A stretch of DNA of 32,007 nt, taken from the IMG/VR virus record IMGVR_UViG_3300011339_001074, positions 1 through 32,007 of that record. The stretch is one strand, 5' to 3'. Positions 1 through 32,007 of the stretch are shown piece by piece. This stretch comes from a virus (Duplodnaviria > Caudoviricetes). The number at the start of each line of letters is the position of its first letter. Within the stretch, counting starts at the first letter, position 1. The notes beneath the pieces are model-generated. The model did no database searches, was not told the DNA's origin, and saw only the letters and a program-made list of their open reading frames with translations. The position numbers and the translations under genes are program-made.

Positions 1-250
1 CAGCCACGCCCGCAGCAATAGCCGCCGCAGGTCCGATCACCAGACCAGCAGGGCCACCGACCTCCAGACCGTCGTTCAGTGCGTTGATCACCGCCATGGC
101 CGTGGTGATCGCCGCCGCCGCGAGCTTGGCCGCCTTCGAGATCGCGAACGCTTCCTGAGCGTGCTTCTGTTGGTCCGCGATCCGGCGCATGAGCTCACGT
201 TTCTGGGCTTGGGTGTAGACCTCGTCGCCGGCGATCAACTGGTCCGTCAA
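1..250. repeat. Terminal direct repeat, left copy (circular overlap)
   Basis: Aligns without gaps to 31758-32007, 238/250 identical (counted by hand). Confidence 0.95.
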
Positions 251-1528
251 GCTCTTCGCCGTGGACACGCTTGCTTGGTAGCTCTTCTCGAACCCCGCGG
301 ACATGGCCTCCAGCCCTTGCTCCGCGTAGCCGGCCACCGCGTTGGCGAAGAGCTTGGCGTTCTCCATGCGCGCTTTGGTGGCTTCGTCGTCCGCGGCTAT
401 GGCGTCCTTCGCCGTCTGCTTGTCCAGCGCGGCCAGCTGCTCCGCGGTGTACTTGTGATTGTCTCTGCGAGCCTTCTCGAGCTTCTCGGTGTCGACGCCC
501 ACCGCCATGTTGGCGGCGATCTGCTTCTTCAGCGCGGCGTCCCGCTCGAACCCTTCCCGCGCCACACGCTCGTGCTCGGTCTCACCCAGTTGGCTTGTGG
601 CCGCGGTCAGCGCGTTGGTGGCGTCGACGGCGGACAGGATCGCTTCCACTTGCGCGTGAGCACGGGACACGCGCTCCGCGTCCGCCGCGTCTGCCAGAGC
701 TTGGAGCCGGGCGAGCTCCTTGGTGGCCTCCGCCTGATCACGCGTGGCGCTCGCGTTGTCCTTCTTGGCCTTGGTGGACTTTGGCTCCATGACCGCGTTC
801 TGCGCGGCCAACTGCATGTATTTTCCTTGCTCGGTGTTGAGCGCGTCCAGCTTGCTCTTGGCTTCGGTGTACGCCTTGGCCTTGGCGGTGTCCGAGTACA
901 TCCACTCGGTGTTCCCCTTGGTGATCGCGTCCACCGCCTCTTGCTGTTTCTTGATCTGGGGTGCATACGCGTCGGTGACAGACTTCAACGCGTCCCGGAG
1001 CTCAAGCTCTTTTTGCGTAGCTTGGCCAGTTGCGATCAGGTTCTTGTCCGTGATCGAACGCTTCATGTTCTCAAGCTTGACGAACGCCGCAGTCGCTGCG
1101 TCGGAGCTTGCCGCGGCCTTGGCGTTGGCCTCGTCCACTTTCTCCAAGTCCTTGCTGAGCACGTAGTAGGCCGCACCGAGCGCCGCCGCGGCGATAGCCA
1201 CCGGACCCATGACCGCGAGCATGGACGACATGCTGATCCCGACAGCAGCGCCCGCAGCCGCAAGCCCTTGACCCGCGCTCGAGAGTCCCGCGATGGAGCT
1301 CGCCGCCGCGCCGGCTTCTGGGCTGATCTTGGACAGCACGCCACCGAGCGGACCGAGCGCCGCCGCAGCTTTGGACGCTGCTCCACCCATGCCACCAAGC
1401 GCGGGCGTGACCTTGGCGCTGGCCTTGTCGGCGCTTGCACCCAGGTTGTTCAGCGCCGCGTTGGCCTTGTTGGTCGCGCTGACGAGCGAGGACGCGTCAC
1501 CGGTGATCGGGATGTTGACGGAGCTCAT
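1..1528 (-). CDS. Tape measure protein, 5' part (continues across the circular junction into 31757-31429; ~618 aa total)
   Basis: Missing from the ORF track because it runs off the edge. ATG at 1528 overlaps the upstream TGA (ATGA). Begins MSSVNIPITGDASSLVSATNKA and is Ala/Gly-rich, then coiled-coil-like. Lies downstream of the tail tube and chaperone genes. Confidence 0.8.
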   Translation of the reverse strand, partial: MSSVNIPITGDASSLVSATNKANAALNNLGASADKASAKVTPALGGMGGAASKAAAALGPLGGVLSKISPEAGAAASSIAGLSSAGQGLAAAGAAVGISMSSMLAVMGPVAIAAAALGAAYYVLSKDLEKVDEANAKAAASSDAATAAFVKLENMKRSITDKNLIATGQATQKELELRDALKSVTDAYAPQIKKQQEAVDAITKGNTEWMYSDTAKAKAYTEAKSKLDALNTEQGKYMQLAAQNAVMEPKSTKAKKDNASATRDQAEATKELARLQALADAADAERVSRAHAQVEAILSAVDATNALTAATSQLGETEHERVAREGFERDAALKKQIAANMAVGVDTEKLEKARRDNHKYTAEQLAALDKQTAKDAIAADDEATKARMENAKLFANAVAGYAEQGLEAMSAGFEKSYQASVSTAKSLTDQLIAGDEVYTQAQKRELMRRIADQQKHAQEAFAISKAAKLAAAAITTAMAVINALNDGLEVGGPAGLVIGPAAAIAAGVA

Positions 1529-1974
1529 AGGGTGAAAGTCCTCACGGCTTTATTAGGGCCACCACGTGGTCCAAGTTTTTTAGGTGCTACCGGCGCGTTC
1601 AGATCGTCCTCTATCGCACGTTTGAGGTCCGCGATCATGGCCGGGATCAAGGTCAACTGGACCTCCTCCCAGATGCGCTCCCACTCGATCACGGGAGTCC
1701 CCGAACGGTGGACACCGCCGGAGTAGTCCGCGCTGTTCAGAATGTAGAGTGTCACCGCGGTTGTGCTTGTGGTCTCAATCCGGCTGGACCACTGCTTGAG
1801 GGACACATTCCGTTCGTCCCCGGCTGGACGGCCTCGGTACAGCCAGCCCACCCAGCTCCTCTTGAACGCCTTGAGAATCCGGGACTCGTGCTTGGTAAAC
1901 ACGCGCCGTTCAATGTCCGTCAAGCGCCTTTGAAAGTCGCCGAAGTCACACGTGGAGATCGCTTCAACGGACAC
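1525..1974 (-). CDS. Putative neck/tail-completion protein, possibly a divergent HK97 gp10-like paralog
   Basis: 149 aa, coupled to both neighbours. LYILNSADYSGGVH resembles TIYNDVDYVEYIV of the adjacent gene. Confidence 0.45.
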   Translation of the reverse strand: MSVEAISTCDFGDFQRRLTDIERRVFTKHESRILKAFKRSWVGWLYRGRPAGDERNVSLKQWSSRIETTSTTAVTLYILNSADYSGGVHRSGTPVIEWERIWEEVQLTLIPAMIADLKRAIEDDLNAPVAPKKLGPRGGPNKAVRTFTL

Positions 1975-2398
1975 GGCGTCGCCTCGTTGGTCCCGGAGTG
2001 GGCTCCACGTACGCGGCTTCAGCGATGTCCACAGCGGTCCGCATCTGCGCCAACAATAGCTCGCGGTTGTCGCTGATCACCTGCGGAATGATAATGTCGA
2101 TGATCGGGGTGCCGCCATTCTCCACGCTCGCGGAGCCCTTCTCCACGATGTACTCCACGTAGTCAACGTCATTGTAGATCGTGAAGCCCACTTGGCCTCC
2201 GGTCATAAGCTCGTACCGGAACGCGTCCCGGCTTGTCGACGTGTCGACGGGCCATGCCTCTTCAATGTCCGCCACGATCAGCTCAGCCAGCTGGTCAAGC
2301 TCTTGGATCTCGGACAGCTCGAGGTACCGGAAGCCGCGGTGCTTCTGAATGATGTACTGTTCGATGGACTCGAGCCGAACGGGTACCTCGAGCGCCAT
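1964..2398 (-). CDS. HK97 gp10-like neck/tail-completion protein
   Basis: WPVDTSTSRDAF...IYNDVDYVEYIVEKG matches the PVDTG..R.S / N..YA..VE.G pattern of the family. Confidence 0.6.
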   Translation of the reverse strand: MALEVPVRLESIEQYIIQKHRGFRYLELSEIQELDQLAELIVADIEEAWPVDTSTSRDAFRYELMTGGQVGFTIYNDVDYVEYIVEKGSASVENGGTPIIDIIIPQVISDNRELLLAQMRTAVDIAEAAYVEPTPGPTRRRRVR

Positions 2399-2676
2399 TA
2401 GCGTGCAGCCCAGTCAGCGAACGCGGCCAGAGCTGGATCGCTGCTTGGCTTGGTGGCCGGGGTGCGCTGGACGTTGGTCATGCGAACATGATCACCCGCG
2501 GAGACCGGAGCCAGCGTGTTCCGCCAGCCGTCCTCAGAGTCTCGGGTGATTAGGTGAGCGACGAGATCCACGTACTGGTCCTCCGGGAGATCGTAAGCGG
2601 CGTGAACGCCCCCAAGGTGTCTGGCGCCGTGCTCGATCAGGAGGGCGTCAAACCGTCCGTGGGGGCTGCGGAAAAA
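2398..2676 (-). CDS. Frameshifted C-terminal extension of the tail assembly chaperone (lambda gpT-equivalent)
   Basis: The -1 frame is open for 92 codons from the T5 run at 2672-2676 (FFRSPHGRFDALLIEHGARHL...AAFADWAAR*). It ends in a TAA overlapping the next ATG (TAATG) and has no upstream start of its own. Confidence 0.7.
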   Translation of the reverse strand, partial: FFRSPHGRFDALLIEHGARHLGGVHAAYDLPEDQYVDLVAHLITRDSEDGWRNTLAPVSAGDHVRMTNVQRTPATKPSSDPALAAFADWAAR

Positions 2677-3110
2677 CTGGAGCGAGCCATGGCCATGTTG
2701 ATCAAGCTCTGGCGCTGGTACAGCTCTGGAGCGATGCCGGCGAGGAGCTCAATCAAGTCCAGCAGCGTGAAGCCGTGATCCTGTAGCTCCTCGGCTACCC
2801 TGTTGCCGTACGCCAACAGGTCCGAGTCCTCGAGCTTGGACAGGTCCATGACGGTCTCGAGCTCGAGCGACGGATCATACCAGCACGCCCCGACCACCAG
2901 CCCGGCAAACGGAAGCACGCGCTCCGCGGTCTCTTGCGGGCTGAGGTCCTTGTCCTGGTCTCGGTGATTGATCAGACATCGGACCACCGAGCTCGCCACG
3001 CCGTAGTACGGATGACGGAAGGTGAGCGGGGCGTGGTCACCGATGGTCAGCAGCCAGTACCGGTCTGGCAGCGGGGACGGGATGGACAACGGCTTGACGC
3101 GGGACTTCAC
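2637..3110 (-). CDS. Tail assembly chaperone (lambda gpG-equivalent)
   Basis: 157 aa, between tail tube and tape measure genes, with a slippery T-run near its 3' end. Confidence 0.6.
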   Translation of the reverse strand: MKSRVKPLSIPSPLPDRYWLLTIGDHAPLTFRHPYYGVASSVVRCLINHRDQDKDLSPQETAERVLPFAGLVVGACWYDPSLELETVMDLSKLEDSDLLAYGNRVAEELQDHGFTLLDLIELLAGIAPELYQRQSLINMAMARSSFSAAPTDGLTPS

Positions 3111-3415
3111 TCACCACCTCCGAGTGCCAACGGGGAAGGCGGCTCTTTGGTTACGGTCTCGAACCGCTCGGTGGCGGGCAGGACCGGGTGCGCGTAGCAC
3201 TGCTGAGAGTTGCGAGCGTCCCGAACAATCAGAACGTCCCAGTCGTTGCCTTCAGCAAGGAGCGCCAGCCGCTTCAGACACCACTTGATCCGGGCTTTCA
3301 GATCGTAGGCACAGTCTCCGAATGGCTGCTTCTGGCGCCAGCCGGGCCAGATCTGATCCATCTCGGCTTCAAGCTTCTGGATCTTTTCGAGAATGACGGG
3401 GGAGTGGGCGTGCAT
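3107..3415 (-). CDS. Hypothetical protein (102 aa)
   Basis: AGGAGG RBS before ATG 3415 (MHAHSPVILEK...); stop overlaps the next GTG. Confidence 0.65.
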   Translation of the reverse strand: MHAHSPVILEKIQKLEAEMDQIWPGWRQKQPFGDCAYDLKARIKWCLKRLALLAEGNDWDVLIVRDARNSQQCYAHPVLPATERFETVTKEPPSPLALGGGE

Positions 3416-3443
3416 GACAAACCCTCCTATGGTGCGGGGTGAA

Positions 3444-3989
3444 CTACGCGGAGCGACCGAGAACGAGGACGTCCCACGCGTTGGTGGAGCCAGCCACCGC
3501 GCTCGTGGTGATCGAGAGGATGTCGCCGGTTCCAGCGGTGACGGGTACGCCGTCCGCCGCGTACAGCACCAGCCAGCCACCGGGCGAGCAGACGTTGCCC
3601 TGGTCTGCGTCCGCGGCGAGGTCCGCGGGCCAGAATCCAAGGCCACCAGCCAGACGCCCGAACCCGTTGGCCGCAGCCGGCGCCAGCGTGATGTTGGCCA
3701 GCGCCGTGGTCCGGTTGTTCCGGAGCGCGATCAACACCACCTCGGCGAACTGGATCACGTTCCCGAACGAGTCGGTGAGCGCGCCGGACAAGTCCATGTT
3801 GGTGGTGGCGCTTGCGGCCATGCCAACGCGGGACGCGGACCACGCGAGGTCAATCTGTCCGTCTGCCAGACCGTTGTTGAGCTCCACAGCCGTGGCGAAC
3901 TGGATCGGGATCACACCAGCTTTGAGGCCGGCGGAGAGCACGTCGCGAGCGGTGATCTGGAGAGAGACTGAAGCGGTAGCGTTTCCCAT
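3444..3989 (-). CDS. Putative virion structural protein (beta-rich, Ala/Thr/Gly-rich)
   Basis: 181 aa, AAGGAG RBS, directly follows the tail tube candidate. Confidence 0.6.
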   Translation of the reverse strand: MGNATASVSLQITARDVLSAGLKAGVIPIQFATAVELNNGLADGQIDLAWSASRVGMAASATTNMDLSGALTDSFGNVIQFAEVVLIALRNNRTTALANITLAPAAANGFGRLAGGLGFWPADLAADADQGNVCSPGGWLVLYAADGVPVTAGTGDILSITTSAVAGSTNAWDVLVLGRSA

Positions 3990-4001
3990 GATCGGAGCTC
4001 C

Positions 4002-4511
4002 TTAGGACAGGGTGGGGCGGACGGCGTAGCTGGTGAAGCTGCACGCGAACTTGTTGGGATCGCCTTCCGCGATGTTCCCGCGGAGGACTACGAACGGGAG
4101 CACCAAGCTTTTATCGGCCTCGCCGAACGGGGTGCCGTCGATCGTGTAGGTACACGTGACGGTGAACACGTCCGAGTTGGCGCCCATGGTGCTGATCCAG
4201 TTGGTCGACACGTAGCGAGCCGTGAAGCGCATGATCAGATCGTTCAGGCTGACGTAGCTGTTCCCGGTGTCACCAAGGTCCGAGAGGTACGCGCTGAACC
4301 CGCCGGACATCGGAGCTTCGTCCCCGATTCGGATCATGGGGATCGCACCGATCACGCCACGGTCCAGCACGTGGACGATGGAGTAGTCAGGCATGTTCAA
4401 CGTAAAGGACCCGTCCTCGCGGACGATGGTGTACGTGTGCGCCGCGCCGTTGTCGCTGAACAAGATCTGGCCGTCGCGCTTCGTACGGACGACGGTGGAT
4501 TCAACTGCCAT
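4002..4511 (-). CDS. Putative major tail (tube) protein
   Basis: 169 aa with a beta-strand pattern and C-terminal AEGDPNKFACSFT. Lies after a terminator-like gene and before the chaperone. Confidence 0.55.
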   Translation of the reverse strand: MAVESTVVRTKRDGQILFSDNGAAHTYTIVREDGSFTLNMPDYSIVHVLDRGVIGAIPMIRIGDEAPMSGGFSAYLSDLGDTGNSYVSLNDLIMRFTARYVSTNWISTMGANSDVFTVTCTYTIDGTPFGEADKSLVLPFVVLRGNIAEGDPNKFACSFTSYAVRPTLS

Positions 4512-4550
4512 GGGATACCTCGAGGTTGGAAGTGTTTAGCATGAAACGAG

Positions 4551-5006
4551 TCAAGCGGTGAGCCCTGACCATGACCAGTCACATTCAAGTGTGAACGCGA
4601 GCTCAAGGATCATGTACTCCCTGGACGGAGTGGGCGTGCGCCTGGTCTCCATCCACTTGACTACCGCAAACGGGACGTTCGAGCGCCGGAGCATGACGGC
4701 CATGATCTTTTCTTCGATGTCGCCCGCAGCCAGCAGCGATTCAAACTGAGCCATGGGGCGGATCTGCTTCAGCACCGAGAGCGTCAGCGCGTGGACCACG
4801 CGGGCGGAGTCCTCGCCGCCCTCGCGATACAGCTGGGTGTCCGCGCTCTGAATCGCCATGCAGTAGCTGTTGTCCACGAGGGACTTGGGGAGGTCGCCGG
4901 CGCTGAACAGAGCGGGCGAGCGTTTGAGTCCAGTCCCACACAGCACCGCGTCCACTTGCGTAAGCAAGCTCCGGAGCGTGTGGTCTTGGCGCTCGCGGAC
5001 GCTCAC
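4551..5006 (-). CDS. Putative tail terminator / head-tail joining protein
   Basis: 151 aa, alpha/beta pattern, immediately upstream of the tube gene (synteny). Confidence 0.45.
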   Translation of the reverse strand: MSVRERQDHTLRSLLTQVDAVLCGTGLKRSPALFSAGDLPKSLVDNSYCMAIQSADTQLYREGGEDSARVVHALTLSVLKQIRPMAQFESLLAAGDIEEKIMAVMLRRSNVPFAVVKWMETRRTPTPSREYMILELAFTLECDWSWSGLTA

Positions 5007-5896
5007 GACCCGCCCAGTCCGATCACAACGACGGAGCCAGCCACTCCGGGGTTAGCAGCTCCACCAGTGCCTACCGGGGTGCCAACGGCTCCACCGTTTG
5101 CTTGGATAATGCCACAGGACGCCACCGGGGTGTCGGTGATCAGGAACACGATCCCGCCGCCGCCGCCGCCGCCACCAGATGCGCTGCCACCGCTCGAGGT
5201 CGAAGCGTTGCCACCGGCGCCACCGTTGGCTGAGATGCGCCCAGCGTTGGTCACGGCCTTGGCAGCGACCCAGCAGATGCCGCCGCCAGAACCGCCACCG
5301 CCGGACGAGGTGGTGGTAGCCGAGGAGCAGCCACCAGAGCCACCGCCCGCGCCGCCAGTCCACGCCGTTCCGGCTGCGGAGCGACCCTGTAGCCAGTTGC
5401 CCCACGGGCCTTGGTTGGCTGCTGTAGCCGTGCCCGCACTTCCGCCAGCCTGTGCCCCAGACGTGCCGCCCGCGCCGCCCGCAGGTAGGGCGTTCGCGTT
5501 GTTGAGCGCAGCTGCGCTGCTGGCCGATCCCCCTGCTCCGCCGCCAACGGTATTGATCACGCCGCCCGCGCCCGCGCCGGTCAGCCCACGACAGGAGCTA
5601 CCACCCGTGAGCGCACCGCCGGCGGTGCTCCCGCTCGCGGCGTTGCCATCGTCGTGGACGCTGCCAGAAGCGGAGATCGTCAGGGTGCCAGCTACATGCA
5701 GCTTCCAGCCCGCGGTACGGAGTGATCCCGTGCCTTGAATGGTCACATTCTGATAGTAGCTGTCTTTGGTTAGGCTGATAGGAGTGGCGGTTGGGACGAC
5801 AAGATCCCCCATGCTCCCCGGGCCGTACATCTGAGACATGAACCCGGTGGGAAGGCCGCTACTTGCCGCCGCGCCGGAAGTCTGTGACCAGCTCAT
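5003..5896 (-). CDS. Glycine-rich virion protein
   Basis: 297 aa with repeated GGAGGGSGG, GGGGSGGGI, ISANGGAGG and GGGGGGGGIV tracts. Confidence 0.7.
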   Translation of the reverse strand: MSWSQTSGAAASSGLPTGFMSQMYGPGSMGDLVVPTATPISLTKDSYYQNVTIQGTGSLRTAGWKLHVAGTLTISASGSVHDDGNAASGSTAGGALTGGSSCRGLTGAGAGGVINTVGGGAGGSASSAAALNNANALPAGGAGGTSGAQAGGSAGTATAANQGPWGNWLQGRSAAGTAWTGGAGGGSGGCSSATTTSSGGGGSGGGICWVAAKAVTNAGRISANGGAGGNASTSSGGSASGGGGGGGGIVFLITDTPVASCGIIQANGGAVGTPVGTGGAANPGVAGSVVVIGLGGS

Positions 5897-6294
5897 ACGT
5901 CGTGTCCTTCGGCCACCACGATCTCAGTCGAGACCGAATGATCGGCTGCGGCGTTGCTGGGGAGCGACCGTCCAAAGATCTTTGCTCCGGTCAGTCCACT
6001 GTACTTCAACTGGGTGCTGTCGTTGATCAGCGCCGCCGTAGTTGAGTTGACTCCGATCACGTCGTTGGTCGTGGTCGTGAATCCAACCGTGCGGCCCAGA
6101 CGCGGGTTGATCGTCGTGCCGGTCCCCGCGGTCAGGTTGGCGCGGTACAGGACCACCGTCCCGATAGGCGGAGCTCCGGTCAACGTAAACGTGTCCGTGG
6201 GTGCGGCGCCGGTCTCGCTGACCGTCCACCGGTAGGTGGCGCGGCCTTTGATCATGCTGATCGTGGGTCCGGTTACGGTCGAAACGTAGGCCAT
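5893..6294 (-). CDS. Putative structural protein (Thr-rich, beta-rich)
   Basis: 133 aa, start and stop coupled to neighbours. Confidence 0.65.
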   Translation of the reverse strand: MAYVSTVTGPTISMIKGRATYRWTVSETGAAPTDTFTLTGAPPIGTVVLYRANLTAGTGTTINPRLGRTVGFTTTTNDVIGVNSTTAALINDSTQLKYSGLTGAKIFGRSLPSNAAADHSVSTEIVVAEGHDV

Positions 6295-7046
6295 TAGATC
6301 CTCCGAGGTCCGAACGGGCGATAGGCCATGCTCGGCGCGTAGTTGGTGTAGATGAGGGGACGGGCGGCCACACTCGGCGCGGAGCTCGCCCGCGTGTTGA
6401 CCTCGCTCATATCGTACTCGAGCCGGAGCCGGTCGAACGCCGCCACGGCCTCCTCGCGGTAGACCACGGCGCGTTCACCGAACCGACCATCACCCGAATA
6501 CGTGGACAGGTCCGTAAAGATCAGGTCCAGCGCCATGGCCGCATGCCAGTCGGTCAGCGCGTAGTCGTTCATGATCAGGTACGGGCGCTTTCCGTCCTGG
6601 AGGAGTCGCCGTTGGCACATCCCCCACGCCTCGTCCAAGTAGGGCTGGTAGCTGGAGATCGTGGGCGGACGAATCGCGGCGAGGTCAGCCACGCGGCGGA
6701 TCAAAAGCGGTTCGGTGACCGTGGGGTGAAGCAGCCGGAGACACAGGTACGCGTCCCGGCGGAAGGTCTCCACGTGGCCGTCCCCGAACGTCAGGACCCA
6801 CTCCTCTTGCCAGTAGGCGGAGAGCGAAGTGGCCAACGGAATATCGGTGGCCAACACGGTGTAGCTCGGGACGCCGTTGGTCTGGACCGTCGCACCGGTG
6901 ACCACCGTCACGGTGGACTGGTCCTTGAGCGTGAACACGCCGGACACCACCGACACAACAGAACCGCCCGAATAGACAGGCAGGGACACGGTTTGAGCCC
7001 GTGTCCGCTCGTAGAACGAGGGAAGTTGTGAGTCGATGGAGTACAT
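6294..7046 (-). CDS. Putative head-tail adaptor with N-terminal beta domain
   Basis: 250 aa, AAGGAG RBS, helical C-terminal half, located after the head genes. Confidence 0.45.
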   Translation of the reverse strand: MYSIDSQLPSFYERTRAQTVSLPVYSGGSVVSVVSGVFTLKDQSTVTVVTGATVQTNGVPSYTVLATDIPLATSLSAYWQEEWVLTFGDGHVETFRRDAYLCLRLLHPTVTEPLLIRRVADLAAIRPPTISSYQPYLDEAWGMCQRRLLQDGKRPYLIMNDYALTDWHAAMALDLIFTDLSTYSGDGRFGERAVVYREEAVAAFDRLRLEYDMSEVNTRASSAPSVAARPLIYTNYAPSMAYRPFGPRRI

Positions 7047-7055
7047 GGCGCTCCT

Positions 7056-7631
7056 TTACTTGAACGCGATGATCTTGAACTTCTCGCCCAACGTGCAGGT
7101 CACGGTGACGTTGGTGGCGTCCGCGGACTCCGCGGAGATCACGTACGCGCCACCGGTCAGGTTCGAGGGGATCGCGTAGAACAGCGAGGGCGTGACGCCG
7201 AGACCGTGAGCGATGGTCTGGGGCGAGCCGGTGCCGGTCTGCTCAGCGGACTTGAAGTTGCTTCCGCTCTGGAGCGAGGGGGCCGGGGACGGAGCGTGGA
7301 CCAGCGTCCAAGCCGTGCCGCTGTACACCACGTGGCAGCTCTGGCCGGGAGCCAAGGTGCACAGCGTGGTAGCCGCGGGACGGTTGATCGTCAGGTTGTA
7401 GGTGGTGCCGGAGTTGTAGATCAGATGCCAGTTGCCCTTCTTGGCGCCCTGGGCAGTCGTCGGGAGGGTGACCACGCGGGTCCCCGTCGACGGGTTCAGC
7501 GCGATCATCTCTTCGTAGTACGGGGTGATCGTCAGAGCGGCGGTGATCGTCTGGATCGCCACGCCGTCGCCCGCGTACGCAAGCCGGCGATAGAACTGGA
7601 AGGGGGTGGTGGACTTGATCGAAGCGGGCAT
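7056..7631 (-). CDS. Putative head decoration / fibre-like protein
   Basis: 191 aa, Thr-rich. VVTLPTTA and TIAHGLGVTP segments are typical of phage fibre and decoration proteins. Confidence 0.55.
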   Translation of the reverse strand: MPASIKSTTPFQFYRRLAYAGDGVAIQTITAALTITPYYEEMIALNPSTGTRVVTLPTTAQGAKKGNWHLIYNSGTTYNLTINRPAATTLCTLAPGQSCHVVYSGTAWTLVHAPSPAPSLQSGSNFKSAEQTGTGSPQTIAHGLGVTPSLFYAIPSNLTGGAYVISAESADATNVTVTCTLGEKFKIIAFK

Positions 7632-7670
7632 GTGAACCTCTGAAGGGGAGGGGGTTGAAAGTCTCTTCTG

Positions 7671-7838
7671 TTACCGGTTGTTCTTCCGGTCCCAGTCTCT
7701 GGCGAGCTCGCGGGCCTTGCGCTCGGCTTCGGCTGGCTTGACGCCACCCTTGACCAGATCACGCGTAACCGCGTCCATGGCTTGACGCGATCCGGGCTGT
7801 TCTCCCGAACCGGTCCCAACGAACCTCGTCTCAGCCAC
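7671..7838 (-). CDS. Small hypothetical protein (55 aa), not in the ORF track
   Basis: GTG overlaps the end of the upstream gene; reads MAETRFVGTGSGEQPGSRQAMDAVTRDLVKGGVKPAEAERKARELARDWDRKNNR*; fills the operon gap. Confidence 0.6.
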   Translation of the reverse strand: MAETRFVGTGSGEQPGSRQAMDAVTRDLVKGGVKPAEAERKARELARDWDRKNNR

Positions 7839-8094
7839 CGAACGCCGCCTTGGCCAAAGCGGCCTTGACTTTGGAGCGGTCCGCGGGCTTGATGTCCTTC
7901 ATGGTGGCTGGCATCTCCATCTCCATCTCGTGCTCCGCGGGCTCGGAGATCTCTTCCACGCCGGCCTCGAGCTGGGCCATGGTGAAGGTCATCTCATTCC
8001 CGTCCGCGTCCACGACGGTGTACGCGTCGGCGGGTCCAGACACGGTGTACTCAACACCGTCAACGGTCACAAGGTCGCCAGAAGAATAAGGCAT
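7831..8094 (-). CDS. Acidic hypothetical protein (87 aa)
   Basis: Fits the operon; GC3-biased codons. Confidence 0.65.
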   Translation of the reverse strand: MPYSSGDLVTVDGVEYTVSGPADAYTVVDADGNEMTFTMAQLEAGVEEISEPAEHEMEMEMPATMKDIKPADRSKVKAALAKAAFGG

Positions 8095-8099
8095 GAGGA

Positions 8100-8792
8100 T
8101 TAGTCCGGAGTGTGAGGGGATGTATCGCGTTCGACGCGGAAGGTGCGCTTCACGCTTGCGGCTTTCGGTTTGGTCAGGCCAACGGTCAGCGCTTCCATAG
8201 CCGCGATGTCCGCGGTAAGCTTGGCGATTGTGCGCTGCTTGCTGGTGGTGTTGAGCGGTACCTGCTCCATGGTGGAGAGGGCTTCCCGCTTGCTCGCGAT
8301 CACGAGCTCCGCGATGGTGCTGTTCATGACACAGATCCCAACGTCCACGAGGTGGGCGCGGAAAGAATCAAATGCTTTTTCGTCGCGGCGCCAGATCACA
8401 CGCCCGGCCACCATCTCAGGAGCTTCAAAGATCGTCAGGTAGTACTTTCCGACCGAGCCATACGCCGGGTTCGTCGCGGGGACGGTGGCGATGTAGTGTT
8501 TGTATTCGCCCAGGCGGTCGTCGTCGGGGATGATGCACGCGCAGCCCTTGGCCCGGTAGATGCGGCGGACCGCCTCTGGGTCGACCTGCCCGTTGTCGTC
8601 GTAGTTGTTGAGACCACGCATGAAAAAGATCGGAGAGAGGATTGGGAGCCACCGACCGTCCTTCACTTCCCAGTCCAGAGGCTTGTGGATCAGCTCGTGG
8701 ACGTTATTCAACCACTCAACAGGTAAGTAGTCGCGGGCTTCCTTAGAAGTCCGTACGCGTTCTGGGGAGAATGACTTGGCGGTGAGATCCAT
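8100..8792 (-). CDS. Hypothetical protein following the capsid gene (230 aa)
   Basis: GGAG RBS before ATG 8792 (MDLTAKSF...), preferred over the track start at 8819. Confidence 0.7.
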   Translation of the reverse strand: MDLTAKSFSPERVRTSKEARDYLPVEWLNNVHELIHKPLDWEVKDGRWLPILSPIFFMRGLNNYDDNGQVDPEAVRRIYRAKGCACIIPDDDRLGEYKHYIATVPATNPAYGSVGKYYLTIFEAPEMVAGRVIWRRDEKAFDSFRAHLVDVGICVMNSTIAELVIASKREALSTMEQVPLNTTSKQRTIAKLTADIAAMEALTVGLTKPKAASVKRTFRVERDTSPHTPD

Positions 8793-8805
8793 GAGCTCCG
8801 GAAGT

Positions 8806-8830
8806 GGGCGGCCCGACAACTGGGCCGCCC
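8806..8830 (-). terminator. GC-rich stem-loop after the major capsid gene (weak terminator or mRNA stabiliser)
   Basis: GGGCGGCCC/GGGCCGCCC, 9-bp stem with 7-nt loop; no strong U-tract. Confidence 0.45.
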
Positions 8831-8844
8831 GGTGGGTGAAACGA

Positions 8845-9768
8845 TCAGACGGACGAGACTACCTGAACGCCGCGGGCGTCCTCGAGCTCGGTCACGCCCG
8901 GGTAGTAGTGGCAGATCCACGAACGGCTACCCTTGGCCTCGGTGCTGAGGTCCTGACAGATGATCGCCTCTTCGCCGGCGAGGGTCTGGGGGTTGAACGC
9001 GTACTGGCGAACGAACCCGGAGACCGGTGCTTCGGTGAAGGCAATAGCGCCGCGGCCAACCATGAACCCGGAATAGTCCGCGTTCGCGTTGATCTTGGGG
9101 ACGCTGGCGTGGCTGCGGAAGTTGATCCCCATCCAGCTGAACAGGACGTTCCCCGTGTCAGCGGTGCCAAGCGCGTTCTGGGTCGCGGGAGCGATCTGGA
9201 ACGGGGTAGCGGTCTCACCACGGAGCGAGGCTTGAAACTGGGTGATCGCGGTCTGGTGCGACACGAAGTCCAGATCACCGACCACGAGCGCTTTACGAAG
9301 CGCGAACATGGCGGCGTACACGGTGTCCACGGTCAACGCCACGCCAGAGGTACCCACCGCGGTGTTGGCGGTGAAGCCCGCACCGAGAGCGGCGATCAGC
9401 GAGGAGCGGTAGTAGACCAGGGACTTCGCAAACGAGGTCACGAGCTGCTGGGCTTCCATCTCACCGGTGATGAAGGCGAGGTCAGTCACCGAGCGGTACA
9501 GATTCGCCTTGGCCACAGTCAGGGACTTGTTGCCAGTGGTGAAGTTGGTGATCGTGGGCGCGGTGTCCTCACCGGGAGCGCTGAACGCGTCGACGGGCTG
9601 GATCTGGCGGAGCTTCATCGTGGCAGAGCCGGCGCCACCGGTGAAGGGGAAGTACTGAGCGACGTCCTTGAGGTCTTTGGTCTCGTGGAGGAGCTCGATG
9701 AACGCCATGTTGAGGTAGGCGGCGAGACCGAGATCGGTATTCAGACTTGCGTAGGTATCTGCGGCCAT
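8845..9768 (-). CDS. Major capsid protein (HK97 fold presumed)
   Basis: 307 aa, GGAGG RBS before MAADTYASL, follows portal and scaffold. C-terminal SWMGINFR...YYPGVTELEDARGVQVVS pattern is typical of capsid proteins. Confidence 0.75.
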   Translation of the reverse strand: MAADTYASLNTDLGLAAYLNMAFIELLHETKDLKDVAQYFPFTGGAGSATMKLRQIQPVDAFSAPGEDTAPTITNFTTGNKSLTVAKANLYRSVTDLAFITGEMEAQQLVTSFAKSLVYYRSSLIAALGAGFTANTAVGTSGVALTVDTVYAAMFALRKALVVGDLDFVSHQTAITQFQASLRGETATPFQIAPATQNALGTADTGNVLFSWMGINFRSHASVPKINANADYSGFMVGRGAIAFTEAPVSGFVRQYAFNPQTLAGEEAIICQDLSTEAKGSRSWICHYYPGVTELEDARGVQVVSSV

Positions 9769-9780
9769 GGTGGCCTCCAT

Positions 9781-9863
9781 TGACGGGTAGAAGAGGTTGT
9801 TGGACTTCTCCCGCCCGTCACGTGGGCCACCGCTGTGGGATACCCGTCACGTGGGCGACCGCT
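9781..9863 (-). promoter_or_regulatory. Structured capsid-gene leader with two 21-bp direct repeats
   Basis: cccgtcacgtggg-c(c/g)accgct at 9814-9834 and 9843-9863; complementary tgacgggta at 9781-9789, next to the RBS. Confidence 0.6.
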
Positions 9864-9894
9864 CCCGATCAGACTACCACCGCCGCGCAGAATG

Positions 9895-10503
9895 TCAACC
9901 GCGGGCGAACGCGGACTTCGCCAGCCGGTCTTTGGCCGCGTTCCATTCCGGCGTCCCCATCTTGACCTTGGACAACACCACCTCCCGTCCGGTCTCGCCG
10001 GGCTTCGGCTGGACCACGTTCTGTTTGGCCACCGGCTTCGGCGCGGGCTTGGTCTCCACCTTGGCCTCGGGCTGGTCCTCGCTGACAGCAGCTGCGGCCA
10101 CGCTCGGCTTCATGGCAGCGCGCAGAACCTTGTTCGTCTTGCGGGCTTCCTTGTACCAATCGCTGAACTCGGGCTTCTGGGCGCCGTCGTCCACGCTGAT
10201 CCGTCCGTACTGATAGTCCAGATACTCCAGCAGGTCGTCCATGCCGTCCGCGGGGATCTTGTCCTCGAGGAGCAGCGCGCGGTTGGCGGACCGCCGAACC
10301 TGTCCTTCGAGCTCGGTGATCTTGCTTTGCATCTCAGCGCGAGCTGCGTTCACCGCGGCCTCGGTCGCGCCCTTGGTCGCTGTGCCCTGCTCGGTGAGCG
10401 CCGCGATCTCGGCGCGGGCCTCTTGAAGGTCAGAGCGGGCGGCGTTGCGCTCGCGGATCAAAGCTTGAATACGTTCTTCGGCGTTGTTCAGATCGTCGGC
10501 CAT
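9895..10503 (-). CDS. Capsid scaffolding protein
   Basis: 202 aa, N-terminal coiled coil and Pro/Lys-rich tail, between portal and capsid genes. Confidence 0.7.
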   Translation of the reverse strand: MADDLNNAEERIQALIRERNAARSDLQEARAEIAALTEQGTATKGATEAAVNAARAEMQSKITELEGQVRRSANRALLLEDKIPADGMDDLLEYLDYQYGRISVDDGAQKPEFSDWYKEARKTNKVLRAAMKPSVAAAAVSEDQPEAKVETKPAPKPVAKQNVVQPKPGETGREVVLSKVKMGTPEWNAAKDRLAKSAFARG

Positions 10504-10515
10504 GTTGTTCTCTCT

Positions 10516-11940
10516 CTACAGTTTGACTGTGGGTGGGGTGAAGGGGAAAAGCTGATTCATCTGGCGCACGCTCTGTAGCTTCTGGATTGCGGCGGACTCG
10601 TCCAGATTGTAGAGCTTCATGGCGAGGTCGACGGTGGACTTTAGTCCAAGCTCGATCAGCGCCTCGTCCCGCTTGAGGTCTGCCAGAAACTCGTCGGTGC
10701 TGGTCTCGGGTAGGCTGTATTCCACCTTCCAGCCGTCTGCCGGGAGCTTGACGCCGCCGCCGTAGAAGATGTTCCACGTGCGCGCCATCTTCGAGAACAG
10801 ACGCTGGTCCGCGGCTTGGAACATGGGGACGTAGCCCACAGCCACCTTGCGCTGGTAGCTCCGCTTCAGCTGGATCGCCACGCCGGACATGGGCTGTCCA
10901 GCGTTGGACAAGTCCTCGGGATGGATCCCGACGTTGTTCAAGATCGTGGCTTGCTTCATTAGGATCGCGTCCGCCATGGACTTCGCGTCCGCAGCCTGAA
11001 GCTGTCCCACCTTGCCAACGCCCGGCTGACCTTCGCTCTTGAAGCGAAGGATCGAGTTCGGGCTAAGCTCAATCGAGTCCGGCGGCGAGCTCGTGAAGCC
11101 GTTCACGTTGTCGACGGCGCTCATGCCCGGAACGTCGGCGTCCATGAGCCACGACACGGGCCAGCTGTTGTTCCGCAGACACACGCCCCACATCGTCCAG
11201 TGAATCGCAATGTCCAGCGTGCCGTGGACGATCTCCGAGCCCCAATACGGATCAAAGGTCTCGCTGGTGTATCGAGCGCGGTACAGCTCCCACGGCAAGT
11301 AGGGACCAAGCTCGTCCACGTACAAGTACTCCCCGGTGTGCTCCGGGTAACACTGGAGCGTGACGTCAACGCCAGCCGAGTCCAGGACACAGTGGATCGG
11401 AGCTTCGGGGTTGCTGACGTCCCAGACCTCCCAGCAGTCGCGGTGAACCGCCTTCCCATGCTCGTCCGTGGTCGCGATGGTGATCGCCCGCTTCAGCGCC
11501 GTGGGCGTCGACGGGTCGCCGGTGTGCGCGAGGACCACGATCTCGTCCGGAGTCACGATCTGAAGCTGAAGGCCGGTGGCCGTTGGGACGAGGTGGTAGA
11601 AGCACTCCCGCAGCCCGACGACCTTCCGGTTCATCTCCTGTTCCATAGCCCAGAGGTGACAGCCGTCCACCACCTCGGACCACACCGCAGCGGTCTGGTC
11701 GGTCAGGTACTCGTTGGTGATCACGCCCGGCGAGGTGTACAGAATCGAGACTTGATCCACGGTGTTCCCGAACAGGTTCACCGACATGGACGGACGGCCC
11801 ATGTTGTTGACGTTGTTCAAGCCGTACTGCTCCTTCATCCGAGTCAGGATCTCAAGCTCCCACGTACCGCCCAGAATGTTTCGACACATCCGGGTGTATT
11901 GCCAGCGGGCGGCGTCAACTTCGTTGTCAGGGATCAGCAT
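10516..11940 (-). CDS. Portal protein
   Basis: 474 aa directly after terL; MSGVAIQLK resembles the SG.A motif of SPP1-type portals. Confidence 0.8.
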   Translation of the reverse strand: MLIPDNEVDAARWQYTRMCRNILGGTWELEILTRMKEQYGLNNVNNMGRPSMSVNLFGNTVDQVSILYTSPGVITNEYLTDQTAAVWSEVVDGCHLWAMEQEMNRKVVGLRECFYHLVPTATGLQLQIVTPDEIVVLAHTGDPSTPTALKRAITIATTDEHGKAVHRDCWEVWDVSNPEAPIHCVLDSAGVDVTLQCYPEHTGEYLYVDELGPYLPWELYRARYTSETFDPYWGSEIVHGTLDIAIHWTMWGVCLRNNSWPVSWLMDADVPGMSAVDNVNGFTSSPPDSIELSPNSILRFKSEGQPGVGKVGQLQAADAKSMADAILMKQATILNNVGIHPEDLSNAGQPMSGVAIQLKRSYQRKVAVGYVPMFQAADQRLFSKMARTWNIFYGGGVKLPADGWKVEYSLPETSTDEFLADLKRDEALIELGLKSTVDLAMKLYNLDESAAIQKLQSVRQMNQLFPFTPPTVKL

Positions 11941-11949
11941 GGTACGGCC

Positions 11950-13278
11950 TCAGAGTTGATAGCGACGTGGCGCGGCGCGGTTGGTGTTCATGGATTGAAG
12001 CGGATCGAGGACGATGTAACGCAACGCATCCAGAGCGTGCTTCAGGGGTTCGTCCGTCTTTAGTCCCTTGCTGTGCTTCAAGCCCTTGATCACATGCACG
12101 CACTGGGGGTGGACCTTCACCTGTCGACGCAGGAAGCCCGCGTTCAGCAGCTTCTCTCCGATGTCGACGGAGCCGGCGCCCTTCTGGGGCGTGTTGATCT
12201 TGAACCCTTGGCGAGCGTGTCCGGCCTCGCGAGCGAGCGCCAGCCCCAGAATCTCGTTTACCTTGTAGCCAGCTCCGAGTTTGCCAACGCTGTTGACGTC
12301 CCCGATCCACACGTCGACCATGTGAACGTCCAGCCCGTTGGCCAGCAGCATCTCCCGAATGGCCACCGCGTCTTGGGCGGGAGTGGTCGACGTCTTGGAC
12401 ACGGCCTCGTCCAGCACCCAGATCCCGCTCGCGTTCCACGCCACGAGGACCGCCACCTGAGAGCCCGCGTGCTCGCCATGATCGAGACCCACGCCGATCT
12501 TACAGCCCTTCGGCTGCGGGTCGTCCTCTCCGATCAAACACGTGGAATCAAACCCGGTGAACGTCCGGCTCTGGGTCGTCCCTTCCCACGCTCCATTGAT
12601 TCGCTGTTCGTAGCTGTCCGGAAACGCTCGAGCTTCGGTTAGCCACTCGTCTACCTGTTCCACGCCGTACCATGGACAGTTGGCGTGAGAGAGCGGCGCC
12701 ACGTACTGGGTCCACGCGCTGTCCTCGGCTTCAGCCACCGTCCGCAAGTACTCCACAGGTCGACCGATGGGCGTGGCGGTTAACCACAACCAGCCCTGAC
12801 GGGCCATGACTCGGAAGATGTTCTCTTGAAGGATGTCGCTCGGTGGGATCTCGTCCAGCCACACGCCGTCAAGGTCCGAGCCCGCGTGAGCGATCGGCGC
12901 CTGGTCCTGTGACCGGATCTCGCACGTGGTCCCGTTGTTGAGGACGATGAGCTGGTGGCTCCAGCCGTTCTCGAGCGTGAAGCGCGAGCCGGGCGCCAGA
13001 GCTGCGGCGGGTAGAAAGTCTTTGAGGTACTGACCGACCACCGCGATGCTCTGGGTGTAGTTGACGGCGACCGCCCGGTACCGCTTGTGTCCGGTGTCCA
13101 ACATGGCCTTGGCAAGCTTCGCCGCGGCGTGTTTGGTCTTTCCCACGCGGTTGGCAGCGCGGACCAGGATTCGCTTCTCGTCCGAGACCATGAACCCGGC
13201 GAGCGCCGGACTGGGCTGGAACAGCTGGAGCCGGCGGTGCGTGAGCGTGGCGCCGATTCGGGCAAGGTCGACGATCAC
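11950..13278 (-). CDS. terL: Terminase large subunit (442 aa)
   Basis: Walker A AANRVGKT, Walker B VWLDE, coupling motif TATP, nuclease GLDHG and HALDALRY. GTG at 13278 overlaps the terS TGA. Confidence 0.92.
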   Translation of the reverse strand: MIVDLARIGATLTHRRLQLFQPSPALAGFMVSDEKRILVRAANRVGKTKHAAAKLAKAMLDTGHKRYRAVAVNYTQSIAVVGQYLKDFLPAAALAPGSRFTLENGWSHQLIVLNNGTTCEIRSQDQAPIAHAGSDLDGVWLDEIPPSDILQENIFRVMARQGWLWLTATPIGRPVEYLRTVAEAEDSAWTQYVAPLSHANCPWYGVEQVDEWLTEARAFPDSYEQRINGAWEGTTQSRTFTGFDSTCLIGEDDPQPKGCKIGVGLDHGEHAGSQVAVLVAWNASGIWVLDEAVSKTSTTPAQDAVAIREMLLANGLDVHMVDVWIGDVNSVGKLGAGYKVNEILGLALAREAGHARQGFKINTPQKGAGSVDIGEKLLNAGFLRRQVKVHPQCVHVIKGLKHSKGLKTDEPLKHALDALRYIVLDPLQSMNTNRAAPRRYQL

Positions 13279-13754
13279 GCGGATTGTTTCCGGGCAGCCA
13301 ACGCGTCCGAGAGGACGTCCGCCGGGATGGACGCCAGCGCGGTGATCAGCTCCTCGCGGGTTTGGTACGGCTCCACCGGCTCGGCTTGCTGAACAAACCG
13401 TGACTCCGAGCGGCCATACATCATGGGGTAGCGACGCTCGAGCATCCACGCCGCAGCCGGCCACGTTCCGTTCCGGGCGGCGTTGGTCACGGTGGCCAGC
13501 ATCTCCACAGCGCACGCGCCTTCCGCGTCGGCGAGCTCGGCGGCCACGCCCTGCCACTCGGGGTCTCCGTTCTTCGCTCTGTTCTGCGCATCGAAGTACA
13601 CGCTGGGAGCGATCCCCGCGTACTTGCACGCAAGCTCAATCGTGGCGCCAGTCCGGATCGCGTCACACAGCCGGGCGAGGATCGCCGGGTTCAGCAGCTT
13701 GGGCTTGGGGCCGGGCTTGCCTCTTTTCTTGTCTACGGATTCTCCGTCGTTCAC
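13275..13754 (-). CDS. terS: Terminase small subunit (159 aa)
   Basis: HTH-like AIRTGATIELACKYAGI and WPAAAWMLERRYP; immediately upstream of terL; GAGG RBS before GTG 13754. Confidence 0.75.
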   Translation of the reverse strand: MNDGESVDKKRGKPGPKPKLLNPAILARLCDAIRTGATIELACKYAGIAPSVYFDAQNRAKNGDPEWQGVAAELADAEGACAVEMLATVTNAARNGTWPAAAWMLERRYPMMYGRSESRFVQQAEPVEPYQTREELITALASIPADVLSDALAARKQSA

Positions 13755-13852
13755 GCGCACCTCGAGGAGTCCGCGCACAACGACCGGCGGTCCCTCAGGG
13801 TAGTCCGAGCAGCCTCCCCCGTCAACCGGTGAGCGCCCGGAATGAACTCTGT

Positions 13853-14100
13853 AGCTTGAAAGGTGATCAACACGATCAACACGGATCAACACGGTGATCA
13901 ACACGGGCTTCTGGAGCTTGAAAGGTGATCAACACGATCAACACCGTTTTTCTATACGTATAGGGAGTAGCGGGGGGGAAGTGTTTTTCTTTTTTCCCCC
14001 CCGCGGGACTGTAGGGGTTGAGAAACTCGTTTTGCCTGTTGATCTGTTGCGCATGATTCCGAGTACTTACGTACCCCCCCTCTGTTGATCGGTGTTGATC
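13853..14100. repeat. Probable replication origin: converging GATCAACA(C) iterons around a palindrome, hairpin and T-rich core
   Basis: Six direct GATCAACAC copies (13865-13944) and three inverted TGTTGATC (14037-14100). Exact 30-bp duplication at 13853-13882 and 13915-13944. Palindrome CTATACGTATAG at 13952-13963. 11-bp stem GCG7AA/TTC7GC at 13970-14004. Confidence 0.65.
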
Positions 14101-14111
14101 GCCGGTTCGGT

Positions 14112-14370
14112 GTGTCCACAACGTGTCCACAACGTGTCCACAACGTGTCACGTTCTGGCCTCTGGAGTCGTGACACGGTGTGTCCACAACGTGTCCACAA
14201 CGTGCGCCCCACGCTCCAGAAGGTGTGACACGGTGTGTCCATGTTGTGTCCACAACGTGACACGGTACCGCTTCACCGCTTGACACGTTGTGTCCATGTT
14301 GTGTCCACAACGTGTCTGGACTGTCGACGCCCGCCGGGGTACAATGTGTCCATGTTGTGTCCACAACGTG
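14112..14370 (+). repeat. Phased GTGTCCA(CAAC/TGTT) array
   Basis: Eight GTGTCCACAAC plus three GTGTCCATGTT copies in five clusters starting at 14112, 14180, 14235, 14290 and 14346. Confidence 0.9.
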
Positions 14371-14398
14371 TCTCGCATTCTTGACCAAAGGAACCTCC

Positions 14399-14659
14399 AT
14401 GTCGAACCCTGCCACGCTCCACGTCCGCTTCCAGCCCGTGGTCCGCCACGAGCTCAAGGCCATGTCCGACCAGTCGGGCCTCGCTGAATCCCAAGTCCTC
14501 ACGCTGCTGGTCCGGCTGGCCTTCCGCGGCGCGATCCCGGGACTGGAAGCCCTTCGGCCCGTCCCATTCCCGCAGTTGCTCCAGACGGGCCTCCCCGACG
14601 TCGACAACGACGACGAGGACGAGCTGGCGGACGACGATCCAGACATGCCGCCGTTCTAA
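14399..14659 (+). CDS. Ribbon-helix-helix DNA-binding protein with acidic C-terminal tail (86 aa)
   Basis: AAAGGA RBS. TLHVRF-QP-VVRHELKAMSDQSG-LAESQVLTLLVRLAF fits the Arc/CopG strand-helix-G-helix pattern. Tail DNDDEDELADDDPDMPPF. Confidence 0.7.
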   Translation: MSNPATLHVRFQPVVRHELKAMSDQSGLAESQVLTLLVRLAFRGAIPGLEALRPVPFPQLLQTGLPDVDNDDEDELADDDPDMPPF

Positions 14660-17103
14660 GCCTTGCGCCAGACACGCAAGCCCCGGAACCCTGCGGGGCT
14701 TGCCTTCTCCACCCACCCCATGCGAACGAGGATCGCGCGGACTCGGCTGGACGCTGCGGCGGTCCGCTGACCGATGTCCAACCCTATGGCGTTGAGGACG
14801 TCCGATGTTGAGAACGTGGCCAGCACGCCCTCGTTCTCCACGTACGCGCCCACCGGCGAGGTCCACGAGTCCTCAATCTGGTACTGCTGGGCGTCCTCCT
14901 CGCGGATCTTGTCCTCCTCGCGGGTGAACCACCAGACCTCCCCGGATTCGTATGCCTCAAGCGCGTCCGCCCACACCGCGTCCCGGAGCTCGCGAAGCCG
15001 TTGGATCGGGATCACGTGCTTGGCCGGGATCGTGAGGATCCAGAACCGCCGCGAGCCGCTGGGGTCTGACAGGAACGCCGCGGTCCCGCCGGCGCCACCG
15101 ACCGGGTTCACCGACCCACACAGCACGGTGTGACGTGGAGACAGGATCGCCGCCCTGGCGAATGGTGGCCGGTAGAGATCCTTCCGCGTGCCCAGGAACT
15201 GTTTGACGGACTCCGCGGAGCGCTTGCTGGTCAAGTCCTCGAGCTCCGCGGCTTCGTAGCCCCACACGCGGGACATCATGATCGCGGCGTCCTTGTTTCC
15301 GATCGGGATCGGGCTGTCACCAAAGAACTCCCCGAACAACCCTTCAAAAAAGCTGCTTTTCTTTGCGCCCTGTTCGCCCACGAGGACCAGCGCGGTGTCC
15401 GCCTTGCATCCCGGCTCAAGCGCTCGAGCGACCGCGGAGATCAGAAACCGTCCCACCATGGCCGCTTGCATCTCGGTGGGCTCGAGGATCCCCAGCACCT
15501 CGCGGAGCAGCTGGCCCACCGTGTCACCGCTTGCCTTCCCTCGGACGGACTCCAGATAGTCCTTCACCGGCGAGTACATGCGCCCCGCGGCCACCGCGTA
15601 CAGCGCGGTTTTGGCCATGACTTCACCCGCGTCCAAGCCGTAGCTGTCCCGCAGCCACTCGCATAGGTCCGCGGTCCCCGGGCCCTCCTCGAGCTCCGCG
15701 CCCTCGACCTCGACCACGCCACCGAGCGTGGAGCAGCGGAGCGACGCGTACCGCGGGTCCGCGCGGAGGATCGTCACGATGTTCGCATACGTCGCTTTGA
15801 CGGAGCCCTCCTCCGTCTTTGCCAGTCTGGATAAGATCGCGGTCCGCTCCTTCCCCACGGCTTGGCCGCGTGTGGCCTGTCTGGCCGTGCGCTCCTCGGT
15901 CCGGAGCTTGTCCTGGCTGACCTTAACGGAGCGCTTCAGATTCCGGACATGCTCGCCCATCCCGCCCGCAGCTTCGGCGGCGCCGATCCACGTCGTCCAC
16001 TCCACCTCGTTGGCTTCGGCAACCTCCACCAGCAGGTCCACCGAGCCGGTGAGCTCGCGGACCAGCTCGAGCCGCTGCGGCCTCGCCGTCGCTTCATCGT
16101 ACAGCACAGCCAGCGCCCGCGCCAGAAGCTTACGCCCTTGGTCCAGCTTCGTGGGCGCCACGGCCTCGTCCACCACGTCGACGTCCGCGGCCTCCTCCTG
16201 TGGCGCGGCCTCGGAGCGCGTGGGCCGGATGATCGTGGGCTGCGGGCGCTCGGGGACACTGAGCGGGAGCTTCTGGCCGTAGCCCAGTCCGTCCCGCACT
16301 GTCCGCCGGACCTCGCTGGCTGGCTTGCCACAGCCCTCGCCGGCGGCGATCAACTGGGACTCCGCGTCATGGATTGAGATCCCCGCGGACACGAGGTAGC
16401 CGCCCACGGTCCGAGCTTGCGCGAGGAGCACGCCGTGACGCTCGCCCGTCGTGGCGCCGGCGATCTTGGCCACCGCGTTCCGGAGCACGGCCTGACCGAA
16501 CCCCGCGCCGGCTTCGGCCTTGGGAGGTGGTGGAGCGGCGCGGCGCTCCTCTGGCGCCTTGCTCACGAACCGTACCAGCCAGTCTGGAGCGTCCGCGATC
16601 TGCGCCTTGTTGGCCCACGCGTAGGCCGCGCCGGTCTCGGGGTGAACGCTCGGGACGGCCACGATGTACCCGCCGTCCGAGCGGACGTCCAAGCCCTTCC
16701 CGCCGATCTTGTTTCGCGTCAACAGCTTCAGCCCGTTGGCTTTCTGCCACGCCACGAGCTCCGGACCGTAGCGGTACACGTAGTGGAGCCCACCGCCTCC
16801 CGTGCGGACGGTCAGGGTTTCGCGGTACGGACGTCCCGCCGCGGCGAGCTCCACGCGCTCCTCCGCGTCCGTGTCCGAGTCCAGATCCAACACCCAGATC
16901 CCAGACCCGTACTCGGCGGTGTTGCCTGTCCGGATCCCGATGTTCGACGTGGGCCACCGAGCCCACCACTTCACCAACTGCTCCACGTCGCCGGTGGCCT
17001 CGAGGAACCCGTGCGTCCCCGCGTGTGGGATCTTGCCGTCCAGCGGGAACACGCGCCAGCCTTTGGCCACGTAGGCTTTGGCCACCTTGAGGAGCTGGCT
17101 CAT
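14656..17103 (-). CDS. Bifunctional Prim-Pol primase fused to a VirE/VapE-type P-loop helicase (815 aa)
   Basis: N-terminal NIGIRTG, VLDLD, TGGGGLHYVY, GLDVRSDGGYIVAVPSVH. C-terminal LVGEQGAKKSSFF, YRPPF, DPSGSRRFW. ATG 17103 overlaps the helicase TGA. Confidence 0.9.
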   Translation of the reverse strand: MSQLLKVAKAYVAKGWRVFPLDGKIPHAGTHGFLEATGDVEQLVKWWARWPTSNIGIRTGNTAEYGSGIWVLDLDSDTDAEERVELAAAGRPYRETLTVRTGGGGLHYVYRYGPELVAWQKANGLKLLTRNKIGGKGLDVRSDGGYIVAVPSVHPETGAAYAWANKAQIADAPDWLVRFVSKAPEERRAAPPPPKAEAGAGFGQAVLRNAVAKIAGATTGERHGVLLAQARTVGGYLVSAGISIHDAESQLIAAGEGCGKPASEVRRTVRDGLGYGQKLPLSVPERPQPTIIRPTRSEAAPQEEAADVDVVDEAVAPTKLDQGRKLLARALAVLYDEATARPQRLELVRELTGSVDLLVEVAEANEVEWTTWIGAAEAAGGMGEHVRNLKRSVKVSQDKLRTEERTARQATRGQAVGKERTAILSRLAKTEEGSVKATYANIVTILRADPRYASLRCSTLGGVVEVEGAELEEGPGTADLCEWLRDSYGLDAGEVMAKTALYAVAAGRMYSPVKDYLESVRGKASGDTVGQLLREVLGILEPTEMQAAMVGRFLISAVARALEPGCKADTALVLVGEQGAKKSSFFEGLFGEFFGDSPIPIGNKDAAIMMSRVWGYEAAELEDLTSKRSAESVKQFLGTRKDLYRPPFARAAILSPRHTVLCGSVNPVGGAGGTAAFLSDPSGSRRFWILTIPAKHVIPIQRLRELRDAVWADALEAYESGEVWWFTREEDKIREEDAQQYQIEDSWTSPVGAYVENEGVLATFSTSDVLNAIGLDIGQRTAAASSRVRAILVRMGWVEKASPAGFRGLRVWRKA

Positions 17104-19037
17104 GTTGTCACCTTCCGCGCGCACGCGCCCCACGCGGCGCCACTGGACGGGTTTTCGCTCTGCTTGATCAAACGGACGCCCACGCCCTCACAGCCTTGAG
17201 GTCCGCTGAACACGTCGAACGCGTCCTTGTCGTGGGTACAGACCTCCTCCGCCTGGTACTGACTGACCGCGAACCGAATGGCGTTGGCTGTGAGCCGGGA
17301 CCACGTGTCGCCCTTCCGCTTTTCTCGAGCCATACAATACAGCACCTCGCCGCCGCGCACGAGCGCGATGGACGCGTTCTCCTTGTTCATGGCGCCGGTG
17401 ACGTACACCGGGATCGGCTGACCCGGCGGGACCAACACAGGCATGAACGCATCTGCGCAGGGGACGCGGATCGCCATGCTCGGACGCCATTGAGCCGGGA
17501 GCTTCCCGGCGCGGGCGGCGTCTTTGAGCCCGCTCAAAATATCGATCATGTCGCAGACTATGCCCTTGGTGAGATTCGGGCATGTCAGGAGTTGCTGGAG
17601 AGCGGCGGAATGTTCGAGACAGACCGCCCGGATCATGCCTTTCAGCTTCTCCAGATACGCGGATTGTTTGGCGCTCGGAGCGTGCTCCCGCCACAGTCGT
17701 CCCGCCGGCTGCTTCGTGTCCTTGGCCAGCCCTTCCGCGAGGAGCGCCAGCCGGATCTCCCGCACGTAACGACCCAGCGCCGTGGTCCTCGCCGCTTGAA
17801 TCTGCTCCGCGGGGCGTTCGTTGTCCTTGCACTCCGCATCCTCCGCGTTCTCCTCGGCGAGCTCGAGCGCCTCCGGCTCCGAATCGTTGAACAGCAAACC
17901 GAGCGCGTCCGCGTACGTCAGCTGGAACTCTCCGAACAAGTCATTCGGGTCCAGCACCTTGGCCACTGTCTTTCCGGGGCTGGCTCGGAGCACGCGGCCC
18001 ACCTCCTGAATGAACCGGACGCGAGACCGAACGCGCCGCCGCAGACAGATCCAACGGAGCCACGGAAAGTCGACGCCCTCCACCAGCATGGAGACATGTA
18101 CAATCATGTCCAGCCCACCAGAGCGGAGCGCCTCCACGGTCTCGGCCTTATCCTGAGCGCCCATCCGGCTGTGGAGTGGACGGGCCTTGAACCCTGCGGC
18201 CTCAAGGACCGCGCAGTAGTCCTCCGCGTCCTGAATGGTCGACGCGTTGACCACGCCCGGACCACGCTCTGGTCCGAGCTCGCGGATCATCGTTATGCAC
18301 GCCTCGTCCGTGTCCGCGCTCGTCCTGGTCTCGTCCCACGGGATGATCTGGAAGTCAACGATCGCGCCGTCCCGCATGGCTTCGGCTGGTGGATACCGGT
18401 ACGTCACGGTGTCGAACAACTGGATCGTGGCCTTGTGGTGCGAACGGAACGGCGTGGCGGTGAAGCCCAGACGGGCCCTGCTGGGGAACCCGGCGCGCTC
18501 CACGTCGACGTCCACGCCCACCCCGAACGTGGCGCACTCCGTTTTGTGGCACTCGTCCGCGATCCAGAGGTCGACCACAATCCCGTGAGTGGCGAGGTGT
18601 TGAGCGAGCGCGACCGCGGACGGGTTGCAGCAAACGATCACCTGACGTCCACCCTGCTTGTGGTGGGTGTACCACTTGCCGACCATGCCCGGCGGGAGCC
18701 ACGCGCTGAAGGTCTCAGCGAGCTGGTCCACGAGTCGAATGGACGGGGCTGTGACCACCACGCGAGCGTCCGGGTAGTCCAGCAGGTACAGCCGGAGGAT
18801 CTCCGCCTGTAGAATGGACTTACCGGCGCCCGTGGTGGCCGCGATCACGCCAGCCCGGTGGGCGTAGATGGAGCAGAGCGCCGCGGGAAGCGCCTCGCTC
18901 TGCCACTTGCGGAGCTTGGGGTTCTGGGCGAACGAGTTGAGCCGGTCCCACTCCACTGTGGAGTCAAGGTTGAGAGCAGCCAAGGAGGACGCACTGGGCG
19001 CGTCAAAGAGCGCGCAGAGCGCGGGATAGTCAATCAT
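17100..19037 (-). CDS. Superfamily 2 (DExH, ResIII-like) helicase with C-terminal extension
   Basis: WQSEAL, AATTGAGKS, IADECH, GFTATP, MLVEGVDFP, FIQEVGRVLR. Confidence 0.92.
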   Translation of the reverse strand: MIDYPALCALFDAPSASSLAALNLDSTVEWDRLNSFAQNPKLRKWQSEALPAALCSIYAHRAGVIAATTGAGKSILQAEILRLYLLDYPDARVVVTAPSIRLVDQLAETFSAWLPPGMVGKWYTHHKQGGRQVIVCCNPSAVALAQHLATHGIVVDLWIADECHKTECATFGVGVDVDVERAGFPSRARLGFTATPFRSHHKATIQLFDTVTYRYPPAEAMRDGAIVDFQIIPWDETRTSADTDEACITMIRELGPERGPGVVNASTIQDAEDYCAVLEAAGFKARPLHSRMGAQDKAETVEALRSGGLDMIVHVSMLVEGVDFPWLRWICLRRRVRSRVRFIQEVGRVLRASPGKTVAKVLDPNDLFGEFQLTYADALGLLFNDSEPEALELAEENAEDAECKDNERPAEQIQAARTTALGRYVREIRLALLAEGLAKDTKQPAGRLWREHAPSAKQSAYLEKLKGMIRAVCLEHSAALQQLLTCPNLTKGIVCDMIDILSGLKDAARAGKLPAQWRPSMAIRVPCADAFMPVLVPPGQPIPVYVTGAMNKENASIALVRGGEVLYCMAREKRKGDTWSRLTANAIRFAVSQYQAEEVCTHDKDAFDVFSGPQGCEGVGVRLIKQSENPSSGAAWGACARKVTT

Positions 19038-19130
19038 GTTGTTCTCCGACCGCCGGCGGAGGGGGCCAGTGAATCTGGCCCCCGCTCAGGGAGCAACTCC
19101 TGAGCGCCAACGGCCTGAAGATCGTATCAC

Positions 19131-19174
19131 GAAAACGGAAAAGGGCTGGTCTGGGAACAACACCAGACCAGCCC
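19131..19174 (-). terminator. Intrinsic terminator upstream of the helicase gene
   Basis: Perfect 12-bp stem GGGCTGGTCTGG/CCAGACCAGCCC with 8-nt loop, followed on the minus strand by TTTTCCGTTTTC. Confidence 0.7.
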
Positions 19175-19182
19175 AGACCGGA

Positions 19183-19227
19183 ACCCTTGGCCACGTAGGC
19201 TTTGGCCACCTTCAGGAGCTGACTCAT
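19183..19227 (-). pseudogene. Duplicate of the first 15 codons of the primase gene (MSQLLKVAKAYVAKG)
   Basis: 41/45 identical to 17059-17103, all four differences synonymous. Embedded in track ORF 19030..19293, whose remainder crosses the hairpins and may not be a real protein. Confidence 0.8.
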
Positions 19228-19335
19228 ACGGCCACGCAGACGGTCGGGAGCGCAGGGGAACGCTTGCTGGACGGCTTCGGGCAGGGGCTTCATGGTTTGA
19301 TCTCTATTTAGTTTGGTTCAGCTATGGGGTTTGGT

Positions 19336-19716
19336 TCAGTTGAACGGGGAAACGCACCAATCACACTCACCCTGTCCATGACAACGGCACCTGCCCGTAG
19401 GATGCAGCAGCGCGTCGAGCGGCCCCGTGGTCACGGTGATTTTCTCCGTGAAGCCTTCGGGCATGTTCGGGTCGGGGAACTCCGCAGCGGTCATTTCAAC
19501 GCGGAACTTCTTCCAACAGGCGGGGCACACACCTACGGGTCGGGGCTTGAGGTGGTCAAAGGAGGCGTCTTTCGGGTTCTCTTCCGAACGTCCGCAGAGC
19601 GTGATGTAGTCGGCCCAGTCTATCATGCCAACACGACGCCCGTTCTCGTCCACGAGGGGGGAACCGAAACGGCGCATTTCGCCCCACGTTAGGCACTTGG
19701 TCGTTCTACGGCTCAT
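19336..19716 (-). CDS. Cys-rich hypothetical protein, possible Zn binding (126 aa)
   Basis: ATGA-coupled start; CPAC and CRCHGQGECDWC motifs. Confidence 0.6.
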   Translation of the reverse strand: MSRRTTKCLTWGEMRRFGSPLVDENGRRVGMIDWADYITLCGRSEENPKDASFDHLKPRPVGVCPACWKKFRVEMTAAEFPDPNMPEGFTEKITVTTGPLDALLHPTGRCRCHGQGECDWCVSPFN

Positions 19717-19943
19717 GGCTTCTTCTCTATTGGGTTTGGAAGCACACCCGCTTGAGGCATCGTAGCCAGAACCCGAAACTTGCGGTCCCACTCGTCCGCC
19801 GCGGCGTTCCATTCCGTGGTGTACTTGTCTTTGATCTCGCGCTCCTGTTCTGGAGTGGTGGCGCTCGCCAGCGCCAACGCCCGGCGATCCCACGCGGCCA
19901 CGCGGCGCGCGAGACAGATCTTCCATGCCTCGGCGCGGGTCAA
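19713..19943 (-). CDS. Hypothetical helical protein (76 aa)
   Basis: TTG start overlaps the upstream TGA; stop overlaps the next ATG. Confidence 0.5.
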   Translation of the reverse strand: MTRAEAWKICLARRVAAWDRRALALASATTPEQEREIKDKYTTEWNAAADEWDRKFRVLATMPQAGVLPNPIEKKP

Positions 19944-20146
19944 CGGAGCACCATGATCGCGGCGTCCAACATCAGCTGGATGTCCGGCTGATCGGCGGCA
20001 AGGTTGCGGGCGATGTTCAGCAAGATCTTGGCTGTGTCGACGTCCGACGCTTTGGCCTTGACCTCGGCGGCCTTGACGGTTGGCACCTCGCCCACCATGC
20101 ACGCAAGCTCGCCCTTGCGGGTACAGCCTTCCTGTTGGCAGGTCAT
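19940..20146 (-). CDS. Hypothetical protein (68 aa)
   Basis: GGAGG RBS; ATGA-coupled to the rusA stop. Confidence 0.55.
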   Translation of the reverse strand: MTCQQEGCTRKGELACMVGEVPTVKAAEVKAKASDVDTAKILLNIARNLAADQPDIQLMLDAAIMVLR

Positions 20147-20586
20147 GATACCCTCCACAACCGAAGCTCCACGTGAGTCGGCTCACCGAGCGCGGCGTAG
20201 AACTTGGACGCGGTGATCGTGGACACCTGCTTGTCGTCGATGAAGAGTCCCGCTTTCTCCGCGGCGTCCAGCGTCGCTTTGATCACGTTGTCCAGATCGG
20301 GTTTGACGGGGTGAGCGATCCGGCCTTCCGAATACTTCCAACCGTGGGCCTTGGTGTGGCGGAGCATCTCGGCGGTCCGCGTGAACACCGCCACGATCTC
20401 ACACGCCAGCGCGCCGCCCATCGGAGGAGCGTCACCCCACGCCGTCCGCAGTTCGTTGGCCGCGAAGAACTCCCACTGAGCTGTGGCTGGCGGGGTGTAG
20501 ACGCGAGCGTGCTTCCCCGCGTTGACAGCACGAGGTCGTCCCTTCCCGAGCGGCGCCTGACTGATCACACCGTCAAACTCAGTCAC
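20143..20586 (-). CDS. rusA: RusA-family Holliday junction resolvase (147 aa)
   Basis: KGRPR...YTP, KPDLDNVIKATLDA, IDDKQV; GAGGT RBS before GTG 20586. Confidence 0.9.
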   Translation of the reverse strand: MTEFDGVISQAPLGKGRPRAVNAGKHARVYTPPATAQWEFFAANELRTAWGDAPPMGGALACEIVAVFTRTAEMLRHTKAHGWKYSEGRIAHPVKPDLDNVIKATLDAAEKAGLFIDDKQVSTITASKFYAALGEPTHVELRLWRVS

Positions 20587-20815
20587 TGGCCACCTCGTCC
20601 GGTCCGAACGCTTTGAGCCGGGCGATCTCGGCGCGGTCTTTCTTGGTGGCGCTGTACGCGTTGGCGAGCGCCAGCAGCTGGGCCGGCGCCGGCTCATTCT
20701 CGCCGGACTCCCACGCGTAGATCGAGGACTTGGACACGTCCAGCAAGGTGGCAACGTCCGCCACGCGGAGCCGCTGGCGCTCCCGCAGCTGCTTCAACAG
20801 GGTACACAGACTCAT
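20579..20815 (-). CDS. XRE/Cro-like helix-turn-helix regulator
   Basis: LKQLRERQRLRVADVATLLDVSKSSIYAWESGENEP; 78 aa with no peptidase domain. Confidence 0.9.
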   Translation of the reverse strand: MSLCTLLKQLRERQRLRVADVATLLDVSKSSIYAWESGENEPAPAQLLALANAYSATKKDRAEIARLKAFGPDEVASD

Positions 20816-20988
20816 AGAAACCTCCAGAGGTTCCGTATCGTGGCGCGGTACGTTGTCCAGAGTCTCCGGGAATGTTTACAGATTCGGAAAAAAACATTCC
20901 GGAATGTCTGGACACCTACGCGGTGACCGGGTAAGTATCTGGTGTCGGGAATGAACCCGGCAACATCGAAGCACAACGAGAGAACAAC
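20816..20988. promoter_or_regulatory. Divergent control region with palindromic operator-like sites
   Basis: Perfect palindrome ACATTCCGGAATGT at 20894-20907; extra GGAATG half-sites near 20869 and 20948; lies between divergent operons. Confidence 0.65.
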
Positions 20989-21285
20989 ATGATGCAAGCC
21001 CCCACTGAGATCCTCCTTGCCCTTGCCCGGCTCCATGCCGCGGCCCACGAGCTCCGCACCGCACTGGAGACCGAGCGCGACAACGCCCAGATTGACTACG
21101 ACCGCCTCGCAGCCCTGCCCGGTGGACTCGGCAACGACCACACCGCGATGCTTCTTCAGCTTGCCGACGAGCGCGGCTACCTCGCACGCCGCGCCTTGCG
21201 CAACGCGTTCGGAGGCTTTGCCGGTCAGGTCGTCACTCCGCAGCCGGAAGATCTGGGCTACGAAGCTGTAACGGTGATCGCATGA
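20989..21285 (+). CDS. Hypothetical protein, first gene of the early operon (98 aa)
   Basis: GAGAGAACAAC before ATG; stop overlaps the next ATG. Confidence 0.7.
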   Translation: MMQAPTEILLALARLHAAAHELRTALETERDNAQIDYDRLAALPGGLGNDHTAMLLQLADERGYLARRALRNAFGGFAGQVVTPQPEDLGYEAVTVIA

Positions 21286-21440
21286 CCCGCGATGATCTGG
21301 CACTGGTCGCCGCTGTGGTCTTTGTCGGTGGGCTTGTGCTTGCCGCGATCTCCACCCTCGCCGGTTGCTCTGCCTCTCTCCCCTATGGCCGTCCTGGTCA
21401 AGCCCTTCACTCCTACATTGAGACCCACGTCAATGACTGA
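21282..21440 (+). CDS. Small putative lipoprotein / membrane peptide (52 aa), not in the ORF track
   Basis: MTRDDLALVAAVVFVGGLVLAAISTLAGCSASLPYGRPGQALHSYIETHVND*: hydrophobic run, then an LAGC lipobox; coupled at both ends. Confidence 0.6.
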   Translation: MTRDDLALVAAVVFVGGLVLAAISTLAGCSASLPYGRPGQALHSYIETHVND

Positions 21441-22095
21441 ACCCACCCCCGCTTTGAACGCTGCCTTGGCCAAGGCACAGGCTGAACTTCAACACGCGAT
21501 CAAGGATCGCACCAACCCCGCGTTCCGGTCGCAGTACGCGGACCTCGCCAGCGTTCTGGACGCGGTGCGCCCGCTGGCCAGCCACGGGATCGCCGTGACG
21601 CACTACATGGCGCCACAGCCCGATCCCCGCGTGGTCTCGCTCCACACCGTGCTTCGCCACTCGAGCGGCGAGCATCTGGACTGCGGCGCGGTGACGATGG
21701 TGGCCAAGGACGGCGGTCCCCAGTCTGTGGCCAGTGCGATTACGTACGCTCGGAGGTACGGCGTCATGTTGGCGTGCGGGATCGCTCCGGGCGACAACTC
21801 GGACGATGACGGGAACGCGGCTCAGGGCGTGCCCGTCAAGCCGGCGAGCTCGCCCGCACCTGTTCCAGTGGCTGCACCGAGCGTCCATCGTAGCTGGCTG
21901 GATCACCGGGACGCGTACCTGGCGGAGCTTGCGCGCCTCGAGGTGTCCGTTCGGGACGCGGAGCTGGTGTGCGAGTTGTTGAAGCGTCCCGCGCCTCAGA
22001 TGCTGGACCAGTCCGCACGCACCAAGTTTTTGGCGTACCTCGCCACCGATCAAGGCCGCATGGCCCTTCTCACCATCGAAGCAAACAAGGAGTAA
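21433..22095 (+). CDS. erf: ERF-family ssDNA annealing protein (220 aa)
   Basis: NPAFRSQYADLASV, QSVASAITYARRY, GIAPGDNSDDDGNAA. Confidence 0.9.
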   Translation: MTEPTPALNAALAKAQAELQHAIKDRTNPAFRSQYADLASVLDAVRPLASHGIAVTHYMAPQPDPRVVSLHTVLRHSSGEHLDCGAVTMVAKDGGPQSVASAITYARRYGVMLACGIAPGDNSDDDGNAAQGVPVKPASSPAPVPVAAPSVHRSWLDHRDAYLAELARLEVSVRDAELVCELLKRPAPQMLDQSARTKFLAYLATDQGRMALLTIEANKE

Positions 22096-22100
22096 CGAAC

Positions 22101-22547
22101 ATGGCTTTCAATCCCAACGCATTCCCCGAAAAGACCAAGGCCACCAGTGGTGGCGGCTCACGCATGATCGCGCCCGGCAAACACCGGGTGACTATCGAGA
22201 ACGTGGAGTGGGACGGTCCCCGCGATCAACTTGTCGTGACGTTCAGCAACGGCGACGCCACGATCCGGGGCTGGTACCCGGTGGAAGGTACTCGTGGGTT
22301 CGTGACGGCGAACTTGCTCCGCGCCGTGGGGTGGAACGCGGAGTTTGAGCCCTCGGACTCGAACAGCCGGAATCACGTGCTGCTTGGTCAGGAGCTCCAG
22401 ATCGTAGTGGAGACCTCGGAGTACGCTGGCAAGGTCCGGACTCAGGTCCGGTGGACGAATCGCCTTCCGGGTCTGGCTGACCGGTCAGTTGCTGACCAGC
22501 CCGCGCCGGCTCCCGCGTTGTTTGGGGACGACGAGCTTCCGTTCTGA
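22101..22547 (+). CDS. Phage ssDNA-binding protein, DUF669-like (148 aa)
   Basis: AAGGAG RBS; [13 protein letters not shown]; acidic C-terminus GDDELPF; follows the recombinase. Confidence 0.7.
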
Positions 22548-22563
22548 TCGTCCCTGCCAGTCT

Positions 22564-22593
22564 GGCCCGTACCTCTTCGGAGGTCGGGCCTTT
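22564..22593 (+). terminator. C(UUCG)G hairpin, probable terminator or attenuator
   Basis: GGCCCG(T)ACCTC-TTCG-GAGGTCGGGCC followed by TTT, just after the SSB stop. Confidence 0.6.
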
Positions 22594-22623
22594 GGCGGTA
22601 GGCACTCAAGCCTCGGAGAATCA

Positions 22624-22977
22624 ATGACCCCTGATCAACTCAAAATCATCCTCGCAGCCCATGCGCTTTGGTGCGCCAATCCTACTACGGGACAACGCGC
22701 GAACCTGACCGGCGCGAACCTGGCCCGCGCGTACCTGACCCGCGCGTACCTGACCGACGCGAACCTATACGGCGCGAACCTGACCGACGCGAACCTGACC
22801 GGCGCGAACCTGACCGGCGCGAACCTGGCCCGCGCGTACCTGACCGGCGCGAACCTGACCGGCGCGAACCTGACCGGCGCGAACCTGACCGGAGCGAACC
22901 TGACCGGAGCGAACCTGACCCGCGCGGACCTGACCGGCGCAATTATCACTCTCGGCTGGCATTTGGTGCGCGTATGA
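22624..22977 (+). CDS. Pentapeptide repeat protein (117 aa)
   Basis: 16 A(N/Y/D)Lxx repeats after the common phage lead-in [11 protein letters not shown]; GGAG RBS. Confidence 0.9.
22699..22938 (+). repeat. 15-bp tandem coding repeat (gcgaacctgaccggc consensus, 16 copies)
   Basis: Directly visible; encodes the pentapeptide repeats. Confidence 0.9.
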
Positions 22978-23480
22978 CCGGATACGACCTCTACGCCCAA
23001 GCTGCGCACCTTATCTCGACCATCGAGAGCCTCGAGGGAGCAGACCCTGAGGTGTTGGACCCGCAGCTGGCCGCGTGGCTGGACTCGTGCGACGACAAGA
23101 TCGGCGCATACCACGCCGTTCTAAAGCGCTTGGAGATCGAGGACGCCGCGCTGAAGTCGGAAGCGGACGGGATCGCCGCAGCCCGCAAGCGCATGGCCAA
23201 GCAGAGCGAGCGCGTGCGCGATCTCGCCACGCTCCTCCTGGTCAGCATGGAGCAGCTCGGCGAGGAGCCCAAGGTCAAGCGCTCGACGTTTTCGGCGTGG
23301 CTTGCTACCACCGAGTCCGTGTCCGCGCCGGACGATGCCACCTTGCTCCCACTCGCGTACCAGCGCGTGAAGGTGGAAGCGAACAAGGTCAAGTTGAAGG
23401 ACGTGCTCAAGGCCGGCGAGCTCGTGGACGGTTGCTCCCTCGTGCAGACCCGGGCCGTGGTCATTCGGAGCGTCAAGTGA
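22974..23480 (+). CDS. Siphovirus Gp157-like protein (168 aa)
   Basis: [30 protein letters not shown] coiled coil; C-terminal [20 protein letters not shown]. Confidence 0.8.
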
Positions 23481-23668
23481 CTTTAGATGAATACAACCAA
23501 GCTGTGCAACACGGCGTTGACGTGGAGCGCGCCTCTGTGGTGGCGTGGCTGCGGCGTGAAGCAAGCGCCGGAAGCGCCATGCTGTCCCATGCGGAGCGTA
23601 GCCTCCTGTTGGTGTTTGCCGCTTGTATCGAACGCGCTGGACACTTGAAGGAGGTGATCAATGACTAA
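23477..23668 (+). CDS. Small protein, ERxxVVAWL...IERxxH family, copy 1 (63 aa)
   Basis: GTG overlaps the upstream TGA; ERASVVAWLR...IERAGH. Confidence 0.65.
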   Translation: MTLDEYNQAVQHGVDVERASVVAWLRREASAGSAMLSHAERSLLLVFAACIERAGHLKEVIND

Positions 23669-23876
23669 AATGACTAAGAAGCAGTTGAACTTGATGGAAA
23701 ATGGGTTGAACAAGCTCCTCCCTGATTTTTGGGAGGAGAGCGCCCGCGAGGAGCGCCAGAACGTGGTGGCGTGGCTGCGCGCTCAATCCCATCTCACGCT
23801 CTATGAAGCTACGCCGGACGACGTGGCGGACGCCATTGAACGCGGCGACCACGTGAAGGAGGTGGACAGTGAGTGA
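23661..23876 (+). CDS. Small protein, ERxxVVAWL family, copy 2 (71 aa)
   Basis: AAGGAGG RBS; ERQNVVAWLR...IERGDH. Confidence 0.7.
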   Translation: MTKMTKKQLNLMENGLNKLLPDFWEESAREERQNVVAWLRAQSHLTLYEATPDDVADAIERGDHVKEVDSE

Positions 23877-24159
23877 GTCCGTACTGGAGAACATGCTGGC
23901 TCGGATCCGCGTGGAGTCCGAGACCAAAACGAGCGTGGAGATCACAGCCTATGAAGCGCTGGTGATCGACGCGAAGATCTTCGAGCTCAAGCAACTGGTG
24001 GCTGACCACCGCCGGCTCATTGACTTTCTCCGCGTTGACGAGAAAGCCAAAGAACGCGCCGCCGTAGTGGCGTGGCTGTTTGAACGATCACACTACACCG
24101 CAGAGGCCTACGCGGGCAGCATCGAACGCGGCGATCATCGCTGCGAGGAGGAGCGATGA
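23869..24159 (+). CDS. Small protein, ERxxVVAWL family, copy 3 (96 aa)
   Basis: AAGGAGG RBS; ERAAVVAWLF...IERGDH. Confidence 0.7.
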   Translation: MSESVLENMLARIRVESETKTSVEITAYEALVIDAKIFELKQLVADHRRLIDFLRVDEKAKERAAVVAWLFERSHYTAEAYAGSIERGDHRCEEER

Positions 24160-24560
24160 CCGACGAACAGATCGTGCTCGCACGCCGCGCCGTCGCGTGC
24201 AAGAACTGGCGGTGGATGCCGGGGATGGCGACGAACAGCAAGTTTTGCAGGGTCGTGGCTGCGTGCCCCGTGGAGAGCGTGCCGTGCTGCGCGGAGGAAG
24301 GCGCAACGGAGGACGACTGCTACGCGGTGTGGTTGGACGGTGTGCCCCTGTTCCCCGACCTCACCGACTCCGCCACGTTGGGCTGCGTGCTCGCGTTGGT
24401 GCGGGAGGCGTGGGGCGACTCTGAAATGCACATGACTCTTGGAGCGAAAGGCTGGGTATGGCTAACGGGTGAAAGTCGCGTTTATGGTGTTGTGATGCCA
24501 ATAAATGCAGGAGATACCGAAGCCGAAGCCCTTGTCGCCGCGTTGGAGGCTGCGCCATGA
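24156..24560 (+). CDS. Phage accessory protein, possibly ABA-sandwich-like (134 aa)
   Basis: WRWMPGM...PDLTDSATLGCVLALVREAW...TEAEALVAALEAAP; coupled to neighbours. The family assignment is from memory and tentative. Confidence 0.6.
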   Translation: MTDEQIVLARRAVACKNWRWMPGMATNSKFCRVVAACPVESVPCCAEEGATEDDCYAVWLDGVPLFPDLTDSATLGCVLALVREAWGDSEMHMTLGAKGWVWLTGESRVYGVVMPINAGDTEAEALVAALEAAP

Positions 24561-24874
24561 CCGACCTCGACGCCATCAAGGCACGGGTGCAGGTGCTCCA
24601 GCGCCACGCTGGCAGCACCGACTACGCTGCGCGAGTCATCGCGGACTGCGCGGCGCTGGTGGCCGAGGTGGAGCGGCTGCGCGACCACCGTGAACTCTGC
24701 ACGGATAACCTACGGAAAGGTTACGAAACGGGCAAATCTGAGGAGCGCGCCGCCGTGGTGGCGTGGCTGCGCGTATGGCAGGGCCATATGGATGACCGCA
24801 TCACGCACGACGACGCGGACTACGCGATCCGCGTCATTGAGCGCGGCGAGCACCGCCGCGAGGAGGAAAAATGA
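24557..24874 (+). CDS. Small protein, ERxxVVAWL family, copy 4 (105 aa)
   Basis: ALVAEVERLR coiled segment, then ERAAVVAWLR...IERGEH. Confidence 0.7.
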   Translation: MTDLDAIKARVQVLQRHAGSTDYAARVIADCAALVAEVERLRDHRELCTDNLRKGYETGKSEERAAVVAWLRVWQGHMDDRITHDDADYAIRVIERGEHRREEEK

Positions 24875-25293
24875 TCAAGCCATACCGCCCTCGCTTGCCT
24901 GAGGTGATCGCCTTGATCGAAGCCATGCCGGGAACGGACCGTGAGCTCCAGCCCCACACGGGCCACGATCTACTCTGGACCCAGCAGAAACTGAGCGCGC
25001 TTCTGAACCGCGGCGTGGTCACCCGCCGACATGACGTGTACTCAAAGGTCGCGGACTATGAACCGTCCACCACGCTCAAAATCCTTGACGCGCTTCAAAC
25101 CTTTGGGGCGTTGACTCGGAAAGACTTTGCGGCGCTTGGAGTTGCAGATCGCACAACTTGTGGCATTCTGGCACAGCTTGAACGCAAGGGCCGCGTTGAA
25201 GTAGATTCAACGGTTAGGCCATTCCGGTACTTGTTGCCGGAGCGGCGGGATTCGCAAGGACTGGAAACGCTTGCGGCATACGCCAGCCGGTAG
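24871..25293 (+). CDS. Putative winged-helix DNA-binding protein (140 aa), possible late regulator
   Basis: ILDALQTFGALTRKDFAALGVADRTTCGILAQLERKGRV..RPFRY is wHTH-like; a second wHTH-like half may sit N-terminally; last gene of the operon. Confidence 0.55.
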   Translation: MIKPYRPRLPEVIALIEAMPGTDRELQPHTGHDLLWTQQKLSALLNRGVVTRRHDVYSKVADYEPSTTLKILDALQTFGALTRKDFAALGVADRTTCGILAQLERKGRVEVDSTVRPFRYLLPERRDSQGLETLAAYASR

Positions 25294-25740
25294 TCAGCCC
25301 ACCCACTGGTGGTAGGACTGACCGTCAAATGTGAGCGCCTGTTGGCACTGGGAGCCGAGCCGCCATGGAGCACCGAGAGAGAGGTGGATCCATGTCGGCT
25401 CGCCCGCGGTGTGGCCCTCGAGGATCACTTGTCCGTACCGCAGCCCGGATTCGGTGACAATCCACTTCATGACCACCTCGAGCGCGGCGCCGGGACAGTG
25501 GAAGTCCGCGGCCTCGCCTTTCATGTGCTGGCTGCTCTTGGAGCCACCTATGGCTTCGTTTACGGCCTTGGAGCGGTACCCGCTGTGGATTGAGACCGGA
25601 CCGAACTTGGTGCGGATCGGCTCAAGCAGCGAGGTGGCCAGCGCCACCAGCGCCTTGGTCTCCGCGGCGTTGGGGACGTTGGGCTGGCCGGAGCTCGTGC
25701 GCGTGAGCTCCGCCAACGTGAAGTGAGGGGACAGGTTCAC
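25294..25740 (-). CDS. Endolysin, peptidase M15A-like Zn metallopeptidase
   Basis: LSPHFTLAEL, SGYRS..VN..IGG...SQHMKGEAADF, WIHLS. Confidence 0.88.
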   Translation of the reverse strand: MNLSPHFTLAELTRTSSGQPNVPNAAETKALVALATSLLEPIRTKFGPVSIHSGYRSKAVNEAIGGSKSSQHMKGEAADFHCPGAALEVVMKWIVTESGLRYGQVILEGHTAGEPTWIHLSLGAPWRLGSQCQQALTFDGQSYHQWVG

Positions 25741-25907
25741 TTGTTGCCGACCATCTTCAGCAGCTGATCAGCGAGCTTGTACGCGTCCTGAGCGATCGCT
25801 TTGCCCTCCTCGGCGGTGATCTTCCGGCCACCGGGAGAGCGCGGACCTATGGCTTTGGCAAGGTCGTGGATCAAGTTGATGATCGAGGGGGTCAGATGCA
25901 TGTCCAT
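25737..25907 (-). CDS. Small lysis-cassette protein (56 aa), not in the ORF track
   Basis: GGAG RBS; MDMHLTPSIINLIHDLAKAIGPRSPGGRKITAEEGKAIAQDAYKLADQLLKMVGNK*; TGA overlaps the endolysin GTG. Confidence 0.65.
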   Translation of the reverse strand: MDMHLTPSIINLIHDLAKAIGPRSPGGRKITAEEGKAIAQDAYKLADQLLKMVGNK

Positions 25908-25909
25908 CG

Positions 25910-26245
25910 TTACTCCAGTGGTGCGTGTTCAGCGTCCGCGGGATCGGGCACGTAGGGCGCCGGCTCCGCTTCAGCAGGTGTAGCCGGTGCGGCGTTGACG
26001 TCGACGGAGACCACGGACTGGTCCGGCGAGGTCGTGACGTCGACGCCCGGAGCGCGGAGCTTGACTCCGATCCCAGACAGAGCGAGGACGATCACCGCCG
26101 CGGTGAGAGCGATCCCGCGGAGCTCCCAACGGAGACCGGTCAACTGACGTTCAAAAGCTTTGGTCAGCTCCGAGCGTTCTGCGCTCGCCAACTTGGCCTG
26201 AGCTTCGAGCATGAGAAAAAGACGGTCAATGGTCGAGTCAGGCAT
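25910..26245 (-). CDS. Single-TM membrane protein, possible holin/lysis accessory (111 aa)
   Basis: GIALTAAVIVLALSGIGV hydrophobic segment after a coiled region; located in the lysis cassette. Confidence 0.55.
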   Translation of the reverse strand: MPDSTIDRLFLMLEAQAKLASAERSELTKAFERQLTGLRWELRGIALTAAVIVLALSGIGVKLRAPGVDVTTSPDQSVVSVDVNAAPATPAEAEPAPYVPDPADAEHAPLE

Positions 26246-26289
26246 GAGATCTTACTCCAAGCGGGACGATAACACAACGCGCCTCAGTG

Positions 26290-28128
26290 TCATGTGTCAC
26301 GCAAGGGATCCGCGATGAACAGCAGCCGCACGCCGTCCAAACCGGTGCTGTCAATCTCGAGCTGCTCCACCAGCGCCACGCGCTTCACAAGCGACAGCTG
26401 CGGGTCCGAGACCGTGACCACTTGTCCGAGCTCGAGACCGTAGGACCGCGGAACCGTGTACGTCGCCCTCATCCGGGGCTGGCTGAACGCTCGGATCTTG
26501 TCCGCGAGGACACGTCCAGCCGTGGCGCTGTCGTAGATATTGGCGCTCGTGTATGCTCGGTTCTGAACCCTGAACACCGCCTGGGAGATTCGGCTGTACG
26601 CGTCCTGGCTTGGATCGTACGTGGTGGCGCCGGTGTCCACGGTGGAGCTCACCACGGGCTGGTCATTTGGGCGCCCGCCTCGCCAGATGGTCGACGTGTA
26701 TTTGCTGTGCTGGACGTCGTACTGGTACTGGAGTGAGCACTGGTTCACCACGTCCGAGTCAAAGTCAACGTCACCGACAAGCCGGATCGCGGAGTCCGTC
26801 GACACGTCCAAGGCCGCGGTGGCGTCCACCGCCGTGGCGTCCTGACGCCAGACCACCACGTACCAGCCGTCCACGCCATAGACGACACTGGCCGGGACGA
26901 ATGGCATGATCGCACTTTCCAGCCACTCGAGCGGCTTCACGCGGGAATCGATCACACAGTCGAACCGGTACAGGCTGAGCGCCTTGGCCGCGGTCAACAT
27001 GCGCCCGTAGTCGACCACCAGCCCGGCGCGCTCGAGCATGTACGTGATGATGTCACCGGCGAGGGGGGACAGACCTACGATTCCGTTTCCGGTGTACGTG
27101 GAGCTCGTGTACTCCCGCCACGCGGCAAACAGGCTCGAGGTGGTAGGCATTGTCACGGGGTTGGACGGAGTGGCCGCAGCCGGGACCACCGTGGACGGCT
27201 GGTACAGCGTGGGGTCCAGATTCGGGTTGAGGTCCGCCACGTTGGGACGCTTTTGCTCACCAAGTCCGTAGTAGTGCCCCGCGTTCTCGGGGTTGGCGTC
27301 CACGCCGTTCTGATTGTCCCCGGTGGAGTCCAGCACGTTCTTTGGCTCCACACCCAGCAGCCAGTCCACGCCTTCCCAGCACATAGCGACGGGCTGACCG
27401 AGGAGGTCAAACGTGTTGTAGATCGGGAACCGGTGGCCGTTGGGGTTGAGGTCCGCGTCCCCGGTCAGCGTCACCCACGTCCCGGTCACGTGGTGGCCAG
27501 CGAGGATCAGCCGGAGATAGTTGAGCGGTCCGCCGGCGCCCTCGCCCTGGTGAATCGCCCACACGCCTTGGGTAGCTGGGACCCACGTGGTGTTCCCCGT
27601 CTTACCCGGCGAGCCAAAGACCGTGGGGTACACCACACCGAGATCGTCCAAGCTCAAAGTCAGGACCGTGTTCTGGCCCACCGTGTCCCCGCTGATCTGT
27701 TGAGTGAGCGGCGGGTACTCCACCACGTACGTGGACTCTGGCAGCTGGATCGAGAACGAGACCGGATCGCCGGCGAACCGCCAACTGGGACCGGTCACGA
27801 TCCCGTTGATCAGAACCGTCCGCTGGCTGTAGTCGGTGCCCTCGAGCCAAACCGAGAGCGTGGCCGGGCTGCGGGCGAGGTGCCAGCCCTCGGCGTACAG
27901 CTGCGCCACGTCGACGGGAAGCACGGCCTGAACCGGTACGGACGCTCCCGCCGGCGCCGCGGCAAGGAACGACATGGCCTGTTGCATGGTCACGTTGTCG
28001 AACCCGGATTCAAACGTGAGCGTGTCCCCCGTCGACGCGTCGGGCACGTCAAAGGACCCGTCTGAGATCCGATAGGTGGAGCTCGCGTATTGAAGCTCCA
28101 GAAGGACGTGGTAGCGCGGTGTGCTCAC
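26290..28128 (-). CDS. Tail tip / baseplate hub-like protein (612 aa)
   Basis: Second gene after the tape measure. C-terminal VNQCSLQY...LELGQVVTVSDPQLSL is typical of phage hub proteins. Confidence 0.6.
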   Translation of the reverse strand: MSTPRYHVLLELQYASSTYRISDGSFDVPDASTGDTLTFESGFDNVTMQQAMSFLAAAPAGASVPVQAVLPVDVAQLYAEGWHLARSPATLSVWLEGTDYSQRTVLINGIVTGPSWRFAGDPVSFSIQLPESTYVVEYPPLTQQISGDTVGQNTVLTLSLDDLGVVYPTVFGSPGKTGNTTWVPATQGVWAIHQGEGAGGPLNYLRLILAGHHVTGTWVTLTGDADLNPNGHRFPIYNTFDLLGQPVAMCWEGVDWLLGVEPKNVLDSTGDNQNGVDANPENAGHYYGLGEQKRPNVADLNPNLDPTLYQPSTVVPAAATPSNPVTMPTTSSLFAAWREYTSSTYTGNGIVGLSPLAGDIITYMLERAGLVVDYGRMLTAAKALSLYRFDCVIDSRVKPLEWLESAIMPFVPASVVYGVDGWYVVVWRQDATAVDATAALDVSTDSAIRLVGDVDFDSDVVNQCSLQYQYDVQHSKYTSTIWRGGRPNDQPVVSSTVDTGATTYDPSQDAYSRISQAVFRVQNRAYTSANIYDSATAGRVLADKIRAFSQPRMRATYTVPRSYGLELGQVVTVSDPQLSLVKRVALVEQLEIDSTGLDGVRLLFIADPLRDT

Positions 28129-31100
28129 AGCTCTTCCTCAATCAACAGGGTACCCATTCGGATCAACTCGCCGGCGCTGCCTGTCCACGCGTTGCCCACC
28201 ACCACGTCCATCTGGAGCGTATCGGACGCGATCCGCCCGTACAGCTGGAGCTCCTTAGCCGTGATCGTGGTCGCGATCCCGGCGCCGGCGGGGATCGGAA
28301 CTTTGGGGAGGTACACCACACAGTTTTCCCCGTCCTGTGCGATCAGCCCGAACATGTCGAACGGCGTGGCGCTCCAGTTGCCAACAACGGTCCCGCCCGT
28401 GTAGCTGGACACGTAGTCCGGACTCGCTTGGTGAAGCGAGGACGTGTCCACGCCATCCACCCAGTCCATAGACTCGGCGCGGCGCACCAGACCCTCTTTG
28501 GTCACGCGGCGCGTTCCGTCCTTGGCCTGTGTGATCTGAAGGTTCGTGGCGATACTGTGCTGTTCCCCGCGGGACGTGCGACGGGCAAACACCATGGCCG
28601 TACCCACGAAGAACTTCCCGATCTCAATGTAGCCGCTGGCTGTGATTGTCGGCGCCACAGTCAGCGTGAACGCGTTGGCCCCCGCGGCCACGTTCCGGAA
28701 CAGCACGGTCACGTCTGGAGACACGATGGAGCCCGCAGAGCCAGACGCCGCCTCGGTGCCGTCGACGTCCTCGAGGACCAACACGGGACGGAGCCCCACG
28801 CTCATCGTTGCCGTAGTCGACCAACGCCCGCCGGTGTTCCGGCTGATCGTCCGGATCTTCCCGCCGCCACCGAACTTGAACGTGGCGCCAGTCAGCGTGT
28901 TTTCGGGCAGGTAGTCCGTCACGTCGTTCCCACCGCTCGGATCGCACTGAATCATGGAGCCGGTCCGGGTGTACTTCAGCCCAGACCCGATCCGAAGGTC
29001 AATGGTGCGCGAGACCGCGCCGGCGATCGGGTCCACGTAGTCAAACGTGGCGGTGTCGAAGTTGCAGTTTCTCAAGCAGACGGCCATGATCCCGCCTTGG
29101 TGTTCGCCCGCCACCACCATGCTCACGCCCGCCGCCTGGTCGAATCGGCCACCAGACGCTGGGCTGGATCGTACCTGCGGGTTGGTGTTCACCGCGGGGT
29201 ACGGGAAGCTCGTGTCAATCTGCCACGTCGCACCGCTCGGGAACAGTCCGATCCCGGCGAGCTTCAGTCCGAGCTCGCCCACGAACGAGGTGGTGGAGAG
29301 CAGCGCCTGACCCAGCAGCCGGGACGTCAAGCCGGGGTTCCCGTCCGTGCCAACCGAGACCGTCCGCACGTAGCCGTCCGAGAGGTTGATCCCGTTCCCG
29401 CCGAACGCAAACGAAGCGCGGTCCGTGGTCACGTTGCCCGGCTGGACAATCGAGAACCCGGACTGGCCGGTGTACCACTCGTCCACGCCCTTCCCAACGC
29501 GCTTGATCGAAGTTGACCCAGCGGACAAGTACGTGACCAGCACGCGAGCCGTGGGGCCGGCGGGGTTGTGCTCATACAGCCATATCCGAAGACTCTGGAC
29601 GTCCGCAGTCTCGGTGTACAGCGTTGTCGGAGTACCCACACCGCCACCGTTCATGTCGGTGACGGTGATCGTGGTCGGGGTGCAACGAACGCGGACATCG
29701 TAGGACCGGGGCGTGGCGTCCCCGATTCGGGCGCGAAGCTCGAAGTAGCCGGAGTCCACACGGATCCCCCGGGCCTCAAGCCGGATCCCACCAGCCAGCG
29801 TACACGCCGGCGCGGAGGTCCAGTTGGCGACGTCCGCGAGCGTGGTGGCGAGGACGCGGAGTCCAAGCCCGGTCATGGTCACGCCGGGAGCGCCGGTGGT
29901 GCTGTACGTCCAGAGCGCGCCGGTGTTCTCGGGCAAGTTGATCGCGGCCCAGTTGGACCGGAACCCACTGGCTTGATTCGGGGTGGGGTCTTTGGTGCCC
30001 GTCTGGGGAAGCGGGTTCAACGTCAACCCACCAAGCGAGAACGTGATCAGCGAGGAGTCCGCCGCGTTGTTCACGCTGGCGTGAGCTTGTGCTACGCCCA
30101 CGATCCGCGAGCCCTGAGCGGTCATGGCGTAGTCGGTGAAGCTAGTCCCCGCGTCCACCGAGCGCCACCACGCAAGACCGGTACCCGGACCCACGCCCGT
30201 CCCAACGGTCGTCCACGTGATCCCGCCGTCCAAGCTCTGGTTCACGTACGCCTCGAGGAGCGCACCGCCCGCGGCGTCATGGTCCGAGCCGAACAGCCAG
30301 AGCGTCCCGGTGTCGTCGCCACACAGCGCGAGCTCGCCAGCGGTGAACCCGCCGCCACCACCCACCGAAGCCCACTCCTGAAGGTTGGTGGTGCTGGTCC
30401 CCAAAGCCGGGACTGCGCCAGCGAACCCGTCGAACGCGTTGGCAGAGCGGCGGACGTAGGGGACAAGCGTGGCGCTGGCTGTGGCTGCGTTGTCCGCGAT
30501 GTAGGCCAGCACGAACCCACCGTTCCAGCCAGCGACGTCCGCGAACCCCGCGTGGTCAATGGTCTGGATGTACTCGAGCGTCCCGCCAAGATCCGAACTG
30601 GCGTACATTCGGACGTCGTTGGCCGCTCCGTTGGCCACCGAGAGCGCGAGCGAGATCTGACCGTTCTGGTACGCGGCGCGCATCTGGTAGGACGTGTACG
30701 CGGTGACGTTGGCGCCCACGTACTGGGCCAGCGAGCGCGGCGCGGTAGTGGAGCTCGTGTCCTCGTCCGCAGCCGAACGCCAGGACAAGATCTCGCCGTT
30801 GGCGTCAATGCCGAACGCTACCCACCCACCGTCAGGCAGCGCCACGACAGCAGCCACGTTTTTGAGTGGCGTGGCAACAACGCCACCAGACGCAGGAGCC
30901 GAGTACATCGGAAGGTCCAGACGTGCCGCCCACGTCCCCGCAAGTGGCCTATGCCACACCGAGATGGACGCTGCGTTGTGGACGGCTACCGCGGTCATGG
31001 CGCCGGACGGGTGGGTACAGATGCTCATTCCGGTCCACTCGGTCGCCGTGGTCGAAAGCGACAGAATGTCCATGCCGGACAGCGAGGTGGGCGGATCTTG

Positions 31101-31436
31101 TCCCGCGGTCGGGAGGAGCAGCGCGGAGAGACCGGGATTCGGCGCGATGGTGATTCGAGGGTTCTCGGTCGTGGAGACCACGGTCACGGTTGGCCCAGCT
31201 CCAGGGACGCCCGTCAGGCTGGCCGTCGACGCTCCGTCCAACGTGCCCGACGCGTACAGGTTGCCATAGGCTGGACCTTGGACGGGGCTCCCGCCCGTCG
31301 ACGTCAACAGCGTCCGGACTGGTGGCGCCCAGGTCCCGCCGGTGGAGAGCGCCACCGTGTTCGTGCTGACCGCGCCCGAGGTTTGGCGCACAATCGCTTG
31401 ATACTGGGCGGGGTTGGTAGGGGTCCTGTCAGACAC
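28125..31436 (-). CDS. Large tail protein with Asp-box motifs (1103 aa)
   Basis: GGAGG RBS before GTG 31436 (MSDRTPTN). SSDLGGTLE and SLDGGITW are Asp-box-like. Thr/Gly/Ser-rich; directly after the tape measure. Confidence 0.7.
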   Translation of the reverse strand: MSDRTPTNPAQYQAIVRQTSGAVSTNTVALSTGGTWAPPVRTLLTSTGGSPVQGPAYGNLYASGTLDGASTASLTGVPGAGPTVTVVSTTENPRITIAPNPGLSALLLPTAGQDPPTSLSGMDILSLSTTATEWTGMSICTHPSGAMTAVAVHNAASISVWHRPLAGTWAARLDLPMYSAPASGGVVATPLKNVAAVVALPDGGWVAFGIDANGEILSWRSAADEDTSSTTAPRSLAQYVGANVTAYTSYQMRAAYQNGQISLALSVANGAANDVRMYASSDLGGTLEYIQTIDHAGFADVAGWNGGFVLAYIADNAATASATLVPYVRRSANAFDGFAGAVPALGTSTTNLQEWASVGGGGGFTAGELALCGDDTGTLWLFGSDHDAAGGALLEAYVNQSLDGGITWTTVGTGVGPGTGLAWWRSVDAGTSFTDYAMTAQGSRIVGVAQAHASVNNAADSSLITFSLGGLTLNPLPQTGTKDPTPNQASGFRSNWAAINLPENTGALWTYSTTGAPGVTMTGLGLRVLATTLADVANWTSAPACTLAGGIRLEARGIRVDSGYFELRARIGDATPRSYDVRVRCTPTTITVTDMNGGGVGTPTTLYTETADVQSLRIWLYEHNPAGPTARVLVTYLSAGSTSIKRVGKGVDEWYTGQSGFSIVQPGNVTTDRASFAFGGNGINLSDGYVRTVSVGTDGNPGLTSRLLGQALLSTTSFVGELGLKLAGIGLFPSGATWQIDTSFPYPAVNTNPQVRSSPASGGRFDQAAGVSMVVAGEHQGGIMAVCLRNCNFDTATFDYVDPIAGAVSRTIDLRIGSGLKYTRTGSMIQCDPSGGNDVTDYLPENTLTGATFKFGGGGKIRTISRNTGGRWSTTATMSVGLRPVLVLEDVDGTEAASGSAGSIVSPDVTVLFRNVAAGANAFTLTVAPTITASGYIEIGKFFVGTAMVFARRTSRGEQHSIATNLQITQAKDGTRRVTKEGLVRRAESMDWVDGVDTSSLHQASPDYVSSYTGGTVVGNWSATPFDMFGLIAQDGENCVVYLPKVPIPAGAGIATTITAKELQLYGRIASDTLQMDVVVGNAWTGSAGELIRMGTLLIEEEL

Positions 31437-32007
31437 TGGAGATCCTCCGATTCTTGCGATGACCATATACCGCGCCGGAGTGGAGCGCCTCGCGGAGCAC
31501 GCCAGCGGACTCCATGGAGCGCTTCAACCCGGCCTCGAACACACGGTGTCCGAGAACAATAGGCGCCGGTCCTGTGGGCTGCTGGGCTTGCATCTGGCCG
31601 TTGTTCATGCGCTCGATCTGACGTGAACCCATAGCAGCCGCGGCGGTTGAGTTGAGCACGGCCTCCTTCTTCAGAATGGTGGCTTGGAGCTCGTCCGGAG
31701 ACTTGCCGCTGTGGAAGCTGGGCTGCTCCGCCGCGATCGCCGCGATCTGAACGCCGCCAGCCACGCCCGCAGCGATAGCCGCCGCAGGTCCGATCACCAG
31801 ACCAGCCGGACCACCGACCTCAAGACCGTCGTTCAGTGCGTTGATCACCGCCATGGCCGTGGTGATCGCCGCCGCCGCGAGCTTGGCCGCCTTCGAGATC
31901 GCGAACGCTTCCTGGGCGTGCTTCTGCTGGTCCGCAATTCGGCGCGTGAGCTCACGTTTCTGGGCTTGGGTGTAGATCTCGTCGCCGGCGATCAACTGGC
32001 CCGTCCA
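31429..32007 (-). CDS. Tape measure protein, 3' part
   Basis: Same reading frame and peptide as bases 250-1. C-terminus QIAAIAAEQPSFHSG..PDELQATILKKEAVLN is typical of tape-measure ends. Confidence 0.8.
   Translation of the reverse strand, partial: WTGQLIAGDEIYTQAQKRELTRRIADQQKHAQEAFAISKAAKLAAAAITTAMAVINALNDGLEVGGPAGLVIGPAAAIAAGVAGGVQIAAIAAEQPSFHSGKSPDELQATILKKEAVLNSTAAAAMGSRQIERMNNGQMQAQQPTGPAPIVLGHRVFEAGLKRSMESAGVLREALHSGAVYGHRKNRRISSV
31758..32007. repeat. Terminal direct repeat, right copy
   Basis: Matches 1-250 with 12 substitutions. Confidence 0.95.

Follow-up and report, generated by a model that had tools for sequence, protein, structure and literature searches.

A putative ribbon-helix-helix protein with an SSB-type tail tip, encoded beside a phased repeat array and a predicted replication origin in a clade of uncultured tailed phages

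In the ParR-parC systems of R1, pSK41 and pB171, as described in the accessible text of one source (PMC5016525), an N-terminal ribbon-helix-helix (RHH) domain with an unstructured C-terminal tail is combined with tandem repeats set about one helical turn apart, which lie upstream of the promoter and overlap it. StbA-stbS of R388 and Par of pSK1 rely on one small DNA-binding protein and no NTPase; according to the available part of another source (10.1101/2022.04.29.490116), StbA is a PadR-like helix-turn-helix (HTH) protein of a conjugative plasmid, encoded next to oriT and stbB, whose repeats follow an 11-bp cycle in its own promoter region and whose C-terminal part is thought to reach a host partner. 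An acidic run with a terminal Pro-Phe on a flexible tail is a feature of the SSB tip (DDDIPF), DUF669 and Bas52_0087; DnaG, Pol III chi, PriA and ExoI are binding partners of the SSB tip (accessible part of PMC5872125), and phage OB-fold proteins copying it have been described (accessible parts of PMC13687109 and 10.64898/2026.04.29.721553). CopG (pMV158) and ORF56 (pRN1) are small RHH proteins encoded beside a replication gene and likely autoregulated.

The locus analyzed here resembles each of these systems in some respects. It lies in a stretch of phage DNA of 32,007 nucleotides (hereafter the window), for which an initial annotation, made from the letters alone, had proposed a one-protein maintenance system consisting of a repeat array and a solo RHH protein with an SSB-like tail. 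We find that the cassette is real and conserved, and that it is a variant of centromere-like RHH arrays which has not been described previously. The annotators knew of no system with this combination, and in the open-access literature (supplements aside) we likewise found no description of an RHH array binder with an SSB-like tip.

Phage genome and context of the RHH gene

The window is a tailed-phage genome encoding small and large terminase subunits, portal, tape measure and an M15 endolysin, as well as a ResIII helicase, RusA, one XRE protein, ERF and Gp157; an HK97-like capsid protein was assigned by its Atlas structure. Its ends (1-248 and 31758-32005) carry a common 248-bp repeat (95.6% identity), which gives a unit of approx. 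31,757 bp, and direct terminal repeats also occur in the close relative G006 (31,490 bp). These repeats support the view that the genome is apparently complete, against the IMG/VR classification of the window as linear and CheckV completeness values of 38% (window) and 37% (G006), low figures that we read as an artefact, no close reference being available. The 11 mismatches between the two repeat copies point to a contig assembled from two closely related strains, with the junction inside the tape-measure gene. For proteins P0098, P0103 and P0109 (also P0052), the longest contigs are 64,101 and 94,876 bp, i.e. about two and three genome units, and are possibly concatemer-like assemblies rather than products of integration.

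No partition motor was recognizable, as originally stated: ParA (PF13614) and tubulin/TubZ (PF00091) were found in none of four records (controls matched in 14/14 and 13/14 cases, respectively), and the actin-like families PF06406 and PF17989, for which the controls were weak, gave no match in the window (G000) or G006. Tyrosine integrase, resolvase and CI-type S24 peptidase were likewise not found in these two genomes, with positive controls.

Several other regions of the window were noted. A short ORF at 19030-19293 (minus strand) encodes the same 15 residues (MSQLLKVAKAYVAKG) as the primase N-terminus, through duplication, a recombination scar or an assembly artefact. Two large probable virion proteins (612 and 1113 aa), encoded between the tape-measure and lysis genes (26290-31466, minus strand), had no match in Pfam or PHROG. 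A 15-bp tandem repeat (22697-22940; 16.3 copies) between the SSB-like gene described below and Gp157 encodes a pentapeptide-repeat protein.

The RHH gene (14399..14659, plus strand) encodes the 86-aa protein P0001, which ends in DNDDEDELADDDPDMPPF. It starts 29 bp past the last GTG half-site of the array, is preceded by a ribosome-binding site, AAGGA (14388..14392, plus strand; AGGA or GGAA is retained in relatives), and converges on the gene of a Prim-Pol and VapE primase-helicase (14656..17133, minus strand; Pfam PF09250 and PF05272, PHROGs), the two stops overlapping by 4 nt (14656-14659). The gene, its tail, the gap and the overlap are as given in the initial annotation; its statement that this is the only plus-strand gene is true for approx. 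1-20,900, a plus-strand operon beginning at 20,989. None of nine long plus-strand shadow ORFs scanned from approx. 1-20,900 matched PHROGs. A 256-aa antisense frame (13876-14646, minus strand) in register with the primase stop was set aside as read-through; it is open in six of eight loci and broken in L008 and L011.

P0001 matched no family in PHROGs, Pfam, NCBIfam or PADLOC at a passing score. The AF2 model, built from 17 sequences, contains helices at residues 13-26 and 30-43 and a low-confidence tail, which places the RHH domain at the N-terminus and the tail at the C-terminus. The top Foldseek match is CopG (prob 0.99, E 0.33, TM 0.8 by target), followed by Arc, ORF56 and antitoxin RHHs, and the top rows of a wide VIA fold search are RHH proteins (Z up to 5.4). 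The model thus superposes on RHH structures. The scores are modest (E above 0.3, Z no higher than 5.4), which is usual for a domain of 45 residues, and the strand is not formed in the monomer model; the fold predicted from these models is consistent with the RHH N-terminus originally suggested. The homodimer prediction scored 0.38 (mark 0.42). ESM Atlas returned unnamed clusters (0.92-0.93) and RHH_1/RHH_3 clusters (0.91), which served as a lead only, and an AsnC-type HTH (weak rows of a PDB sequence search, best E 0.027) was set aside in favour of the fold searches.

The family comprises one cluster at 50% identity plus P0018/P0019, 76 proteins in all, and is narrow, being restricted to one clade of uncultured phages. 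A profile search of 1.84 billion representatives found two proteins; no relatives were present in INPHARED, PLSDB or GTDB contigs, and a locus search with P0018 found no locus. Longer or fused forms were not seen among 8000 candidates, which counts weakly against their existence. One locus (L013) was a chance match and was dropped.

The phased array and its two specificities

The array (14112..14375) consists of five blocks (14112-14152, 14169-14209, 14224-14264, 14279-14319 and 14335-14375) of GTGTCCA(C/T) sites in 11-bp steps. Eleven copies of this motif occur within 270 bp, against a maximum of three in 200 first-order Markov simulations of the window. Each block has four positions, with two full sites inside and mostly half-sites outside, and the blocks repeat with a period of 57/55/55/56 bp. 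The 8-bp sites are pseudo-palindromic, and either orientation is found on the single lattice, which fits a dimeric binder. There are four or five blocks per locus. Seven loci have a block period of 54-57 bp and L011 one of 56-67 bp, corresponding to five or six lattice steps; the L011 blocks are spaced 67, 66 and 56 bp, two of these intervals being one lattice step longer.

A predicted sigma-70-type promoter (TGGACT-17-TACAAT; 14317..14345, plus strand) has its -10 hexamer at the start of block 5, and the sites downstream of it cover the start region of the RHH gene. A TA-x-x-x-T hexamer occupies the same place in all six aligned loci and in all eight block displays. The other four blocks lie upstream of the -10, which is more than an operator needs. 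No array sites occur at the control region of the primase operon.

In RHH strands, alternate residues face the DNA. The predicted DNA-reading beta-strand of P0001 (14414..14431, plus strand) reads T6-L-H8-V-R10-F (allele A), and the corresponding segment of allele B is R-F-N-V-R-F. Among the 76 family proteins, 41 carry LH(V/I)RF and 23 carry FNVRF, the N-terminus being missing from 12, so that the A/B counts are taken over 64 proteins. Near-duplicate loci were counted once (L002/L007 as L001, L009 as L005, L010 as L006; L012 is nearly L011), which left eight distinct loci. In all six with LHVRF (window, L001, L003, L004, L008 and L011) the sites are of GTGnnCAC type, and in both with FNVRF (L005 and L006, which are 81% alike) they are GTACATAC/GTCTGTAC on the same lattice. 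No mixed case was found among the eight (Fisher p 0.036, with loci that are not independent of one another), an indirect indication that specificity resides in the beta-strand residues, as in the RHH superfamily.

When the window was compared with a B genome, the alignment failed at 14114-14417, with 95% identity in the left flank and 88% in the right. Judged from these alignments, the array, promoter, ribosome-binding site and strand are exchanged together as a single unit between an origin and a protein body that remain in place, which points strongly to binding of the array by the protein, as proposed in the initial annotation. Linkage, the array being adjacent to the strand, explains part of the co-variation. 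In L011, whose protein belongs to a divergent group, both the A sites and the A strand are retained despite an identity to the window of only approx. 60% over the upstream 260 bp (B arrays, 56-58%). In a tree of 60 protein bodies, from which the strand was left out, there were 14 label changes (shuffled mean, 16.4); B as one clade was rejected (p-AU 3e-49), four identical bodies were common to A and B, and both alleles were found on several protein backgrounds. P0016 and P0069 are divergent members of B type.

The recognition region of the XRE protein and the XRE operator are similar in the two genome types, which makes the cassette the variable specificity element. A long imperfect palindrome (20855-20915) lies in the control region from which the XRE gene and the ERF operon diverge. 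It is conserved in A and B genomes and is likely the XRE operator; no CI-type gene is present at this place.

We also considered whether the array might be a cluster of host DnaA boxes, the RHH gene being incidental. The actinobacterial DnaA box is TTGTCCACA, from which GTGTCCACA differs by one mismatch, and the window contains eight nTGTCCACA copies at 11 bp or multiples of it. The strict box, however, occurs in none of the eight loci, the relatives carry GTGGCCAC or reversed GTGGACAC on the same lattice, and the array changes together with the RHH strand. The B arrays, which contain no such box, largely refute this explanation, and we regard it as extremely improbable.

A degenerate 11/55-bp repeat scan returned 43 viral loci but no third allele: five belong to the known family, and the others are either simple tandem repeats or matches by chance, none of them with a gene of this kind.

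The predicted origin, the acidic tail and their possible function

A second array, of GATCAACAC repeats (13865-14101), which was missing from the first description, surrounds an AT-rich core. The predicted origin (13848..14101) comprises six iterons (13865-13944), the core and three inverted copies (14037-14101). We infer that it is likely a primase-type origin, because many distant VapE primase genes have iteron-like repeats just beyond their stops. It is 95% identical between A and B genomes, and a scan for the origin pattern returned already known contigs only. The array had been placed beside the origin, and the predicted origin indeed abuts it: the conserved inverted iteron and the first array site are 29 bp apart in seven of eight loci, of both A and B type; in L011 the gap is 39 bp and the helical phase is kept. 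This fixed distance favours an origin-linked role, although the 29-bp spacing may reflect shared descent, only L011 being an independent test.

In some relatives an optional 93-109-aa gene (product starting MQTRLFPLT) lies between the origin and terS (L001 3150-3479, L005 4159-4440, L011 886-1215, L020 85-414); the window, L003, L004 and L006 lack it, and its occurrence does not follow the A/B type.

The sister phages L027 and L028 match the window in their structural genes (73% terminase identity) and in the order of their early genes, but encode a different VapE (approx. 34% identical) and have primase, origin and terS in succession without the cassette. It was also found in none of the distant VapE loci examined. 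VapE origins therefore work without the cassette, which belongs to this replication module and is not a general accessory of such origins. The module itself is exchangeable in this phage group, since L026 (93% terminase identity) has at this place (181-2789), before terS, what we take to be a DnaB-like helicase gene and a gene with a ParB-like N-terminal domain. Furthermore, a presumed HicA-HicB-like convergent pair follows the VapE primase and iterons in L050 (5632-6236) and L051 (approx. 4750-5350), so that in other elements the origin-side slot can be occupied by maintenance-type cassettes.

The position of the cassette, between the primase stop and the origin and convergent with the primase, together with the absence of a minus-strand terminator-like site from 13700-14800, would suit a barrier to transcription or to replication forks: transcripts running leftward from the primase operon would be halted at the bound lattice and the convergent promoter, short of the origin and late genes, or replication would be made one-directional. 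We consider this quite improbable, as a separate promoter is predicted for the late operon on the left side of the origin (TTGACG-17-TACCCT; 13797..13825, minus strand), outside the array and similar in L027 and L028, the cassette-less relatives manage without a barrier, and the conserved PF tail would be left unexplained. Repression of the late operon was also set aside, since array sites are absent from its predicted promoter. In phages with three different replication modules, a conserved element of the form ACCGCC-GT-GT-GTGCG comes after the predicted late promoter, TTGACG...TACCCT or TACCAT (window 13770-13825, minus strand; L027 approx. 1205-1285; L028 approx. 7930-8000; L026 approx. 1520-1560), possibly a pause or antitermination site.

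The acidic, low-confidence tail (14597..14656, plus strand) ends in DMPPF, like an SSB C-terminal tip. Each of the 76 family proteins has a terminal PF preceded by an acidic run, with at least five D/E in the last 15 residues (DMPPF 47, TMPPF 26, DGIPF 2, MMPPF 1), and the most distant member, P0019, ends in DDGIPF. The co-occurrence of array and terminal PF, for which the initial annotation had called for a survey, thus extends to all eight distinct loci with DNA. Over the eight loci the last eight codons contain three synonymous-only columns and no amino-acid-variable column, and the linker diverges freely while the terminal PF stays invariant, so that conservation is at the protein level. 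DMPPF differs from the canonical DDIPF, but it falls within the range of five natural SSB tips taken from genomes (DDDIPF twice, DDEIPF, DEDVPF and DDEPPF; PPF and IPF endings are both natural), which may not be those of the host. In the window and 72 loci, the only ORFs with an acidic-PF end belong to the RHH family and to a phage SSB-like family.

An RHH protein with an acidic disordered C-terminus is also the build of an antitoxin, and many antitoxins are among the fold neighbours. That the protein is an orphan type II antitoxin or anti-defence protein, autoregulated by chance, is nevertheless very improbable: the RHH gene ends on the primase stop in all loci, none of which has an adjacent co-transcribed toxin gene, and with the array upstream there is no room for a second gene in the unit. 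There is likewise no match to a toxin-antitoxin or PADLOC family, and variation of the linker around a fixed terminal PF is not in keeping with this role.

The SSB-like member in the window (22101..22547, plus strand), next to ERF, is modelled as an OB fold and ends in DDELPF (AF2 mean pLDDT 54; Foldseek match PrgE, E 1.5e-5). Because the genome encodes such a protein, the partner of the RHH tail could be one of the phage's own proteins, and the SSB-like protein may rival, or share, the partners of the tail. Its existence also bears on an explanation in which the array is only an oversized operator or reservoir and the tip of the free protein titrates, in trans, a host SSB partner, such as ExoI, or a defence sensor. 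The promoter inside block 5 would fit this; moreover, the accessible parts of two sources tie phage SSB-like proteins with an FDDDIPF tip to SbcB-linked defence (10.64898/2026.04.29.721553) and propose prophage DUF669 proteins as tip mimics (PMC13687109). Such a decoy would need neither four or five phased blocks nor a fixed place beside the origin, it leaves two balanced specificities unexplained, and the phage already has a protein with such a tip; we therefore consider it improbable.

The reading that we tentatively prefer, at somewhat less than an even chance, is an autoregulated origin-side scaffold whose SSB-type tails recruit replication proteins and which forms two exclusion groups. 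One predicted RHH dimer would very probably occupy each 8-bp site, reading it through the beta-strand, with up to approx. 20 positions on the 11-bp lattice; we infer this step from the co-variation and the symmetry of the sites. Autorepression through block 5, by which the protein dose would be matched to the array, is likely. The acidic-PF tip would probably, if with less assurance, enter the SSB-tip pockets of host proteins (of the Pol III chi, PriA, DnaG or ExoI type) or of the phage helicase, ERF or primase. The outcome, the weakest step, would be that replication factors are loaded or kept at the primase origin. Protein made by a resident genome would, in addition, fill the array of any same-type phage that enters the cell, silencing it and interfering with its origin, and on this proposal A and B may be two exclusion groups kept in balance as the rarer type escapes.

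A bolder reading, possible if doubtful, is that the RHH lattice serves as a one-gene, motor-less genome-positioning device, a multivalent false SSB cluster on double-stranded phage DNA. It would capture the SSB-partner network of the host, so that the phage circle rides with or commandeers host forks, and a few N-terminal residues plus the array would form a swappable address defining exclusion groups.

The main rival of the scaffold, with the same physical complex and a different outcome, is motor-less partition, the central idea of the initial annotation. The array would be a centromere, the RHH protein its binder, and the tails would link the phage circle to proteins of the host replisome or on the chromosome, giving plasmid-like inheritance; A and B would then be partition incompatibility groups, and parC is reported to express incompatibility. 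The build resembles that of ParR, with the RHH domain N-terminal, the tail unstructured and the repeats upstream of and around the promoter (accessible text of PMC5016525), the 11-bp cycle is that of stbS, single-protein systems exist (available part of 10.1101/2022.04.29.490116), and neither integrase or resolvase nor motor was found. We nevertheless regard this outcome as unlikely. There is no sign of a carried state, no CI-type S24 protein having been found in the window or G006 and no RHH relative in GTDB, PLSDB or INPHARED; the cassette is missing from the sister clade, whose early genes are arranged in the same order; and a centromere needs no fixed spacing to an origin iteron. Of the interpretation originally offered, the predicted fold, the binding, the origin-side position, the tail and the lack of a motor are thus supported, and of the refuting outcomes named there, none that was open to checking was encountered, whereas a segregation or maintenance outcome is not established, and the maintenance claim is weakened by the absence of CI, resolvase and integrase and by the cassette-less sister phages.

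If the scaffold reading is true, a mobile element brings the SSB interaction network to a chosen double-stranded site. For motor-less centromere-like arrays, the host partners of StbA are an open question in the available part of the source (10.1101/2022.04.29.490116); the tail described here suggests a partner class, SSB-tip-binding proteins being the candidates for an RHH adaptor tail. The natural A/B pair supplies its own controls for specificity and would provide two small DNA-binding modules that are orthogonal to each other.

Comparison with described systems

The features shared with SSB, DUF669 and Bas52_0087 are confined to the tip, which here sits on a predicted sequence-specific binder of double-stranded DNA and not on an OB-fold protein that binds single-stranded DNA. 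CopG and ORF56, the closest folds, are encoded by genes co-transcribed with the rep gene. The phage RHH gene is instead convergent with the primase gene, its product has a 40-residue tail and its array extends over approx. 265 bp; with no array sites at the control region of the primase operon, the arrangement is not that of a co-transcribed rep repressor.

Among partition systems, type Ib (ParF-ParG, delta-omega) differs in having a Walker-type ParA and a flexible N-terminal tail preceding a C-terminal RHH domain, and type III (TubZRC) in having a tubulin-like TubZ. With type II (ParMRC) the cassette has in common the binder, the tail and the promoter repeats, but the RHH unit contains neither an actin-like ParM in the same operon nor any second gene, there is no sequence match, the tail is acidic with a PF end, and the array forms four or five phased blocks abutting a primase origin in a tailed phage. 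With the StbA-like class it has in common a single binder, no NTPase and promoter repeats on an 11-bp cycle; the fold neighbours, however, are RHH proteins and not the PadR-like HTH, the site lies beside a vegetative origin, the tip is SSB-like, and stabilization of a replicon in dividing cells belongs to the description of the StbA-like class. The RHH cassette is therefore a member of neither the ParR nor the StbA class, as it has no ParM and carries an RHH domain in place of the HTH of StbA.
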